The position numbers were made by a program, and so were the translations under genes. Under the pieces are notes generated by a model. It made no database searches. It was given only the letters and a program-made list of their open reading frames with translations, and was not told where the DNA came from. A stretch of 64,000 nt of DNA from Cyanobacteria bacterium P01_A01_bin.123 (lineage in GTDB: Bacteria > Cyanobacteriota > Cyanobacteriia > Phormidesmidales > Phormidesmidaceae). Below, in pieces: positions 1 through 64,000 of this stretch (position 1 is the first letter of the stretch; each line of letters starts with the position of its first letter). The DNA lies in contig JBCBZT010000004.1 of the NCBI GenBank assembly GCA_039815185.1, positions 1 through 64,000 of the forward strand, in the 5' to 3' direction.

Positions 1-378
1 AGCTGCGCTTCGATGATTTCAAGGGAACGCACATACAACGGTTCCGCTTCCCCGTAGCGACCCATCGATCGATACAGCTCTGCCAAATTATTCAGACTCG
101 TCCCCGTATCCGGATGCTCGGCTCCCAGCTGCGCTTCGATGATTTCAAGGGAACGCACATACAACGGTTCCGCTTCCCCGTAGCGACCCATCGATCGATA
201 CAGCTCTGCCAAATTATTCAGACTCGTCCCCGTATCCGGATGCTCGGCTCCCAACTGCGCTTCGCGGATTTCTAGGGCGCGCACATACAATGGTTCCGTT
301 TCCCCGTAGCGACCCATCGATCGATACAACCCAGCCAAATTATTCAGACTCGCCGCCGTGGACGGATGCTCGGCTCCA
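1..378 (-). repeat. Tandem 126-bp TPR-coding repeats (3 units visible; first two identical)
   Basis: 1-126 and 127-252 match base for base; 253-378 is a diverged copy. Confidence 0.95.
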
Positions 379-1727
379 AAGCGCCGTTCTGTCATCGTTA
401 GGCAGGCTTGCTTCCAGCGTTCAGCTTCGAGCCAAAGGCTCTGGCTTTCATAAAACCAACCCAATCCTACAAACGGCCAAATTGCATCCGTACTGTCGTC
501 GATCACAAGGCTCAAATCTGTAGCAACCCTAGCCATATGAGGTATTACGATATCTAGCCGCTGCTGCATTGACACAGTAACAGTCTGTGGAATTTGCTGA
601 GCGATGCTAACTAACACTTGAGCCACTCCTTTTTGCAATACCAGCGTTTGCTCGGCCAGTTCAGTTTTCAGCTTTTCAGCAATAAACTCCCGCACCAACT
701 GATGCAACTGATAACTGCCGTCCCGGTCACTTTGCAACAGGTTGCGATGCACCAACACCCCATCTAACCCATCTTCCAAGTCTTCCTCATCCCAATCGGG
801 CAGGGTCTTCGCTATCAGCTCTTGAGGAATCGGGTCTGGCGCAAATAAGCTAATTGCCGCGGCCAGCGTTTTAGCGTCCGCCTCCAAGTCTTGCCAACTC
901 AACTCAAAAGCAGCTTGCAGTGGCCCTTCATAATCCTCTGGATCGTCGGGTAGTTGCTCATAGGCTATTTCCCCAGGGGTTTGCTTAAACGCTTTGGTTT
1001 GCAGTCGTTTATTTTTTAGACGATCTTGCAACTTGGCAAAGCTCAAAATCGGATGCAGCGCCAAATAACGCCCGATCAGTTCAATGCCCAGCGGCAACCG
1101 CCCTACCCACTCACACAGCCCTTCCGCCTCAACCTGCTGTGTTTGCACCCGCGCTGGGTCATCGATCAACGTCGTCAACAGTTCCATGGCTTCACCCAGC
1201 GGTAAAACCCCCAGATCTAACCGATCAACAGGTTTACCGAACCGCTGCCGCGACGTCATTAACACCTTGAAGCTGGCATCGTCCGTGGGCAAGTAGGCTT
1301 TGACATCGCCATAGCTCTGCACATCATCCAGCAACAGCAACCGCTCCCCCGGAAACGCCGCCCGCCATTGGTCAAAACACCACCGCACCCGCGCCCGGTC
1401 ATCCGGCAACTCATCCGGCAGTTGCCAACCAAACACCGCTACCGCTGAGACGATTTGGGTAACTAGGCCGCGATCGCGCACCTTAAAATACCACCGCCCC
1501 CCTGGGTAGACATCTTTGTAGCGTCTTACATACTGCTGGGCCAACGCCGTTTTGCCAATACCCCCCATGCCTGCCACCGCAGCAATAGCCACTGGCCGCT
1601 CACCCTGAAGCTTAGAATGCAACGTTCCCAGCTCAATTTGCCGCCCCACAAACGGGCTGGCAATTAAATTCTCAAGTCCATAATCTGGGGTGCTTTTCTT
1701 TGGCGGTTCCCGTCCCGTCGTCTGAAG
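1..1727 (-). CDS. NB-ARC (STAND ATPase) + TPR repeat protein, NLR-like; runs off left edge; no clear own start codon
   Basis: Manual translation of minus frame after TAG 1730-1728: ...PFVGRQIEL...VAGMGGIGKTALAQQY (P-loop), later LLLLDDV (Walker B), GRLPLGIEL; same frame gives 42-aa TPRs (HPDTGTSLNNLAELYRSMGRYGEAEPLY). Absent from the ORF track, consistent with no stop inside the window. Confidence 0.88.
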
Positions 1728-2216
1728 CTAACCTTGATCCGTTGATGAGTTGCCAAAGTTAATCGTAGGATTCCCTTGAATCTGGATAACGGGTTGTTCT
1801 TGCTTATCGATTAGGACGCCTTGCCCGCCGCTAAAAATTTGTTGGACGTTTTTGGCTTTGACCTCATCAATATTGACGATCACCTGATGAATTTCGCCAG
1901 CTAATTGCTCAGTTTGTTGAGTAAAGTCATCATTCTGCTCAAGCTCTTTGTCGAGGTAATCTCGCAAGATGGCAATGTCGTTGCTTGAGCCTTTAGCCGC
2001 CGCCTCTAGCCGCTGATCAACCCCAGGCTTGCCCCTAAAGCATCGCTGCCAGATTAAATTTCCAAGCTGCTGTACTTTTTCATTGAACTTCGTTACCGCC
2101 GCTTCACCCAGCTTAGTGGCGGTTTCTTCAAGCTTTTTGCCCGCCCCCTCATAAAATTTGTCGAGCACAATTTTAGCGATCGCAGTCGCAGCAGCAAGGG
2201 AAAGGGCATCTAGCAT
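1728..2216 (-). CDS. Small helical protein (Bell-like effector candidate) with Q/N/G-rich C-terminal tail
   Basis: Hydrophobic N-terminal helix (LSLAAATAIAKIVLDKFYEGAG), helical body, tail QQIFSGGQGVLID...VIQIQGNPTINFGN; lies directly upstream of the NB-ARC frame. Confidence 0.75.
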   Translation of the reverse strand: MLDALSLAAATAIAKIVLDKFYEGAGKKLEETATKLGEAAVTKFNEKVQQLGNLIWQRCFRGKPGVDQRLEAAAKGSSNDIAILRDYLDKELEQNDDFTQQTEQLAGEIHQVIVNIDEVKAKNVQQIFSGGQGVLIDKQEQPVIQIQGNPTINFGNSSTDQG

Positions 2217-2286
2217 CGGAAAGATTCGGTAAGGGCAATTACCCCTCTGTTTTAACCCCCGGCTTAGCCCCCTGTCGATACTGCGA

Positions 2287-2384
2287 TAGGGTGCTGGCCA
2301 GATTGTTCAATGCACCGAGTATCGCTGGGGTGCTGAGTATGAAAACAATCTAACTCGCAGTAGCACACAAAGCATTGTGGCTAC
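2287..2384 (-). repeat. ~100-bp dispersed hairpin repeat, copy A (inverted relative to B and C)
   Basis: Reverse complement reads GTAGCCACAATGCTTTGTGTGCTAC...CAGCGATACTCGGTGCATTGAACAATCTGGCCAGCAC, matching 21705-21808 and 32821-32918. Confidence 0.8.
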
Positions 2385-2495
2385 TGCTGTATACCCCGTA
2401 AGGGTAATATTTCTTAGGCATCCGGAAACTATTCGCAGCGCATCGGATGTCTTAAAATCTAGGACCCTGCCCCCTCGCCTCTGGGAGCTTGCAGT

Positions 2496-3521
2496 ATGAA
2501 TTTGCACTCTGATCAGACTCAGCCAACCCATCAATCCCGCCTATCATTCTGCAACTGGATAATGGGATTAGGACTGGCTGTCTCTGTCAGTCTGCTCAAT
2601 ACGGGTCAAGGCATAGCCCAAGCTAATGAACTGACACGAGCAGAATTCTATCGAATCCAAAATGAAGTTGAGCTGGATCCCGATCAGCAACCCCCTCGCC
2701 CCGCAGCTTTAGCTGATCCGTTTCTGCCTCGTGATACCGTTCGCACCGGCAGTCGATCGCGAACTGAGCTGTTGTTTAACGAAGGCTCTCTAGCCCGGAT
2801 TGGGGCAGAATCTATATTCAGATTTGTGCCCGGTATGCGCGCCTACCAGTTGCCCGATGGGTCAACCCGCGCAGAGGCGATATTGCAGCTAGAGCAGGGG
2901 ATTGCTTTAGTCATGGGGCCTCCTGGCAGCATCACCAACCAGGTGCAAACCCCAGAAGCCGAGATTACGATCGCGGCTGCCGATCTCCCAGATGCAGGCC
3001 CCGTGCCATTGTCAACTACGGCTGTGGTGATTGTGCATTCACCGTCCCTGGGCAAGACCAGTGTGTTCAACCTGACTCAAAATCCCGTTGTCATCACCAC
3101 TCCCGACGGTACTGAAACTGACGTGATCGAGGCAGGTGAAACCTTGAGCATCACTAACGGAGAACTCGGGCCAGTAGAAACGTTTGATTTAAATCGCTTT
3201 TATCAAACCAGTGGCCTAGCCGTCGGCTTAGGCCCCGATCAAGCTGAACAGGTGAATGACGAAAGTGCTCAAGTCCAAGACGTTCTCAACCAGATTCGGG
3301 CAGAAACTGTAGCCGCCGCGAACGATCAGTTGGCGCAACTTGACGGGTTCTGCAATCCAGATCAAGCTGCGACTCATGACTGCGTAACGACCGACGATAA
3401 CTCCCTAACCACGTTTGAAGACGAGCGCGAAATGATCACAGACACGGGGGCTGATGACGGTGGGAGTGGAGTACCCGGTGGAGGCTCCGGCACGCCTCCA
3501 GGTTCAGCCCCAACCCCCTGA
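2496..3521 (+). CDS. FecR-domain secreted protein
   Basis: Signal-like N-terminus; FecR motif DTVRTGSRSRTELLFNEGSLARIG; G/P-rich C-terminus. Confidence 0.8.
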   Translation: MNLHSDQTQPTHQSRLSFCNWIMGLGLAVSVSLLNTGQGIAQANELTRAEFYRIQNEVELDPDQQPPRPAALADPFLPRDTVRTGSRSRTELLFNEGSLARIGAESIFRFVPGMRAYQLPDGSTRAEAILQLEQGIALVMGPPGSITNQVQTPEAEITIAAADLPDAGPVPLSTTAVVIVHSPSLGKTSVFNLTQNPVVITTPDGTETDVIEAGETLSITNGELGPVETFDLNRFYQTSGLAVGLGPDQAEQVNDESAQVQDVLNQIRAETVAAANDQLAQLDGFCNPDQAATHDCVTTDDNSLTTFEDEREMITDTGADDGGSGVPGGGSGTPPGSAPTP

Positions 3522-4884
3522 TGTGCCCCAATTTGACCCACTGAGAACCATGATTCCTTGTGCACTGCCCCCCTGCGAAATCACAACACCGCCCCCCATA
3601 GTGGAGCCTCCTATAGCAGAGGCCGCGATCGCCTCGACGACGCCTCAACCAGAATCAATGGCAACGCCTCCAGCCCCCCCAGCAACACCGGAGGTTTCCC
3701 TCAAGCCTCAATGGAGTGGATCCCCAACTCAGTCTGTCAGGACAGCTGCAAAGGAAAAGGAAGAATCACCCCAAGCCCCGGCTGACAAAACATCAGTGTC
3801 GCTTTCCGAAATCGAAACCCGTTTGGCATCTGAAGTACCTGCTCCAGCAGCGATCGCCGCCAATCCCGCCACGACACAAGCACCCATACCGCCTCAAAAT
3901 GCCCCGGCTGATGTGGAACCGCTTCCAGATGCGATCGCCATCCGCCACACCACACCCAAGCTAGCACCGACCGCCCCCCTAGAACTTCCTGAGCACGTTC
4001 TAGCTCAGGCTGAAACCAATCCCCCAGCCGACTTTGACCCGGTGCCAGGGCCGCAAACATCACCCCTTGAAATCGAGCCGGACACTAGCGAAGAAGCGGT
4101 TGACGAAGCAGACATTAGCGAAGATGACCTGGGTGAGATCCTGATCTTGCAACCCAGAGCGCCAACGTCGCCTCGACCGCCAACCGCCCAGCTTTTAGTG
4201 CAGGGGTCTGCCTTCGCCAGCACCAACATTACTGGACTAGAGACACCCAGCACGGGGGGCTATCTTTTAGGCAGTGGCGCCACGCTGTTGCTAACGCCCC
4301 CCCTGGGGCCAAGCACTCGTTTGGTAGCTTCAGCAGGGGCGGGGCTAACGCGTTTTCCCAATACTGGGTCTTCTAATTACGATGCCTTTGACTTCTCTGT
4401 AGGTATTCAACAGCAGCTCAATCCCAACATGTTTGGCAGCATTGGTTGGGAGCATCGGCGACTTTATCGGGCAGGCAGCGGTGAACAACTCTCGTCTACC
4501 CATGCCGCCAACCTGACGATTGGGCGGCAGGATCAGTTTTCTGACCGTTTACGACTGGATTCTTTCTATCGGCTGCGGGCCAATTTCGTCAGCCCGGATG
4601 ATTTCAGTCGCCTCACCAATAGTCTGGGGGCCAATTTACGCTATGCCCTCAGTCCCCAGGTTGAGGGGCTGGTAGGGTATCAGCTTTCCCTAGAAGACTA
4701 CACTCGGGTTGCGCGGTTTGACACAAACCATCGCTTCCGGGCAGGCATTACCTACCGTCCCCGTCCGGATCTCTATGTGTCTGGGTTGGCTTCCTACGTG
4801 CTGGGGTCTTCCTCAGATGACACCATATCTGCCGACGGACTTTCGGTAGGGCTGGTATTCGGCTTCAATTTACCCCTGTTTTAG
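3454..4884 (+). CDS. Pro-rich linker + C-terminal outer-membrane beta-barrel protein
   Basis: C-terminal ~230 aa of alternating aromatic/hydrophobic strands ending FNLPLF (terminal Phe); start uncertain, no evident signal peptide. Confidence 0.65.
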   Translation: MTVGVEYPVEAPARLQVQPQPPDVPQFDPLRTMIPCALPPCEITTPPPIVEPPIAEAAIASTTPQPESMATPPAPPATPEVSLKPQWSGSPTQSVRTAAKEKEESPQAPADKTSVSLSEIETRLASEVPAPAAIAANPATTQAPIPPQNAPADVEPLPDAIAIRHTTPKLAPTAPLELPEHVLAQAETNPPADFDPVPGPQTSPLEIEPDTSEEAVDEADISEDDLGEILILQPRAPTSPRPPTAQLLVQGSAFASTNITGLETPSTGGYLLGSGATLLLTPPLGPSTRLVASAGAGLTRFPNTGSSNYDAFDFSVGIQQQLNPNMFGSIGWEHRRLYRAGSGEQLSSTHAANLTIGRQDQFSDRLRLDSFYRLRANFVSPDDFSRLTNSLGANLRYALSPQVEGLVGYQLSLEDYTRVARFDTNHRFRAGITYRPRPDLYVSGLASYVLGSSSDDTISADGLSVGLVFGFNLPLF

Positions 4885-4924
4885 TGATGTAGCGCTGGTG
4901 TAAGTAACAATTAGAACCGACACC

Positions 4925-5317
4925 TCATGGAATAAACAGACGGCTTACTCCCAAGTAGTTTTCAATAGACAGCACAATATCAGCAAGACGTGCACTACAC
5001 TGCTCTCGATATTCTCGCTCAATCAATCGATCTAAATTTCCAATCGTAATCACAGGCAGAGAGGTAGAAGTGGCTTCTTCGCGAATGGTTTGTTCCAATG
5101 AATCCTTGCCTTTTGCATTTCGGTTTGCAGTTAACAGCAGCATTTGATTAGATTGTGCAAACTGCCAGATAATTCGATCATTGCTGTCAGTAGCCAGTCC
5201 AGCCTCTTTCAGCGTCACGAAACGAATTGAGAGAAGATCAAGCCAACCTTCAGCAGCTAGAGTTCCTTGAAACAAAACGATATAACCGGTCAAATTGTAA
5301 TCAACCAGAATAATCAT
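4925..5317 (-). CDS. DUF5615-like PIN-domain toxin
   Basis: MIILVDYNL...DRIIWQFAQSNQMLLLTANR pattern; 4-bp overlap with the DUF433 gene. Confidence 0.75.
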   Translation of the reverse strand: MIILVDYNLTGYIVLFQGTLAAEGWLDLLSIRFVTLKEAGLATDSNDRIIWQFAQSNQMLLLTANRNAKGKDSLEQTIREEATSTSLPVITIGNLDRLIEREYREQCSARLADIVLSIENYLGVSRLFIP

Positions 5318-5688
5318 GCAGTTAGTCCAAGCTTCGCTTTCCAGGCTTGAAGCTTGGCATAAATATCTTCCTGCCCTGGCTTTGGAGGCAATTTGGCAAT
5401 TTGGGTCAAACGCTCTCGATTTTTGCCTTCCCAGTATTTCCTCATCTCTTGAGTTTCTTGTAAAACTAATCGATATTCTGCTTCTACCTCAGTGTGATTA
5501 GCATCAATGTAGGAGAGTGCCGCATTGAGTTCTTCTTCTGTCAACGGGAGCCAATTCATAATCAGCTTGGGTGTCCAGCCCGCGACGAGATGATCCATCA
5601 CGTCATAGATAGTGATGCGTGTGCCCGCTATTGTCAGTCCCCGCTCTGTGCGGATGATGGTTACTTGGCCACTGGATGCCGGAGTCAT
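5314..5688 (-). CDS. DUF433 antitoxin
   Basis: IAGTRITIYDVM...LTEEELNAALSY signature. Confidence 0.85.
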   Translation of the reverse strand: MTPASSGQVTIIRTERGLTIAGTRITIYDVMDHLVAGWTPKLIMNWLPLTEEELNAALSYIDANHTEVEAEYRLVLQETQEMRKYWEGKNRERLTQIAKLPPKPGQEDIYAKLQAWKAKLGLTA

Positions 5689-5767
5689 GGCATAACTTCC
5701 CAGAACTTGCTTACCTCAATCGTATCTTACGGAGAAAGTAGAGCTTGCTTTCACCAGTAATCTTGCA

Positions 5768-6919
5768 GCTAAAACCTCCATCTCGGTCACGGGCACGATT
5801 CAGCCTGAGGTGCTGAAAGACTTGATGGGTGCTGGGGATGCAGACGGCTTCTGGTCACGCTTCTTATGGGTAAGGTTACCCTTGAGACGCCTCCCGGCTC
5901 CCGATGATGGCCCCAAAATTGATTTAACCACCTGGCTGCATTCTACCTATCAACGCCTGGAGCAAGTTCCAGCTAAATCCTTCCGGCTCTCGACTGCGGC
6001 GCGAGCAACATGGCGACGCTGGCATGAGTGGATCGAGGACAAACGACTGAGCGCTGAAATTCCTGTGGAACGGGTACTGTATCCCAAATATCGCGATCGC
6101 GCTGGGAGAGTTGCGCTCATTGCCCATTGCCTCGAATATGCCAGTCAGGGGATAGAGGTACCCGAGGAAATCTCGAACGAGACCTTGGAGGCAGCAATTT
6201 CATTCACGACCTTTTGTCTGAATCAAACTCGATTACTGTACGCAGACATTGGTCTGTCGTCAGAACTGACAGGAAATCTTTTGAGAACTTGGCAGTTCAT
6301 TGAAGATAAAGGTTTATCAGAAATTACGCCCAGTGACCTACAGCGCTGGAAGCGGATTAAGATTGGGCCAAAGGACTACGCTAAAACGTCCCAATGTCGG
6401 GAGCTATTGGAGCAACTGACCCAGCTAGGCTACCTGGCTAAATTAGACAACACGTTCTGTGTGGTTGAGAAGCTTTCAACAATTGAAACTCCGATTGAAA
6501 ATATTTCAACACCTTCAAACGTATATATATCAAGTGATAGAAGGCAGTTCGTTGAAAAGTTGAAAAACTCCCCACCCTTACCTCGACAGGTATCTCTCTG
6601 TGGAGTTGAGCCCCTTTCAAGGGTGGGAACTTCGGTTGAAGCGTCTTCAAGGTTTTTAGAGGAAGACAAACCAGAGATTAGTGAGCAGTGTGTAAATACT
6701 TTGAAAAATGACTACAGAGAAATCGAACAGTTCATGGCAACGGTTCTCGATTCTGGCGAAACAACAGCGATCTCTGATGTTCTGGAAATGCTTAAAGGGC
6801 TAGCGGCTAACGAGCAAGCAGGTTTTTGGCAATGGCTAACGACCCATAATCAAACCCTCAAGGCTCAACTCAGTAGCCACCAGACTTTTCCTCAAGCAAC
6901 GGTTCGGGAGGTGAGGTAG
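5768..6919 (+). pseudogene. 5'-truncated DUF3987-like replication protein of an integrative element
   Basis: Frame upstream of GTG5810 reads KTSISVTGTIQPEVL, then DADGFWSRFLW and RAGRVALIAHCL (DUF3987 C-terminal motifs); N-terminal part missing. Confidence 0.65.
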
Positions 6920-7219
6920 ATGGATGCTCATGAGGTTACACAACTCGTCCGAGCTGAGGTCAAGCGGGTTCTTGCAGAGATGTTGGGGGTCGCTAATCAA
7001 CCTGAGCCAGAGACGTTGCCGTTGCAAAAAGCTGTGACTGTTTTAGGCTACGATAGCGTTCGCCAAATCTACAAAGACATTGAGAATGGCCTCCTCAGAG
7101 TCGGCATTGAAGTCCAAGATCGGCGCAGACTGGGCACTCAAAAAGCGAGGTATTACATCAACATTCCGGCGACTCGGAAGCGTCTTCAGAGTCCTCCTGA
7201 GAAACGCCGGGGGCTTTAG
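6920..7219 (+). CDS. Small DNA-binding protein, putative excisionase/RDF
   Basis: 99 aa, basic, HTH-like AVTVLGYDSVRQIYKDIENG; GAGG upstream; convergent with the integrase. Confidence 0.65.
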   Translation: MDAHEVTQLVRAEVKRVLAEMLGVANQPEPETLPLQKAVTVLGYDSVRQIYKDIENGLLRVGIEVQDRRRLGTQKARYYINIPATRKRLQSPPEKRRGL

Positions 7220-8306
7220 GCCCAGAGGCAATTGCACGATTGTAGGCAGCTTGCTGTTCTGCTGCCGATAGCCACCGATGGTAGGTCGCTGTATGCACCG
7301 CAACAGAATGACCCATCATTCGAGCCGCGATACTTGAAGTTAGGTCAAATTTGATACAACGCACAGCATAAGCGTGGCGAAGATCATAGGCGACAAACGG
7401 TAACTGGTACATTTTGAGTTGATGTGCAACTTGGAGTCCGTAACGCTGAAAATCTGGTGTTCCATCTTCATGCAGATATTTCAGTTGGGGAGGTTTCCCT
7501 TCCAATATGTTCCATTCCTTTACCCATTCAGGGTAGAGAGCTGAAGTTTGGCGAGGCCCTGTTTTGCCATCTAAGACATTCCAGACAAGTGGATTTTCGG
7601 TAGGTTTTAGGAAAAAAGCCTCATGGGGACGCACGCCCAGGCAAGCAATCACACTGTAAAGCCAGCGCCACGAAGGGTTTGGAATCTTTGAGAAAAAGCC
7701 AGCAATGGTTTCGTCGCTTGGTAATTCTCTAGGAACTTCCGAACGCCCAGTTTGATATTTGCCTCTATATGGAGATAAATCTATTGAAATTCCAGCGTAT
7801 TCAGCCAGACGTTGAAAGTAGCCAGTTGTCCGCTGACGTTCTCGAGTATTTTCTTGAGTTGTGAGCAAAGCACTAAGGATATTTTCAGCAGTCAGGGGAT
7901 TGTTCTGCGGTAAACGGTTGTAAGCTTTTTGCCAATGCCTTTTCCAAGTCTTCTCAGAACATTTACCGCTTTTCAGCCAGTACTGACGAAACTCGTCTGT
8001 CCATTCCTGGACAGTGCGTTCCTCACGAGAAGTTTTGCCTAACCAGGGAGCCCAGTCAAATGTCCCTTCTTCAACCATTGCCCACAAGGTTTGTGCTAAC
8101 TTCTCAGCCTTCTTGAGCCCCTTTTGAGTAGCAGGCAAGCCTCCCCGAGGATGCGTGACATCCTGACGATGGGGTTTAACTTTGATCGAGTCAGGTTTTG
8201 GCGGCAGAACAAGGCGTAGATAGAGCCACTTGTTGACCTCCTTGACAGTTACGCGGATACCAAGGCTTCGAAGGCGAGCATTCGTTTCGTTTAGATTCAG
8301 ATCCAT
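7158..8306 (-). CDS. Tyrosine recombinase / phage-type integrase
   Basis: GVRPHE (R), YDLRHAYA (HxxR region), MMGHS...H...Y catalytic motifs; likely start MDLNL at 8306. Confidence 0.92.
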   Translation of the reverse strand: MDLNLNETNARLRSLGIRVTVKEVNKWLYLRLVLPPKPDSIKVKPHRQDVTHPRGGLPATQKGLKKAEKLAQTLWAMVEEGTFDWAPWLGKTSREERTVQEWTDEFRQYWLKSGKCSEKTWKRHWQKAYNRLPQNNPLTAENILSALLTTQENTRERQRTTGYFQRLAEYAGISIDLSPYRGKYQTGRSEVPRELPSDETIAGFFSKIPNPSWRWLYSVIACLGVRPHEAFFLKPTENPLVWNVLDGKTGPRQTSALYPEWVKEWNILEGKPPQLKYLHEDGTPDFQRYGLQVAHQLKMYQLPFVAYDLRHAYAVRCIKFDLTSSIAARMMGHSVAVHTATYHRWLSAAEQQAAYNRAIASGPKAPGVSQEDSEDASESPEC

Positions 8307-8325
8307 GTGACAGCTACCTCTAACC

Positions 8326-8378
8326 ATTCACCATATATTCACCACATTACTGGTGAAAATCAGGAAAAAATGGTGAAT
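8326..8378. promoter_or_regulatory. Cluster of TTCACCA motifs, putative integrase arm-type binding sites
   Basis: ATTCACCA at 8326 and 8337; inverted TGGTGAA at 8351 and 8371; located between int start and tRNA. Confidence 0.55.
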
Positions 8379-8440
8379 GCTGAACTGTCTAAATTGACAA
8401 ATTTCACGCCTGAAAAGCCTGAAACCATTGACTTAAAGGA

Positions 8441-8514
8441 CGGGACTGGCGCGATTCGAACGCGCGACCTACCGCTTAGGAGGCGGTTGCTCTATCCAGC
8501 TGAGCTACAGCCCC
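8441..8514 (-). tRNA. tRNA-Arg(CCT)
   Basis: GGGGCTGTAGCTCAGCTGGATAGAGCAACCGCCT-CCT-AAGCGGTAGGTCGCGCGTTCGAATCGCGCCAGTCCCG cloverleaf. Confidence 0.96.
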
Positions 8515-8637
8515 AGAGCCATTTGGCATCAATCAAAATATACACCGAGGGTTTAAGACCGCCCAGGCAAGATCAAGAAACTTTTAGCAAATACCGAAGC
8601 CATCAATCTCATAAGAGTGAGCCATAGAGATAAGGAA

Positions 8638-9771
<1,134 letters not shown>

Positions 9772-9786
9772 TTAGCGTTTTGCACT

Positions 9787-10104
9787 TTGATAAAACGAGC
9801 GATACCCGAGAGAACAATGCCGCTTCAAACAGCAAGATTCGAATTGTCTGCGCTTCAGCTTGATGACCTTGAACCTGTTGTGAGATTGCGCACAGATGCC
9901 CAAGTTCGCCGCTTTTTGGGTGGGCCTGTCAATGGATTGAATTATTTGAGCCTGACACGAGTCGTTGCAGAGACCCAAGCGGCCAATGTTGCCTCGTGCC
10001 AACTTCTGGAGCGGCTTGGGATGCGTTTGGAACGTACTGTAGAGCGGTTCGGAGCAGGACAAGCTATCTATGGGGTAGATAATTCTGCCATCAAACGAGA
10101 CTGA
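9787..10104 (+). pseudogene. Internally deleted RimJ/RimL GNAT acetyltransferase
   Basis: N-terminal LQTARFELSAL joined directly to C-terminal VVAETQAANVASCQLLERLGM; central region missing. Confidence 0.6.
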
Positions 10105-10162
10105 GGGGGTTAGGATGCTTTTGTAGGGACCCGATGACTTGCCACTGCATCGATTGACAGCC

Positions 10163-10547
10163 ATGCCTCGATCTACCATTCTTCAACCCGATCAGTCCTA
10201 CACGTTTCGGAGTTATTACGAAATGCCCTACGAGCCAGAGGACATTTTGGCTGAGTTGGGATATCGATTATTATCTCTATTCGCAAGCTCAAGTGTTGGT
10301 GGTTGAAGCCAAGAATGCAGATCTCGCCAAAGGTTTTACCCAGCTTTCGGCAGAGTTAATTGCCCTTGACCAATGGATTACAGGCAATCAACCCTTACTG
10401 TTAGGCGCAGTTACAACGGGCGATATTTGGCAGTTTGGCCAGCTTAATCGTGCAAAGAAGCAAATCACACAAAATACAAAGCTCTATGTTGTCCCTGATG
10501 ATTTAGAGACTTTGATGAGGATTTTAATTCGTGCAATTTTGGCCTAA
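10163..10547 (+). pseudogene. Frameshifted/deleted PD-(D/E)xK nuclease-fold cyanobacterial protein
   Basis: MPRSTILQPDQSYTFRSYYEMPYEPEDILAELGY from ATG10163; LVVEAKNADL..GFTQL...GAVTTGDIWQF follows in another frame. Confidence 0.6.
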
Positions 10548-10556
10548 CCATGAAGA

Positions 10557-10772
10557 TTGCAGAGTGACTATCGGATTTTGATTTGCCGCAGCGATCGCCG
10601 CCCTGTCGCTGATCTTTATGAATTCAATCTAGTCCAACCAATCCCCCCAATACCAATTCCATTAATAGCAACAGAGGCAGAGCCGATACTTGAGTTGCAG
10701 CCTTTGCTCAATCGGGTCTATGAAAAGGGAAGATACCATATAGCGATCGATTATGAGCAGCCTTTGGTTTAA
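10557..10772 (+). pseudogene. C-terminal fragment of DUF4058-family protein
   Basis: SDYRILICR...ADLYEFNL..PIP.IPIPL...LELQPLLNRVYE..RY..AIDY matches the C-terminal third only. Confidence 0.6.
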
Positions 10773-11056
10773 GTCGGCAAATCGATTTTGATCAGTGCGA
10801 TCGATCTTCTCTTATCATCTCAAGCAACCTGCGATCGCATTCTTAACCGCATCCTAATCAATAGGCGATTGCAACATATTTCTGCTCAGCGCGATTGCCC
10901 AAATTACTCAAATCACGGGCTCCAGTTGACAGATTGATGAGTCGCGACGCATCCTACGAAGCGAGTGATCGCACTGTCGATCTAATAAGAGTTAGGCTGA
11001 GTTGACGTAGAGAAAGCATAATAAATAATGGTTAGACTTCCTCTCTCTATAGGCGC

Positions 11057-11353
11057 GTGGACTTCATGAAACAAGAACCTCATTTACTGAAAGAAGTCCA
11101 ACTTCCTCCTCCCCCTCCTCCCAAGCGACCTATAGCTGTGGGCTATGAAGACTATCCTTTCCACCCTAGCCTAACTCCAAGGGAAAGAGAAATACTTAGG
11201 CTCGCTGTAGCAAGATTAGACGATAAACAAATCTCACAGCGCTTACAAACTTCACTTCGAAATGTTAAGAAATACATCCTCCGTCTCCAAACGAAAACTG
11301 ATAGGTACAGTAAGGAATCTCCACTTAGCCATCTACTTAAAAACAGGTGCTGA
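11057..11353 (+). CDS. Stand-alone LuxR-type HTH protein
   Basis: LTPREREILRL...KQISQRLQTSLRNVKKYI. Confidence 0.65.
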   Translation: MDFMKQEPHLLKEVQLPPPPPPKRPIAVGYEDYPFHPSLTPREREILRLAVARLDDKQISQRLQTSLRNVKKYILRLQTKTDRYSKESPLSHLLKNRC

Positions 11354-11392
11354 TTGACTAGAAAGAGATTACTCTATCGCCTTTTGAGTCCA

Positions 11393-11530
11393 GTAGGTCG
11401 CGTTAGGTATTTATTCATCATGAATGACAAGGCACCGTAACACGCCGTTATTCAATGCGTTGGTGCGTTACGGCTGCTAGTCAAACATCGGCTATGTTTC
11501 GACAGATTATAGCCGCCTAACAAACCCTAC
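11393..11530. repeat. GTAG-type REP-like palindromic element
   Basis: GTAGGTCGCGTTAGG...CCGTAACACGCC...GGTGCGTTACGG...CCTAACAAACCCTAC nested imperfect inverted repeats. Confidence 0.6.
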
Positions 11531-11637
11531 CAGGTCATGAGATCGCACTGACGTTACCGGCAGCCGTGCTGACTGGAAACACCGTAGGGTTCGGATTCAA
11601 AAATATTGGCCGCCGCTCAGCTACACGTTATGCAGCC

Positions 11638-11744
11638 GTAGGTCAGGTTGAGGGACGAAACCTGACGCTGATTAAGCCACCTATAGTTTTTGTTGGGTTA
11701 CGCTGTTGCCTTTCTTGAATACCCCTTGGGCTATACCTAACTAC
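11638..11744. repeat. Second, degenerate GTAG REP-like element
   Basis: GTAGGTCAGGTTGAGGGACGAAACCTGAC...GTTGGGTTACG...ACCTAACTAC. Confidence 0.5.
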
Positions 11745-11758
11745 AAGAGCAGCGATCG

Positions 11759-13399
11759 CTAAATTGACTCGGGTTCTTTTCCAGAAACTACGGGTGCGGT
11801 GTTGTTCAATTTCAACTCTGGATGATCCATCGCCACTTGCTGACAGTTCCACTCATTACGGAACAGCAATACCGGACGACCCCAACTGTCTTTCACCGTG
11901 GCCGTGTTAAACAAACGACCGGCTTTTTCCAGCGCTTCCCAGCCGCCATCTACCCAGCGGGCAACGCTGAACCCTAGGGGTTCTAAAAGGGTTTCTACGT
12001 TGTATTCGTTTTTCAGCCGAAACTGCACCACTTCAAACTGGAGTTGCCCGACCGCTGCCAAGATTGGGTCGCGTTTGCTTTCATCGGCAGAGAACATAAT
12101 TTGCACTGCCCCTTCTTCTCGCAGTTCGGTGACGCCTTTGTGAAACTGCTTAAACTTGGACGGGTTGGGATTTTTAAGATAGGCAAACATCTCCGGAGAG
12201 AAGCAGGGAATGCCTTCATATTCCAGTTTTTTACCCTGGTAGATGGTGTCGCCAATGGCAAATGCACCGGGGTTGTTCAGACCAATTACGTCACCAGGGT
12301 AGGCTTCTTCTAAAGACTGTCGCCCCTGGGCAAACAATTTTTGAGGGTGGGAAAGACGCACGGATTTGCCTGAGCGGGCATGGCTGACCACCATATCTTT
12401 TTCAAACCTGCCAGAGCACACTCGAATAAAGGCAACGCGATCGCGATGCCTTGGATCCATATTGGCTTGGAGCTTGAACACAAATCCCGAAAAGTCTTCA
12501 TAGGTCGGATCAATTTTGCCTTGGGTGCTGTCCCGCCCCATCGGTTTAAGGCCATAGTCCAAAAACGATTCTAAAAATAGCTCCACACCAAAATTGGTCA
12601 TGGCGCTACCGAAGAACACAGGGGTCAGTTGCCCCCCATGAACCATCTCAAGGTCGAGGTCTTCGCCGAGCTCTTCAATCATCTCCAGCTCTTCTTTGAA
12701 CTGGTAGTAAAGGGCTTGATCGCCGATGATGTCTTCAATTCTGGGGTCACCCAGATTGATCACCGTGTCTTTGGCTTCGCGGCTACCGTGGGCTGTGCGT
12801 TCAAAGATATGGAACTGGCGTTTGCGCCGATCAAACACGCCCTTGAATTGGTCCCCCATGCCAATGGGCCAGTTGACGGCATAGGTCGCCAAGCCCAGCT
12901 CTTGTTCAATTTCATCCAAAAGGTCTAGCGGTTCGCGGGCGGGCCGATCCATCTTATTGAAGAAGGTGAAAATCGGCATCGATCGCATGCGACACACTTC
13001 AAACAGTTTGCGCGTTTGCGGTTCAAGCCCCTTCGCGGCATCTTCTAGCATGACCGCGTTGTCGGCGGCGGCTAGGGTGCGATAGGTGTCTTCACTAAAG
13101 TCTTGGTGTCCGGGGGTATCAAGCAGGTTGATCCAATAACCGTCGTAGTCAAACTGCAGCACCGTCGAGGTAATGGAGATACCCCGCTGCTGTTCCATTT
13201 CCATCCAATCTGAGGTGGCGTGGCGCTGGGCCCGGCGGGCTTTGACGGCTCCGGCTTCATGAATGGCTCCACCGTACAGCAGCAGCTTTTCTGTCAGCGT
13301 GGTTTTACCGGCGTCCGGGTGGGAAATAATGGCAAAGTTGCGGCGTTGTTCTACGGCGTCGGCGAGCTCTGCTGTTGAAATTGGAGTCGAAGTTGACAT
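11759..13399 (-). CDS. prfC: Peptide chain release factor 3
   Basis: [42 protein letters not shown]; start taken at MSTST. Confidence 0.97.
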
Positions 13400-13731
13400 A
13401 AAGCGGCATTGTCTCGGGAAGGATTCAATTTTAAACCCATTGCCCAAGGCACCGGGGGTTGATAACCGTCATCTTAAAGCTGCAATGGGGACAGGTAAAG
13501 TAACGCTGCTCAAATTGTAGAAGCCGAGGTTAGCTTTGAGCGCGATCGGGCCCTGAATTCTTATCATCCACATCGAGAAGATCTCGGGAAGGGTCACGAA
13601 CGATCAGAAATAAGCTCACAGAGAAGTGTGCCGAGGATCACAACAAGAGGCTTGTAATAGTTCTAAGCGAGCTTGTAGTCCTTTATAGACAAAAACAAAG
13701 CCCTCCAAGACAGAGCAAGGAATATTACCCC

Positions 13732-13914
13732 ATGCAGTTCCGTGACCAGCGATTCGACGACAATCCCGACTCCGGCATTAGCTTATTTCCCAAGCAGCAA
13801 AGGGGCAACGGTGCTCCGAAAAAGCCCAGACGAAAGACCTTATCCCGACGCATGTTTGCCTACTGGGCTATGGTAGACGGACAAATGACCTGCCTATGGG
13901 AGTGGGATCGGTAA
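13732..13914 (+). CDS. Putative 60-aa small protein
   Basis: AAGGA upstream; C-terminal WAMVDGQMTCLWEW beta-hairpin-like motif; fills the intergenic gap up to the convergent ACT gene. Confidence 0.45.
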   Translation: MQFRDQRFDDNPDSGISLFPKQQRGNGAPKKPRRKTLSRRMFAYWAMVDGQMTCLWEWDR

Positions 13915-13916
13915 CC

Positions 13917-14384
13917 CTAGACCGTAATCGATGACATCACCACATCTTCTAACTGGTGAGTTTGACGTAATTTGGCGATCGCGGTGTCTACAGCGATCGT
14001 CTTGCCGCTGAACAAGACTATTTTGTGGGTCTCACCTTGGGCGATCGCATCGTAGTCTACCGTAGCTGCTAACTCAGACAGATTGGCCCCAGACGTGAGT
14101 TTAGCAACTGCGATCGCCCGCAGGCGTTCATCCTCATAGGGATAGACTTTGACTCGGGATACTGAAGAGAGCCGCTCTAGGGCCCGTCGCAACAACGTCT
14201 GCTTGGCTTCGGTGGCACTAAATCGCAAAATCAGGCGCCCATTTTCAATTGTGGTCATGGCAATACCGCTGCCCAGAATTGATTCTAGAGACACCCCCCG
14301 ATTAGAAAATACTGCCGCCACTGCGGTTAGCGTACCGGGTTTGTCCAATGCCCGCACTACAAATACCCATCGTTGTTCAGCCAC
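13917..14384 (-). CDS. ACT-domain protein (IlvH-like)
   Basis: DKPGTLTAVAAVFSNRGVSLESI. Confidence 0.8.
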   Translation of the reverse strand: MAEQRWVFVVRALDKPGTLTAVAAVFSNRGVSLESILGSGIAMTTIENGRLILRFSATEAKQTLLRRALERLSSVSRVKVYPYEDERLRAIAVAKLTSGANLSELAATVDYDAIAQGETHKIVLFSGKTIAVDTAIAKLRQTHQLEDVVMSSITV

Positions 14385-15432
14385 GTTGTAGATCCTCCTT
14401 GAGGCGCTGATTAAGCTGTTCGGCCATCTGCTTTAGCAGGATCTCTTCGTCGTTGGAGAGATCGAGGTTTACGACCTGGGTCCACCCCGATGGTGTCACC
14501 ACAATCGGCACCCCTAAGGGGATGCGAATCCCGTAGAATTCGCCGTCTAGCTGTACCTGGCCAGATACGACAATTTCTCGCCCTTCCAGCAAATTTTGGA
14601 CTAAATCCACCGTGACATTAGCTGTAGCGGTAATGGTCTTGGCCCCAGACAGATGGGTGACATAGGGTTTGAGCACGACCCGTAAATCAGGGGGTAGGCT
14701 ATCCACGTAAGCGTAAGCTTGGGGAATTTGGCCTTGTTTGAGTAATGCCATCACGGCTTGCTTTTCGTGGTTGACCGTTGCTGGAAACTCAGTGATGGAG
14801 CGGCCTCGCTGCAGGCGATCGCGTACGGTTTTCAACTCTTCTGGCTTCATGCTGTGAATCTGGACGCTGCTCCATAGGGGCACCATACCCTCGCCATGCT
14901 CCCCAATCACAAACCCCTGCACCAACTGTCGCCGCACGCCTAAATCAGCCGCAATTTCCCGTCGGAACCGCAGGGAGTCTGAATAAGCGCCCACGCCGAT
15001 GACCCGGTGGCGACCCAAATGGCGGCTAAACACTTCCACTGCGAGTTCCACTGGGTTTGTCACAACAATCACCACTTCGTGACCGTAGCCATGACGCGCG
15101 ATCGCCTCGGCATAGCTTTCAAAAATCGCTAAATTCACTGCCGAGAGTTCTGCTCTGGAAGTAATCGAACCGCCCACGGTTGCGCCAGCAGCCATGACGA
15201 TCACATCGGCCACAATGTCGTCGGGTGAGAGGGCAACGTCCAAAATCGGCGCTTGTTCAGCATAGGCATCGTTCAAATCGCTGCACAGGCCATACAAAAT
15301 TTGGCTGCTGCGTCCACTGGCGCGTCCAACAACCTGCAAGCGCTCAGTCGGGTTGAGCACGCGCAAGGCCACCAGTTGAGCCACAATCTCTCGGCCACAA
15401 TCGCCACTGGCCCCGATCACAGATACATCCAT
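14377..15432 (-). CDS. Lactate/malate dehydrogenase-family protein
   Basis: VIGASGDCG, VVTNPVE, DSLRFR, VIGEHGEG. Confidence 0.88.
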   Translation of the reverse strand: MDVSVIGASGDCGREIVAQLVALRVLNPTERLQVVGRASGRSSQILYGLCSDLNDAYAEQAPILDVALSPDDIVADVIVMAAGATVGGSITSRAELSAVNLAIFESYAEAIARHGYGHEVVIVVTNPVELAVEVFSRHLGRHRVIGVGAYSDSLRFRREIAADLGVRRQLVQGFVIGEHGEGMVPLWSSVQIHSMKPEELKTVRDRLQRGRSITEFPATVNHEKQAVMALLKQGQIPQAYAYVDSLPPDLRVVLKPYVTHLSGAKTITATANVTVDLVQNLLEGREIVVSGQVQLDGEFYGIRIPLGVPIVVTPSGWTQVVNLDLSNDEEILLKQMAEQLNQRLKEDLQRG

Positions 15433-15498
15433 GGGCTGCTTTGTGATTCGACAGGTTTAGTAAATCATGAATAACTCAGCAATTTTGGTGGCATCGCA

Positions 15499-16344
15499 TT
15501 ACAGGTTTTCTAACCACTGGGTTAAATCTGCGACCGATTCAAACGTCAGCAGTGCTTCACCTAAATTTTCCAACTGTTCTAAAGGGAGCTGTTCGATCTG
15601 TGATCGTAGGACTTCAGGGATTTCGCCCACTTTAAGCATGAGCAGACGCAAAATCAGCGATCGCCCTTCTTCGACTCGACCTTCGACTCGACCTTCGACT
15701 CGACCTTCGACTCGACCTTCGGCCCTAATCCCTTGATAAACAGATGATTCACGCATCATTTCCGCCTGCAATATTTGCTTAACCAGTCCCTCTTCTAATA
15801 CTAACCCCGCCAAAATTGCTGCAGATGCAGCGACATTGCTCTGGGTGCGCCGATCTTGAATATCTCCGATAGTAGCTGCTACTTGCCGCAAGGTTTCTGC
15901 CCGGTTAACGGTTTGGCTCAACACAGCGAAAGGTAACAGTCCTGGCGCTCTGAGAAATAGATCTAGCGGTTGTTCCCACAGCCGAATCACACTAAATGTG
16001 TGGTAGGTGTTGGGAATTTCAAAGGTAGTTTGATGTACCAAAGGTGAACCACTGGGTTGCAAATAGACAACCACTTGTCGCATCGATTTATCTGGGAAAC
16101 GCCGATATACTCGCAAGCGGTAATCCAACATGCGAAACCCAATATCTGCATCGGGTCGAGTCTGGAATTCTACATGAAGAACGATTTGCTCCGACTGCAG
16201 CAGCATGAGCGAATCGGCCCGAATGGGTTCAAGCAGCAGCTCTGACGGACTCAGTTTGCTCAGAGCAACCGCTTCGCCCAGAAGCCAGCTAGCCAGGTCT
16301 TCAGAAAAGGTTTCGGCAAGGAATTTGCATACGTTATCAAACAT
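15499..16344 (-). CDS. Rpn-family PD-(D/E)xK protein with DUF4351 C-terminus
   Basis: PIRADSL...LHVEFQT; EGRV repeats; LEQLENLGEALLTF...WL. Confidence 0.88.
   Translation of the reverse strand: MFDNVCKFLAETFSEDLASWLLGEAVALSKLSPSELLLEPIRADSLMLLQSEQIVLHVEFQTRPDADIGFRMLDYRLRVYRRFPDKSMRQVVVYLQPSGSPLVHQTTFEIPNTYHTFSVIRLWEQPLDLFLRAPGLLPFAVLSQTVNRAETLRQVAATIGDIQDRRTQSNVAASAAILAGLVLEEGLVKQILQAEMMRESSVYQGIRAEGRVEGRVEGRVEGRVEEGRSLILRLLMLKVGEIPEVLRSQIEQLPLEQLENLGEALLTFESVADLTQWLENL
15669..15720. repeat. 12-bp tandem repeat (CTTCGACTCGAC)x4 encoding EGRV
   Basis: Seen directly in sequence. Confidence 0.85.
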
Positions 16345-16498
16345 GGCCGAGATTGTATCAGTATCCGGTGAGAGTTCGATGGGCGTTGCCTGGATGGAAT
16401 AGTCTCTAGTAGACTCTGGCCCTTGCAGTTGAGAGTGGCCTACACAATGCCGTACAGTCTGTCACAATCGAAAGGAGTTTTCTCCGTTCTTTGTATCA

Positions 16499-17932
16499 GT
16501 GACTTCTACTGCTAATCTCACCCGCCAAGCTGCTTGGGCTGGCGCGATCGCCCAACCCGCCCCTGAATTCTCCCCAACACCGTTGTCTGTGCTAGAAGGG
16601 GCCATCCCCGACGGTCTAAGAGGCTCGCTATATCGCAATGGCCCGGGGCGTTTACACCGGGGCGATCGTCGAGTCGGCCACTGGTTTGACGGTGACGGGG
16701 CGATTTTGGCAGTTCACTTCACCAATGGGGGAGCCACTGGAGTTTATCGCTATGTGCAATCGGCAGGCTATGCAGATGAGCAGGCTGCCGATCAGTTCCT
16801 CTATAGTGGCTACGGTACGCTAGCACCGGGGCCAATCTGGCAACGGTGGAAAGCTCAGCTCAAAAATGCAGCCAACACCTCTGTATTGGCCTTACCGGAT
16901 AAATTGCTGGCGCTGTGGGAAGCGGGCCATCCCCACCAGCTCGATTTGCAATCCCTAGAAACCCACGGTCTGGATGATTTGGGCGATCTTTCACCGAACT
17001 GCACCTACTCTGCCCATCCTAAACGGGATGCCGCCACGGGCGAGATTTACAACTTTGGCCTCGTGTCTGGAGCTAACGCGACGCTTAATCTTTATCGCAG
17101 CGATCGCAGCGGCAAAATCCAGAACAAAGCCGATATTCCCCTCAACGGTATTCCGCTAATTCATGATTTTGTGTTGGCAGGGCCATACCTGGTCTTTTGT
17201 GTCCCCCCGGTACGGATGAATGCGCTACCTGCAGTGTTTGGCCTGAGCAGCTTTAGCGATGCCCTAATGTGGCAGCCCAAGCATGGCACCCAAATTGTGG
17301 TGGTCGAGCGCGACAGTTTTGACGTGGTGAGTTGGGGAGAAACTGATCCTTGGTACCAATGGCACTTTGGCAAGGGCTATCAAGATTTTGACGGCAATGT
17401 GGTGTTAGACGTGGTGCGCTACGACGACTTCAAAACCAACCAGTTTTTGAAAGAAGTAGCCACAGGCGAAGTTTCAACTGAAGCCCCCAGCCAGCTTTGG
17501 CAAATTCGGATTAATCCCCAAACGGGGAAGGTTTTAGATCAACAAACTCTGGTTGATCGCCAATGCGAGTATCCCGTTGTGCCTGAGCAAACCAGCGATC
17601 GCGATTTAGCCCCCACGTATCTGTCAGTGCATAGCCATACAGATCGCCCCAACACCGAACTGTTTAACGCGATTGCTAAATTTGACCCGGCTACAAGCAG
17701 TCTTACGATCGCCAGCGCTGGAGAACAGTGGTATCCATCGGAGCCAATCTATGCCCGCGATCGCGGCGATGCTAGCAAAGGCTGGGTGCTCACTGTCGTC
17801 TATGACAGCAACGCTCATCAAAGCGAGGTTTGGATCTACGATTGCGATCGCTTGGCAGATTCCCCGGTCTGCCGCCTGGCGTTGCCCAATGTCATTCCCC
17901 ATAGTTTTCATGGCACCTGGCAAGACGCCTAG
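16499..17932 (+). CDS. Carotenoid cleavage oxygenase (RPE65 family)
   Basis: LYRNGPG, HWFDGDG, AHPK, IHDF, SEPIY, FHGTW. Confidence 0.92.
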   Translation: MTSTANLTRQAAWAGAIAQPAPEFSPTPLSVLEGAIPDGLRGSLYRNGPGRLHRGDRRVGHWFDGDGAILAVHFTNGGATGVYRYVQSAGYADEQAADQFLYSGYGTLAPGPIWQRWKAQLKNAANTSVLALPDKLLALWEAGHPHQLDLQSLETHGLDDLGDLSPNCTYSAHPKRDAATGEIYNFGLVSGANATLNLYRSDRSGKIQNKADIPLNGIPLIHDFVLAGPYLVFCVPPVRMNALPAVFGLSSFSDALMWQPKHGTQIVVVERDSFDVVSWGETDPWYQWHFGKGYQDFDGNVVLDVVRYDDFKTNQFLKEVATGEVSTEAPSQLWQIRINPQTGKVLDQQTLVDRQCEYPVVPEQTSDRDLAPTYLSVHSHTDRPNTELFNAIAKFDPATSSLTIASAGEQWYPSEPIYARDRGDASKGWVLTVVYDSNAHQSEVWIYDCDRLADSPVCRLALPNVIPHSFHGTWQDA

Positions 17933-18036
17933 TTATCAACAGGTACCTATCCGTGTACTATCCTCAGTTGGCAATGCAGAATACACTATGAGCGGTATCT
18001 TTGCGATCTTGAACCATTTCAACGGCGCTGCCATCT

Positions 18037-19491
18037 ATGTCTCTGGACATCAACCTACTCAATTTAGGGTCAGATTCTGCCGAACGTGACATTACCGTCG
18101 GTCTATCAGAATATTTTTATCAAAATTCGACTTATCACAAGTTTTTCAACAGTGGCAAAACCATCCTGGTTGGTAATCGCGGTTCTGGCAAAAGCGCCAT
18201 CTTTAAGTACATGGCAGCTCTAGAAGCCCGAAAAGGCAATCTAGTAATCGAACTCTCCCCCGAAGAATACTCCTACGAACTGCTCTCGGAATATCTCCGT
18301 AGTGAGAAGGACGGCTCTTGGGGCAAGCAAAGTGCCTATTCAGTAGCTTGGCAATACTTGCTCTACAATTTAATCTTCAAAAAGATCGTAGATGAGAAGC
18401 GGGGGCTATTGCTAGGATCCCAAAAAGATATTTACACCTATGTCCGTAATCACTTGGAGAGTCAAGATCTTAACTCCATCGGCATTCTCTTTAGCTATTT
18501 GAAGCGGCTAGAGCAAATCAAACTCGATAGTCGTGAAAGTCTGCAAAAATCCCGAGAATTGCAGTCGCTCTATAGCTTAGAGGAAATCAAGGACTTGCTC
18601 ATCAGCCTCAAGAAAATTCTTAAAAAAATCCGAGTCAAAATCTTTATCGATGAACTTGATAAAGGCTGGGATAATTCAGAGGATGCTAAGTATTTTTTGG
18701 CAGGACTCTTTCAAGCAGCCCAAAAGTTAAATCTAATTAGTCAGAACCTTTGCATCTATATTTCTATCCGCCAGGAGCTATTTGATAATATTCCTCAAAT
18801 CTATGAAGATGCTCAGAAAATTCGAGAAGATGTTGAAGTGATTCGCTGGGGTAAAAATGAATTGCTCGAATTGATTGGTCTCCGCATCGCCCATTGTTTC
18901 CCAGAATTGCAAAAGCAGGGGGCGCTGAAACGATGGAACGCGATTTTTGCGGCCTACTTATCTGTAAAAGATGAAGCATCGGTAGATTATATTATCGATC
19001 GCACCCAATTTCGCCCCAGGGAACTGCTGCAATTTTGTAAGCTCTGCATTGAATTCTTCTCAAGGGGGAAGCGGATTGAAGAACCGACAATTTTTGCCGC
19101 AGAGGAGGTCTTCTCAGAGCAAAAAATTAAAGATCTAGCCTCAGAATATCGATTTAAGTATCCCTATCTTTTAGATTTGTTTGAGGTATTTAGGGGCCGC
19201 AAAAGCCACCTTGAGAAGCAGGAATTGGAATATCTTTTGTTGGCAACCGTATGTGGTGAACTTGACGTGGATCGGGCAGCAGATTGGGTGCTTGACATGG
19301 ACTATCTAGAGTTGAAGAAGCTACTTTGGCACATTGGATTTCTCAAGGCTAAAGTGCCGAGACAAACGGGGCAAGCTTCAACGCGGAATAGCTACTTTGG
19401 TCATTACGAGCTACCCACCATCAATCTAGAAAATGTTGAATATTTTTGTGTTCATCCAGCTTTTCGCTATTTCTTAAGCCTGAAAGCTTGA
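18037..19491 (+). CDS. P-loop ATPase (Sll1717-like family)
   Basis: Walker A GNRGSGKS, Walker B IFIDELD, DRTQFRPRELL, terminal VHPAF. Confidence 0.78.
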   Translation: MSLDINLLNLGSDSAERDITVGLSEYFYQNSTYHKFFNSGKTILVGNRGSGKSAIFKYMAALEARKGNLVIELSPEEYSYELLSEYLRSEKDGSWGKQSAYSVAWQYLLYNLIFKKIVDEKRGLLLGSQKDIYTYVRNHLESQDLNSIGILFSYLKRLEQIKLDSRESLQKSRELQSLYSLEEIKDLLISLKKILKKIRVKIFIDELDKGWDNSEDAKYFLAGLFQAAQKLNLISQNLCIYISIRQELFDNIPQIYEDAQKIREDVEVIRWGKNELLELIGLRIAHCFPELQKQGALKRWNAIFAAYLSVKDEASVDYIIDRTQFRPRELLQFCKLCIEFFSRGKRIEEPTIFAAEEVFSEQKIKDLASEYRFKYPYLLDLFEVFRGRKSHLEKQELEYLLLATVCGELDVDRAADWVLDMDYLELKKLLWHIGFLKAKVPRQTGQASTRNSYFGHYELPTINLENVEYFCVHPAFRYFLSLKA

Positions 19492-19543
19492 GCTGAGACC
19501 GACTGGGCTGATAAATTCTAATTTTCTCTTTAATCCAAGCGTT

Positions 19544-20389
19544 ATGGTCTGGCATCTCCCTAAAGTTACACGGCGATTGGAAAAAGTGGTTCAGCGGATT
19601 CCCACTTGGTTGGTGGTGCTGGTGTCGGTGGTTTGTCTGGCCGCGATCGCGCTTTGGGTGCAAGAAGACGTGATTGTGCGTGCCCCCCAAGATCTAATGC
19701 AGCGCGAGACGCTAAAAATCTTTTTTGACAATGCTGAATCCTTTGCCATTGTGGCAGCGGTAATTCTTTACTTTAAGGGCGCACCTGACCGCAAAGCCCA
19801 AAAGCATTACGAAGCCTGGCGCATCATTGACAATGCCGCTATGGCTAAAGTTTCTACCAGCTACGCTCGGTTTCAGGCCCTGCAAGATTTACATCGAGAT
19901 GGGGTGCCGCTGCGATCGCTAGAAGCGCCTGGTGCAAATTTGGTGAAGATAAATCTGCCAGAAGCCAACCTGAATGAGGCCAATCTTCAAGGGGCCGATC
20001 TACGGGAGGCTTGCCTACATCACAGTGACTTGAGTCGTGCAAACTTAAGGGGGACTAATCTCCAAACGACTAATTTGAAAGGGGCAAATCTGCGGGGGGT
20101 GAATCTCCAGCGAGCTAACTTAAGGGATACCAACCTGATCGGGGCCGATCTACGAGATGCCAATTTAAAGGGCGCTAATCTACGTGGCGCTGAACTTTGG
20201 AAAACCCAATTTCTGGGGGCAGATTTGACCGATGCTGATCTCAAATGGGCTGAGCTACAGGGGGTAGAACTCCATGGCGCAAAACTCCATCGAACCATTA
20301 TGCCCGACGGTCGAGTCGAACATCGAGCGATGGAATTTTGGAGTGATGGTTCTGCTGGGCCGATTTCTGACCGTCGAATTGAGTTGTGA
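19544..20389 (+). CDS. Membrane-anchored pentapeptide repeat protein
   Basis: Two hydrophobic segments followed by A(N/D)LxG repeats. Confidence 0.9.
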   Translation: MVWHLPKVTRRLEKVVQRIPTWLVVLVSVVCLAAIALWVQEDVIVRAPQDLMQRETLKIFFDNAESFAIVAAVILYFKGAPDRKAQKHYEAWRIIDNAAMAKVSTSYARFQALQDLHRDGVPLRSLEAPGANLVKINLPEANLNEANLQGADLREACLHHSDLSRANLRGTNLQTTNLKGANLRGVNLQRANLRDTNLIGADLRDANLKGANLRGAELWKTQFLGADLTDADLKWAELQGVELHGAKLHRTIMPDGRVEHRAMEFWSDGSAGPISDRRIEL

Positions 20390-20550
20390 ATATGGGGCGA
20401 TTACGCCTCATGAACCCGGGTAATCCATCAACGCAAATCGTGATGGCAGACACAGTTGACGCCCTTGACTGTGGAGTATGACTATACAAATCTAAACAAT
20501 TTTACGTTTTTCAAATTGTCTATCCCCATTGTTGCTAATCAGGTGTTCCT

Positions 20551-21579
20551 ATGGTGCTGTCTCGCCGTCAACTCTTACAGATGTCCAGTTATGGGGGATT
20601 GGGTTTAATCACCAGCAACCTTTTGAGTCAGCCAAGGCAAGCGCGGGCAGGTATGAGCGCTGAAATGCCACTCATTATGCAGCTCGATTGGAAGTTCAAT
20701 GTGCAGTTTGCTGGGCTGCTGCTGGCAGACGGCGCTGGGCTTTATGCCGATAATGATGTTGCCATCGAGCTGTTGCCTTGGGCGTCTGGCATCGTCGTCC
20801 CTGAGGTGGTGGCTGCTGATCCCAGAGTGATGGGCTGTGCTGAGCAAAATCTGATCTTAGAAGCGCAGGCGGCTGGGGCACCGATCAAGGCTTTGGCGAC
20901 GATGTTTCAGGCATCTCCGCTCGGGTTAATGACCTTACCCAATGCTGAGATTGCAGACTTGGAAGATCTCATCGGGAAGAAGGTCGGGATGCATGTAGAC
21001 GGCTTAGCCGTCATGGAACTCGTACAAGGGGTCAGTGGTTTTGCCCCTGATGCTATCGAGGTGATTGAAATCCCCTATGAGAATAAGTTTGATCGATTGC
21101 TCTCAGGGGAATTAGCCGCAATCCAGTGTTATGCCGTGGATGAACCCATCGGATTTGAGAGTTTGCATGGGTTTGTCCCTAAGGTGCTGAATTTGGCTGA
21201 CTATGGCTATGAAGCCTATGCCCAGGTAATCGTGGCCCACAACGAACTGATCGAATCCGCACCCGAGCAGATCAGCCGGTTCTTGCAAGGGACATTTGGC
21301 GGATGGTCGATGGTGCTTGAAGACATCCCTGCTGCGGCTGAACAGGTGGTGGCGAACTATGTCGAACCGGGCAGCAAGTACGAGGATGTGGCCTATCAGA
21401 CTCAATCTCTAGCGTTGATTGCAGAGTACATGTTGCTAGGCATTGAACCTGAAGCGTTGGGGACGATTGACCGCGATCGCTGGATGCGGATGGCACAACG
21501 ATTTGAAGCGTATGGGATCATTGAGATAGCTCCCAATCAAGAAGATTCCTTAGCATCTGGATTTTGGCCAGCAGTATGA
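20551..21579 (+). CDS. ABC substrate-binding protein, NMT1/THI5-like, Tat signal
   Basis: SRRQLL; MQLDWKFNVQFAG; ATMFQASP. Confidence 0.85.
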   Translation: MVLSRRQLLQMSSYGGLGLITSNLLSQPRQARAGMSAEMPLIMQLDWKFNVQFAGLLLADGAGLYADNDVAIELLPWASGIVVPEVVAADPRVMGCAEQNLILEAQAAGAPIKALATMFQASPLGLMTLPNAEIADLEDLIGKKVGMHVDGLAVMELVQGVSGFAPDAIEVIEIPYENKFDRLLSGELAAIQCYAVDEPIGFESLHGFVPKVLNLADYGYEAYAQVIVAHNELIESAPEQISRFLQGTFGGWSMVLEDIPAAAEQVVANYVEPGSKYEDVAYQTQSLALIAEYMLLGIEPEALGTIDRDRWMRMAQRFEAYGIIEIAPNQEDSLASGFWPAV

Positions 21580-21704
21580 GCTGACGTCAATGCTGGATAA
21601 AGTGAGTGATTGACTCTGAATAACCTCAAGGGTGGGTAGCTGCTGCGTGCACCCTTAGAACTTAGCGATCGCATTGATATCAAGCGGCTAAATCAGGTTC
21701 TGAT

Positions 21705-21808
21705 GTAGCCGGAGCTACAAAGCTTTGTGTGCTATGTCGAGCCAGATTGCTTGTGTGTTGAGAATCCCAGCGATACTCGATGCATTAAGCAATCTGGCCA
21801 GCGCTATA
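21705..21808 (+). repeat. ~100-bp dispersed hairpin repeat, copy B
   Basis: GTAGCC...AAAGCTTTGTG...GCCAGATTGCT...AGCAATCTGGC; homologous to copies A and C. Confidence 0.8.
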
Positions 21809-21832
21809 CTACGCGTTACGTTAGTCGGCGGT

Positions 21833-22114
21833 TTAGCAAGCCGATTGAGTTTGCAAATCAGTTGATAGATGGTTTTTCAGGAAAGGCAGAACTAACAGCG
21901 TGTTACCCTGCCTGCCCACAACACTAACGAGTGTGTTAGGCCCAACCATCGACTGAGTGTTCGGATAATAAAAACGAGCCCGCCAACGGGTATAGGCAAA
22001 CTCTACTCGGCCAGGTCTTTCAGCAGTGATTAGGTTAACAGCTTTGCCAATTTCAGCCTGTTCGAATAACTCAATGGGCAAGGGAGCAAATAGATCAAAG
22101 GATTCTTCAAACAT
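21833..22114 (-). CDS. Soluble NfeD-like OB-fold protein
   Basis: PGRVEFAYTRWRAR...VSVVGRQGNTLLV. Confidence 0.85.
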   Translation of the reverse strand: MFEESFDLFAPLPIELFEQAEIGKAVNLITAERPGRVEFAYTRWRARFYYPNTQSMVGPNTLVSVVGRQGNTLLVLPFLKNHLSTDLQTQSAC

Positions 22115-22182
22115 GATGTAGTTGTCTCCTGGAGCGGGATAGCTCCACTATTCCACTCAAGTTTTAGAGTTGACTCCCATAC

Positions 22183-22325
22183 TTAGGCTTACTTTCCCCG
22201 ATTTAGGCTTACTTTGTGCAACCTCAAACAATTACCCCCCCTCTTTCATATCCTAATCAGTTGTCAAACTGACTTAGTCACCCTCAAATTTTCTTGACAA
22301 CTTGACTACCTTTGTGAGTTGACAA
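22183..22325. promoter_or_regulatory. Direct and inverted repeats in the nfeD/NACHT divergent promoter
   Basis: TTAGGCTTACTTT at 22183 and 22203; GTTGTCAA 22260 / TTGACAAC 22294; TTGACAA again near 22319. Confidence 0.55.
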
Positions 22326-22384
22326 TCCCAATCTTTTCATTAAGTATAAATAAAGCATCAGGGTATCAGCTTCAGGACGCATCA

Positions 22385-24709
22385 ATGCAACTACTACCAA
22401 GGGATTTTCTGTCTAAAGTAGCCAGAGAGTATGAACTGACTGCACTTGAAGAAGAAGCTTTTGTCGCTCGATTCAATAGCGACATTACCGATCAAGTTCT
22501 AATTAAAAACCTTAATATTACACTCTCTGCTTTCCGCACCCGTATGAGTAACGTCTATCGAAAGCTGGGCTATTCAGGGGGTGGGCCTGGGAAACAGCAT
22601 CGAGTCTCATATTTTTTGATTGACAAACATCGCAAAGAGAACCCTTCAATCCCCGTCAAGATTAATGACGAGGACATTGACAAACTCGTGGAAGAAATCC
22701 ATGAAAAAATAAAACCAGGCATTCAACATATGTGTGGCTGGATGCGTGTCCTTGATATGAATCAACCGATTGAATTGGCAAATATCTATACTGATGTCAA
22801 CATCTTAGAGAAGGTTTCTAGAACCCAGAACTTAGAGATCTCAGATTTAATGCGAGAGTTTGATCCAGAATCAAAGGATTTTGATCGATTAGGTCTGAGC
22901 AGAAAAAGTGTAGAAAGGGTGTCTGGTATTGAGCTGGTTAAAAACTGCTCTAAACTCATGATTTTGGGCAAGCCTGGATCTGGCAAGACGACTTTTCTAA
23001 AACACATTGCTAACCAATGCAATAATCGTAAGCTTTTTTCTAACTTAGTTCCTGTATTTATATCCCTCAGGAATTTCTCTGATCCCGGCAATAGCTTTAG
23101 TTTGCTTGAATACCTGATTGCATGGTTTGAAAAATTTGGCATTCAAGATTTTGAGGTTGATTCCTTACTTCAGAAAAATCGAATTCTTTTGCTTCTAGAT
23201 GGTTTGGATGAAGTCAACGAAGAGCGCTTTAAGTATACTTTAAGGCAAGTTCGAGAATTTACAGACAAGAATTTTGAAAATCACTTCATAATCACGTGTC
23301 GATTGGGTGCTCAAGACTATGTTTTTGAAAAATTTACAGAGGTAGAAATTTCTGATTTTAATGATGAACAGATATCTTCGTTTGTTCATAATTGGTTTGG
23401 CTATAAAGGAGTTGCTGAAAAAGCAGACAGATTTTTGGACAAAATCCAAAAAAATACCCCGATCAAAGATCTGGCTAGCAATCCATTGCTACTCACGCTC
23501 TTATGTTTAGTCTTTGAGGATAGAACGGACTTCCCTTTGAATCGGGCCGAAATTTATGAGCAAGGTTTAAGCACACTGCTGCGAAAATGGGACGCTAGTC
23601 GCGACATTGAAAGGGATTGGGTTTACAAAGAACTCTCTGCCCATCGAAAAGAAGATTTGTTGAGTCAAATAGCCATTCGTTCATTTGGCAAAAGCGAATA
23701 TTTTTTTAAGGAGAAAGTGCTAGAAAACTATATCGCGGACTATATCATTAACTTGCCAAACGGGCGAAACAAAAGGTTCGTCCGCGAATCTGATCTCAAT
23801 AGTAAAGGGGTCTTAAAGGCGATTGAATATCAACATGGTTTATTTGTGGAGAGAGCCAGGGGAATTTATTCCTTTTCTCATCTGACCTTTCAAGAGTATT
23901 TTACGGCAAGGGCAATTATTGCAGACGGCGGTTCCGAAAGATTTGACGAGCTGGTCAACGAAATCTTTCATAAACGTTGGCGTGAAGTATTTCTGTTGGC
24001 TGTCAGTATGGCTCAAAATGCAGATAAGATTTTCTCTTTGATGAAGCAGAAGATTGATGCTCACCTGTCGATAGATCAATATGTTCAGGGCTTTTTAGAG
24101 TGGGTTGAGCAAAAGTCTGCTACTGTAAAGTCGCCACCACCAGCACATCTCGTTAGAGTTTTTTATTTTACCCATGGTTCTAGTGGACATAGCCCACCTG
24201 TTATCCAGGAAGGTTTGAATTTTGATCTGGACTATGATGAGAATTTGATTTTGATACTGACATTGGCTGACTTGATATCTCAAAATTTTGACCAAGTTGA
24301 CTCTTTCTCGCTGTTTAAAAAGCGTGATCAAGTCCGGACAAAAATCATGGGATGTTTTCAAAGCTTGAAAAATGTATTGGATCGATCAATTGACTCATCA
24401 CCCAATGCGGCGCTCAAAGCAAAACTGCAAGATCTCGCGAGTGATCTTCCTTATGCAAAAGATCTACAAGATTGGTGGTATCGAGATTCTAAAATCTGGA
24501 TAGAAGAATTAAGGTCTGCGTTGGTTGAGTATCGAAATATTGGTCATGACTGGCATTTTACAGATGCGCAGATTTCAGCACTCCAGAAATACTATGATGC
24601 CAATAAAACACTAATGGATTGTCTCAATAGCGATTGTTATGTCAGTCGTAGCCTACGGAAACGGATTCAGAATACTCTATTTTTACCTGTCGCCAAAAGT
24701 CCCCATTGA
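22385..24709 (+). CDS. HTH-NACHT NTPase with cyanobacterial C-terminal helical domain
   Basis: N-terminal RTRMSNVYRKLG HTH; GKPGSGKTT; LLLDGLDEV; NPLLL; FSHLTFQEYF; C-terminal YYDANK.LMDCLNS. Confidence 0.9.
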   Translation: MQLLPRDFLSKVAREYELTALEEEAFVARFNSDITDQVLIKNLNITLSAFRTRMSNVYRKLGYSGGGPGKQHRVSYFLIDKHRKENPSIPVKINDEDIDKLVEEIHEKIKPGIQHMCGWMRVLDMNQPIELANIYTDVNILEKVSRTQNLEISDLMREFDPESKDFDRLGLSRKSVERVSGIELVKNCSKLMILGKPGSGKTTFLKHIANQCNNRKLFSNLVPVFISLRNFSDPGNSFSLLEYLIAWFEKFGIQDFEVDSLLQKNRILLLLDGLDEVNEERFKYTLRQVREFTDKNFENHFIITCRLGAQDYVFEKFTEVEISDFNDEQISSFVHNWFGYKGVAEKADRFLDKIQKNTPIKDLASNPLLLTLLCLVFEDRTDFPLNRAEIYEQGLSTLLRKWDASRDIERDWVYKELSAHRKEDLLSQIAIRSFGKSEYFFKEKVLENYIADYIINLPNGRNKRFVRESDLNSKGVLKAIEYQHGLFVERARGIYSFSHLTFQEYFTARAIIADGGSERFDELVNEIFHKRWREVFLLAVSMAQNADKIFSLMKQKIDAHLSIDQYVQGFLEWVEQKSATVKSPPPAHLVRVFYFTHGSSGHSPPVIQEGLNFDLDYDENLILILTLADLISQNFDQVDSFSLFKKRDQVRTKIMGCFQSLKNVLDRSIDSSPNAALKAKLQDLASDLPYAKDLQDWWYRDSKIWIEELRSALVEYRNIGHDWHFTDAQISALQKYYDANKTLMDCLNSDCYVSRSLRKRIQNTLFLPVAKSPH

Positions 24710-24941
24710 CGAGCGACAGAGTATAGCTTGAGTCACACTGCTGAATAGACTTATCGGGGTATTGTTTGCCCTGACTTGCGCTACTACAGCAGTAGGGGCC
24801 CCCTCATCGAGGGCATCCAAACGATCTTCCAACCCTTGTTGTCAATCTGCCAATGGGAAAATTGGCTACCTGTCTGAGACAACCCCAGCTGCTTTGTAAT
24901 TTGATGGTAGTGTCTCATCCAAATCGGGATAGGTAGGGGTT

Positions 24942-27167
24942 ATGGTTTCTCCTGATGACCTTGGTGAAATTGTCGAGCGGATTGCCCAGGGCAGAGAAAC
25001 TGGTGGCGATCGCGACCTGTTGCAGCAATTGCTACAGGGAACACAAGGACAAAACGTGGTGCAGCTGGGCAAGTTCACAGTCAACTTGGGTCAGGGGCGA
25101 GATATTCATGTGGGCGATCGCATTTATCAAGGTACCGATGCAGACACGATTAAAGCTGCCTTGCAAGCCTTGCTCCAGGCGCAGTCTACGCCTAAAACAA
25201 CCCTAACCCCCCAGGAATACCGAAATCGGCAAGCGTTGCTCAGTAAGGTTAAAAACTTCTGGGTCAAGGGGGTACTGGAAACGTCGTTGCATCATCAGGT
25301 GGTGATGCAACTGGGCCTGGAAGATCGATCAAACGGGGTAGCGGCTCCCTGGAATTTGGGGTTGGCCGCGGTGGAACAGACTCAAACCGCACTGCCTGAA
25401 AAGACCCGTGTAATTGACCTATTTGATCAACTGGGAATCGGACGAACACTGCTGATTTTGGGTGAACCAGGGGCGGGTAAAACCATCACGCTACTGCAAG
25501 TGGCCCGCGAGTTAGTGGCCCGAGCTGAGCAAGACGTGGCTCGCCTGATTCCGGTGGTGTTTAATCTATCCACTTGGCGCAGCCAACTCAGCATTGCCGA
25601 CTGGCTAGTGGCAGAGCTGAACACGAAATATCAGGTGCCCAAGGCGATCGCCCAACCGTGGGTACAACAGCAACAGCTTCTACTCCTCCTAGATGGTTTG
25701 GATGAAGTGCGGGCTGACTACCGGGAGGCCTGTGTGATTGCGCTGAATCAGTTTCAGCAAACCCACGGTACAGAGATGGTGGTGTGCAGCCGCATCAAAG
25801 ACTATGAGGCGCTGTCACAACGGTTGGCGCTGCAACAGGCGGTCTATGTGCGATCGCTGCAACCCGCCCAAATCGATCAGTATCTAAGCGATCTGAATGG
25901 CGATCTGGCTGGCCTTAGGCAACTGCTGGAGGCAGACGGGGCTTTGCAAGACCTGGCGCGATCGCCCCTAATGCTGAACATTATGGTGTTGGCCTATGAG
26001 GGGATTTCTCCTGAGGATTTGCCGCAAATGGGGGTGGAGGCCCATCGGCAGCGGGTCTTCAATACCTACATTGACCGCATGCTCAGGCGACGGGGAGCAA
26101 ATCAACGCTACTCACCCGAACAAACGGTGCGCTGGTTGAGCTGGTTGGCTCAGCAGTTGGTGGCTTCTTCTCAAACGATTTTTCTGATTGAGTGGCTCGA
26201 TCGGGGTTGGTTGCAAATGGCTTGGCAACGCTGGCTATACATTGCTTTGAGTTCACTGATTGTGGGGCTAGCGTTTGGGTTAGTTATTGCTCTCAGTGTG
26301 GGATTTGGCCCGAACTGGCGCTTGATTGGCCTAATGGTTTGGGGGCTCTACACTCTGCCGAATATGCTGATGGCATGGATTACGCTGCGGATTGAACAAA
26401 TGCAACCCAGTCCAAGGCAGGGGTTTTTGCAACGGTTAATCGGTAGTCTCTGGACGGCATTACTGGGAGGGGAACTTTTTGGCATCGTTGCGGGTATTGC
26501 CAGAACGCCCCAAGTAGGTTGGTCTGTTGCCCTATGGACTGTTTTGGTGGTGGGGATTTTGGACTGGCAACTGGGTGGCATTGTGGGCTTGAGTTTTCTC
26601 AAACCGATAGAAGCCTTGAGATGGTCTTGGAAGAGCGTTAGACAATATTTGATCATGGGCTTAATTGGCTCTGCACCCTTGGGTTGGCTATTGGGTGGTG
26701 CTGGCGTTCTGGGCCAGAGCAGGATAGAGGGCATGCTCTTTGCCATGTTTGGAGGAGCTGTTTTTGGTCTGTTAACCGGGCTTCGGGCCGGGACTGAGAT
26801 TGAAACCCGCACAACCCCGAATCAGGGAATCTGGCGATCTGCAAAAACATCAGCGATAGTCGCACTCACGGTCTCAACGAGCTTTGCACTGGTGATTCAT
26901 TTGTTGGATCAGTGGTTACTGATTTCGCCAGATTGGGGGGTATTTTATGGGCTATTTATTGGACTGTTGATGGGGGGGCCTGCTTGCATTGTCCATTTTA
27001 GTGTGCGGACGGTGTTTTATCTGGGCAATGCGATTCCGTGGAACTATGCGCGGTTTTTAGATTATGGGGTGGATCGGATCTTTTTGCAGAAGGTGGGTGG
27101 GGGCTATATTTTCATCCATCGTTCGCTGATGGAACATTTTGCGGGGATGGCGAAGTGGCCCCATTAG
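24942..27167 (+). CDS. NACHT NTPase with N-terminal EAD10-like segment and C-terminal multi-TM region
   Basis: GEPGAGKT; LLLDGLDEV; SPLML; several TM helices; FLQKVGGGYIFIHRSLMEHF. Confidence 0.9.
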   Translation: MVSPDDLGEIVERIAQGRETGGDRDLLQQLLQGTQGQNVVQLGKFTVNLGQGRDIHVGDRIYQGTDADTIKAALQALLQAQSTPKTTLTPQEYRNRQALLSKVKNFWVKGVLETSLHHQVVMQLGLEDRSNGVAAPWNLGLAAVEQTQTALPEKTRVIDLFDQLGIGRTLLILGEPGAGKTITLLQVARELVARAEQDVARLIPVVFNLSTWRSQLSIADWLVAELNTKYQVPKAIAQPWVQQQQLLLLLDGLDEVRADYREACVIALNQFQQTHGTEMVVCSRIKDYEALSQRLALQQAVYVRSLQPAQIDQYLSDLNGDLAGLRQLLEADGALQDLARSPLMLNIMVLAYEGISPEDLPQMGVEAHRQRVFNTYIDRMLRRRGANQRYSPEQTVRWLSWLAQQLVASSQTIFLIEWLDRGWLQMAWQRWLYIALSSLIVGLAFGLVIALSVGFGPNWRLIGLMVWGLYTLPNMLMAWITLRIEQMQPSPRQGFLQRLIGSLWTALLGGELFGIVAGIARTPQVGWSVALWTVLVVGILDWQLGGIVGLSFLKPIEALRWSWKSVRQYLIMGLIGSAPLGWLLGGAGVLGQSRIEGMLFAMFGGAVFGLLTGLRAGTEIETRTTPNQGIWRSAKTSAIVALTVSTSFALVIHLLDQWLLISPDWGVFYGLFIGLLMGGPACIVHFSVRTVFYLGNAIPWNYARFLDYGVDRIFLQKVGGGYIFIHRSLMEHFAGMAKWPH

Positions 27168-27347
27168 GACGTCGCAAAGCAAATCTAGCAGGATATCCCA
27201 GTCTTTACATGTTGCCCCAGAGGAACGCGATCGCATTAAAATAGTTCATGCGAACTAATCAAAAGTGCTCAAGTCGAGTATTCTGTCCGGAGGCTATGTT
27301 GGTGCATCGAAGAGTGATGAGTTGATTCATGAAACAGCCGCCCCATC

Positions 27348-27515
27348 ATGGGACCATTCGACCAACTTCAAGAAGATTTCGATAAACAACGGGAGCGGGG
27401 GTGCGAACCATCACCCAAGGCTGAGAAGTTTGTCGAAGACTACAGCGATCGTGTTGAAGCTGAAAAACAAGCGCTGAAAGACCGTCAGGCGCAAGAGCGT
27501 CGAGAACGACAATAG
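27348..27515 (+). CDS. 55-aa micro-protein (paralogue 1)
   Basis: Manual translation MGPFDQLQEDFDKQRERGCEPSPKAEKFVEDYSDRVEAEKQALKDRQAQERRERQ; aligns without gaps to the next ORF. Confidence 0.7.
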   Translation: MGPFDQLQEDFDKQRERGCEPSPKAEKFVEDYSDRVEAEKQALKDRQAQERRERQ

Positions 27516-27602
27516 GGCGTGACGGAAATCTCACAAAAATGTTCCGGGTAGGGGAATTCACTTAGGTAAACGTTAGCGTCGTTCAAAAGATGAATGATTG
27601 CT

Positions 27603-27791
27603 ATGTCACCTTACGATCAAGTGGATCGAGATATCCAAAGTTTGATACGTCAAGGGTGCACTCAGAAAGAAGCTTTTCAGAAATTGAAAGCTAGCTATTC
27701 CGATAAGAGCAAAGAAGGAGCTGAAAAACTTAAACGCCTTCAAGAACTTGAAAGAAAATTGAGGGAACAAGGCCAGAAGCGGAAAAAATAA
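27603..27791 (+). CDS. 62-aa micro-protein (paralogue 2)
   Basis: MSPYDQVDRDIQSLIRQGCTQKEAFQKLKASYSDK...; 17/55 identities to paralogue 1. Confidence 0.7.
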   Translation: MSPYDQVDRDIQSLIRQGCTQKEAFQKLKASYSDKSKEGAEKLKRLQELERKLREQGQKRKK

Positions 27792-27798
27792 CCTCACT

Positions 27799-28803
27799 TT
27801 AGTGAGAGTCTATGAATGGCAAGCGTTCAATCAAATAGTCAAGGCATGTTTCAATAGCATCAACAGTCTCGCTGCCAAGTCGTAGCGGGATGCTTTTTTT
27901 GATTGCTAAGAATGCAGCTTCGTATTGCTCAATATCCAATTCAAAGGGAATATCAGGCGAGTCTAGAATGTCATAGGTTCCCCAGTAGAGGCAAAAGCTA
28001 ATCTGCTCTAAAAACTGTTTTAGTGAGAATTGGAAATCATCAATCTTTTGTACTGACAAATCGAGATCTGGAAACTGTTTAAGAGCTTGCTTGCAGGCGT
28101 ATTTCCTCAACGAGTTTATGCTTGTGTCAATCCAGGCCGCGCCAGGGCGACTAGCTTCCAGGCGATTGATAAACTTCTCCAAGTTTTGATTCTCTACCTT
28201 GCGGCACTCAAGTGCCTCTGGGGACAGCTGGGCGCGGGCATCTTCTATGAATGCTTCGCCATCAATCTGCAAGTCCTTTAGCTGCTGACGCATGTCATCA
28301 ATAGCTGATTGAATCAGGCGATCGCCTTGAACAACAATCTCCTGAAGTTCCCGATTTAAATTGTGAAAGGTGTGAAGCTGCTGTTTGAGATGGTTTAGTT
28401 CTTGCTGCTGAGTCTCGGAAAAACAGCCAGCGTTGAAGATTTCCTCGATGATATCCAATCTGGCATTGATCGTTTCTAGAGTGGTTGGATCTAAAGCAAT
28501 CCTGGTAAGCGGTAAATTGTCGGAACTGGTAACACTATTGCTATCAGCTGTTAAATGGGTATGTGGTCCTTGAAGTTTGGTAAGTTCTTGGACAATGGCA
28601 CGAATTTCCTTAATAGACGCACCGTTGTGGCGATCGCCAATATGAACATTAGTCCCTTTACCAACAGAAACATTAAACTTGCCAGGCTGCGAAGCATCTT
28701 GACTTGCGCTTTGCTTTAGCAGTCGGCTAAGTAATTGAATTTCGTTGTCGGTGAGTGTCCCAGCACGGAGACGCTCGATGATGTCACCCTGATCTTCAGG
28801 CAT
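27799..28803 (-). CDS. EAD10-like N-terminal segment + coiled-coil/helical domain of unknown function
   Basis: From ATG28803: DIIERLRAGTLTDNEIQLLSRLL...GKFNVSVGKGTNVHIGD, homologous to the NACHT N-terminus at 24942. Confidence 0.75.
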   Translation of the reverse strand: MPEDQGDIIERLRAGTLTDNEIQLLSRLLKQSASQDASQPGKFNVSVGKGTNVHIGDRHNGASIKEIRAIVQELTKLQGPHTHLTADSNSVTSSDNLPLTRIALDPTTLETINARLDIIEEIFNAGCFSETQQQELNHLKQQLHTFHNLNRELQEIVVQGDRLIQSAIDDMRQQLKDLQIDGEAFIEDARAQLSPEALECRKVENQNLEKFINRLEASRPGAAWIDTSINSLRKYACKQALKQFPDLDLSVQKIDDFQFSLKQFLEQISFCLYWGTYDILDSPDIPFELDIEQYEAAFLAIKKSIPLRLGSETVDAIETCLDYLIERLPFIDSH

Positions 28804-29045
28804 TGCAGATACGGGTATCAGAACCTGAGAGTTGACACGAGCATAACCCAGGTACTCGCCCAAAGCCCACTTCATCGAGACGTGGGACAATAATTTGCAA
28901 ACTTTCCGCCGGATTCTGGCGTTCAAACCCTTAGAAGCTGCCTATTTCTCCGGTCATGGATTTGGAGCATAGAATGAAAGTAACTGCCTGGGTTTGCGTA
29001 ACTTCTCCTCTGACGCTCAAGTACTCTCTTCTTCCTCTGCTCCCA

Positions 29046-29618
29046 ATGGTTCAGCTCAAACAGCGGTTTCAAAGCTTTGAAGAGTACCTGTCTTACGACG
29101 ACGGGACAGATAACATCTACGAGCTTTTCAACGGAGAATTGATTGCAGTGCCGCCTGAATCTGGTTTCAACGTTGAGATTGCCAACTGCCTATTTGCAAC
29201 CTTATTGCCCATCGTGGGCTACCGCCGTATCAGAGGGCATGGCCTAGAACTGGAAGTACGCGGTGAACCGAGGAATCGTTTTCCAGACTTAACCGTGATC
29301 CGAGAGGAACATGTTGAACTTTTGAAGCAGCGCAATACTATTCGATTGTCGATGAGGCCGCCTGTATTGGTGATTGAAGTAGTGAGTCCAGGGGAATTAC
29401 AGCGTAACCGCGATTATGTCGCCAAGCGAACGCAGTATCAGGATCTAGGCGTGCCGGAATATTGGATTATTGATCCGCAAGCGAAGACAATTTTGACGCT
29501 AGTGTTGGTCGATGGTGTGTACACCGAATTTGAGACTTTTAGCGGAGATGCAGCCATCCGCTCTGCTCAGTTGGGATTGCTGAATGCAACTGCTGCTGAA
29601 GTTTTTGCAGGCACATAA
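29046..29618 (+). CDS. Uma2-family endonuclease
   Basis: RFPDL; LVIEVVSPG; KRTQYQDLGVPEYWIIDP. Confidence 0.92.
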   Translation: MVQLKQRFQSFEEYLSYDDGTDNIYELFNGELIAVPPESGFNVEIANCLFATLLPIVGYRRIRGHGLELEVRGEPRNRFPDLTVIREEHVELLKQRNTIRLSMRPPVLVIEVVSPGELQRNRDYVAKRTQYQDLGVPEYWIIDPQAKTILTLVLVDGVYTEFETFSGDAAIRSAQLGLLNATAAEVFAGT

Positions 29619-29643
29619 CTGGCCAATTGACGGCTGTTGAAAG

Positions 29644-30732
29644 CTAATCATCATCTTGATCAGTGTTATACGTGTCGCCAATTTTCAAATTTTGAGCATT
29701 GCCAATGCTAATACTGTACTTTCCTTGCTGATTAACATTCTGGACAACATTGTCATTCCCAAAAATATTGCCATCCCCTGTGTTAATCGTTGCACCCTGG
29801 GCATTTTGAGCTGCAACTGCGCGATCGCCCGTTTGAGTCACTGAATTATCAATAGTAATCTGAACTTGGGATTGGGATTGCGCTTTGACTTCCCCCCAAC
29901 CCCCTTTAGGCAGTCCCTTACCGCCTTGTAACAACGCGATCGCGAATCGTTCTGTATCCGCCATTTCAAATCGGGGATTTTGCTCATGCCCCATCGCCGC
30001 CGCACTCTCAGGCACCGCTTTCCCCAAGTGATTCGCCAGATCAAACACCGTAACTTCAGTAGCACCCGATTGACTCGAAGCCCCCTGCAACGCCTCAATC
30101 AAATGGTGGGTGTAAATGCTCAAGGTCTTGTCATCCCGCACCCAAGAACTTTGCTTCCCCCGGCAAGAGGTAAACACCACGCGCCCCTCACCCTGGCTCA
30201 ACGCCTCAATCAACCCCTTCGGATCCGCTGTGGGAATTACCCCCTTGGGTCGTCGCGGTTCTACGATTTCCCCTTTAGCCGACGCCATTCCCGCCGCATG
30301 GCAACAATCTAAAATCACCAGCAGTCGTTTAGCCGAAATTTGGCGTAGAGCTTCGTTAAAAGCATCGGCTGATAAAGCCGTATCACGCCAGTCATAGGCA
30401 TCAAAATCATGGGGAATCAGGTAGTAGCGATCGCTGTCCGGCTCCAACCACCCATGCCCCGAGTAGTAAACAATTGCAGTAGCCTGCGGATCAGACTTGA
30501 CCTGAGTCCTCAACCAAGTCAATCCCTCCAAAATCCCTTGCTGGGTTGCCTCTTGATCGTGGAGCAAACGCAAATGCTGGTCATTATCCGGATAGGCGCA
30601 AAGGTCAGAATTAACCAAAATTTGTCGTAGCGCCCGCATATCGCTAACGGTGACAGGCAGCGAAAAATTGCTTTCGACACACTGTCCAACACCAATTAAG
30701 AGGGCATATCCATGGGCAAACGTTTGAGTCAT
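29644..30732 (-). CDS. Caspase-like (peptidase C14) protease with Q/N/G-rich C-terminal tail
   Basis: YALLIGV; YYSGHG (His); ILDCCHA (Cys). Confidence 0.9.
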   Translation of the reverse strand: MTQTFAHGYALLIGVGQCVESNFSLPVTVSDMRALRQILVNSDLCAYPDNDQHLRLLHDQEATQQGILEGLTWLRTQVKSDPQATAIVYYSGHGWLEPDSDRYYLIPHDFDAYDWRDTALSADAFNEALRQISAKRLLVILDCCHAAGMASAKGEIVEPRRPKGVIPTADPKGLIEALSQGEGRVVFTSCRGKQSSWVRDDKTLSIYTHHLIEALQGASSQSGATEVTVFDLANHLGKAVPESAAAMGHEQNPRFEMADTERFAIALLQGGKGLPKGGWGEVKAQSQSQVQITIDNSVTQTGDRAVAAQNAQGATINTGDGNIFGNDNVVQNVNQQGKYSISIGNAQNLKIGDTYNTDQDDD

Positions 30733-30910
30733 GGCTGAATTTGGATAGCGGTATTCACTGAGTCCAAGATAACCGCTCTAAATCCGCCTGTCCCTGAGAT
30801 AAAGGATTGTTACTCCCACCACCGATCGCTAATGTGCACTGCCTGAATGGCGTCAACCTTAAACGCCTGCCTGCTCCACTAAGCGACTCCTGTATTAGGA
30901 TTGATCGGGT

Positions 30911-32746
30911 ATGAGATATTTTCGACACGGCTTGTCTCAATCCGTTGCCCAGCTTTGGCGATCGCTGGAGATTTATCGCTACGGTCGGCGGGCCATATCC
31001 CTAGTTTGGTCAACAGACTGGCGACTGACGCTAATCTTGGCTGGGCTGACGATTGTGGGGGGCTTATTGCCGGGGGCGATCGCGTATGTCGGCAAACTGA
31101 TCGTGGATAGCGTAGTGCTGGCGTCACAGTCGGGTAATGCCAGCGATCGCATGACGGCCTTTACCTACCTGGGTGTAGAAGCTATTTTGGTTGCCGTGCT
31201 GGCAGGTAGCCGTCAAGGACTACGGCTAAACCAGTCTTTGCTCAGGGTGTTGCTGGGGCAAGCGGTGAACGTATTGATTCTAAAAAAAGCCCTAACCCTC
31301 AGCCTCAGCCACTTTGAAGACTCTGAGTTTTACGACAAAATGATGCGCGCCCGACGAGAAGCATCCAGTCGTCCGCTCAGCATGGTGAATCGCACTTTTG
31401 GCCTAGTTCAGGATGGGTTAGCCCTGATCACCTATGGCGGGTTGTTGCTGCAATTTTCGGGTTGGGCGGTGTTAATTCTGATGGGGGCCGCGATTCCAGT
31501 CTTTGTGGCAGAGACCAAATTTGCCGGAGCCGCGTTTCGCTTGTTTAAGCGGCGATCGCCAGAGACGCGCGAACAAACCTATTTAGAAGTGCTGCTGGGG
31601 CGAGAAGACTACGTCAAAGAGGTGAAGCTGTTTCAGCTTGGCCCCATGTTGCTGCAACGCTATCAAGGCATTTTTCAACGGCTTTATGGCGAAGATCGAG
31701 ACCTCACTATTCGTCGTAACGTCTGGAGCTATGGCCTCAGTCTAATCAGTACGGTTGCTTTCTATGGGGCCTATGGTTGGATTATTTTGGACGCGATCGC
31801 AGGCCGGATCTCGCTCGGTGACTTGACCATGTACCTAAGCGTATTTCGCCAAGGGCAAGCCACCTTTGCCTCAGCCCTACAATCTATTGGCGGCATGTAC
31901 GAAGACGGACTTTATCTCTCCAACCTCTACGAATTTTTAGAACAACCCGTCTCTCCGTCTATCGGCTATGCCCGATCTGGCAACGACCCCAACGATGGCC
32001 TGCGATTTGAAAACGTTTCTTTCACCTATCCCGGCAGCACCAAAGCGTCCCTAAGCCATGTTTCTTTCCACCTCAAACCTGGGAAAAAGCTAGCCATCGT
32101 CGGTGAAAACGGCTCTGGCAAAACCACCCTGATTAAATTGCTGACCCGATTGTATCAACCCACCCACGGACGCATCCTCCTCGACGGACGCGATCTGAAC
32201 ATTTGGGATACGGACGTGCTGCGCCAACGCATTGGCGTCATTTTTCAAGACTTTACCCGCTACCAGTTCAAGGTGGGTGAAAACATTGGTGTCGGCGATG
32301 TGGGGGCTTTTGATGCCCGCGATCGCTGGCAAAGTGCTGCCCAAAAAGGCACCGCCATGCCTTTGGTTGAATCCCTCCCAGACGGATTTGAAACCCAACT
32401 CGGACGCTGGTTTCGAGACGGCCAAGAACTCTCCGGCGGTCAATGGCAAAAAATCGCCCTCTCACGCGCCTTCATGCGCACGGATGCCGACATTCTGGTA
32501 CTCGATGAACCCACCGCCGCGATGGATGCCGAAGCCGAAGTCAAACTGTTTGACCACTTTCGCACCGTCACCCAACACCAAATGGCCATCCTCATTTCCC
32601 ACCGCTTTTCCACCGTCCGCATGGCCGACCAAATCATCGTCCTCTCCGGTGGCACGTTAATTGAACAAGGAACTCACGACGAACTGCTCAACCAAAATGG
32701 CCGCTATGCCAGATTGTTTAAACTGCAAGCCGCTGGCTATCAATAG
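30911..32746 (+). CDS. ABC exporter, fused permease/ATP-binding
   Basis: TM domain; GENGSGKT; LSGGQWQ; LDEPT. Confidence 0.93.
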   Translation: MRYFRHGLSQSVAQLWRSLEIYRYGRRAISLVWSTDWRLTLILAGLTIVGGLLPGAIAYVGKLIVDSVVLASQSGNASDRMTAFTYLGVEAILVAVLAGSRQGLRLNQSLLRVLLGQAVNVLILKKALTLSLSHFEDSEFYDKMMRARREASSRPLSMVNRTFGLVQDGLALITYGGLLLQFSGWAVLILMGAAIPVFVAETKFAGAAFRLFKRRSPETREQTYLEVLLGREDYVKEVKLFQLGPMLLQRYQGIFQRLYGEDRDLTIRRNVWSYGLSLISTVAFYGAYGWIILDAIAGRISLGDLTMYLSVFRQGQATFASALQSIGGMYEDGLYLSNLYEFLEQPVSPSIGYARSGNDPNDGLRFENVSFTYPGSTKASLSHVSFHLKPGKKLAIVGENGSGKTTLIKLLTRLYQPTHGRILLDGRDLNIWDTDVLRQRIGVIFQDFTRYQFKVGENIGVGDVGAFDARDRWQSAAQKGTAMPLVESLPDGFETQLGRWFRDGQELSGGQWQKIALSRAFMRTDADILVLDEPTAAMDAEAEVKLFDHFRTVTQHQMAILISHRFSTVRMADQIIVLSGGTLIEQGTHDELLNQNGRYARLFKLQAAGYQ

Positions 32747-32820
32747 GCAGAAAATTTAGGGAATCTATCGACAAAGGTTTGAAGCGTACCCCATAGTCCC
32801 ACCTTTTTTAAGGTATGGCG

Positions 32821-32918
32821 GTAGCCGCAAAGCTTTGTGCGCTACCGCGAGCCAGATTGCTCGTTGACTCAGCATCCTGGCGATACTCGGTGCATTAAGC
32901 AATCTGTCCAGCACTATA
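32821..32918 (+). repeat. ~100-bp dispersed hairpin repeat, copy C
   Basis: GTAGCCGCAAAGCTTTGTG...GCCAGATTGCT...AGCAATCTGTCCAGCACTATA. Confidence 0.8.
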
Positions 32919-32935
32919 TTAACGGTACGCAAAAT

Positions 32936-33403
32936 ATGAAAGTGACAATACTTACACTCGGAATGTTGATGTTCGCGACATCAGCCCCAGCTACGACGTG
33001 TCCAATCGCTCAAAGTGTGTACCGTGATGTTGAGGGCCAAGGATTTGAGCTAGTCTTTAGTGAATCAACCAACACCGTATCAAAAGCCACTGCCACCATT
33101 ACTCATCCAGATCAGGCTCAACTGCATCGTTTCGATGTGACTCAAGCCAGTGGTTATGGCTCCATTTTCCTCAGCAGCATCGACGCTGCGGGAGAGCCTT
33201 TAGGTAACGGTGATAGTTTAGAAATCTACTTTTTTGACGAAGATTTTGGGGATGCTACGCCAACTTTCTTAGGAGACGAAACAGAATCTCCTGAGTATAC
33301 GTTTATCGCAGGTCTAGGCAGCCATGACTATTACAGCCGCAGAGGTTCGGTCACGCCGCCTTTGCTAGGAGATATCATGTGGATTCATGATCGCTGCCAA
33401 TAG
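32936..33403 (+). CDS. Secreted hypothetical protein
   Basis: Signal peptide MKVTILTLGMLMFATSAPA; Cys near both ends. Confidence 0.7.
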   Translation: MKVTILTLGMLMFATSAPATTCPIAQSVYRDVEGQGFELVFSESTNTVSKATATITHPDQAQLHRFDVTQASGYGSIFLSSIDAAGEPLGNGDSLEIYFFDEDFGDATPTFLGDETESPEYTFIAGLGSHDYYSRRGSVTPPLLGDIMWIHDRCQ

Positions 33404-33507
33404 GGATCTTAGTGTCGCAGTCACCTCAAAGCTTTATATCCAACTACGAGCCAGATGGCTTGTAGACTTGGCTTGTAGACTAAGGATCTATTTAAAAGAA
33501 TCAACCG

Positions 33508-34065
33508 ATGAGTTTAATATCATCAGTCTTTATTGCCACTAGTTTAGACGGCTTCATTGCCAGAGCAGGCGGAGAACTGGACTGGTTAGATGCTGCAAAT
33601 GCCACTGTCCCAGAAGGTGAAGATTGTGGCTATCGCGCCTTTATGGCATCTATTGACGCCTTGATTATGGGCAGAAAAACCTACGAGAAGGTATTGTCAT
33701 TTGGCGAATGGCCATACGGTAATAAACCTGTCATTGTTTTAAGCCGCAACAAACTCGCAATTCCTGACGCATTAACCCCAACTGTTTCGCATTCCTCAGA
33801 ATCCCCAAGGGCGTTATCCAATCGCTTGTCAAAGGAAGGGGCTAAACGGCTGTATATTGATGGCGGCATCACCATACAGCGATTCTTATCCGAAGGACTG
33901 ATTAACGACATCACGATTACAGTCATTCCTATTCTCTTAGGCAGCGGAATTTCTTTGTTTGGTAGTTTTAAAGGAGAGATTCCACTGAGGCATATTGCAA
34001 CTAAAACCTATGAATTTGGTTTTGTGCAGCTGACCTATGAGCTAATAGAAAAGACGCTGGCGTAA
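33508..34065 (+). CDS. Dihydrofolate reductase-like (RibD C-terminal) protein
   Basis: IATSLDGFIA; MGRKTYE; YIDGG; PILLGSG. Confidence 0.9.
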   Translation: MSLISSVFIATSLDGFIARAGGELDWLDAANATVPEGEDCGYRAFMASIDALIMGRKTYEKVLSFGEWPYGNKPVIVLSRNKLAIPDALTPTVSHSSESPRALSNRLSKEGAKRLYIDGGITIQRFLSEGLINDITITVIPILLGSGISLFGSFKGEIPLRHIATKTYEFGFVQLTYELIEKTLA

Positions 34066-34085
34066 TCAATGATCACGAAAAGATA

Positions 34086-34718
34086 ATGCGGATATTAATC
34101 ACAGGGTTTGAACCCAATGATGATCGCCTCAATGCGTCAGAACTGGTTGTAAGATCTTTGCGAGATCATCCGCCTCAATCGCTTAAGTCGTTCATGCACT
34201 GCATTGACTTCAAAATTATGCCCGGAAATACCAATATCCTAGGACGGGTTGTTGACGAAATGCTCAAAGCTGTTGTACCCGATATTTGTATCGGCATCGG
34301 TCAAGCACGGGGCTATAACCGGATAGCGCTTGAACGGATGGCAAAAAACTTACGGCACTTTGTCACATTGGACAGAGCCGGGAATGCTCCTAAAGGTGAA
34401 CCCGTTGTTCCAGGAGCCGCTGTCGCTTATTGGAGTTCTTTGCCAGAACAGAATGACTTAGTTTCATGCCTAAAGAGCCACAACATTCCCGCTAGAATTT
34501 CAAACGATTGTGGCACTCATCTATGTAACCAAATCTTTTATCACTTTCTACACTGGAAGCACCGTCACCAGTCGGATATGAAGGTCGGTTTTGTTCATAT
34601 CCCGATTCTTCCAGAGCAAGTTATTAAGGATTGGCCAGAGTCGCCTTTCATGCCCATGGAAATGACGTGTCAAGCTCTATCACTAATTATCAATCGGCAA
34701 ATGCAGTTGAAACCCTAA
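34086..34718 (+). CDS. pcp: Pyroglutamyl-peptidase I
   Basis: ILITGFEP; LERMA.N (Glu); GTHLCN (Cys); GFVHIP (His). Confidence 0.85.
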   Translation: MRILITGFEPNDDRLNASELVVRSLRDHPPQSLKSFMHCIDFKIMPGNTNILGRVVDEMLKAVVPDICIGIGQARGYNRIALERMAKNLRHFVTLDRAGNAPKGEPVVPGAAVAYWSSLPEQNDLVSCLKSHNIPARISNDCGTHLCNQIFYHFLHWKHRHQSDMKVGFVHIPILPEQVIKDWPESPFMPMEMTCQALSLIINRQMQLKP

Positions 34719-34719
34719 C

Positions 34720-34892
34720 CCACTTGGGTAACGCCGCACCGTCCCTGCATCGCCTGGGTCAACATCAGCGGTAAAGACGTTTTGCCCCCCCTGCATACCT
34801 GAAGGCGAGTGGGAATAGCCCTTGACCTTTTCTTCAAGCGTATGGGGGGCGTTGTCGGTGGCGATGCATTCGATTACGCCATCGGGCAAGGC
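34720..34892 (-). pseudogene. Dihydroorotase fragment, frameshifted
   Basis: DGVIECIATDNAPHTLEEK...SPSGM, then LPLMLTQAMQGRC in another frame. Confidence 0.65.
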
Positions 34893-35101
34893 TATGATCA
34901 AAGAACGGGCAGTCTATCAATCTGTCGAGTAGAATAGCGTTCAGTATAGAGATGTCCTAGTCTTGCATCTGATGTGTGATGGCTAGAGACGCTGAGTGTC
35001 CCCAACTGGCTAAATTAGGGATCGATTGTCTATGATCGGTTAGCCAGTACATCTCCCTAAATATCTATTGGACTACATTTATCGGATTTAGGTTATTACT
35101 C

Positions 35102-35707
35102 GTGCCTGACAACTTCGACCCCTCTTCCCGCTCCGACGCTGATTCACCTAAGCCACCTAGCCCGAACAAACCGCCAAAATCTGGGCCTAATCCATGGGTA
35201 GAGGCTGTTCAGACTTTGGGATTAAGTCTGGTTTTAGCCTTTGGGATTCGTAGTTGTGTGGCCGAGGCTCGCTACATTCCATCAGGCTCGATGCTGCCCA
35301 CGTTGCAGATCAATGATCGCTTGGTGATTGAAAAAATTAGCTATCACTTCAACCCCCCTGTCCGAGGGGACATCGTTGTCTTTTGGCCCCCGGCTAATGC
35401 CCTCCCTGAAGATGAGCGCAAAGACGCCTTTATCAAACGGGTGATTGGCTTGCCAGGCGAAGAAGTTGAGGTCACCGATGGCCAAGTCATTGTCGATGGT
35501 ACTGCTCTAGAAGAGGGCTATATTCAAGCCCCGCCAGATTACACCTGGGGGCCAGAAACAGTGCCTAGTGGAGAATACCTCGTACTGGGCGACAACCGTA
35601 ACAGCAGCTATGACAGCCATGCTTGGGGGTTTGTCCCCAAGGAAAATATTATTGGTCGGGCTGTCGTTAGGTTTTGGCCGCCCAATCGGCTGGGGGGCTT
35701 AGACTAA
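35102..35707 (+). CDS. lepB: Signal peptidase I
   Basis: IPSGSMLPTL; FIKRVIGLPG; GDNRNSSYDS. Confidence 0.95.
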   Translation: MPDNFDPSSRSDADSPKPPSPNKPPKSGPNPWVEAVQTLGLSLVLAFGIRSCVAEARYIPSGSMLPTLQINDRLVIEKISYHFNPPVRGDIVVFWPPANALPEDERKDAFIKRVIGLPGEEVEVTDGQVIVDGTALEEGYIQAPPDYTWGPETVPSGEYLVLGDNRNSSYDSHAWGFVPKENIIGRAVVRFWPPNRLGGLD

Positions 35708-35931
35708 TCAGGCGTATTCTGGAGCTCTGGTTTTTCTTCAGATAAGATAGCGCCCTCAACGGGACACACCTGGAGGCAAATGCCGCAGTCAATGCAGGTG
35801 GCAAAGTCAATCCAATACCAGTCAGTTCCTTTGGGATTCTTCCCGGGGCCTTCGTGGATACAGGCCACAGGACAGGCATCGACACAATCGGCGACGCCTT
35901 CACAAACATTGGTCACAATTGTATGGGGCAC
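35704..35931 (-). CDS. 4Fe-4S dicluster ferredoxin
   Basis: CEGVADCVDACP; CIDCGICLQVCP. Confidence 0.92.
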   Translation of the reverse strand: MPHTIVTNVCEGVADCVDACPVACIHEGPGKNPKGTDWYWIDFATCIDCGICLQVCPVEGAILSEEKPELQNTPD

Positions 35932-35942
35932 AGTTTTTTTCT

Positions 35943-36884
35943 CTAGAGTAAGACTTCGGTGCCAGGGATATCCCCAAATATCTTTTTAGAATAGTCTAAA
36001 AGTTGTTGATTCTGAAAGATTTTTCTGTAGTCAGGGTGATCTACGAACTGTTTCCAGCGATCGTTGACTGCCATCTTACGACCGACACCATCCATATTCT
36101 GGCCATCAAAAGAACTACCCCCCCCTAAATGCGCAACTCGATCCATGCCAGCATCTGTAAATTCGTTGCCGATCTGATCTGCAAGCGCTTTACGGTACTC
36201 TAGATCGGTAAACCAATGGTTGTAATTGAGGCAGATCTTGTTGTGCTTTAAATAGTTAGTTTCGTTCAAAAACTCTCTTGCATACTGAATCCAAAGTTCA
36301 ACCGCTGTGGACTTACCTGATTTAACGTCTATCATTCCACTTTTCAGACGGCTGGCAAATAAGTTGAATGGATCACGCATGATAATAATGTCGAAGCGCT
36401 GATTGCTCTTACCCAGGTAGACATCATGCATCCGTTCAAACAGCGGATCTGTAATACTTGTCAGAGCATGATCTTCATAGCCAAGCATTAAGCAATCTAA
36501 CTCAACAAAATTCCCTCGTGCCAGAGGCATATAGTGTTTTATTGCCCAGTTGGTATGTTCGGGATAAAAGTCGAGTATGCGATGGTACTTATGACGATAA
36601 GGATTACACCGAACTTCTAAATTATTTAACTGCTCAACGCTACCGTTTTCTTGAGCTTTAATCCATTCGGCGATCGCATGATTTCCTGACCGTCTTAAAC
36701 CCAAAATTCTCAACTCTTTTTGGTTGATAACGGAAGACCAAGAACTCTGTTTTGCAATGACTCTATAAGTATCCTCTGCTGAATATTCAAGTAACCTTTT
36801 GGCTTTGCGAAATATTCGCTTTGGCTTGTTTGTAGCTTTATTAGCCAGTAACTTTATATTCATAGAATCAACCCAAAATTTCAA
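35943..36884 (-). CDS. Sulfotransferase-like protein
   Basis: GLRRSGNH (5'-PSB-like); IIMRDPFNLFASR (3'-PB-like). Confidence 0.65.
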   Translation of the reverse strand: MKFWVDSMNIKLLANKATNKPKRIFRKAKRLLEYSAEDTYRVIAKQSSWSSVINQKELRILGLRRSGNHAIAEWIKAQENGSVEQLNNLEVRCNPYRHKYHRILDFYPEHTNWAIKHYMPLARGNFVELDCLMLGYEDHALTSITDPLFERMHDVYLGKSNQRFDIIIMRDPFNLFASRLKSGMIDVKSGKSTAVELWIQYAREFLNETNYLKHNKICLNYNHWFTDLEYRKALADQIGNEFTDAGMDRVAHLGGGSSFDGQNMDGVGRKMAVNDRWKQFVDHPDYRKIFQNQQLLDYSKKIFGDIPGTEVLL

Positions 36885-36983
36885 CCTTGACCATAACCAG
36901 ATCTATAGTTTTCCCGGTAGAAGGGCGTAGGGCGCTGCATCTCTGATCAAGTTTTCAACTCGACTGTAGCTTATTTCATCAAA

Positions 36984-38219
36984 TCAAGTCAGCACTTCAA
37001 TCTCAGGCAACCCTCCAGCAGGTATCCAGGCGACACGCTGAATTTGCCGTTGTTGCGCGATCGCTCGAATCTGATCTGGATTAGTCTGTTTGCTGAGATC
37101 TACCTCAACCCGTACCAGGTTTTCTGACGCTCGAATGGTTTGGGCATAGGCAAAGGCGGCCGCCACCGCCTCGGGTGTGGTCGGCACCACTAACCAGTCC
37201 GTTGGCGGAATTTGATGGGGCAGTTGTCCTGTGGGGATTAAGACTTGGTGGAGGGCTTCAATATTGAGCATAAAGCCAATGCCAGCGAAGCCTTGTCCCT
37301 GCGGATCGAACACGCTGAGCAAATTATTGTACCGGCCCCCTTGGCCGATGACTTGGCAACCCTGGGGTGTTTCGCTCACCACTTCAAACACAATACCCGT
37401 GTAGTAATCGAAGGGCTTAATCAGGCTCAAATCTAAAATCAGTGAGGGAATGGGAACCTGGCCCTGACTTTGGGTTACCGATTGGAGTAACTCCACCAAG
37501 GCCTTAAGCGCTTCGACGGTTTGACGTTCTGACGGCGTTAACGCAAGTTGAGAGACGCGCTGGAGGACATCAGCGGGTTTGCCGCGCAAATCCATCAGGA
37601 TTAATGCCCGTGTTCTCAGCTCGTCAGTTAATGGCAGCGTTTCTAAACTAACGCGATCAAGGGAGGCGATCGCTTGCCGCACTGCTTCTCTAAGCTTGTC
37701 TGGAAAAGGAGAAAGCAGCGATCGCGTCAGGCCTGCATCCCCCAATACCCCGTGCCATTGCCCCAGCTTGAGACTGTTGATACAATTCGCCAGCAGCAAC
37801 AGCACCTCAGCATCGGCATTCATGCCATCAGCACCTAGCAGTTCTACCCCCGCTTGGTAGTATTCTTGCTGGCCGCCATGGCTACCTTTATCGGCTCGCT
37901 GAAATACATTGGCGCTGTAGCATAACCGTTGAGGGTAAGTGACATCAGCTAGGCGCGTCGCTGCTGCTCGGGCAATGGATGCCGTCAACTCAGGGCGCAA
38001 CCCCAAGCGTTCTGAACCACTGCTTTGGAGCTCAATCACTTCAGACTGCTCAATCGCTCCCCCCGCCATCAACGTTTCGAGGTTTTCAACCGTAGACGTG
38101 ATGATCCGGTGATATCCCCAGCGCTGGAAAATTTGCTCCACTCGCTCCTCGATCCAATATTTTTGGGCAACATCTAGGGGCAGTAGATCCCGCGCACCCG
38201 AAGGGGATTGATAAACCAT
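36984..38219 (-). CDS. hisZ: ATP phosphoribosyltransferase regulatory subunit
   Basis: GARDLLP; LRPELTASIAR; YYTGIVF; GGRY. Confidence 0.93.
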   Translation of the reverse strand: MVYQSPSGARDLLPLDVAQKYWIEERVEQIFQRWGYHRIITSTVENLETLMAGGAIEQSEVIELQSSGSERLGLRPELTASIARAAATRLADVTYPQRLCYSANVFQRADKGSHGGQQEYYQAGVELLGADGMNADAEVLLLLANCINSLKLGQWHGVLGDAGLTRSLLSPFPDKLREAVRQAIASLDRVSLETLPLTDELRTRALILMDLRGKPADVLQRVSQLALTPSERQTVEALKALVELLQSVTQSQGQVPIPSLILDLSLIKPFDYYTGIVFEVVSETPQGCQVIGQGGRYNNLLSVFDPQGQGFAGIGFMLNIEALHQVLIPTGQLPHQIPPTDWLVVPTTPEAVAAAFAYAQTIRASENLVRVEVDLSKQTNPDQIRAIAQQRQIQRVAWIPAGGLPEIEVLT

Positions 38220-39160
38220 TATTTTTTTCCGCCGAACAAACCAAAAAGACCACCTTTTGATTTTCCAGCTTTTTTGTCCCCTGTGCGCTTCGAACTGTTG
38301 CTAGCCGGTGCCGATTTACCTAAAGCCGCCAGCTTTAACTTGGCCTCTTGGGCCACAGGGCCACCTTCAGCACTGAGGTCAAGCACTTTACTGAGATGAA
38401 TTTTTGCTAACTTAGGCTGGCCAGATTTGATGTAGACGTTGGCCAGTTGGTTGTGTAGAGCAGCACTTTTAGGGTGACTTTGCAGGGCTTCTCGAAGTTC
38501 AAGAATTGCGCGGGTATAGTCCTTCCTATCTTCAAATTCTTTGGCTCGATTGAGATAGCTGCCAATGATATTCGATCGATGCTGCCGGGGGTGGGTCGGA
38601 GCTGTTGACGCGGATGACTGGTCTGATGTTGTTGCTTCGGTTGTCGATGTTGCCGTTTCTGGGGCAGGTGCAGCGGCAGGGGTTGCCAAGCCACCCTTGC
38701 GAATCAGATAGGCTAAGTTGAGTTCGCTAATTTGTCCGGTGATGTCGGGGAGTTGATCAAGGCTGTCATACTGTTGACCCGCGAGGTCATTCAGCTTATT
38801 CCTATAGGTCTGATCAACGTTGTTGGTTCCCACCAGTTCTTTAGCAGCCTTCGAGGTCCAGGTAATCGAACCACTTTGCTCAGTCATTTGCTGCCCTTTT
38901 AATCGCAAGACAACACTGTATTCAGAGGCTGACTTGTCTTGACTGAGCTGCTCGTAAGCTGGATTGACCAACTTAGACAAAATATCACTAGCCTGCTTGC
39001 GTTCTACTTCCCCGGCACTGGCGAAGCTGTCAGGATGGAGTTTCCGGGCAATCTTTAAGTAGCGTTTCCGGATTTGTTTAGAATCTGCATCAATGGAAAT
39101 GCCCAGTACCGCATGGTGGTCAGTGAAATCTTGGTTAAACAGGCCTTGTTCAATCTTCAT
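38219..39160 (-). CDS. J-domain protein with C-terminal TPR
   Basis: IRKRYLKIARKLHPD. Confidence 0.9.
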   Translation of the reverse strand: MKIEQGLFNQDFTDHHAVLGISIDADSKQIRKRYLKIARKLHPDSFASAGEVERKQASDILSKLVNPAYEQLSQDKSASEYSVVLRLKGQQMTEQSGSITWTSKAAKELVGTNNVDQTYRNKLNDLAGQQYDSLDQLPDITGQISELNLAYLIRKGGLATPAAAPAPETATSTTEATTSDQSSASTAPTHPRQHRSNIIGSYLNRAKEFEDRKDYTRAILELREALQSHPKSAALHNQLANVYIKSGQPKLAKIHLSKVLDLSAEGGPVAQEAKLKLAALGKSAPASNSSKRTGDKKAGKSKGGLFGLFGGKK

Positions 39161-39411
39161 AGGAAATGGCAGCGTAAGTCCCCGGACTGGTTTTAAGTTT
39201 CCCGCAGGGGGGATGGGCTTATCTCAGTGTATCCACTGATATGAAAATTGCACGCTTGGGGATCCCCGAACCGCAAGACTTTACGAAAAAAACAAATTTA
39301 TAGGGGTTGGGGGTGCTGAAAACACTGCCCCTGCAATGCAATGAGTTGCTCATTAGATTCAGATTAGTCGATTGTGGCGTTCAAAACTGCTAAGGCTGAA
39401 ACCTTACGCCA

Positions 39412-40257
39412 CTAAGACGGGGCAAATCGAGTTAGGGGCTTAACCTGCCTCAGTTCTTCGCTAATCGCTTGATGGAGATGGCCGTTGCTGGCCAATATTC
39501 GCCCGGAATAGATGTCAAAGGGGCTTTGATCGTAAGCGGTAACCTGTCCCCCCGCTTCTTCAACCAATACGGCCCCTGCAGTCAAATCCCAGGGAGAAAG
39601 CCCCCGTTCCCAGTAGCCATCGAGTCGCCCGCAGGCAATGTAGGCTAAATCAATCGAGGCTGCCCCACCCCGCCTAACCCCCTGGGTAAGGTGGGTAAAG
39701 TGGCAAAATTCGGCATAGTTATTATCAAGGCGTTCTCGGCGATCGTAGGCAAACCCAGTGACCAGTAAGCTTTGAGCAAGAGTTGGGGTCTTGGAAACCT
39801 GAATGGGGCGGCGATTGCAGGTCGCTCCCAAGCCCTTGGCCGCGCGAAATAGCTCTCGGTGAAAGGGGTCATAAATTGCACCGACAACCGGAACTTGGTT
39901 AATCAACAAACCGATAGACGCGGCTGAAAAGGGATATTGATGGGCGTAGTTTGTGGTGCCGTCTAGGGGATCAATGGCCCACAGATAGGGAGAGGCTTGG
40001 GTGCCGATTTGCCCAGACTCCTCTGCCAGAATGGGGTGATTGGGGAGATGACGTCTGAGCACGGCAAGAATTTCGGCTTCTGCCGCCTTATCGGCTTCAG
40101 TAACGAGATCGCCGGGCCGGCCTTTTTCTTCGATTTGGCTGAGCTTGCCCCAGTATTGCTGCAAGATTGCCCCAGCGGCTAGGGCTGCTTCAGTGGCGAT
40201 CTCTAAAAAGCGCTGGAGGTCTTCAGCATTAGGCGAAATCGGATCGGGGGAAGTCAT
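39412..40257 (-). CDS. suhB: Inositol monophosphatase family
   Basis: DLVTEAD; WAIDPLDGTTNY; PWDLTAG. Confidence 0.9.
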   Translation of the reverse strand: MTSPDPISPNAEDLQRFLEIATEAALAAGAILQQYWGKLSQIEEKGRPGDLVTEADKAAEAEILAVLRRHLPNHPILAEESGQIGTQASPYLWAIDPLDGTTNYAHQYPFSAASIGLLINQVPVVGAIYDPFHRELFRAAKGLGATCNRRPIQVSKTPTLAQSLLVTGFAYDRRERLDNNYAEFCHFTHLTQGVRRGGAASIDLAYIACGRLDGYWERGLSPWDLTAGAVLVEEAGGQVTAYDQSPFDIYSGRILASNGHLHQAISEELRQVKPLTRFAPS

Positions 40258-40277
40258 GGGAGAGATTGAGAAGGGGG

Positions 40278-40865
40278 CTATTGCTGGCGAAATTCAGCGG
40301 GGGTAGACCGCATGGGTTGAGCTGGGTTCCAGATGCCAAGCCCTGCAAGGCGGGCATGGTCCTGAGCACGGCTAAGCTGTGCTTGGTAGGTCAAATTACG
40401 ATCATCGATGGCATCAAGCTGGGCGATCGCATGGCCGTTGAACACTAATTGCTCATTAGCTAACTGGCCATCACACCAGACATAGGCCCAAACCCGACCA
40501 TAGGCGTCGGGCGTCGCTTGGGATGGGAGTTCGATGCTGAGGGTGCGATCGCGGCAGCTATCGTTCACCCAAGTCCACAGCGCTGCCTTGGCCACTTCTC
40601 CCCACGGCGCTTGTTTCAAATCGGGGGCATCGATTCCCGCTAGCCGAATCTTGTACACTTTGTCTTCGGCGTCTACCGGTAGCGGGTCAAGCACTGAAAG
40701 CGACTGACCGCTATAAACCTGATCGACTTTTGTGAGGAATCCTGATGGTGTTGCTTGGGGTTGGCAACCCCACAAGCCAATGGTGCAAATGATTAGAACG
40801 CTGCATAATACCCCCCGCCAATTGAGCCAATAGGGCAAGACACGCGATCGCCTCATGGCTGTCAT
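40278..40865 (-). CDS. Thermonuclease (SNase) family lipoprotein
   Basis: LWGC lipobox; IRLAGIDAP; DAYGRVWAYV; GLGIW; start trimmed to avoid overlap with ferredoxin. Confidence 0.82.
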   Translation of the reverse strand: MTAMRRSRVLPYWLNWRGVLCSVLIICTIGLWGCQPQATPSGFLTKVDQVYSGQSLSVLDPLPVDAEDKVYKIRLAGIDAPDLKQAPWGEVAKAALWTWVNDSCRDRTLSIELPSQATPDAYGRVWAYVWCDGQLANEQLVFNGHAIAQLDAIDDRNLTYQAQLSRAQDHARLAGLGIWNPAQPMRSTPAEFRQQ

Positions 40866-40872
40866 CAAAGCA

Positions 40873-41241
40873 TTAGTCTTCGTCCAGCGGTAGCCCAAAG
40901 CGCACCTTACCCTTGCCAAAGTAGCGGCCAAACTGGAGTTCATAGACCTCATCTTCATCTTGGGTTTCGACTTCCAGATCAGAGCGGGCATAGCTTACGC
41001 ACAGGAGCGCATAGCCCTGTGCCCGCAAATCAGGCGATAACCCCATCGCTTCGGGTTGATCAACCTGACCGGAGAGAACACGCACTGCACAGGTGGTACA
41101 AGCGCCGTTGCGACAGGCGAACGGGAGATCCGCTCCCTGGTTTTCAGCCGTCTGTAGCACATAGCGATCGGCCGGTACCTGAACGGTGTAATCTCGATTG
41201 TTTTGCCGATGATGAATGTGAATGGTATAGGCGTCAGCCAT
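40873..41241 (-). CDS. 2Fe-2S ferredoxin with C-terminal extension
   Basis: CRNGACTTC...LLC; tail YELQFGRYF. Confidence 0.92.
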   Translation of the reverse strand: MADAYTIHIHHRQNNRDYTVQVPADRYVLQTAENQGADLPFACRNGACTTCAVRVLSGQVDQPEAMGLSPDLRAQGYALLCVSYARSDLEVETQDEDEVYELQFGRYFGKGKVRFGLPLDED

Positions 41242-41434
41242 AGATTGCCGTTGTGCTCTCCAATGCAGAATAAGTAGCTTAAAGGGAAGATTAACCTCCC
41301 TGCTTATGCTCTCACGAAACAGAGGCCGGATGCATCGCCGCTAAAAATTGCCCCGAATCATTGGGCCTAGTGTGGTACGATAGCAAATCGTTGAGCAACG
41401 CAGCTCGACTTGGATTTAATCCAGAATTAAACTT

Positions 41435-41521
41435 GGAGAGGTGGCCGAGTGGTTTAAGGCGCAGCACTGGAAATGCTGTTTAGGGGCAACTTTAACGAGG
41501 GTTCGAATCCCTCCCTCTCCG
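41435..41521 (+). tRNA. tRNA-Ser(GGA)
   Basis: GGAGAGGTGGCCGAGTGG...CAGCACT-GGA-AATGCTG, long variable arm, GGTTCGAATCC. Confidence 0.96.
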
Positions 41522-41673
41522 TTGAGATTTAAGCTTTTGTCCCAGTTTTACATCATGCCTCCGGAATCAGGCTTTTGAGACGCGAAATGAAAAGTGTGAT
41601 CGGAGACAAATATTGACCCGATGCCGGCCCTTTATTCTGGGCACTATAGCTCTGATTCAAAAGCATCGTGGAT

Positions 41674-42603
41674 ATGACCCAAACAGAGACGCCCATTAAG
41701 CTAATTTATATTGCCGGGTGGGGCCGCAGCGGCAGCACCCTCATGGCTCGCATCTTGGGTGAAGTCGAAGGATTCTTCCATGGCGGTGAGCTCCGCACGA
41801 TTTGGGTTGATGGGTTTAAGCCCAAAGGGCAGTGTGGCTGCGGTGTTCCGGTTAAAGACTGCGAGGTTTGGCAAGCGGTTTTAGACAAGGGCTTTTCTGA
41901 TTTAGCGCCGTTAGACTATAAAGCCTTAAATACCCTACGGCTGCAAACTGAGCCGCGTACCCACGAAATTTTGCTGAGTCAGTTCGGCTTATTGGGCAAA
42001 CAAAAGCTCGCTGCCCGCATGGAAAAACATCTTGATGTTCTGCGTCGGCTCTACAGTGCCGTTCAAACCACGACGGGATGCAGCGTCATTGTGGATGACT
42101 CGTTGCATCCGGGCCATGGGCTGGCCTTATCACTAATGCCTCAAATTCAGCTCTATGTGGTTCACCTGGTGCGTGACCCGAGGGCAACGGCCTATTCCTG
42201 GTGGAAACGGCAAAAAAATGGTCTGGGCACTTATACCCTTAAAGAAAATGCTCTGGGTTGGGATTTGCGTAACGCTGTTGTCGATTTACTGGGGCGTTCT
42301 CAGCGCGATCGCTACATTAGGGTTTTGTACGAAGATTTTGTTAAAGATCCGCTACGGGTTACTCAATCCATTATCAACTTGGTTGGGGAAACCGATAAAA
42401 AACTGCCTTTTGTCAATTCCCATGAGGTCAGTCTAAGCGTCAGCCACAGCGTGTTTGGCAATCCCAACCGCACAGACACGGGGACGATTTTGATTAAAGG
42501 GGATGATCGCTGGAAATCTGATATGGATGATCGTAGCAAGCGCAATGTCACCCTGTTTACCTGGCCGTTGCTGGTGCGATATGGCTATGGTTTTCGACCA
42601 TGA
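41674..42603 (+). CDS. Sulfotransferase family protein
   Basis: IAGWGRSGSTL; HLVRDPRATAYSW; YEDFV. Confidence 0.85.
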   Translation: MTQTETPIKLIYIAGWGRSGSTLMARILGEVEGFFHGGELRTIWVDGFKPKGQCGCGVPVKDCEVWQAVLDKGFSDLAPLDYKALNTLRLQTEPRTHEILLSQFGLLGKQKLAARMEKHLDVLRRLYSAVQTTTGCSVIVDDSLHPGHGLALSLMPQIQLYVVHLVRDPRATAYSWWKRQKNGLGTYTLKENALGWDLRNAVVDLLGRSQRDRYIRVLYEDFVKDPLRVTQSIINLVGETDKKLPFVNSHEVSLSVSHSVFGNPNRTDTGTILIKGDDRWKSDMDDRSKRNVTLFTWPLLVRYGYGFRP

Positions 42604-43049
42604 GCCTTCCTGGTATTGAACCGCAACCCGTTGAAGTCGCGATCGCGATTTTGTACCAAGATAATCACTGTTTGATGCAGCTCCGGGATGATATCCCGAC
42701 CATCATCTATCCCGGTCACTGGGCTTTCTTTGGGGGGCATCTAGAAGCTGGAGAATCCCCTGACGAGGGAGTGCGACGAGAACTGATGGAAGAAATTGGC
42801 TATGAAGCCCCGTCTCTAACGCTTTTTGATCGCCAAACCACCGGCCACATTACCCGAAATATCTACAGTGGGCCGCTGACCGTGCCTGTCGAGGCACTTA
42901 TTTTGACTGAGGGTATGGATAAAAAACTTTGCACCCGCGATGAAATTGTGCAGGGAGCAGCCTACTCTCCCAAAATCAAGCAAACGCGACCTATTGGCCC
43001 GCCCCATCAAAAGATTTTGCTGGATTTTTTGGCGAAGAATTTGATTTAG
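42600..43049 (+). CDS. NUDIX hydrolase
   Basis: GGHLEAGESPDEGVRRELMEEIG. Confidence 0.92.
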   Translation: MSLPGIEPQPVEVAIAILYQDNHCLMQLRDDIPTIIYPGHWAFFGGHLEAGESPDEGVRRELMEEIGYEAPSLTLFDRQTTGHITRNIYSGPLTVPVEALILTEGMDKKLCTRDEIVQGAAYSPKIKQTRPIGPPHQKILLDFLAKNLI

Positions 43050-43076
43050 CCTATAGCGAGCCACCCGCAGCGATCG

Positions 43077-43721
43077 CTATAGCTGACGCAAAAAGGGATC
43101 GTTGTCAGGTTCATAGATGCGAATTTGACCATAGCCGAGAAATTGAGATTGAGGCTGGGCGGCAGCTGGAGTAGCCGTAATTCCAAAAAGATAGGTGCCG
43201 CCCCAACGGGGATTACGCCTGGGATAGAGGTTCAAAATAATCTCTTGACCGGGTGATACAGGTTGGGCAAAGGCAAAGGTAATGGCCTCGGTTTCAGGGT
43301 CTTGATTTATCGAAGCTAGCGGCAGTTCTACCGTCGTCCCATCACTGAGCTTGCCGTAGGCCTGGCTGGCATCCAGTTGGTACCGCAGCTGGGCTGAACG
43401 GGGATTACGCTGGGCCACGGTGAGACTGCCAAGGGCTTCTCCTGCATCGGCGGGTAAAGCAATGTTGAAGGTATAAACAGCGTTACGTGCAGAAGCGCGA
43501 TCGCGACTAGTGGTCGCACTGAGTAATCTGGGAAGTTGAGCAAAGGCGTTAGAACCGTCTAGCAACTCCACTGCAACTGCGGGCAGCGGTGAAACGGTTG
43601 AAGGTAACGCACTGATCAAGGCGCCCAATCCGAGGAGTAGGGCACAGCTAGGGGGCAGTAACCTAGCTAACCCGAAAGCAGGGTAGTGAGGAGAATCAAA
43701 CTGGGAACGTGGATTGGCCAT
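43077..43721 (-). CDS. DUF2808-family secreted protein
   Basis: FAQPVSPG...RNPRWGGTYLFGITA.P...QFLG. Confidence 0.75.
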   Translation of the reverse strand: MANPRSQFDSPHYPAFGLARLLPPSCALLLGLGALISALPSTVSPLPAVAVELLDGSNAFAQLPRLLSATTSRDRASARNAVYTFNIALPADAGEALGSLTVAQRNPRSAQLRYQLDASQAYGKLSDGTTVELPLASINQDPETEAITFAFAQPVSPGQEIILNLYPRRNPRWGGTYLFGITATPAAAQPQSQFLGYGQIRIYEPDNDPFLRQL

Positions 43722-43969
43722 GGAGAATATACCTGAAATGTCTAGGTTTAAGGGATGAGAGGCTGTCTGATCACCCTAAGACTGATGGGGAATTGGCCTA
43801 AGCAAAAGCCCCCGATTGCTAAGTAGATACTGGGTAGCCAAGCAGTTGAAGTTTTCTATCACAACTCTAAGATTGCTATCGATTCCTAAGCGTTGCGGCT
43901 ACTTCTTCAATGTTAAACCGTTAAATTGGCTACGCTGAGAGCATAAATGGTTTGAACGGAATAATACCT

Positions 43970-44506
43970 ATGTTTGCTACAAGTAACGTTAGCTTCAATC
44001 GCCCCAGATGGCAGACGCTGGTTATGGCTGCGGTGGGGTTTTGGATGAGCGCCAGCCTTTGTGTTGACTTGCTTGTCATGCCCAGTCTCTACACTGCTGG
44101 CATGATGACTCAGGCGGATTTTGCCACGGCGGGTTACGAAATGTTTTGGCTGTTTAACCGGGTTGAACTTGTTTGCGCAGCGCTGGCGTTGACTGGTTTG
44201 TTTGCCCTACGCCAACGTCGGGATGCCTTTTCGATCATTGTCAGTGGTGGCCGTAGCCGTTGGGCCGTGATGTTGGCGGGGCTACTGCTAGCGATCGCGC
44301 TGTGTTACACCTACTTTTTGTCTCCTGAGATGAGCGCTTTGGGCTTGCAGCTCAATGCTGAGATTGGGACAACGGTTGAAGTACCCGCCGAAATGACCGT
44401 GATGCACGGGGTTTATTGGGGACTGGAAGTGCTCAAGCTGCTGGCGAGTGGAGCACTACTGAGTCTTTGCTATCGCGATATGCTAGCCCCAACTGCTGAA
44501 GTATAA
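43970..44506 (+). CDS. DUF4149-like membrane protein
   Basis: Four TM helices; FNRVEL; MHGVYWGLEVLK. Confidence 0.7.
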   Translation: MFATSNVSFNRPRWQTLVMAAVGFWMSASLCVDLLVMPSLYTAGMMTQADFATAGYEMFWLFNRVELVCAALALTGLFALRQRRDAFSIIVSGGRSRWAVMLAGLLLAIALCYTYFLSPEMSALGLQLNAEIGTTVEVPAEMTVMHGVYWGLEVLKLLASGALLSLCYRDMLAPTAEV

Positions 44507-44532
44507 AGGATACGGCATAAGGGGTAAGGGGT

Positions 44533-44997
44533 TTGATTTTTGTCAAACGTGACCTAGGTTCGGAGAGAGACACGCTATCCCATCTCCAGCAGCAAGATGG
44601 CCGCTGGAGATGGGTGTGGCGTCGGATTCGCCAGGGCGCGATCGCGCTGTTCATTGCGTTACTGATGCTGATGCTGTTTCCCAGCGCCGTGAACGCTGAT
44701 GTTGATGAAACGGGCGCTGACCCTGCTGACAACGCCGAAGTTTCCCCAGCGCAGCTGTTTGAGATGAACTGTGCCGGATGTCACGCCAACGGCGGCAATA
44801 TTATTCGGCGAGGGAAGACGCTAAAGCAGCGATCGTTGCAGCGCAATCGCATGGATTCCGTTGACGCGATCAAAACCATTGTTACCCAAGGCAAAAATAA
44901 TATGTCTGCCTACGGCGATCGCTTGAGTCCTGTTGAGATTGAAGCGGTTGCTGTTTATGTTTGGCAACAAGCTCAAGCCGATTGGCCCCGCAAGTAA
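44533..44997 (+). CDS. Cytochrome c6-family paralogue (c6B/c6C-like)
   Basis: CAGCH heme motif, GKNNM axial Met; start uncertain. Confidence 0.85.
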   Translation: MIFVKRDLGSERDTLSHLQQQDGRWRWVWRRIRQGAIALFIALLMLMLFPSAVNADVDETGADPADNAEVSPAQLFEMNCAGCHANGGNIIRRGKTLKQRSLQRNRMDSVDAIKTIVTQGKNNMSAYGDRLSPVEIEAVAVYVWQQAQADWPRK

Positions 44998-45022
44998 CCC
45001 GCCTAGCGATCTCTGTGTGGCC

Positions 45023-47851
45023 TTATCCAACGTGTTTGCCATGGGTTTCTGACTCTCGGAGACTATCTGCCAGCTCGATAATACTGTCGTAGTCATAGTG
45101 GCTAACTTTGAGGGTGAGGCCATGAATCAGCCCGGGATGCTGATGGGGAATCTGTTCAATTGTTTGGCGCAATAGGGTTGCATCAGCCTGAATAGCCGCT
45201 TCGTAAAGCTGTTGAATCCAGCTGGCAGGCATCACTGCTAAAGCATCTGCAGTGAGTGAGACTTGCTGATCGGTGGAGTCATACTCCTGAGCAGAGGTTG
45301 TGGGTGCGTATTGATAGCGGACGCTTAGACAATTCGCCAGCTTGTCGAAGATGACATGCTCTTGGAAAGGTTTGCGGACAAAATCATCACATCCTGCAGC
45401 CAAGACAGTTTCCCGCTTTTCTTCAAAGGCGCTAGCCGTGAGCGCGACGATGGCGGGCGGTTGGGATTGGGCTTTAATCCGACGGGTGGCTTCGTAACCA
45501 TCCATGACGGGCATTCGCATATCCATCAAGATCAGGTGGGGGCGCCAGATTTTTTGTTGAGCGATCGCCTCTTCGCCGTTCACCGCCTCATTCACCTCAA
45601 ATCCGACTTGTTGCAGTAGGGTGGAAATCACTAAGCGATTATCGGGCTGATCATCCACGATCAGAATGCGGAAGCGAGTTTGTCCGGGTGCCAACCCAAT
45701 GACTTTGCGATGGTGAGACGACTTAACAATATCTGTCGGCTCCGCCAATGTGACCTGAATCTGAAACGTGAAGCAGGTTCCTTGTTCTAGCACACTCTCC
45801 ACTTGGATATCACCCCCTAAAAACCGCACAAACTGGCGGCTAATGGCAAGTCCTAGCCCTGTCCCACCTTTGCTGTGATCAATAGAGCGTGATTGAACAA
45901 ACGCATCAAAAATCGTGTTGAGTTCGCTGGGAGGTATGCCAGCGCCAGTATCTTTGATCTGAAAGCAGAGCATTAAGGGATGATTTGGGCTCCAGTCCTG
46001 AGACGTTTGTTCATCCCGTACACTAACCTGGAGCATCACACTGCCAGCCTGGGTAAATTTGATCCCATTGCCCAACAGATTGATCAACACTTGCCGCAGT
46101 TTGCCTTCATCGGTGTAGACATACTGAGGAACCTCTGGAGCACGGTCAAATACTAACGCTAGCCCCTTGGCCTGGGAACGTAGTCGCAGCATTTCTTCTA
46201 AAGTCGCTAATAGCTGATACAGGTCAATGGACTGCACATTTAGTGTGATCCGGCCCGCTTCGATTTTCGACATCTCTAACACATCGTTAATCAGTGCCAA
46301 CAGATGTTCACCGCTGCGGTTAAGAATTTTCAGATTGTTGCGATGATCAGGATGAAGCCGATCATCCCGTAGCAAAATTTGGGCAAATCCGATAATGGCA
46401 TTTAGTGGCGTCCGCAGTTCATGGCTCATATTTGCCAAAAACTCGCTCTTGGCGCGATTAGCCGCGTCCGCAGCTTCTTTGGCGGCTTGGAGGTCTGCCG
46501 TCCGCTGCTGTACCCGATTTTCTAGGTCTTCATTGCTTCTCGCCAGTGCTTGAAATGAGCTGTGGAGCTGTTCGCCCATGTCGTTGAAAGATCGGGTTAG
46601 GATCCTCAACTCGCGAACGCCCCGGGTTTCCACCTGAAGCTTTTTAGCGGGATTCATCTGTTTTTCCCGTGTGCTTTGAGCCAAGGCTTGGCTGACTTCG
46701 CTGAGTTGCAACACTGGCTGGGTGATTCGACGAGCGGTGAATACCCCGATAATAATGGCAACCCCCAACGCGCCCAAACACAGCAAAATGGTGGTACGGG
46801 TACTGGCAGCGATTTGTTCCATGAAATCAGCCTCGGGCACAACTACCACAATCAGCCAGTCAATTCCTCGTTGGTCGGCAAATTTTGACACCTGTACGAA
46901 CTGATTCTGTCCCCCGGCTCGAAAATTGAGCTGGGTATGATCTTGTAACCGGCTCATATCAAGTGTGTCAGCCAAAAAATTTGCGGTCTGTTGTGTCAGT
47001 GGGTTCTCGCTTTCCACTGCTGGTGTCCGTTCCAGGGTGTTATTCCCCATGACCTGATAGGGCTTTTCTCCAGTAGAATTAGCAACCAGCAGTCCAGCAC
47101 TGTCGATGACAAAAGCTTGGCCAGTTTTGCCAATTTCCAAGCTCTCCAGAAATTGACTGATGTCATCCAGAGAAAAATCTACTGCGGTTACCCCGATTAG
47201 GTCATCAGTATTGTTGTAGACCGGTAATACGGCGCTGATAATCAGCTGAGTCACACCAACACTGGCGTAAATGTCGCTCCAGACAGCGCCTTCAAATTCT
47301 ACGGCAGTCTGAAACCAGGGGCGGGTGCGGGCGTCATAGACTTGGGCAGTTGTTTGAATCAGTTGACGACGGTTTCCGGCCTCATCCAGATCATAGTAAT
47401 GACCCAAAAATTCGCTGGAAGAGTCGTTAATGACCACTTGCAGGGCATCGTCACGGGTCTGAGTTATGCCAATAAATGAGCCGTTATCAGCAGCACCAAA
47501 GTAAAGCCAGGTGACATCTTCTAGATATTGCATCTGCTGCCACAGATATTGTTCACTGGCTAGATCTTGGGTCTTTAATTCACCTCGCCGTACTGCATCA
47601 GCATTCACTTGGTTGATCAAGTGGGGAATCTGAGTGTGGTCAGCTAGCCGCTCTTGAATCCGATTGGAGATTTCTCGACGCAGTTGGGAGGCGACTTCGT
47701 TGACGGCTTGCTGACCATTCCGCAGTGAGATATAACCCGTTAGCCCTACCGCCACAACAATTTGCAGCACAAAGGGAATGACCAGTACAGATCGGAGGGA
47801 GATCCTGTCGGATAACGGTTCAGACTTGGATAGAAAACGTTTAATCGCCAT
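45023..47851 (-). CDS. Hybrid histidine kinase (Cache-HAMP-HisKA-HATPase-REC)
   Basis: [37 protein letters not shown]. Confidence 0.93.
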
Positions 47852-47955
47852 AGCCGTCGGGGATGGTATCCCGCGATTCTTGCGATTATCATAATCGGTC
47901 GCGCTACGCTCAGATCTAAATCGTTAGAATTGAAGCCACTACTTACTGCGCTCCT

Positions 47956-50388
47956 ATGCCCGATGCCGTTTCTCGTTGGCAACTCCCTGCTGATGTTGTG
48001 CTCTCTGCCAATTGGATTGCCTCAGTACAGCGGTATACAGGGCTAGACAGACCGCCAAAATTTTTAGCCCATCTGCTTTGGCAGCGAGGCATTCACGGGT
48101 TAGATGCCTTGCCCGGATTTCTCAACCCCAACCACTATCAGCCTGCCAGTCCTTTTGCTCTGGGCCAAGACATGCGGGGGGCGGTGGAACGGTTAGTGCA
48201 GGCGCGGCAAGATTCAGAAAAGGTGGCGATTTGGGGCGATTTTGATGCCGATGGGGTGACGGCAACAGCAGTGTTGTGGGACGGTTTGGGAGAATTTTTC
48301 CCCCAGGGCGATCGCCTGTGTTATTTCATTCCCAATCGGTTAACCGAGTCCCACGGCCTGTCCCCAGCGGGCATTGACCAGTTAGCAGCCTGGGGAGCAA
48401 CACTAATCGTCACCTGCGATACGGGCAGCACCAACTTATCAGAAATCGACTATGCCAGTCGCTTGGGCCTCGACATCATCGTGACTGATCACCATACCCT
48501 AGCTGCTGAGCGTCCGCCTGTGGTGGCAATCATTAACCCGCGATCGCTACCCGAGGATCATCCCCTAGCGACCCTTTCTGGGGTTGCCGTGGCCTACAAG
48601 CTGGTGGAGGCGCTGTACGAAACCCTGCCCAAAGTGCCCCAGCGCCCCCTCGAATCCCTGCTGGATTTGGTGGCCGTTGGCCTCATTGCCGATCTGGTCG
48701 AGCTCAAAGGGGATTGCCGCTATCTGGCTCAGATCGGCATTGAACAACTGCAAACGCATACCCAATCTTCTCCGGAAGCAGCGGCGCGCCCCGGCATTGC
48801 CTACCTGCTGGAGCTGTGCAAACGTAGCGGCGATCGCCCCACAGACATTTCCTTTGGCATTGGCCCCCGCATCAACGCCGTTAGCCGCATCCATGGGGAC
48901 GCTAGCTTTTGTGTAGAACTGCTCACCAGCCGCGATGCGGCTCGCTGTCAGCGCCTCGCCTACGACACCGAACTGGCCAATGCCCGTCGCAAAGCCCTGC
49001 AAAAAGATTTACTGGCTCAAGTTGAGCAGCAACTCGAACGGGTAGATTTATCCACCACTCAAGTGTTAGTGCTTGCTGACCCCCAATGGCCTGTGGGTGT
49101 ACTGGGTTTGGTCGCTGGACAAGTGGCCCAGCGCTACAAACGCCCGACAATTTTGCTGACGGAAGATCTAGAAGCAGATCAAGAAACTGGGGTGGAAAAT
49201 GGTGCGGATTCTGCCAGATTGGCCAGGGGTTCGGCGCGATCGCACAATCGCATCGACCTCTATACCTTGGTGCAACACCAAGCCCATTTGCTCAGTAGCT
49301 TCGGTGGCCATCCCTTTGCGGCTGGGTTGAGTTTACCCGTGGACAATCTACCCCTGTTTCGTGAGGCGATCAACCGCCAACTGCGAGAACAGCAGGGGGC
49401 CGCAGCATTAGAAAACGCTGCCACGATCTACGCCGATATTACGGTCACCGTGGCTGATTTAGGCAAAGCCCTATTCCGCGAACTCAAGTTTTTAGAACCT
49501 TGCGGCATGGGTAATCCGGTACCCCGGCTATTGCTGCGCAACATTTGGTTCAAAAATGCCTGGAATGAAAATATCCGCGATCGCGCCGGGGGCAAACTAC
49601 GCTACATCAAAACCGAATTTGAGCTACACGATAATTCCACTCCGACAGGTTTCCCCGGTCTGTGGTGGGAGCATTACCGCGAAGAATTGCCCAACAGTTT
49701 GTGCGATGCCATTGTGGAACTCGACTTCAACACCTATAAAAAGCGCTACGAAGTGCGACTGCTAGAAATCCGTCCTAGCCAGTTCATGGACGTCTCTCAA
49801 GCACCCGTAGACTGGCTGGTCGATCAGCGTCAAGGGCTTGAATTGCCAGAGTCCACCACAGAAGATGCCGTCGCCGTACCCTCCCAGTCCTCAACGGAAT
49901 TGTCTCCTGAACCAACTGATGGCCTCACCTTGAACCATTGCCCTGAAAACTGGCAAGACTTACAACGCTGGTTATCCCTAGCCAATCAGCAACAGCGCCC
50001 CCTCACATTGGCCTATGGATCTCCGTCAGAGAACCCCCCAGCCGACATTTTTGGCATGCTGATGGGGCTAGCCAAATACCTGCACCGCACGGGCACGACG
50101 GCGACTCGTCCCCAATTGCAGGCTAAGCTCTCCATCAGCGATCGTAGTTTGGCGCTTGGTCTTGGCGCCCTAGAAAACCTTGGCTTTACCCTACATCGTA
50201 GTGAAGCTGGATTGGAGGTGTTAGACGTGCCTAAAGCGATCGTGTCTCCCTACCCGCCAACAGTCTACGACTTTTTCAACGCGGTTGCCGAAGAGCAATT
50301 CCGCCAGCGCTATTTCCATCAGGTGCCGCTAAAAACGTTGCAAGCGATCGCCCAGCAAATGCAGATGGCTATTCAAATAGATAGGTGA
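47956..50388 (+). CDS. recJ: Single-stranded DNA exonuclease RecJ
   Basis: GDFDADG; TCDTG; TDHH; GPRINA; GGHPFAAG. Confidence 0.92.
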   Translation: MPDAVSRWQLPADVVLSANWIASVQRYTGLDRPPKFLAHLLWQRGIHGLDALPGFLNPNHYQPASPFALGQDMRGAVERLVQARQDSEKVAIWGDFDADGVTATAVLWDGLGEFFPQGDRLCYFIPNRLTESHGLSPAGIDQLAAWGATLIVTCDTGSTNLSEIDYASRLGLDIIVTDHHTLAAERPPVVAIINPRSLPEDHPLATLSGVAVAYKLVEALYETLPKVPQRPLESLLDLVAVGLIADLVELKGDCRYLAQIGIEQLQTHTQSSPEAAARPGIAYLLELCKRSGDRPTDISFGIGPRINAVSRIHGDASFCVELLTSRDAARCQRLAYDTELANARRKALQKDLLAQVEQQLERVDLSTTQVLVLADPQWPVGVLGLVAGQVAQRYKRPTILLTEDLEADQETGVENGADSARLARGSARSHNRIDLYTLVQHQAHLLSSFGGHPFAAGLSLPVDNLPLFREAINRQLREQQGAAALENAATIYADITVTVADLGKALFRELKFLEPCGMGNPVPRLLLRNIWFKNAWNENIRDRAGGKLRYIKTEFELHDNSTPTGFPGLWWEHYREELPNSLCDAIVELDFNTYKKRYEVRLLEIRPSQFMDVSQAPVDWLVDQRQGLELPESTTEDAVAVPSQSSTELSPEPTDGLTLNHCPENWQDLQRWLSLANQQQRPLTLAYGSPSENPPADIFGMLMGLAKYLHRTGTTATRPQLQAKLSISDRSLALGLGALENLGFTLHRSEAGLEVLDVPKAIVSPYPPTVYDFFNAVAEEQFRQRYFHQVPLKTLQAIAQQMQMAIQIDR

Positions 50389-50407
50389 GAAGCGCTACAG
50401 GGTATGC

Positions 50408-52168
50408 TCACTGCGATATATTTTGACTAATCAGCGCTGTTGCAGTGATCGAGTCTAGGGGATAGGAGAATATGAATCCTTGCCCATATTGACAAGTCAA
50501 TGAATTTAGAATATTGACGTGTTCCTCTTTTTCTAGTCCTTCTGCCACAACTTCTAAATCTAAATTGTGTGCTAGATCAATGATGGTTGAGGTAATATCA
50601 AAGTTAGTTGGATTCACTTCAATATCCTTGATAAAACAGCTATCTATCTTTAAGGTATTGATCGGCAATAACTGCAAATATGACAAAGATGAATAGCCAG
50701 TTCCAAAGTCATCAATCGATAGGTGAATACCGCGTTCTTGGAGTTGAACTAATAGCTTTGTTATTTCCTTAATATTCTCCATCAATACGCTTTCTGTAAT
50801 TTCCAGTGTCAAGGCATTTCCATCTAGTCTCGCAGACCTAAGGCTATTGTCAATACACTGCAATAAGGTTGGGCTTTGTAGTTGCAGGCTGGAAAGATTA
50901 ATGCTGATTCTGTTAGGACTTGCTACACCAAACTGAGCTTGCCAGCGGGCAAATTGATGACAGGCTTCTGAAATCACCCATTCGCCTAGTGGTACGATTA
51001 ATCCGCTTTCTTCTGCTAATGGAATAAAACTGAGGGGAGGAACCTGCTCCCATTTGGGATGTCGCCATCTGATCAGCGCTTCAAAACTCACAATTTTCTG
51101 AGTGTCCAACCTAAAAATTGGCTGATAATATAGTGATAAATGCTGGGCTTCGATGGCTTTTTGTAACTCTGCTTCAAGATTGAGGCGCTGAATCGCTGCT
51201 TCTTGCATCTGGATGTCGAAGATAACAAAATCGTTTCTCTTCTGGTGTTTAGCAATTTGCATCGCGGTATCAGCAGCCTGGAAAAAATCATCCGGTTCAA
51301 GATAAGGAAGCGTACTCAATGCAATACCGACGGCAGTTGTAGAGGAGACAGTAATCTCATCTAGTTGAAATGGAGGTTCGAGTAACTGTAGTGACTGCTC
51401 CACGTGCTCCTGAATGTCGTTGAGGTTGTTGAGAGAACGCCATAAAATCGCAAATATATTTTCCCCAATCCGAGCTGGAGTGAGGGATGAATTTGTGGCT
51501 TGTTTTAAACGTTCCGCAGCTTCAACAATTAAACGATTACTTAAGGCATGTCCAAAGCCAGATTTGATGATCGAGTATCGTTTGATATCCAGCAGTATTA
51601 GCGCAAATTCGTTACCGTGAGTTTGTTTTGTTGCAATGCTCTGGGCAACCTGCTGCGCCAGCCCATTTTGGTTAAGCAGACCTGTGAGTTGGTCATAAAA
51701 AACTAGATTATGAAGTCTATCGAGTGCCTCCTGAAGCTGTTGCTGCTGGTGTCGCAAGTGAGCAACAAATGTCAATGTTTTGTTAATCGTGATTTCTAGA
51801 TCTTCCATATCAATCGGCTTCGTCAGGAAGTCAAATGCCCCCCGGTTCATAGCTGTCCGAATATTCTCCATATCTCCGTAGGCTGAGATGACCACAGCTT
51901 TCAAAGGCGTCTCAAGCTCGGCTAAGTTTGTCAGCAGGGTTAAGCCATCCATCTCTGGCATCCTGATATCGGTCAGCACCATATCAATCTGATCTTCGGC
52001 GTCATTTAAGACCTGGAGAGCTTCCACACCATTCTGCACAAACTGAAAATTCAGCTCTCCAGCTTGAATGCTCTTTCTAAATCGCTGTCGCAAGAGGCGC
52101 TCTATCTCTATCTCATCATCGACAACTAAGACTAGACTTCCTCGTTCTTCCCTATAACTCATAGTCAT
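50408..52168 (-). CDS. REC-GGDEF(degenerate)-EAL c-di-GMP phosphodiesterase
   Basis: LTDIRMP; GGDEF position reads IGENI; EAL and DDFGTGYSS intact. Confidence 0.9.
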   Translation of the reverse strand: MTMSYREERGSLVLVVDDEIEIERLLRQRFRKSIQAGELNFQFVQNGVEALQVLNDAEDQIDMVLTDIRMPEMDGLTLLTNLAELETPLKAVVISAYGDMENIRTAMNRGAFDFLTKPIDMEDLEITINKTLTFVAHLRHQQQQLQEALDRLHNLVFYDQLTGLLNQNGLAQQVAQSIATKQTHGNEFALILLDIKRYSIIKSGFGHALSNRLIVEAAERLKQATNSSLTPARIGENIFAILWRSLNNLNDIQEHVEQSLQLLEPPFQLDEITVSSTTAVGIALSTLPYLEPDDFFQAADTAMQIAKHQKRNDFVIFDIQMQEAAIQRLNLEAELQKAIEAQHLSLYYQPIFRLDTQKIVSFEALIRWRHPKWEQVPPLSFIPLAEESGLIVPLGEWVISEACHQFARWQAQFGVASPNRISINLSSLQLQSPTLLQCIDNSLRSARLDGNALTLEITESVLMENIKEITKLLVQLQERGIHLSIDDFGTGYSSLSYLQLLPINTLKIDSCFIKDIEVNPTNFDITSTIIDLAHNLDLEVVAEGLEKEEHVNILNSLTCQYGQGFIFSYPLDSITATALISQNISQ

Positions 52169-52434
52169 ATGTTGTCTGGAATGGAAAACTCACGCAGCCC
52201 CTCCGCCTAATCATAAATATCTTAATAGCGTGAAGAAATATTTCTTCTCAATAGAAAAGCATTTTCTCTGCCCACAAAGTTTCATTAAAATAATTTAAGG
52301 AATTTAACTTGCTTAATATCAAGAGGCGTTAACCTCTGATGGCATTTGGTTCAAATGTCATGGGTGAGCTGGGAAACTGTTTGCGGTTTTTAGCTTGTTA
52401 GTATAACTCTAGACATTAGATAATGTAGATATTG

Positions 52435-54093
52435 TTACATAGCCAAATGAGGATTGTGCTCACGGTTTGGCAAGGTCAAAATAATCTCAGTAAATTCACC
52501 CAGCTTGCTGTCTAGGGTTAACTTCCCTTGATGCTGCTTAACGATGATGTCATGGGTAAGCGAAAGGCCAAGGCCAGTGCCTTCTCCGAGGGGTTTGGTG
52601 GTAAAGAACGGGTCTAAGACCTTGGACTGAATTGTAGAGTCGATGCCGTAGCCATTATCCCGAATGCGAATTTCGACCTGTTTGCCGAGACTGCGAGTAG
52701 AAATTGAAAGCGTAGGCTTGTAATCTGTTGCCGCCTGCAGGGAAACCAGCTGAAGCTGACGTCGCTTGAAGCGCATGGCGTCACAAGCATTATCGATTAG
52801 GTTGATGAAAGCACGGATTAGGCTGCTTGGAATGACTTCGACGGGACCCAAATCGGTCGCATAGTTAGTGCGAATGGCAAGGTTGAAGGGGCTGTCCGGC
52901 ACTTGTTTGCTATGGTAGGCCAGTTTCACTGCTCGATCGAGCAAGTCATGAAGATTGGTGGGTTGAGCGAGGGCTTGTTCATCATCGGCATGGGGATGTT
53001 GCATCATGCTTTCGATAATCTGGGCAGCCCGTTTGCTATTGTGGCGAATGGTTGTAGCGTTTTCTTGTAAATCGGCAATTAAGGATTGGATCAAGACTGA
53101 CGTTTTTGGATTTAGGTATTGGAGTGCGGGTTGTAGGGTATCCAGCAGGTCTTGACTGAGTTCAACGGAGCCTTCGGCATAGTTTTTGATGAAGTTAAGG
53201 GGGTTTCGCAACTCGTGGGTAATCCCAGAGATCAGGCGACCCAAAGCTACCATTTTTTCAGCTTGAATGAGTTCAGCCTGGGCTCGATTGCGTTCGGTAA
53301 CATCAATTATGACGCATAAAGAATGGGCAATTTGACCGGATTCATCTCGGTCAGCCGTGGCGGAAAGCAATATGTCAATGATTTCTCCGGTTTTGCTCAC
53401 CATTTGATAGGGGATATCCTCGCATACCCCCGTACGGAAAAAGGCTGGTAGTGCAACCTCAATCGCATAACGCCGAGAGGCTTCGGTTAAAAATTCGATA
53501 GACTCCCTACCTAGGACTTCGTTTCGTTCATACCCTAATTTGGCTAGCCAGTAGTTGCTGACGCTAACCAGCTTGCCAGTGGCGTCAATCGAGTGCAGCA
53601 TAACAGGCGTACCCTCATAAAGTGAGCGGTATCGCTGTTCGTTTTGGCGCAGTTGGTTCTCTATTTGCTGACGCAATTCAAGTTCTTGTTGCAAGTGTCG
53701 ATTCAAATGGTGCAATCGCAAATGAACTTTCACCCTGGCCAAAACCTCTTGTTTTTGAAAGGGTTTGGCGATGTAATCAACCGCCCCGAAGGCGAATCCC
53801 TCCACTTTGCTAATAGCATCCGTAGTTGCCGTTGTAAAAATGACTGGGATAGACTGAGTGTCAGGATTTTCTTTTAGCCGACGACAGGTTTCAAAGCCGT
53901 CAATTCCAGGCATTTTCACGTCTAACAAAATCAGTTCGGGCTGATTTCGCCCAGCTAGTGCCAGTGCACTTTCACCATCCATTGCCACTCGAAAACTAAG
54001 CCCAGCATCACTTAGTACTTCTGAAAGTACCGATAGGTCAATGGGGTTATCGTCCACAATCAGGATAAATTCAGACCCCGTATTTTTTGACAT
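52435..54093 (-). CDS. REC-PAS histidine kinase
   Basis: LLDVKMP; PAS; THELRNPLN; FFTTKP..GTGLGL. Confidence 0.92.
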   Translation of the reverse strand: MSKNTGSEFILIVDDNPIDLSVLSEVLSDAGLSFRVAMDGESALALAGRNQPELILLDVKMPGIDGFETCRRLKENPDTQSIPVIFTTATTDAISKVEGFAFGAVDYIAKPFQKQEVLARVKVHLRLHHLNRHLQQELELRQQIENQLRQNEQRYRSLYEGTPVMLHSIDATGKLVSVSNYWLAKLGYERNEVLGRESIEFLTEASRRYAIEVALPAFFRTGVCEDIPYQMVSKTGEIIDILLSATADRDESGQIAHSLCVIIDVTERNRAQAELIQAEKMVALGRLISGITHELRNPLNFIKNYAEGSVELSQDLLDTLQPALQYLNPKTSVLIQSLIADLQENATTIRHNSKRAAQIIESMMQHPHADDEQALAQPTNLHDLLDRAVKLAYHSKQVPDSPFNLAIRTNYATDLGPVEVIPSSLIRAFINLIDNACDAMRFKRRQLQLVSLQAATDYKPTLSISTRSLGKQVEIRIRDNGYGIDSTIQSKVLDPFFTTKPLGEGTGLGLSLTHDIIVKQHQGKLTLDSKLGEFTEIILTLPNREHNPHLAM

Positions 54094-54237
54094 GTGTAGT
54101 GATAGATTTCACGTTATGTTTAGGCGCTGCTGGTTTCTGGTGTGAACATTTCATTTGACCATAATTTTTACACTATGAGGAGTTTAATCAAACCCTATTC
54201 AATAACCAGTGCTCAGACCGAGCCCAATTGACTCAAG

Positions 54238-56982
54238 CTAACCAAGGGCTTGTTCGATAAAGATTTGCAATTGTTTGAGCTGAAACCTAGTTGCTAATTG
54301 TGTTACCTGTCCAGCAAAGGCATTAAGGGATGCATCTGATGCCGGGAGTTGTCCCACCATTTCTAAAGCGCCTTGAATATCACCATCCTGAACTAGGGTG
54401 AGCAACTGTTGCAGGACTTCACGTTTGGGCATAATTACCTCACCGGATTGAACAGCGTCAGACATGTGAGCTGGTTCCTCATAAACCCACTCCACCTGCA
54501 AATGGTCTGCAATGAGCTGAAAGAGCGCCCTGGCATCTATAGGTTTAGCTAGAAAATCATTCCCCCCCTGATCTAACGTCATTTGTTGATCCGCTTGAGA
54601 TACCGAAGCAGAAGAGACAATAACTTTAGTTTGGTTGAGATCCTCAGACATACGAACCTGCCTCAAAAACTCAAACCCATCCATCACGGGCATGGCTAGG
54701 TCGGTAATCACGAGATCAGGCTGGTTAGAACAGAGCTTCTCTAACCCATCTTGACCATGCTCTGCTTCGATAATTTTGAATTCAAGGGGCTCTAATAAAC
54801 TTTTCAAAACCGACCGATTCTCCCAACGGTCGTCAATGATTAGGATGGTCTGGTGAACACCTTGATAGCCAACAATGCGATCGTCGCCCTCAATCTCTGC
54901 TTGTTGTTTGATCCAATTCTCAGCTAGGGATAGCTTGAGGGTGAAGAAAAATTCGCTCCCTTCTCCAAGTTGACTCTTCACCTGAATGTTGCCCCCCATC
55001 AGTTTCACAATGCGTTGGCTAATGGCCAAACCGAGTCCGGTTCCTTCTGCCCGTTTCTGGCGATTGCCTACCTGCTCAAAGGCTTCAAACAGCTTAGTCA
55101 GATTTTCCTCAGCAATCCCCACTCCGGTATCCCTGACCTGAAACAGCAAGGAAGCCTCGGTATCGGATTGTGCTAGCACCTCGATTCCCAGAGTCACCGA
55201 ACCGTGATCAGTAAATTTGATCGCATTCCCCAGCAAATTAATCAAAACTTGTCGCAGGCGCCTTTCGTCAATTTCAACGCCTTCAGGTAAGCGGGAGCTA
55301 GGCTGATAGATAAGCTCAATTCCCTTTTGCTCGGCCTTGATTGTACAAATCTCAGCCACACTTTGTAGAAGTGAAGGCAAGTGCCGGGGGGTTAGCACGA
55401 GTTCTAGTTTGCGGGCTTCAATTTTGGAAAGATCTAAAATATCATTAATTAGCATTAGTAAGTGATCACCGCATTGGTGAATAATATTCACCCCATTACG
55501 CGCTCTATCTGTCAGATTTTTCGTGTTCTCCAAAATTTGGGTATAGCTCAGAATACCATTGAGGGGAGTACGAAGCTCATGACTCATGTTAGCCAGAAAA
55601 TCGCTCTTAGCTTGATTCGCACTATCAGCTAATTCTTTAGCTTGTTTAAGTTCTATAGTGCGCTCAGCAACTTTCTGTTCTAGTTGCCTCAACAAGCTAT
55701 GGTTTTGACCAAAGGTTTGTGACACAGTTTCAAACCAGGGACGCCAACTATAGGGAACGTTAGGAATAGGTAGAGTTTCTCCTTGATTTTCCCTTTCAAT
55801 GTGTTGTATCAGTTGCTCCGCAGGATAAATGAATTCCTTGTGAACCATAAAGGTTGTAGTTCCTAAAATCAAAGCGATTCCAGGCAATAGTAAGATAAAG
55901 CCAATACTGGAGTCCTGTAGAGAGTCCAAAGTTATTGCATGCTTAGGAACAAACAATACGATCTTCCAGGGAACGTTATCTAACTCTTGATAAATAAATA
56001 GATAAGCGCCGATTTCATGAATAGTATTAGGAGATTGCTGAAACAACTCTTCTGGATTTATGCCTTCAGGAAATGCTACTGATGCTAATTTAACGTCTTC
56101 ATCGGAGGATTTTACTAACGTGGGATGTGCCAACAAATTTCCGAATGAATCAACTACCAATATGGTCATTTTGCTTTCCCCCTCGTCAGCGACATCTTCA
56201 TCATGAGCGATAAAAGTTGTCAAGACATCAAGCGTTAGATCGAGGGAAACCGTTCCAAAGAACTCATCCCCCTCATAAATGGGAGTGGCCAGGGTCACCA
56301 TCAATCCTAAGCCGTTTTCATCAATATAGGGATTTGTCCAAAAGCGTTCACGAGTTGGATTGTTCTCTGGTAATCCCAGGACATAAAAATCTTGGCGGAT
56401 TGTTGTTGGGCGAATTCTAACTTCTTCAGATGTGAACCAAGGGGCATTATTTAAGAAATTATGCTTGGACGTATAATAGACCCAAGCAACATTTGGCAGA
56501 TTGTTAAATAGGGCTTGAAACTTAGAGTTAAGACTCCAAGCCATCTCTAAATCCCTATAAAAGTTAGTGGAACGATTGTTGATTGACCCAAGTCCTGTGA
56601 TATTACCAACTTGGTGATTTTTTTCTGAGGGGATAAGTTCGTCGAGATGAAAGACCCCATTCGATTCTTTGAAATGGTTAAACAATAAAGAAGAGTTAGG
56701 ACGATCAGGATAATTTTCTAAAAAGGCTTGACCTTGAATTTGTAATGCATCAATGTGATTTGTTGCGGACTTAATCCAATAGTCTAAGTTGATCGTCCGC
56801 TCTTGAAAATTTGCTTCGAGGTGAGCAATATTATGCTTGTATAAAGCATCAAATTTCAGGGACAGTAGCCCAGAGGAAACAATTGCAACAAAAGAAAAGG
56901 TTGCAAGGACGATCTGATTATATCTTTTAAAGAAAATCATGCCTTTATCTAACTCTATTTCTCGAATCAAACTAATCAGCAT
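54238..56982 (-). CDS. Cache-domain hybrid histidine kinase
   Basis: TM-Cache ([16 protein letters not shown])-[18 protein letters not shown]. Confidence 0.92.
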
Positions 56983-57887
56983 TTGCAGCTCTAGAAAATT
57001 GCTGTAAGCAGGCTATACCTAAGCTATATATTAATATTTCCTTCCCCATAAACTAAACAGTACTCCGAACAGAAATCTATCCCTTCTATCGCTTGTAAGG
57101 TAAGGCCTACCTTGCTCGAAGATTTAAGTCAATGTCGGCTCAAAAGCTAACTTTGGTTAAATAGGAAATTGCTGGAATGGTTGGCCTGTAGGCCTTGTAG
57201 CTTCGTTGCTAAAACTGTCCGGACTTTTGCTAAAGATGGCTTTGCAGGATTATCTATGATGACTCTGTAGGATTATCTATGTCGTGATATGAATTTGTGG
57301 GACAGTATTATTTAATTTGCCCGCTGTTACGGTTTCAATTAATGTATCAATCGGATTCGCCAAAATATTCATAAACATCGGATTCATTTGCCCTAGAGAG
57401 CAAAGTACTGGGGACAAAGAATATAGGACCTCAGGACTTTAATGAAGGGCATACTTTGGTACGACCCCATTAGAGACTGGCTAATAAGACCACCCCAGCT
57501 CTAGTGCAGCCACGCCCCCGGGGCTATTGGCAAAATGGGATATTGCAACCGTCCGATCTCAGGGCATGAACTCTTGACAATGCAGGGGCTTCATTGCGTC
57601 GCCCTCTAAAGGACCAGTGCTCAATAGGTAAGATTGCGTGTCTCTTAGATGTAAGCATCGGCCCGGAGTTCATTATTGAGATTCCGAAGCATTTATCTGT
57701 CTGAGGTATAGCTGTTTTTTCATCTCCGGTCACAATCAGCTCAACCGACGACTCGTCTGGGTTGAGGCGCTTTGGATTTAAAGCTTAAGGAAATTCCAAG
57801 TTCCTTTAAGGAAATCCCAAGTTCCCTATGCTTGCTGGCGAAAGCGAATATATTAGGCACCTAATGATATTACTCGCGTTGGGAGTT

Positions 57888-59822
57888 ATGCTGCCCATTC
57901 TGTCATCCTTGCCGTCAGCCGATCTGTCTCGGCGATCAGTTTTGAAATTGCTGGGTTTAGGGGCTGCTGGAGGACTCGTCGGCTATTCACGCTGGAAAAA
58001 GCCGGAACCTCATGTATTTCAACCCGACCGCCTGGATTTACCTTACCGAGTGTCGAGTCCCCGTACAGCGGTAGTCGTGGGGGGTGGTCTAGCTGGGCTC
58101 GCAGCTGCCCACGAACTGAGTCAACGAGGCGTGGCGGTAACGCTGTTGGAAAAAGCCCCTCAACTTGGGGGAAAGATTGCCAGTTGGACGATTCAGGTGG
58201 GCGATCGCTCACTTCAGATGGAACACGGCTTTCACGGCTTTTTCCCGCAGTATTACAACCTGTTTAGCCTTGTAGATGAGCTGCAAATCCGCCAGAAGTT
58301 CAAGTCTCTAGAATTTTATTCTGTCGTCTATCGGGGCGATCAATATCGGCCAGAGGTATTTCGGCCTAACCATTCGGCCTTTCCTTGGAATATTGTCGAT
58401 TTGGCGGTATCTTCCCCAAATCGCTTCAGCTGGGGCATTAACCTTTTGAAGCTGAAGCATTTGAAGGTTTTTCGTGAGATCAGCGGCTTTCAAATTCCTG
58501 AAAGCTACGAACGTCTGGATCATCTCTCTGTGGCGGAGTGGGTGAAGCAGGACTTTCCCCAGGGGCTTTATGATCTGTACTTTTTGCCCTTCGCGAAATC
58601 CAGCCTGAATGCACCGGATTTGATGAGTGCGGCAGAGCTCATGCAATTTTTTCACTTCTACTTTTTTGGCAACCCGGAAGGGCTGGCCTTTAACGGCACC
58701 CGACAGGATATGGGTCGAAGCTTAGTTGATCCCATTGCTGATCAGATCCGTGCCAATGGTGGCACCATCCATACGGAAGCCAATGTGCAGTCTGTCGCTT
58801 GGGCCGATGGACAAGTTGCTGAGTTGACCTATAGCTTGGGCAATAGCCAAGAAGCACCGTTCTGGGTGGAACACAATCCATTACTCAGTACCGATACGGT
58901 GACCTATTTTGGGGCAGGCGATCGCCTTTATTCCCTATCGCAGGACGACACCACGGCGCTTTCCCTCACTTGCACTCACCAGGGTTGCACTGTGCAGGCA
59001 GGTGCTGAGGGTTTTAACTGTCCCTGCCATGGGGCCGCCTACAACAATCAGGGCAAGGTATTGAGCGGCCCAGCGCGGCGAGATTTGGCGCGCTATCGAG
59101 TCATGGAACGTCAAGGCGATCGCGTGTTGCTGGCATCGCTCAACCCTGCCCCCGCGTCTGTGGAAACGCTGACAGCAGACTACTATGTGTTTGCCACAGA
59201 TGTGCCGGGGGTACAACATTTGCTGTCCCGCTCAACTGGGGCAGTGCAACCCGGTGTCGCCCGCCAGATCAGCGGTTTGAAAACAGCTGACCCCTTTGCA
59301 GTGGGCCGATTTTGGTTTGATCGAGATTTTGATTGGGATCAAAGTGACTTTACCTCGTTGTCGGGCTATCATTTGACGGATAGTATTACGCTATATCACC
59401 GTATCCAAGCCGACTATCAGCAGTGGGCGGCAGAGACTGGCGGTAGCGTGGTGGAACTCCATGCCTATTGCTACAAAGAGCGAGAGTTTCCGACCCAGGC
59501 AGCTTTGTTGGAAACCTTTGAGTCGGAGCTGTATGACATTGTGCCAGCCTTGCGGGAAGCCACGATGCTGCACCGCGAATTGGTTAACCAAAAAAACTTT
59601 TCAGGCTATCCCCCTAACAGCAACCGCGATCGCCCGGTAACTCAATCTCTAGCTCCGAATTTAGTATTTGCTGGAGACTGGGTAAAAATGCCCTTTCCTT
59701 GTGGCCTGATGGAGCGGGCGGTTAGCAGTGGTTTCTTAGCTGCCAACTCAATTTTGCATCGCGAAGGCTGCCAACAGCGAGTCCTTTATACGGTGATGCC
59801 AGCAGGGGTACTCACCGTTTAG
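57888..59822 (+). CDS. cruE: CrtU/CruE-like carotenoid desaturase with inserted Rieske domain
   Basis: GGGLAGLAAA; EHGFHGFFPQYYN; CTHQGC...CPCHG; AGDWV...LMERAV; SRRSVLK Tat-like motif. Confidence 0.8.
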   Translation: MLPILSSLPSADLSRRSVLKLLGLGAAGGLVGYSRWKKPEPHVFQPDRLDLPYRVSSPRTAVVVGGGLAGLAAAHELSQRGVAVTLLEKAPQLGGKIASWTIQVGDRSLQMEHGFHGFFPQYYNLFSLVDELQIRQKFKSLEFYSVVYRGDQYRPEVFRPNHSAFPWNIVDLAVSSPNRFSWGINLLKLKHLKVFREISGFQIPESYERLDHLSVAEWVKQDFPQGLYDLYFLPFAKSSLNAPDLMSAAELMQFFHFYFFGNPEGLAFNGTRQDMGRSLVDPIADQIRANGGTIHTEANVQSVAWADGQVAELTYSLGNSQEAPFWVEHNPLLSTDTVTYFGAGDRLYSLSQDDTTALSLTCTHQGCTVQAGAEGFNCPCHGAAYNNQGKVLSGPARRDLARYRVMERQGDRVLLASLNPAPASVETLTADYYVFATDVPGVQHLLSRSTGAVQPGVARQISGLKTADPFAVGRFWFDRDFDWDQSDFTSLSGYHLTDSITLYHRIQADYQQWAAETGGSVVELHAYCYKEREFPTQAALLETFESELYDIVPALREATMLHRELVNQKNFSGYPPNSNRDRPVTQSLAPNLVFAGDWVKMPFPCGLMERAVSSGFLAANSILHREGCQQRVLYTVMPAGVLTV

Positions 59823-59859
59823 ACATCAAAAGTTTAGACATCAAAGTTAGTGCTCAGCT

Positions 59860-60960
59860 ATGATTGCTCCTTCCCGTACAGCGCCTCAGCCTGCTTCTCA
59901 ACAATCCTCATCCGCTGCTGCTGCATCGCGGCATGTCCGACAGGTGGGCATTAATCCTAACCATTGGTATGCGGTGGCTCAAAGTGCAGAGCTAGGGGCT
60001 CAACCCCTGGAAGTGGCGATATGGCATCAATCTATTGTGTTGTATCGCGATCGCCGAGGTCAGGTGCAGGCGCTAGAAAATCGCTGCCCCCATCGCAATG
60101 TGCGGCTGAGTCATGGGCAAGTCGTGGGCGATCGCTTGGCATGTGCTTATCACGGCTGGCAGATGGATAGAACCGGCCATTGTGTCCATGTGCCTTATTT
60201 AGGCGATCGCCAGAAGTTGCCGACTTGCCGCCTCAGGACTTATCTGGTGCGAGAGCAGGACGGGTTCATCTGGTTGTTTCCAGGTGCGGCTGACCAAACC
60301 CCTACAATCGAGCCGATGGGGCTTCCAGAGTGGAATCATCTCAACTACATTGCATCCTATGCGGTCATTGATGTACAGGCTCACTATTCTTATGTGATTG
60401 AAAATTTGATGGATATGTATCACGGCCATCTGCACCAGACCTACCAAGCCTGGGCCGATCCGGTGTTGCAGTCAATGACCCATGGCCGCGATCGCGTGGA
60501 TGCCCATTATCAAGCCCAAAGTTACTATCGCATTGACAAAATTTGGTCTGTGGGGCAGCTCTTTATTCCCGCGTTGCGGCAGCTTCATCCTGAGCCGCTG
60601 GATGTGAGCTATATCTATCCTCATTGGACATCACGGTTGGGTGATGATTTCAAGCTTTACTGTTTGTTTTGCCCCATCAACGAGCACCAAACCAAAGCCT
60701 ACTTGGTGCATTTCACCTCGCTCAATGCTTTTCATGATTTACACAAACTGCCCATTCCCTTCCGTCGCTGGGTTAAGCAGCGTTTATTCAACACTGCGCG
60801 TGGGCTATTGACGCGATTGATTGAGCAAGACACGCTGATGATGGAAGATGAGCAGCGGTTTTATGATCAAGGGAGCGATCGCCGTAATATTGAACTGAAT
60901 CCGGCTCTGGCCCAAGTGCAGCGATTAATTATGGCTCAAGCCGCCTTCCAGGAGCCCTAG
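59860..60960 (+). CDS. cruH: Rieske non-heme iron oxygenase, CruH-like
   Basis: CPHR...CAYHG; ENLMDMYHGHLH; adjacent to the cruE-like gene. Confidence 0.7.
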   Translation: MIAPSRTAPQPASQQSSSAAAASRHVRQVGINPNHWYAVAQSAELGAQPLEVAIWHQSIVLYRDRRGQVQALENRCPHRNVRLSHGQVVGDRLACAYHGWQMDRTGHCVHVPYLGDRQKLPTCRLRTYLVREQDGFIWLFPGAADQTPTIEPMGLPEWNHLNYIASYAVIDVQAHYSYVIENLMDMYHGHLHQTYQAWADPVLQSMTHGRDRVDAHYQAQSYYRIDKIWSVGQLFIPALRQLHPEPLDVSYIYPHWTSRLGDDFKLYCLFCPINEHQTKAYLVHFTSLNAFHDLHKLPIPFRRWVKQRLFNTARGLLTRLIEQDTLMMEDEQRFYDQGSDRRNIELNPALAQVQRLIMAQAAFQEP

Positions 60961-61631
60961 AGGCATGAATCCCAATGGTCTATTTCTGATGAAATAGGGG
61001 TTAAACCTGCATGCCAAAGGTAACGTTGAGAACCGCCTTTTTTCATGTATTTTTGGAATACTTCACCAAGCTCCCTCTGGAGTGCCTTAGCATCTGGAAA
61101 GTCTAAGAATAAGTCAGGGCAATAGAAGTCAAGCACGGCAGGTTCAACTTCCTCTAAGCGCATCACTTTATCTGGATAAACTGCCATCAGTGCATTGGGT
61201 TTTCCTTTGTCATCTCGATATATTTTTACCCCCCAATCTTCTGCCGTATCTTCCATGACTTGGGCGATACTCGTTGTTAAAAGCTGCTCATAATAGTGCT
61301 TGATATTGTGAAGGTAACCTTCAAGGGTTTCAGCTCGGGTAACCCGGAAAGGGACAAAATAACTCGGGGATGTCGTGCTATATATTTTACTGGCTCTTCC
61401 CGCTCGGGGTTCTTCGCGGACAATCTTGAGGATGCCTAGATTTAAGAGTTGATTGACCTGATATAGTAGGGCACTAGTGCTCATGTCAAGCTCATTTGCT
61501 GCAACCGCAACCGTTTGAGCCTTGCCCAAAAAAGGGGTAATCAGTTTTCGAGTTTGAGTGTTGACTAAAACATCGGCAGCAACCGGATCGGTAATGATTT
61601 GGGGTTGGCTTGTTGAAATTTGCTCTTCCAT
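60957..61631 (-). CDS. Winged-HTH (ArsR-like) regulator
   Basis: TVAVAANELDMSTSALLYQVNQLLNLGIL...RAGRASKIY. Confidence 0.75.
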   Translation of the reverse strand: MEEQISTSQPQIITDPVAADVLVNTQTRKLITPFLGKAQTVAVAANELDMSTSALLYQVNQLLNLGILKIVREEPRAGRASKIYSTTSPSYFVPFRVTRAETLEGYLHNIKHYYEQLLTTSIAQVMEDTAEDWGVKIYRDDKGKPNALMAVYPDKVMRLEEVEPAVLDFYCPDLFLDFPDAKALQRELGEVFQKYMKKGGSQRYLWHAGLTPISSEIDHWDSCL

Positions 61632-61698
61632 TTTGAGTAGCTTGTGCCGAAACTAAGGTGACATGCGAAAGGTGATTTTGCCTTAAAGGAGCGTTTCA

Positions 61699-62150
61699 AT
61701 GACAATACTTGTCCTAAGTTCGTTCTTACCATTTTTGCTGAGTCTATTAGTAAGGGTAGGCGCACACTGGCGACCTTATCTGCTAGCTTTTCCTTTAGGC
61801 ATGTTGTTGGTTCACCTATTTGCCATGGGCTTACGCTGGCAGTTTGTTCCAGTCTACACGCTGACTTTAGGGATACTTGTAATATTTCCGCTTTCAAAAT
61901 CCTCTTATTAGCTGTCACCCATCGAACCCACGCTGCACAATGGTTGCAAGTCAAGGGCACGGGTCATGCAGCCTTTACTGCCTTCATCTTCTGGACGCCT
62001 GTACGAATTGGGCCGTTGGCAATGATATTGGGTGATGGGAATCCTCATCTTGTTACCCAAGCTATCAATGCGTTAACGGTGTCTTTCTTGAGAGAAAACT
62101 TACTGTCAGCGTTAGGTTTCAAGATGCATTGGTGGCGCATCGTGAATTCT
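61699..62150 (+). pseudogene. Remnant of membrane-anchored alpha/beta hydrolase
   Basis: N-terminal GLRWQFVPVY TM segment and C-terminal QVKGTGHAAFT...INALTVSFL in different frames; core missing. Confidence 0.5.
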
Positions 62151-62227
62151 GCGCAGCAATCAATTTTGAGTGAGACCCAGTGGGGGGCTTTCTTTGCCCC
62201 GCCTCAAGTTTTCAAATCGGCTGGGGT

Positions 62228-63445
62228 TTATGAGTCACCTGATGGTGCCTCGACGCAATTCTCAGCGTCATATTGCACGGGTACTTCAAAGAGCAATGCG
62301 CTGAAATTTTCAATAGCGGGAAAATCCTCGGCCTGGGTCGTCTCGACCACCTGTGAAACAGCCAAGCGGTCAAGCCCTAAGTAACCCGTGCTTTTGAGTA
62401 AGGTTGGTTCTTCGGCCAATTCTCCGCCAACATTGAGCATCACGCCAACTTTGGCATTGCTAGGCGAGGGTGACAAACAACTGCTCAAGGGATATTCGAT
62501 CGGTAGTGCAATCGGCTCTGAGGGCTGGAGTTCTGGGTCCTCGGAAACGGTCTGGACGGCGGCGACCCATGCGGCCAGGTTGCTTTGGGCTTCTTCTTCA
62601 GTCGTGCCGTTTGGATTGTAGGTGTAGTTCTCTTGCAGTTCTGCAATCTCACGGTTAAATAAATCGCTGGCGTTGGTGCTGGGTTCAGGGGATCCAGGCA
62701 GCGATCGCGGGTCGACCCCAGCTGTCTCATTCGCAGTCTCAGCGCCAGATTCGGCAGTGGGTTCGGTGCTGTCACCCGCATCAGTCTGGCCGCTGGCCGC
62801 ACCTGGAAATTCTTGTACAAATTCTAGTTCGTCTGGATTGGGTAGGCTAGCTAGCCTCTCATCACCCGGTTGAATTTCGCTAATGCCAGTGCCAGCCTGG
62901 GCTCCATTGCCTTCGCTGCCACTGGCCCCGCCTCCACTGACTTGAGGAGCGCCTGATGGGCTTTGTTGTGCCCCGTTACCCGGGTTGGCTTGCCCGCTAT
63001 TTTGGGCACCAGCTCCCCCAATGTAGGTTGATGCGCCTGACTGATTGAACCCTGAACCCCCGAAGAACCCCCTGGGCACCGGAACCCGCCCTGGCTGAGA
63101 TGATTGTCCTGAGGAACCACTACCACCATCAGTAGGCGACGACCCTATCGGAAATTGAAAAGCACTGTTGGCACTACCATCTGGAACCAGTGAAAAGGGC
63201 CGATCTGAAAAGTTGGGCAGGCGGCTTTGTTCTTCTGGAGATAGGTTGACTAATGGGACGGTTCTTTCGCGATCAAGCTCTTCTGGATTGGCTAGAGAGG
63301 CCAAAGATAGTTTAGATAACTGGGGTGAGGCCACAAACAAAACGGCGTGGATGCCCAACGACGCGATCGCGGCAATGCTAGTCGGCTGGCTCACCAGTTT
63401 CAAAATGCCTTTGGATTTAAATGCCTTGGTCGCCTTCATAGCCAT
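62228..63445 (-). CDS. TonB-like protein (TM anchor, disordered linker, TonB_C-like end)
   Basis: ASLGIHAVLF; YP...C...; LLKSTGYLGLDRLA. Confidence 0.65.
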   Translation of the reverse strand: MAMKATKAFKSKGILKLVSQPTSIAAIASLGIHAVLFVASPQLSKLSLASLANPEELDRERTVPLVNLSPEEQSRLPNFSDRPFSLVPDGSANSAFQFPIGSSPTDGGSGSSGQSSQPGRVPVPRGFFGGSGFNQSGASTYIGGAGAQNSGQANPGNGAQQSPSGAPQVSGGGASGSEGNGAQAGTGISEIQPGDERLASLPNPDELEFVQEFPGAASGQTDAGDSTEPTAESGAETANETAGVDPRSLPGSPEPSTNASDLFNREIAELQENYTYNPNGTTEEEAQSNLAAWVAAVQTVSEDPELQPSEPIALPIEYPLSSCLSPSPSNAKVGVMLNVGGELAEEPTLLKSTGYLGLDRLAVSQVVETTQAEDFPAIENFSALLFEVPVQYDAENCVEAPSGDS

Positions 63446-63638
63446 TCACAAAGAAAAACAAAAAGAAGTATTTACAACGGTGAACCGAGGAAACCCGTGT
63501 CTAAGGACTAGACTCAGCCCCAAAATGTTGCCCAACTGGGCAAATTCTTGTCTCAGTTTAGCGAACTACACCCCATCTGAATTTGAAACCTTGAGCTTTT
63601 ACCTTGGTGAAAACGATGGATCGCAATGGGGCTAACGT

Positions 63639-64000
63639 TTATTGGGAAATGCCATCTGCAACGGGCTGACGCTGCACAATCAGCAAAGAAAAGTAAGACA
63701 GTTCTAAATCGGGTCGTTGGCTTAAATCAGCGTAGATCACCTGATCCTCCCTAGTGGCGTGTTCAACCACATAGCTATATGACAGCAAATCTAGTCGTTG
63801 CAACACTGACCAAACATCTGCATAGACGGAACTTACCTTGATTAAAACCAATACATCGGCCCAGGTGAGCACCGTTTCCAAATCGGTGACGGCATAAAGC
63901 GCCGGCACGATGGCCAGTCGCTGCCCCTGAATCGTTAAGGGAATACCCAATACGGCTGCTGCCGCCAGGGGTGAGCACACGCCAGGGATTGCCTCTACTC
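63639..64000 (-). CDS. cobI: Precorrin-2 C20-methyltransferase (3' part)
   Basis: IPGVCSPLAAAA...LAIVPA...LIKV...LSYFSLLIV. Confidence 0.85.
   Translation of the reverse strand, partial: VEAIPGVCSPLAAAAVLGIPLTIQGQRLAIVPALYAVTDLETVLTWADVLVLIKVSSVYADVWSVLQRLDLLSYSYVVEHATREDQVIYADLSQRPDLELSYFSLLIVQRQPVADGISQ

Follow-up and report, generated by a model that had tools for sequence, protein, structure and literature searches.

A conserved in-frame stop codon and a downstream RNA element between Bell-like effectors and NLRs of cyanobacteria: candidate programmed readthrough

Related systems and the locus in the window

Bell/BASS/NLR gene pairs have been described in multicellular bacteria by a screen that required an amyloid motif common to both genes, and the Bell domain was modelled with five helices (10.1101/2020.01.06.895854); Bab/Agp is one such pair (10.1101/2024.11.07.622273). 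Stop codon readthrough is known from the gag-pol signal of MoMLV, in which a leaky stop is followed by an 8-nt spacer, then by a pseudoknot of the H type, giving an abundant short and a minor long product (PMC13517186). On bacterial ribosomes, near-cognate decoding of stops at a few percent is known for Qbeta coat/A1 and B. subtilis sacB and cat-86 (PMC7026636, PMC13517186), and near-cognate decoding likewise applies to in-frame stops in prokaryotic genes (PMC7918605). UAA is the least leaky of the stops, and C at +4 is a leaky context (PMC7026636). In bacterial SECIS and pyrrolysine recoding, the stop is followed by a hairpin.

We analyzed a 64,000-nt stretch of DNA from Cyanobacteria bacterium P01_A01_bin.123 (the window). 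The locus lies on the minus strand and starts with a Bell-like effector ORF of 162 aa (1728..2216), which ends in an in-frame TAG (1730-1728) followed by C, as originally noted. Past the TAG, the effector frame stays open for 575 codons, up to window position 3, the end of contig C35. This frame encodes an NB-ARC domain (990..1628; Pfam E 6e-9, residues 34-246 of the frame) and TPR repeats (TPR_12/TPR_10 in Pfam, 3..359) cut by the contig end, in agreement with the original prediction of an effector running through the stop into an NLR. No start codon stands ahead of the NB-ARC: the earliest in-frame GTG is codon 27 after the stop (1649) and falls within the FVGR motif, TTG does not occur until codon 36, and ATG not until codon 54 (1568), within the P-loop. 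The absence of an ATG ahead of the P-loop had also been read correctly.

The effector was modelled with six helices over residues 7-124 (mean pLDDT 72.7), and its tail had a pLDDT below 50. It resembles Bell proteins in having a helical domain of about 100 aa whose N-terminal helix is hydrophobic, and in starting with an acidic residue at one of positions 2 and 3 (Asp at position 3). No family match was found for the ORF in Pfam, NCBIfam, PHROG or PADLOC, and no Bell model was among the Pfam and NCBIfam scan results. The Bell label in the original prediction thus stood on helical features, and it is used here in that sense, with no profile match behind it. A fold search with the model gave no clear match (best Z 5.7), which is not evidence of a novel fold. 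In the ESM Atlas, the effector fell near unnamed cyanobacterial clusters, one of which has HetE-N on 12% of its members; we treat this as a lead, and a literature search on HetE-N found nothing.

The effector tail (1746..1862; residues 119-157) is a candidate amyloid signalling motif. Its content of Q, N, G, V and I is 64%, compared to 31% in the effector body, in line with the C-terminal motifs of about 25 aa, rich in these residues, of Bell/BASS/NLR pairs. The tail aligned to the N-terminus of an ATG-bearing NLR at another locus, L007, with a score of 59, whereas 500 shuffles reached 47 at most; its alignment with the linker of a natural fusion protein, P0002, was weak (48 versus 45). The core tetrad of RHIM and BASS3 motifs is [IV]Q[IVL]G. 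The tail has neither this tetrad nor a Pfam RHIM match and was assigned to neither group; its likeness to RHIM is weaker than originally proposed.

Like the described Bell/BASS/NLR pairs, the locus encodes a short protein of several helices, the first of them hydrophobic, which bears an acidic residue at position 2-3 and a Q/N/G/V/I-rich tail and is adjoined by a collinear NB-ARC/TPR frame, and its relatives without the RNA element described below are exactly such pairs (10.1101/2020.01.06.895854). Unlike in those pairs, the NLR of element-bearing loci has neither a start nor a motif copy, an in-frame stop and an RNA element stand in for the start of a second gene, and the same element serves TIR and hydrolase effectors too. 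The locus would work like a pair, yet we do not file it as one. The likeness to the MoMLV signal is one of layout, with no sequence homology claimed: as in gammaretroviruses, a conserved in-frame stop has coding selection beyond it and an 8-nt spacer precedes a stem. The cyanobacterial element differs in residing on bacterial chromosomes and plasmids, in meeting RF1/RF2 and not eRF1, in employing mostly UGA and in having a putative knot of about 32 nt versus 50 nt. Qbeta, sacB and cat-86 are single genes for which no conserved downstream structure is named in the available portions of PMC7026636 and PMC13517186, whereas the cyanobacterial element is family-wide, structured and found in immune genes. 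In contrast to SECIS and pyrrolysine recoding, UGA and UAG occur at one site, with no cognate tRNA in the source genome assembly and no Rfam match at the five loci scanned, and the element was not placed with these systems.

The conserved stop and the RNA element downstream

Two paralogues in the source genome (on contigs C10 and C85) and seven relatives carry a TAG or TGA 51-52 codons ahead of the P-loop, with no Met between. Since the DNA after the stop is conserved at third codon positions in these relatives, a search pattern was built from post-stop bases only. This stop-blind pattern was run on 401 genomes of the class and at least 120 metagenome stretches. The raw count of 53/401 genomes is inflated, as a reversed control pattern matched in dozens of genomes, and matches were therefore filtered by a downstream P-loop. 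Among 179 matches examined, 64 (including ten copies behind the pattern itself and some near-duplicates) had an in-frame P-loop within 120 codons, and the stop was at the predicted place in all 64 (55 TGA, nine TAG). A stop was present in 13 of the other 115 matches: nine were members with other or cut-off partners, and four (L085, L091, L167 and L188), which had no effector or NLR, were dropped as chance. In viral contigs, a single match was found, with a sense codon at the stop site and no NLR, and was likewise dismissed as chance.

Altogether, 110 distinct cyanobacterial junctions join an effector ORF in frame to a start-less NLR, and every one has TGA (94) or TAG (16), with no TAA; the junctions share kinship, so these counts are not independent events. 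The stop lies at an equal distance from the P-loop in the two paralogues of the source genome and in about 20 cyanobacterial families, a recurrence beyond chance. TAA is the stop of 1557 among 3887 long ORFs in the source genome, and of 19 among the 71 Bell-like genes that lack the element. C follows the stop in 103 of the 110 junctions, and TGA-C is the rarest stop tetranucleotide of the source genome (163 of 1012 TGA). Both the absence of TAA and C at +4 fit the known order of leakiness (PMC7026636). Seven plasmid records selected by protein comprised five with TGA and the element in frame (four from Acaryochloris marina and one Nostoc plasmid), one with a shortened loop and the NLR out of frame, and one unrelated; RefSeq annotates two genes at each element-bearing plasmid junction. 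Three plasmid copies are present in Acaryochloris marina MBIC11017.

The downstream element begins with an 8-nt spacer (1720..1727, minus strand), whose length is fixed in alignments A3 and A4. It is followed by stem 1 with an 8-nt loop (1702..1719, minus strand), in which 1719-1715 pair with 1706-1702 around loop 1714-1707; four of the five pairs form in the window copy. Counted from the first post-stop base, positions 9-13 pair with 22-26, and the top mutual-information pairs were 10-25 and 12-23. The latter was formed in 69/69 sequences as GC, CG or UG, and the search pattern made no demand for pairing at these positions. Across 72 sequences, 97.5% of stem 1 cells were paired and two pairs had two-sided changes, the shuffles used for comparison ignoring relatedness. 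RNAalifold predicted stem 1 as the sole helix in 79 sequences, with two-sided changes in four of the five pairs. G-U pairs outnumbered A-C combinations by 28 to 1, which points to sense-strand RNA. Sequence covariation thus shows stem 1 with an 8-nt spacer ahead of it.

Downstream of stem 1, an A-rich linker (1701-1691) and a C-run (1690-1688) make up the rest of the element (1688..1701, minus strand), and the C-run pairs with a GGG in the loop to form the proposed stem 2. The first cross-pair test of stem 2, on 69 junctions, was not significant (187/1000). With 110 junctions, diverged members now included, pairing of each loop with its own tail scored 10.82 versus 10.03+-0.15 for cross-pairing (0/1000); the difference was clearest in loops without GGG (n = 35), where the scores were 10.03 and 7.76+-0.31. 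At one locus, L307, both strands were replaced and six pairs kept. Stem 2 is 3 bp only in the window copy, is 66% paired in a fixed register, and its register varies. An H-type pseudoknot formed via stem 2 is probable.

When five loci were scanned against Rfam with E values allowed up to 5, nothing matched at their junctions. Searches with covariance models ran on cyanobacterial genomes and found three element copies in the source genome; with a second model, matches came from 24 of 151 genomes in the class and from nine of 48 in one genus. Of 39 distinct matches, 36 were examined and comprised 29 TGA, seven TAG and no sense codon, with the stop columns included in the model. Two other readings of the element were rejected: an integron attC-like site (no covariation, key bases variable) and an overlapping +1-frame peptide, as pairing explains the conserved bases and several copies have a stop in the +1 frame. 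A possible basal helix over the stop was also dropped; 82% of its cells were paired, yet two-sided changes were seen in just two cells and RNAalifold did not predict it. One further locus, L297 (stop at oriented position 721), has TGA-C, a start-less in-frame NLR and a different hairpin at +9, and is possibly a highly diverged element.

Coding selection was estimated on either side of the stop. The dN/dS was 0.20 for the effector (10 pairs), 0.19 for codons 15-45 after the stop and 0.23 for the NB-ARC domain (20 non-overlapping pairs for both). In the 14 codons of the element, pS fell to 0.16, compared to 0.35-0.40 elsewhere, and dN/dS was 0.79. In seven copies, the loop has 9 nt and the linker is one base shorter in compensation, and in four the loop is 3 nt longer, so that the frame is kept; these groups are related and perhaps represent few events. 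By these measures, the start-less segment is under purifying selection and is probably translated. Some copies may be broken: L230, of which a copy is also seen on a plasmid of Leptolyngbya boryana, combines a loop of 7 nt with an out-of-frame NLR, and L304, L063 and L119 have the element with only a short frame after it. In both L230 and L207, the 7-nt loop lies within a G7 run and the NLR is out of frame, which could be a frameshift mutation or a slippage-controlled on/off state.

The original prediction had named alignment of orthologues as the check, with a sense codon in close relatives, a sequencing error or independent initiation of the NLR as grounds for dropping it. No sense codon was seen in the 64 pattern matches or the 36 covariance-model matches, and the stop is kept as TAG or TGA across genomes with purifying selection on both sides, which argues against an error or a recent nonsense mutation. 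Independent initiation of the NLR is unlikely, as 39 of 55 junctions have no ATG, GTG or TTG ahead of the F.GR motif (16 have GTG or TTG there). The in-frame stop is, on sequence grounds, a conserved feature and not a mutation.

Gene arrangements with and without the element

A search of 401 genomes with a profile built from 39 Bell-like effectors gave 381 matches in 182 of them. We examined 30 loci and 100 regions out of the 381, and after eight with incomplete C-termini were dropped, 127 were left. The 56 genes of the element class ended in TGA (48) or TAG (eight), and 53 were open in frame for at least 100 codons. The 71 genes without the element ended in TAG (36), TAA (19) or TGA (16), and 17 were open; they include three diverged members and two internal nonsense stops. 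Since the profile was derived from element-bearing genes, the class sizes are not frequencies.

Among genes with a downstream P-loop, the two classes differed sharply. In the element class, the NLR was in frame in 51 of 52 cases, had its own ATG at least 30 codons ahead of the P-loop in three of 52, and carried a second copy of the effector tail in none of 52. In the class without the element, the NLRs were spread over the three frames (19/15/20), 46 of 54 had their own ATG, and 44 of 54 had a tail copy. The element and the two-gene arrangement are thus shown to be mutually exclusive among the sequences compared, and the proposal that one motif copy serves both proteins gains support. On a quick tree of 98 effectors, presence of the element changes at least seven times, and by this sequence-based estimate the one-stop and two-gene arrangements interconvert. 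Broken copies occur in the family (L209, L211, L253 and L318). In seven two-gene pairs (L254, L260, L275, L283, L284, L300 and L310), an unassigned helical domain precedes the tail copy of the NLR.

The element also joins partners other than Bell-like effectors and NB-ARC-TPR receptors. Upstream partners include TIR_2 (three tested, all match) and an alpha/beta hydrolase; downstream partners include NB-ARC-TPR, NACHT, NA-iREase1-NACHT and CHAT. Several element copies are on plasmids or near integrases. No recurrent neighbor, and no deaminase, was found among 61 flanking ORFs. A protein search with residues 1-235 gave five matches among 6685 candidates of 405-1292 aa, four of which begin past the element. 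None of the five is a Bell-NLR fusion, and no such fusion with a sense codon at the stop site was found that would point to a tolerated residue. In P0002, a similar tail lies behind other domains and leads, with no stop between, into the same NB-ARC-TPR.

Three loci of family f7 (L252, with the stop at 763, L256 and L322, from genomes G096, G056 and G139) reach the NLR differently. Their effectors end in an A-AAA-AAG/A run at the stop, a long GC-rich predicted stem follows this slippery run, and the NLR is in the -1 frame, with no ATG and no tail copy. They appear to be candidates for a programmed -1 frameshift giving the same effector-NLR fusion. The three form one group (support 87) inside the clade holding the window locus, among element-bearing Bell-like effectors, and this nesting suggests that one recoding signal was replaced by another.

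Proposed mechanism and alternatives

We consider programmed readthrough, yielding free effector and an effector-NLR from one gene, the best reading of these data (probability about 0.8). The locus would be transcribed and translated as one unit whose stop is programmed to leak. Translation would mostly terminate at the UAG, freeing the Bell-like effector together with its amyloid-like tail. The probable pseudoknot, which starts 8 nt 3' of the stop, at the mRNA entry channel, would slow a minority of ribosomes, and the weak U(AG/GA)-C context would aid near-cognate amino acid insertion at a few percent. The product, effector-tail-NB-ARC-TPR, would be rare beside abundant free effector. Once bound to its ligand, the rare fusion would oligomerize, and its clustered tails, as proposed from the analogy to Bab/Agp (10.1101/2024.11.07.622273), would act as a template for the free effector. 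The N-terminal helix of the effector would then damage the membrane in an abortive defense. In the TIR and hydrolase versions, homotypic recruitment may take the place of amyloid. We infer from sequence that readthrough occurs, as well as its rate and the inserted residue, and the same holds for templating by amyloid, for damage to the membrane and for a role against phages; that a pseudoknot drives readthrough on bacterial ribosomes is proposed by analogy with eukaryotic viruses. At a relative's locus (L354:1000-2050), four assembled contigs (three RNA-labelled, one unlabelled) leave 1504-1575, which holds the stop, uncovered.

The original interpretation of readthrough is supported, while it missed the RNA element 3' of the stop and the TIR and hydrolase partners and overstated the likeness to RHIM. 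It is likely, with slightly less confidence than readthrough itself, that the leaky stop, spacer and pseudoknot form a portable recoding cassette between interchangeable effectors and sensors that sets the effector:receptor ratio. An extension in which leakiness is regulated, the loop and A-rich linker binding a ligand or sensing tRNAs or release factors changed by infection so that receptor is made mainly under attack, is speculative and rather doubtful.

Several explanations keep the conserved junction and dispense with readthrough. The one we would rank first, and still regard as improbable, is termination followed by reinitiation at the codon right after the stop (CTG or similar), helped by the hairpin and giving a separate NLR. 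That codon is indeed CTG in 55 of 110 junctions and GTG in three, and RefSeq starts one Acaryochloris CDS directly past the stop; the other 52 are CTA, CCA, CTC, CCG, CTT, AAG, GAG, GAA and ATC, which are poor or non-start codons. Reinitiation also leaves the absence of TAA unexplained, and a separate NLR with no effector or tail copy (0/52) would have no evident signalling route. A-to-I editing that converts UAG or UGA to UGG (Trp) in a fraction of the transcripts, the basal helix enclosing the stop, would account for the use of TAG and TGA without TAA, and such a helix can be drawn. The helix barely covaries, however, and was not predicted, the bases it would pair with the stop do not vary with the type of stop (nine different dinucleotides occur among TAG copies), the adenosine to be edited would sit one base apart in TAG and TGA, and no deaminase or recurrent neighbor appeared in the 61 neighboring ORFs or seven annotated plasmid regions; editing is marginally less probable still. 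About as improbable as editing is that the same fusion arises by a ribosomal hop over the stop or by paired frameshifts. These would explain the frame, start and tail-copy data equally well, and U precedes the stop in 54/69 junctions, but the pre-stop codon takes 23 forms, no matching landing codon or slippery run was found, and reading past the stop is in frame 0 from codon 15 onward.

We regard it as very improbable that the inverted repeat acts as DNA, being a site of recombination or protein binding at which effectors and sensors are reshuffled, with rearrangement removing the stop. The effectors and sensors that the element joins are indeed diverse, the Bell tree requires at least seven changes in its presence, and several copies are on plasmids or near integrases. 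Against a DNA site, the two-sided changes and the 28 G-U versus one A-C fit RNA, frame-compensating indels need translation, and no rearranged stop-free product was found among pattern matches or in the protein search. Hardly credible at this stage is a recent nonsense mutation or sequencing error that left the NLR half a pseudogene: broken copies do exist in the family (the four listed above), yet the stop holds the same position in 110 distinct junctions, as both TAG and TGA, with a dN/dS of about 0.2 on either side. In the 133-contig assembly, ARAGORN found neither tRNAs whose anticodon is UCA, CUA or UUA nor a suppressor or selenocysteine tRNA; both tRNA-Trp genes of the source genome have a CCA anticodon.

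The mechanism class and the protein parts of programmed readthrough are known, whereas the element, its bacterial setting and a one-gene, two-product NLR architecture appear to be undescribed. In the literature searched, which covered sources other than subscription journals, we found no description of the element or of effector-bacterial NLR readthrough. The terms 'stop codon' and 'readthrough' are absent from the main texts, as available, of 10.1101/2020.01.06.895854, whose supplements may list such loci, and 10.1101/2024.11.07.622273, and term look-ups in PMC7918605, PMC13581612, PMC9815663 and PMC13092985 likewise gave no description of the element or of such readthrough. If confirmed, this would be a family-wide, structure-stimulated readthrough signal on bacterial ribosomes, without precedent in the literature searched or Rfam, and a 40-nt element with more than 100 natural variants for probing the action of downstream RNA on RF1 and RF2. 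It would also constitute a third NLR signalling architecture, between all-in-one receptors and two-gene amyloid pairs, in which the excess of effector over receptor is fixed within a single gene. Such NLRs would then be annotated with wrong N-termini and as effector-less, and screens demanding a motif common to two genes would miss them.

The surroundings of the locus and of related genes were also inspected. Genes for a FecR-domain protein and an outer-membrane beta-barrel occupy window positions 2496-4884; their transcription leads away from the locus, and no link with it was seen. Elsewhere in the source genome, a STAND-like ATPase-TPR gene on contig C31 (minus strand) has an in-frame TAG at 35074 without the element and is probably broken. 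The C10 paralogue (C10:52700-62057) adjoins ORFs that, read by eye, resemble prophage structural genes, and an integrase fragment. A mobile island lies 3-6 kb from the window locus (4925-8515) and contains an integrase (phrog_1, 7158-8327), a tRNA-Arg (8438-8515), a DUF3987 protein, a small possible excisionase and a DUF433/DUF5615 pair.

Follow-up and report, generated by a model that had tools for sequence, protein, structure and literature searches.

A candidate EAD10-coupled module of a membrane NACHT protein, a phycobiliprotein-like protein and a caspase-like protease in a cyanobacterium

Related systems

The closest described systems are those of the EAD families. In the available text of Kaur 2020 (PMC7159879) and Kaur 2021 (PMC8195603), one EAD copy is found on a core NTPase and others on effector or signalling proteins encoded by adjacent genes; the copies are terminal, caspase-fold effectors occur, and the systems are enriched in multicellular cyanobacteria. 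These features are shared with the present case. In the same text of Kaur 2020, EAD10 is a small alpha+beta domain for which homotypic adaptor contacts are suggested, on the model of Death-like domains, and it belongs to a group of EADs said to 'primarily recruit other effectors'. The coupling is a prediction, and no EAD10 experiment was found in the available text of the two papers. Compared with these systems, the caspase described here has only the beta core, which lies on a predicted disordered tail and scores below the Pfam cut-off. Moreover, a second motif (R1) stands ahead of the core and can substitute for it on receptors, and the present locus has no vWA-MoxR/VMAP core.

The BASS1-10 motifs (Dyrka et al. 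2020, bioRxiv 10.1101/2020.01.06.895854) show the same arrangement, with the motif at the N-terminus of an NLR and at the C-terminus of an effector encoded by a neighbouring gene, and the same composition, rich in Q, N, G, V and I and poor in P and L. CHAT and TIR2 are alternative effectors in that study. The effector-side BASS3 also shares the 17-residue frame GK[YF]..(I/V)(Q/H)(I/V)GD; however, its second half (xNTQxNxF) is absent from the present core. The effector here is a C14 caspase and not a Bell domain. Another relevant group is the bNACHT antiphage proteins, for which the available part of the Supplementary Discussion of Kibby et al. (bioRxiv 10.1101/2022.07.19.500537) lists an N-terminal 'adaptor' class, including EADs, and a C-terminal 'TM regions' class. 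The present NACHT protein likewise combines NACHT with an N-terminal adaptor and the C-terminal TM sensor class; whereas the EAD10-NACHT-TM combination was not found in that part among the proteins tested, and phage defence is a candidate function here.

The shared motif and its distribution in the genome

The window is a stretch of 64,000 nucleotides from Cyanobacteria bacterium P01_A01_bin.123, and its relevant features are listed in Table 1. The original prediction was that a membrane NACHT protein, a caspase-like protease and a third ORF share one short motif. All three peptides are present as quoted in the window translations (aa 37-64 in the NACHT protein), and they align with one another without gaps. 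Pfam EAD10 (PF19954, "effector-associated domain 10") was found on all three proteins and was above its cut-off of 24.1 bits on two of them; the caspase tail scored 17.3 bits and matched profile positions 37-64 only, and its core (R2) reached 40.5 bits on a purpose-built core HMM. As judged by these profiles, the motif corresponds to the EAD10 beta core.

Table 1. Positions of the genes, domains and motifs in the window.
Feature	Position	Strand	Description
Second NACHT protein	22319..24709	+	796 aa; Pfam NACHT 64.4 bits, NCH2 107.6 bits
EAD10-NACHT-multi-TM protein	24942..27167	+	741 aa; EAD10 88.8 bits, NACHT 48.5 bits (Pfam)
EAD10 domain of NACHT protein	24942..25169	+	Helix, beta core, helix; GK..GD core 25068-25118
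NACHT NTPase module	25443..25892	+	aa 168-317, Pfam
Hydrophobic Gly-rich multi-TM region (predicted)	26241..26993	+	aa 434-684; Kyte-Doolittle scan
Third ORF	27799..28803	-	EAD10, long helices, predicted phycobiliprotein-fold domain
Phycobiliprotein-like domain	27820..28185	-	PF00502 family matches, PDB profile, AF2, Foldseek
EAD10 domain of third ORF	28585..28800	-	Pfam 57.8 bits; GK..GD core 28633-28683
Uma2-family (restriction-endonuclease-like) gene	28956..29618	+	Pfam Uma2 99 bits; between third ORF and caspase
Caspase-like protease (Peptidase_C14)	29644..30732	-	362 aa; Pfam 68.2 bits; predicted disordered C-terminal tail
R2, EAD10 core on caspase tail	29662..29742	-	aa 331-357; GK..GD 29674-29724
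R1 motif, caspase tail	29773..29829	-	..GDRAVAAQNAQGATINTGD..; BASS9-like by eye
C14 catalytic domain	29962..30711	-	aa 8-257, Pfam

The motif pattern and two looser versions were run against all six reading frames of the 8.09 Mb genome (16.2 million residues), and each matched exactly five places. Three of these are in the window, within at most 4.7 kb, and the other two are in adjoining genes at a second NACHT locus on contig C76; each locus has one NACHT gene. Profile and pattern searches together gave only these five EAD10/motif copies. The clustering is far above chance and the linkage to NACHT genes is tight, rather than the motif being scattered over the genome. In the GK..GD stretch, the caspase tail core shares 5/17 residues with the NACHT core and 8/17 with the third ORF; the NACHT core has more in common with the C76 copies (12/17), so cross-talk or a lack of specificity is possible. 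The best same-locus identity of the tail core is 0.42, which is equalled by 25% of other-locus cores, and by this measure foreign cores are as near to the tail core as those of its partners.

The NACHT membrane protein and the neighbouring genes

The NACHT protein has Walker A (GEPGAGKT) and Walker B (LLLLDGLDE) motifs, as read from the translation, and the Kyte-Doolittle scan gave at least five hydrophobic 19-residue segments in its multi-TM region. The TM half has 989 relatives at E<=0.001, and the same architecture is found in L008, L014, L022, L023 and L026. The protein is predicted to be a membrane-embedded STAND sensor, so the earlier view of it was reasonable, and the multi-TM region is presumed to be the sensor part. 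The NACHT gene is on the forward strand, and the third ORF and the caspase gene are on the reverse strand with the oppositely oriented Uma2 gene between them; the three motif genes are therefore not one operon. The position of the Uma2 gene is retained in two other genomes (L182 and L185). The second NACHT protein gave no family match over aa 1-140 and bears no EAD10, and the GC content over 22-24 kb is 0.397. Its homologue in G419 bears an EAD10 N-terminus, and it is probably a separate sensor of the same island.

The caspase and its tail

The caspase matched the PADLOC caspase model (E 5.3e-20). The His (SGHG, His93) and Cys (DCCH, Cys144) that the protease was said to retain are both invariant across 95 aligned homologues. 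In the AF2 model built on this 95-sequence alignment, averaging pLDDT over 10-residue blocks gives 84-98 for most of aa 1-270 and lower values of 56-75 in blocks 141-180. The mean falls to 61 in aa 271-290; further on, values stay under 50 in aa 289-337 and aa 352-362, and are about 50 on average in the stretch between them (aa 338-351), despite the depth of the alignment. The tail composition is Q 13.5%, N 14.9%, G 10.8%, P 0% and L 1.4%. The tail is conserved, Q/N/G-rich and, according to the model, intrinsically disordered.

The R1 motif looks like BASS9 when class C09 peptides are compared by eye, the BASS9 label being an assumption, and its regexes gave a single match in the six-frame genome, the caspase tail. 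An arrangement of R1 and R2 as HET-s-like pseudo-repeats found no support in hhalign (0.5%). Among the best 120 caspase homologues, R1 is kept in 55, and R1 and/or R2 in 82, in many cases with TIR, CHAT or other modules behind them; more than 25 residues lie beyond R2 in 42 of 58 homologues. These further domains suggest that R1-R2 is a family feature and more than a docking tail. It might even be a caspase-intrinsic segment for self-association or autoinhibition, possibly a self-cleavage site, in which case its likeness to EAD10 would reflect shared ancestry in defence islands. For example, tail cores across genomes have an identity of 0.45, about equal to their likeness to the neighbours' cores, and in 8 of 14 tail cores the position two before the G of IGD is Arg or Lys, orthocaspases being known to prefer basic residues.

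The third ORF

The likely start of the third ORF is the ATG at 28801-28803, giving a protein of 334 aa. Profile searches and predicted structure comparison showed a phycobiliprotein fold in its C-terminal half. PF00502 matched 13/13 family members at E<=0.1 (best 2.1e-7), with the window copy at 15.4 bits, under the cut-off of 22.2; the family profile also matched phycocyanin alpha in the PDB (E 0.016), where a Phe aligns with the chromophore Cys84. The AF2 pLDDT of the domain is 85-96, and among the Foldseek matches listed, ranks 1-50 consist of phycobiliprotein-type chains throughout (target-normalised TM 0.56-0.69).

In relatives, the phycobiliprotein-like domain is C-terminal to TIR, CHAT, NB-ARC (with the APAF-1 helical domain) and TIR-FGS modules, as in the fusions TIR-helices-PBP, CHAT-PBP, EAD10-NB-ARC-PBP and TIR-FGS-PBP. 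STAND proteins have their sensor at this position, and the third ORF is therefore read as a second sensor, that is, a putative NTPase-less sensor-adaptor; Pfam domain and profile searches found no NTPase or other switch in it. Third-ORF homologues also occur directly downstream of TIR proteins of about 200 aa that bear an R1-R2 tail, so the effector of that pair would be TIR. The protein had been proposed as a second effector or adaptor; a second effector is not the preferred reading here. Nevertheless, it might be an effector or targeting subunit without any sensing, in which the recruited domain poisons phycobilisomes or directs the caspase to them. The missing chromophore Cys, as in a possible dominant-negative subunit, the lack of a switch, and the class of recruiting EADs in which EAD10 is placed in the available text of Kaur 2020 would all fit; but the position of the domain, always C-terminal to effector/NTPase modules, and the pairing with TIR effectors speak against it, and we consider it unlikely. 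The text of Kaur 2020 (PMC7159879) has no mention of a phycobiliprotein-like partner domain, and a search of the available papers gave none joining 'phycobili' with 'effector-associated'.

Recurrence in other cyanobacteria

In a survey of 401 genomes of the cyanobacterial phylum, 20 had EAD10 above the Pfam cut-off, and 63 of the 73 matches over the cut-off have another within 10 kb. In the fetched islands, full EAD10 is N-terminal on 42 proteins, with NACHT, NB-ARC, TPR, WD40, VMAP, CHAT, FGS and GUN4; a core-only copy is at the extreme C-terminus of ten proteins, eight of which are C14 or CHAT peptidases. The expected co-occurrence of N-terminal NACHT and C-terminal C14 copies was seen in G302, G292 and G260, where a tailed C14 or CHAT adjoins EAD10-NACHT-TM. 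The module is repeated in G558 (L182), with ORF3, Uma2 and caspase whole and the NACHT-TM gene cut by the contig start. The pairing of NTPase N-terminus and effector C-terminus thus recurs in other cyanobacteria, and the layout in adjacent genes on which the original prediction was based follows published EAD/BASS logic.

In G419, 5 nt separate the caspase from a NACHT-TM homologue downstream of it; the EAD10 of this homologue (Pfam 44.4 bits) is of the R1 type in its core, matching the caspase R1. R1 also replaces the EAD10 core in the third-ORF homologues P0132 and P0133, and P0127 has both. Both receptor families therefore carry R1 instead of the EAD10 core in some relatives; receptors alternate between R1-type and R2-type cores, whereas caspases keep both. 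This switching, the restriction of the genome's copies to NACHT loci, and the fusions of NACHT-TM to CHAT, C14, TIR or kinase make a purely caspase-intrinsic role of R1-R2 very improbable.

Likeness to amyloid signalling motifs

The BASS motif sets were taken from PMC8086366, supplement 1. The EAD10 core aligned in register with BASS3, an amyloid motif similar to RHIM, in hhalign at 95.0% probability (best of 100 column shuffles 4.9%), and its upstream half alone scored 11.1 (maximum 7.0 in 200 shuffles). However, the BASS3 HMMs placed none of the five cores in the genome's top 15, and Pfam RHIM detected 0/5.

On the receptor side, the motif lies between helices that are conserved in 41 aligned EAD10 copies, unlike the bare N-terminal BASS motifs. 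These helices and the failed HMM detection might indicate a small folded alpha+beta adaptor, similar to Death domains and to the description in the available text of Kaur 2020, with stoichiometric contacts and a tail bound by beta-strand addition instead of templating. The effectors, however, bear only the core of about 27 residues without helices; the AF2 pLDDT is <55 on the third-ORF EAD10 and <50 over most of the caspase tail; and the tail composition is as reported for BASS motifs, with which the core aligns in register. We regard the folded adaptor as possible but rather doubtful. Amyloid-like assembly of EAD10 and the caspase is a suggestion to which we give slightly less than an even chance.

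Proposed mechanism

The locus probably encodes an EAD10-coupled conflict (immunity/cell-death) module comprising two receptors and a single executioner. A signal would be sensed at the membrane by NACHT-TM, or at the light-harvesting apparatus by the phycobiliprotein-like domain. Oligomerisation of the receptors would cluster their N-terminal EAD10 cores, which may recruit, or act as a template for, the corresponding core of the caspase tail; concentrated in this way, the caspase domains would be activated by proximity. We infer the binding, the signalling direction and the sensed signal of this module. The same logic is seen in fungal HET-s/NWD2, the RIPK1/RIPK3 RHIM necrosome and ASC/caspase-1, where NLR oligomers seed the polymerisation of a motif or domain carried by a downstream cell-death executor, which in the inflammasome is a proximity-activated caspase; the parallel is one of logic and not of demonstrated homology. 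The module adds a new case to a class of systems that is already described but as yet only predicted. Its particular traits are an unusual putative sensor that is like a light-harvesting protein, and the likeness of its motif to amyloid signalling motifs already described.

The shared motif in the genome

The three peptides that the original prediction had placed in neighbouring proteins occur letter for letter in the translations of the NACHT protein, the third open reading frame (third ORF) and the caspase-like protein, and they align without gaps. The six-frame translation of the whole genome (8,086,883 bases; 16.2 million residues) was searched with four patterns: the predicted one, one for the core, and two looser ones. 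All four returned exactly five places, three in the window and two in adjacent genes on another contig (C76); the motif is therefore real, and neither chance nor low complexity. It is also not scattered genome-wide, as the predicted pattern is confined to two loci with one NACHT gene each.

The shared motif is the centre of the Pfam domain EAD10 (PF19954, 77 positions; gathering score 24.1 bits), and a genome-wide scan with the Pfam model recovered the same five places. Residues 1-76 of the NACHT protein scored 88.8 bits and the third ORF 57.8 bits (profile positions 4-76), both above the cut-off; the caspase tail scored 17.3 bits, under the cut-off, over profile positions 37-64 only. The EAD10 profile matched nothing significant among the PDB sequences (best E-value 0.17). 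The C76 locus contains a 282-aa EAD10 protein directly upstream of a 1175-aa EAD10-NACHT-HEAT protein, and their two cores are identical at 16 of 17 positions. Similar proteins of about 280 aa precede EAD10-NACHT genes in three other fetched regions (L022, L193 and L194). For the 282-aa protein, the ESM Atlas gave a weak lead only, to DUF8052 (0.90).

Gene organization of the locus

The features are collected in the table below. The module genes in the window form three transcription units and no operon. The database copy of the third ORF (P0121) has the same 334-aa length as the protein from the probable start. No Pfam family was found by the Pfam scan for the 65-aa ORF, nor for the 140-aa N-terminus of the upstream NACHT-NCH2 protein. 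In the G419 genome, the N-terminus of the homologue of this upstream protein is EAD10; in G406 (region L194), split copies of the homologue adjoin a split caspase. The flanks of the 22.3-30.7 kb block carry housekeeping-type genes (RF3, a dehydrogenase, a carotenoid oxygenase, an ABC transporter, HisRS and others), and the block of about 8.4 kb looks like a small island. Further upstream lies the gene of a 484-aa protein that weakly matches an ORC/CDC6-like P-loop, and after it that of a pentapeptide-repeat protein; these two may be another STAND-like pair.

The Uma2-family gene, which is restriction-endonuclease-like, adjoins the 5' end of the third-ORF-family gene in opposite orientation in three genomes from different genera, namely this one, G558 and G567. 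Uma2 is also better conserved than the third ORF (phmmer E 4e-98 in G567, vs 8e-48).

Features of the locus and of related sites
Feature	Position	Strand	Remark
484-aa P-loop protein, then pentapeptide-repeat protein	18037-20386	+	window
Upstream NACHT-NCH2 protein	22319-24709	+	low GC, 0.397
NACHT protein, 741 aa	24942-27167	+	translation
65-aa Lys/Glu-rich ORF	27594-27791	+	between NACHT gene and third ORF
Third ORF, open frame	27799-28926	-	probable start ATG 28801-28803, giving 334 aa
Uma2-family gene	28956-29618	+	window
Caspase-like protein, 362 aa	29644-30732	-	
Uma2 gene of G558	L182:3817-4389		
Uma2 gene of G567	L185:8665-9249		
Second EAD10/NACHT locus (C76)	L006:7963-12354		
Best RHIM match in the genome	G000:C35:125889-125924	-	L027, outside the window; non-significant

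The NACHT protein

The 741-aa protein has a NACHT module (Pfam, 48.5 bits) with Walker A and Walker B, and its C-terminal half contains at least five strongly hydrophobic segments by hydropathy. These sequence features fit a predicted NACHT STAND NTPase of the TM-sensor class of bNACHT. Among 8,000 candidates scored, 989 relatives of the TM half were found at E<=0.001, and their N-terminal modules vary: EAD10, CHAT, protein kinase, TIR, C14, trypsin, cyclase and EAD1. In Kibby et al. (bioRxiv 2022), EADs are counted with the 'adaptors' that bacterial NACHT proteins can have at the N-terminus, and 'TM regions' with the sensor classes at the C-terminus.

The caspase-like protein and its tail

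The 362-aa protein belongs to Peptidase_C14 (Pfam 68.2 bits; PADLOC caspase model, E 5.3e-20), with 1,531 relatives at E<=1e-5. The His and Cys that had been read as its catalytic residues are kept, His93 and Cys144 being invariant in 95 aligned homologues. The caspase-like fold with a catalytic His-Cys dyad fits a predicted protease. In the AF2 model, built from the 95-sequence alignment, most 10-residue blocks of residues 1-270 have a mean pLDDT of 84-98, and blocks 141-180 dip to 56-75. In the tail, residues 289-337 and 352-362 are below 50, and the residues between them average about 50. The tail is composed of Q 13.5%, N 14.9%, G 10.8% (Q+N+G 39%), K 2.7%, L 1.4% and P 0%.

Two motifs are carried by the tails of this family: the EAD10 core (R2), and a second motif (R1) about 20 residues upstream of it with the consensus ..ASGERSVAIGGxVSGSTIITGD.. 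Our core HMM detected R2 in 58 of the 120 best caspase homologues (i-E<0.01), always closely preceded by the catalytic domain and, after it, the conserved linker LLQGGKGLPxGGW. Both motifs were present in 31 of the 120, R1 only in 24, R2 only in 27, and neither in 38. The stretch after R2 has at most 25 residues in 16 proteins; in another 27 it has 26-120, and in the remaining 15 over 120. In the longer forms it contains, among others, TIR or CHAT modules or a Cys/His-rich element of about 50 residues. This element (..YVCPEPDCDISWVRRSVGQxIPQCSIHHV..) lies at about residues 360-420 in many homologues (P0002-P0062); it looks like a zinc ribbon and matches no Pfam family. Three regular expressions found no other R1 in this genome.

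By eye, R1 and R2 share xNAQx..I..GD, which raised the idea of HET-s-style pseudo-repeats. Sixty R1 segments were compared by hhalign with the EAD10 core alignment (probability 0.5%) and with the BASS3 peptides described below (2.5%). Column-shuffle controls reached 8.8%, and the repeat idea was dropped. As a separate observation, Arg or Lys occupies one position in 8 of 14 effector-tail cores (x[RK]IGD), where the receptor-side cores mostly have His (IHIGD). Orthocaspases cleave with basic specificity, and x[RK]IGD could be a cleavage site for such an enzyme.

The phycobiliprotein-like domain of the third ORF

The C-terminal domain of the third ORF has 13 relatives at E<=0.001 in a set of 5.8 billion proteins. 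All 13 match the Phycobilisome family (PF00502) at E<=0.1 (best 2.1e-7), and the window copy scores 15.4 bits, under the cut-off of 22.2. The family profile matched phycocyanin alpha in the PDB with E 0.016. In the AF2 model, residues ~200-330 have a pLDDT of 85-96 and the EAD10 part is below 55. Every Foldseek PDB match listed (ranks 1-50) is a chain of the phycobiliprotein type, at a probability of 1.00 and a target-normalised TM of 0.56-0.69. In the HMMER alignment, the bilin-binding Cys84 ('KC') of phycocyanin alpha corresponds to Phe. The domain has the globin-like phycobiliprotein fold, and is no bona fide antenna protein.

An order-level scan found third-ORF matches at E<=1e-5 in 21 of 173 genomes, some of them to the EAD10 part only. 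In four genomes (regions L168, L183, L184 and L187) the homologue is just downstream of a TIR_2 protein of about 200 aa with a terminal R1-R2 tail, the Pfam assignment being checked on L183. In G567 (L185) the gene order is caspase-R1-R2-TIR, EAD10-GUN4, Uma2 and the third-ORF homologue. The phycobiliprotein-like domain (PBP) is also the C-terminal end of TIR-helices-PBP (L188, L191), ParA-like-EAD10-PBP (L186), EAD10-NB-ARC-APAF1-helical-PBP (L192), CHAT-PBP (L195) and TIR-FGS-PBP (L197) proteins.

The third ORF had been predicted to be a second effector or adaptor. An effector is the less likely reading, as the PBP sits at the sensor position of STAND proteins in the relatives. Because of this position, we read the third ORF as rather probably a sensor-adaptor. 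Sensors with GUN4 have already been proposed in the literature, and by analogy it might be speculated that the third ORF guards phycobilisome integrity.

Recurrence and cassette swapping across cyanobacteria

EAD10 exceeds the Pfam cut-off in 20 of 401 genomes sampled across the phylum, this one included, and 63 of the 73 matches over the cut-off have another within 10 kb. A 28-column core HMM was built from 27 regular-expression hits and run on 20 fetched regions, the C76 locus and the window, which gave 60 motif ORFs (i-E<0.05). Pfam was run on 57 of them, and the three window proteins were scanned separately. The first class (42/60) has a full N-terminal EAD10 domain, fused to NACHT (with HEAT, NCC-H, NCH2 or TM regions), NB-ARC, TPR, WD40, VMAP, CHAT, FGS, GUN4 or regions without an assigned domain. 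In the second class (10/60), the core stands alone and at the very C-terminus; these are six C14 and two CHAT peptidases, and two proteins without a Pfam domain. The remaining eight are fragments, partial or internal copies, for example C14-core-DUF900 and CHAT-core-VMAP.

The predicted pairing of N-terminal copies on NACHT proteins with C-terminal copies on C14 proteins recurs in other cyanobacteria. For example, an EAD10-NACHT-TM gene adjoins a tailed C14 or CHAT gene in G302 (L014), G292 (L023) and G260 (L008). The 6.1-kb contig L182 of G558 repeats the module with complete third ORF, Uma2 and caspase genes, and begins within the NACHT-TM gene, which is therefore truncated. In the complete genome of G419 (L190), 5 nt separate a 348-aa caspase that has both R1 and R2 from the 765-aa NACHT-TM homologue downstream of it. 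The N-terminus of the latter scores 44.4 bits with Pfam EAD10, yet its centre is of the R1 type and closely matches the R1 of the neighbouring caspase. Within the third-ORF family, R1 replaces the core in P0132 and P0133, and both motifs occur in P0127. Thus either cassette can stand between the same helices of the receptors, and the caspases keep both. Among the comparisons, this speaks most strongly for a partner-matching role of the two tail motifs.

The specificity of pairing was compared from the core identities. Of the 17 residues in the GK..GD frame, the window tail core has 5 in common with the NACHT core and 8 with the third ORF. The NACHT core agrees with the C76 copies at 12 of the 17, and is nearer to them than to its own neighbours. 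Over 26 columns, the mean identity of tail and receptor cores is 0.45 within the same locus (31 pairs) vs 0.39 for other loci (653 pairs). Receptor cores share 0.61 within a locus vs 0.51 between loci. All these comparisons are between related genomes, which are not independent of each other. The best same-locus identity of the window tail core is 0.42, which is matched equally by 25% of foreign cores. These identities, together with the separate transcription units, would count against pairing specificity at this locus.

Relationship to the EAD and BASS systems

In the available text of Kaur et al. 2020 (PMC7159879), EADs are described as small non-enzymatic domains, with one copy on the core component and others on effector or signalling proteins, often in an adjacent gene; homotypic coupling was proposed by analogy with Death-like domains. 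The main text names EAD10 twice, as an alpha+beta domain and among the effector-recruiting EADs, and the word 'amyloid' is absent from it. Kaur et al. 2021 (PMC8195603) used EAD10 to find a TPR-GreA/B-C-PIN system, and the available parts draw no link to amyloid or RHIM. Among the papers searched, none contains 'effector-associated domain' together with 'RHIM'. The present locus has the EAD layout: adjacent genes encode the core NTPase with one copy and the effector or signalling proteins with the others, and every copy is terminal. The caspase tail is under the Pfam cut-off. In view of the two Kaur papers and Kibby et al., the basic reading is already catalogued, though only as a prediction.

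Bacterial amyloid signalling sequences (BASS) are the other related group. According to the available parts of Dyrka et al. 2020 (bioRxiv), BASS1-10 were found by pairing Bell-domain C-termini with NLR N-termini, with CHAT and TIR2 as alternative effectors; fibrils and prion behaviour were reported for BASS1 and BASS3, the latter a RHIM-like family. The motifs were described as rich in Q/N/G/V/I and poor in P/K/L. The locus shares with BASS in general a motif of about 25 residues on the NLR N-terminus and on the C-terminus of an effector encoded nearby, and the tail composition fits the Dyrka criteria. The BASS receptor motif is a bare N-terminus, whereas here the receptor core lies between two conserved helices of the 77-position domain. 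The disorder of the caspase tail in the AF2 monomer model is the sole indirect pointer to fibril or prion behaviour.

The class C03 peptides in supplement 1 of PMC8086366 (GK[YF]xVx..G[VI]Q[VI]GDxNTQxNxF) have the same 17-residue GK..GD frame as the EAD10 core; we take class C03 to be BASS3 and class C09 to be BASS9, which is an assumption. Pfam RHIM (PF12721) matched none of the five cores in this genome at E<=10. It was useless for collecting BASS3 examples, because it exceeded the cut-off in only 1 of 401 genomes of the phylum. Its best match in this genome (15.2 bits, E 0.25) is in a 351-aa open frame. A degenerate DNA pattern that encodes G[VI]Q[VI]GDxNTQ was instead run over the collection of genome contigs, so that the region upstream of the pattern is unselected. 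From the 80 fetched of 121 stretches returned, 87 peptides were obtained, 55 ending a short ORF (effector side) and 32 otherwise. Saccharothrix sp. ALI-22-I and Nocardia fusca, with which Dyrka et al. worked, are among the organisms represented.

In the 55 effector-side peptides, G[KR][YF] stands exactly at D-16 in 26 and x[KR][YF] in 37, and V or I is at D-12 in 92%. Alignment of 57 EAD10 cores with these peptides by hhalign gave a probability of 95.0% (score 30.0) in register, against maxima of 4.9% and 11.9 in 100 column-shuffled controls. The unselected upstream columns alone also aligned in register (score 11.1, 42.8%; maxima of 200 shuffles 7.0 and 3.6%). An HMM of the EAD10 N-half was weakly enriched on the BASS3 upstream halves (at least 5 bits in 9% of 55, vs 0.25% of 2,750 shuffles). 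When BASS3 HMMs (55- and 30-peptide builds) were run on all 148,791 six-frame segments of this genome, no EAD10 core was in the top 15 (best 11.6 bits). The NTQxNxF half is missing from the 57 cores; at position -3, 37 of them have His and 8 have Gln. The likeness of the EAD10 core to BASS3 is in register and covers the first half of BASS3, yet the core is no BASS3 member. As the motif is short, the likeness may also have arisen by convergence. R1 reads like the class C09 peptides, one of which runs on into ..QQGKYNIQI.., which is the order R1 then core; both comparisons were made by eye only.

Significance of the module

The finding is real, and the core of the original prediction, coupling of a NACHT protein to a caspase-like protein through a shared short motif, is probably right; the locus is a new example of a catalogued, predicted kind of system. 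Binding, the direction of signalling, amyloid formation and the biological role are inferences. As a mere catalogue entry the locus would be ordinary. Four features go beyond the papers examined: the disordered C-termini of caspase, CHAT and TIR proteins carry tails with the core alone, the cassettes R1 and R2 are swapped, the likeness to BASS3 is in register, and a putative sensor has a phycobiliprotein fold.

It is conceivable, though we consider it rather doubtful, that EAD10 is a helix-capped signalling cassette of the RHIM/BASS3 amyloid type, with the BASS9-like R1 as an interchangeable second cassette. If so, the 'effector-associated domains' of the Aravind laboratory and the 'bacterial amyloid signalling sequences' of Saupe and Dyrka would partly be one mechanism. 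Cyanobacteria would then activate caspases or TIRs through RHIM-like templating, and one receptor would be a chromophore-less phycobiliprotein decoy that guards the light-harvesting antenna against attack, e.g. by phage. The NLR systems coupled by EADs and those coupled by BASS have both been predicted to be forerunners, in bacteria, of inflammasome- and necrosome-type signalling, and their literatures are separate. With three genes and short peptides, the locus is a compact test case for whether an EAD acts on a caspase by amyloid-like templating or otherwise. The phycobiliprotein-fold domain may serve as an immune sensor for the photosynthetic antenna, beside those with GUN4; this role, if confirmed, would tie the control of cell death in cyanobacteria to the light-harvesting state.
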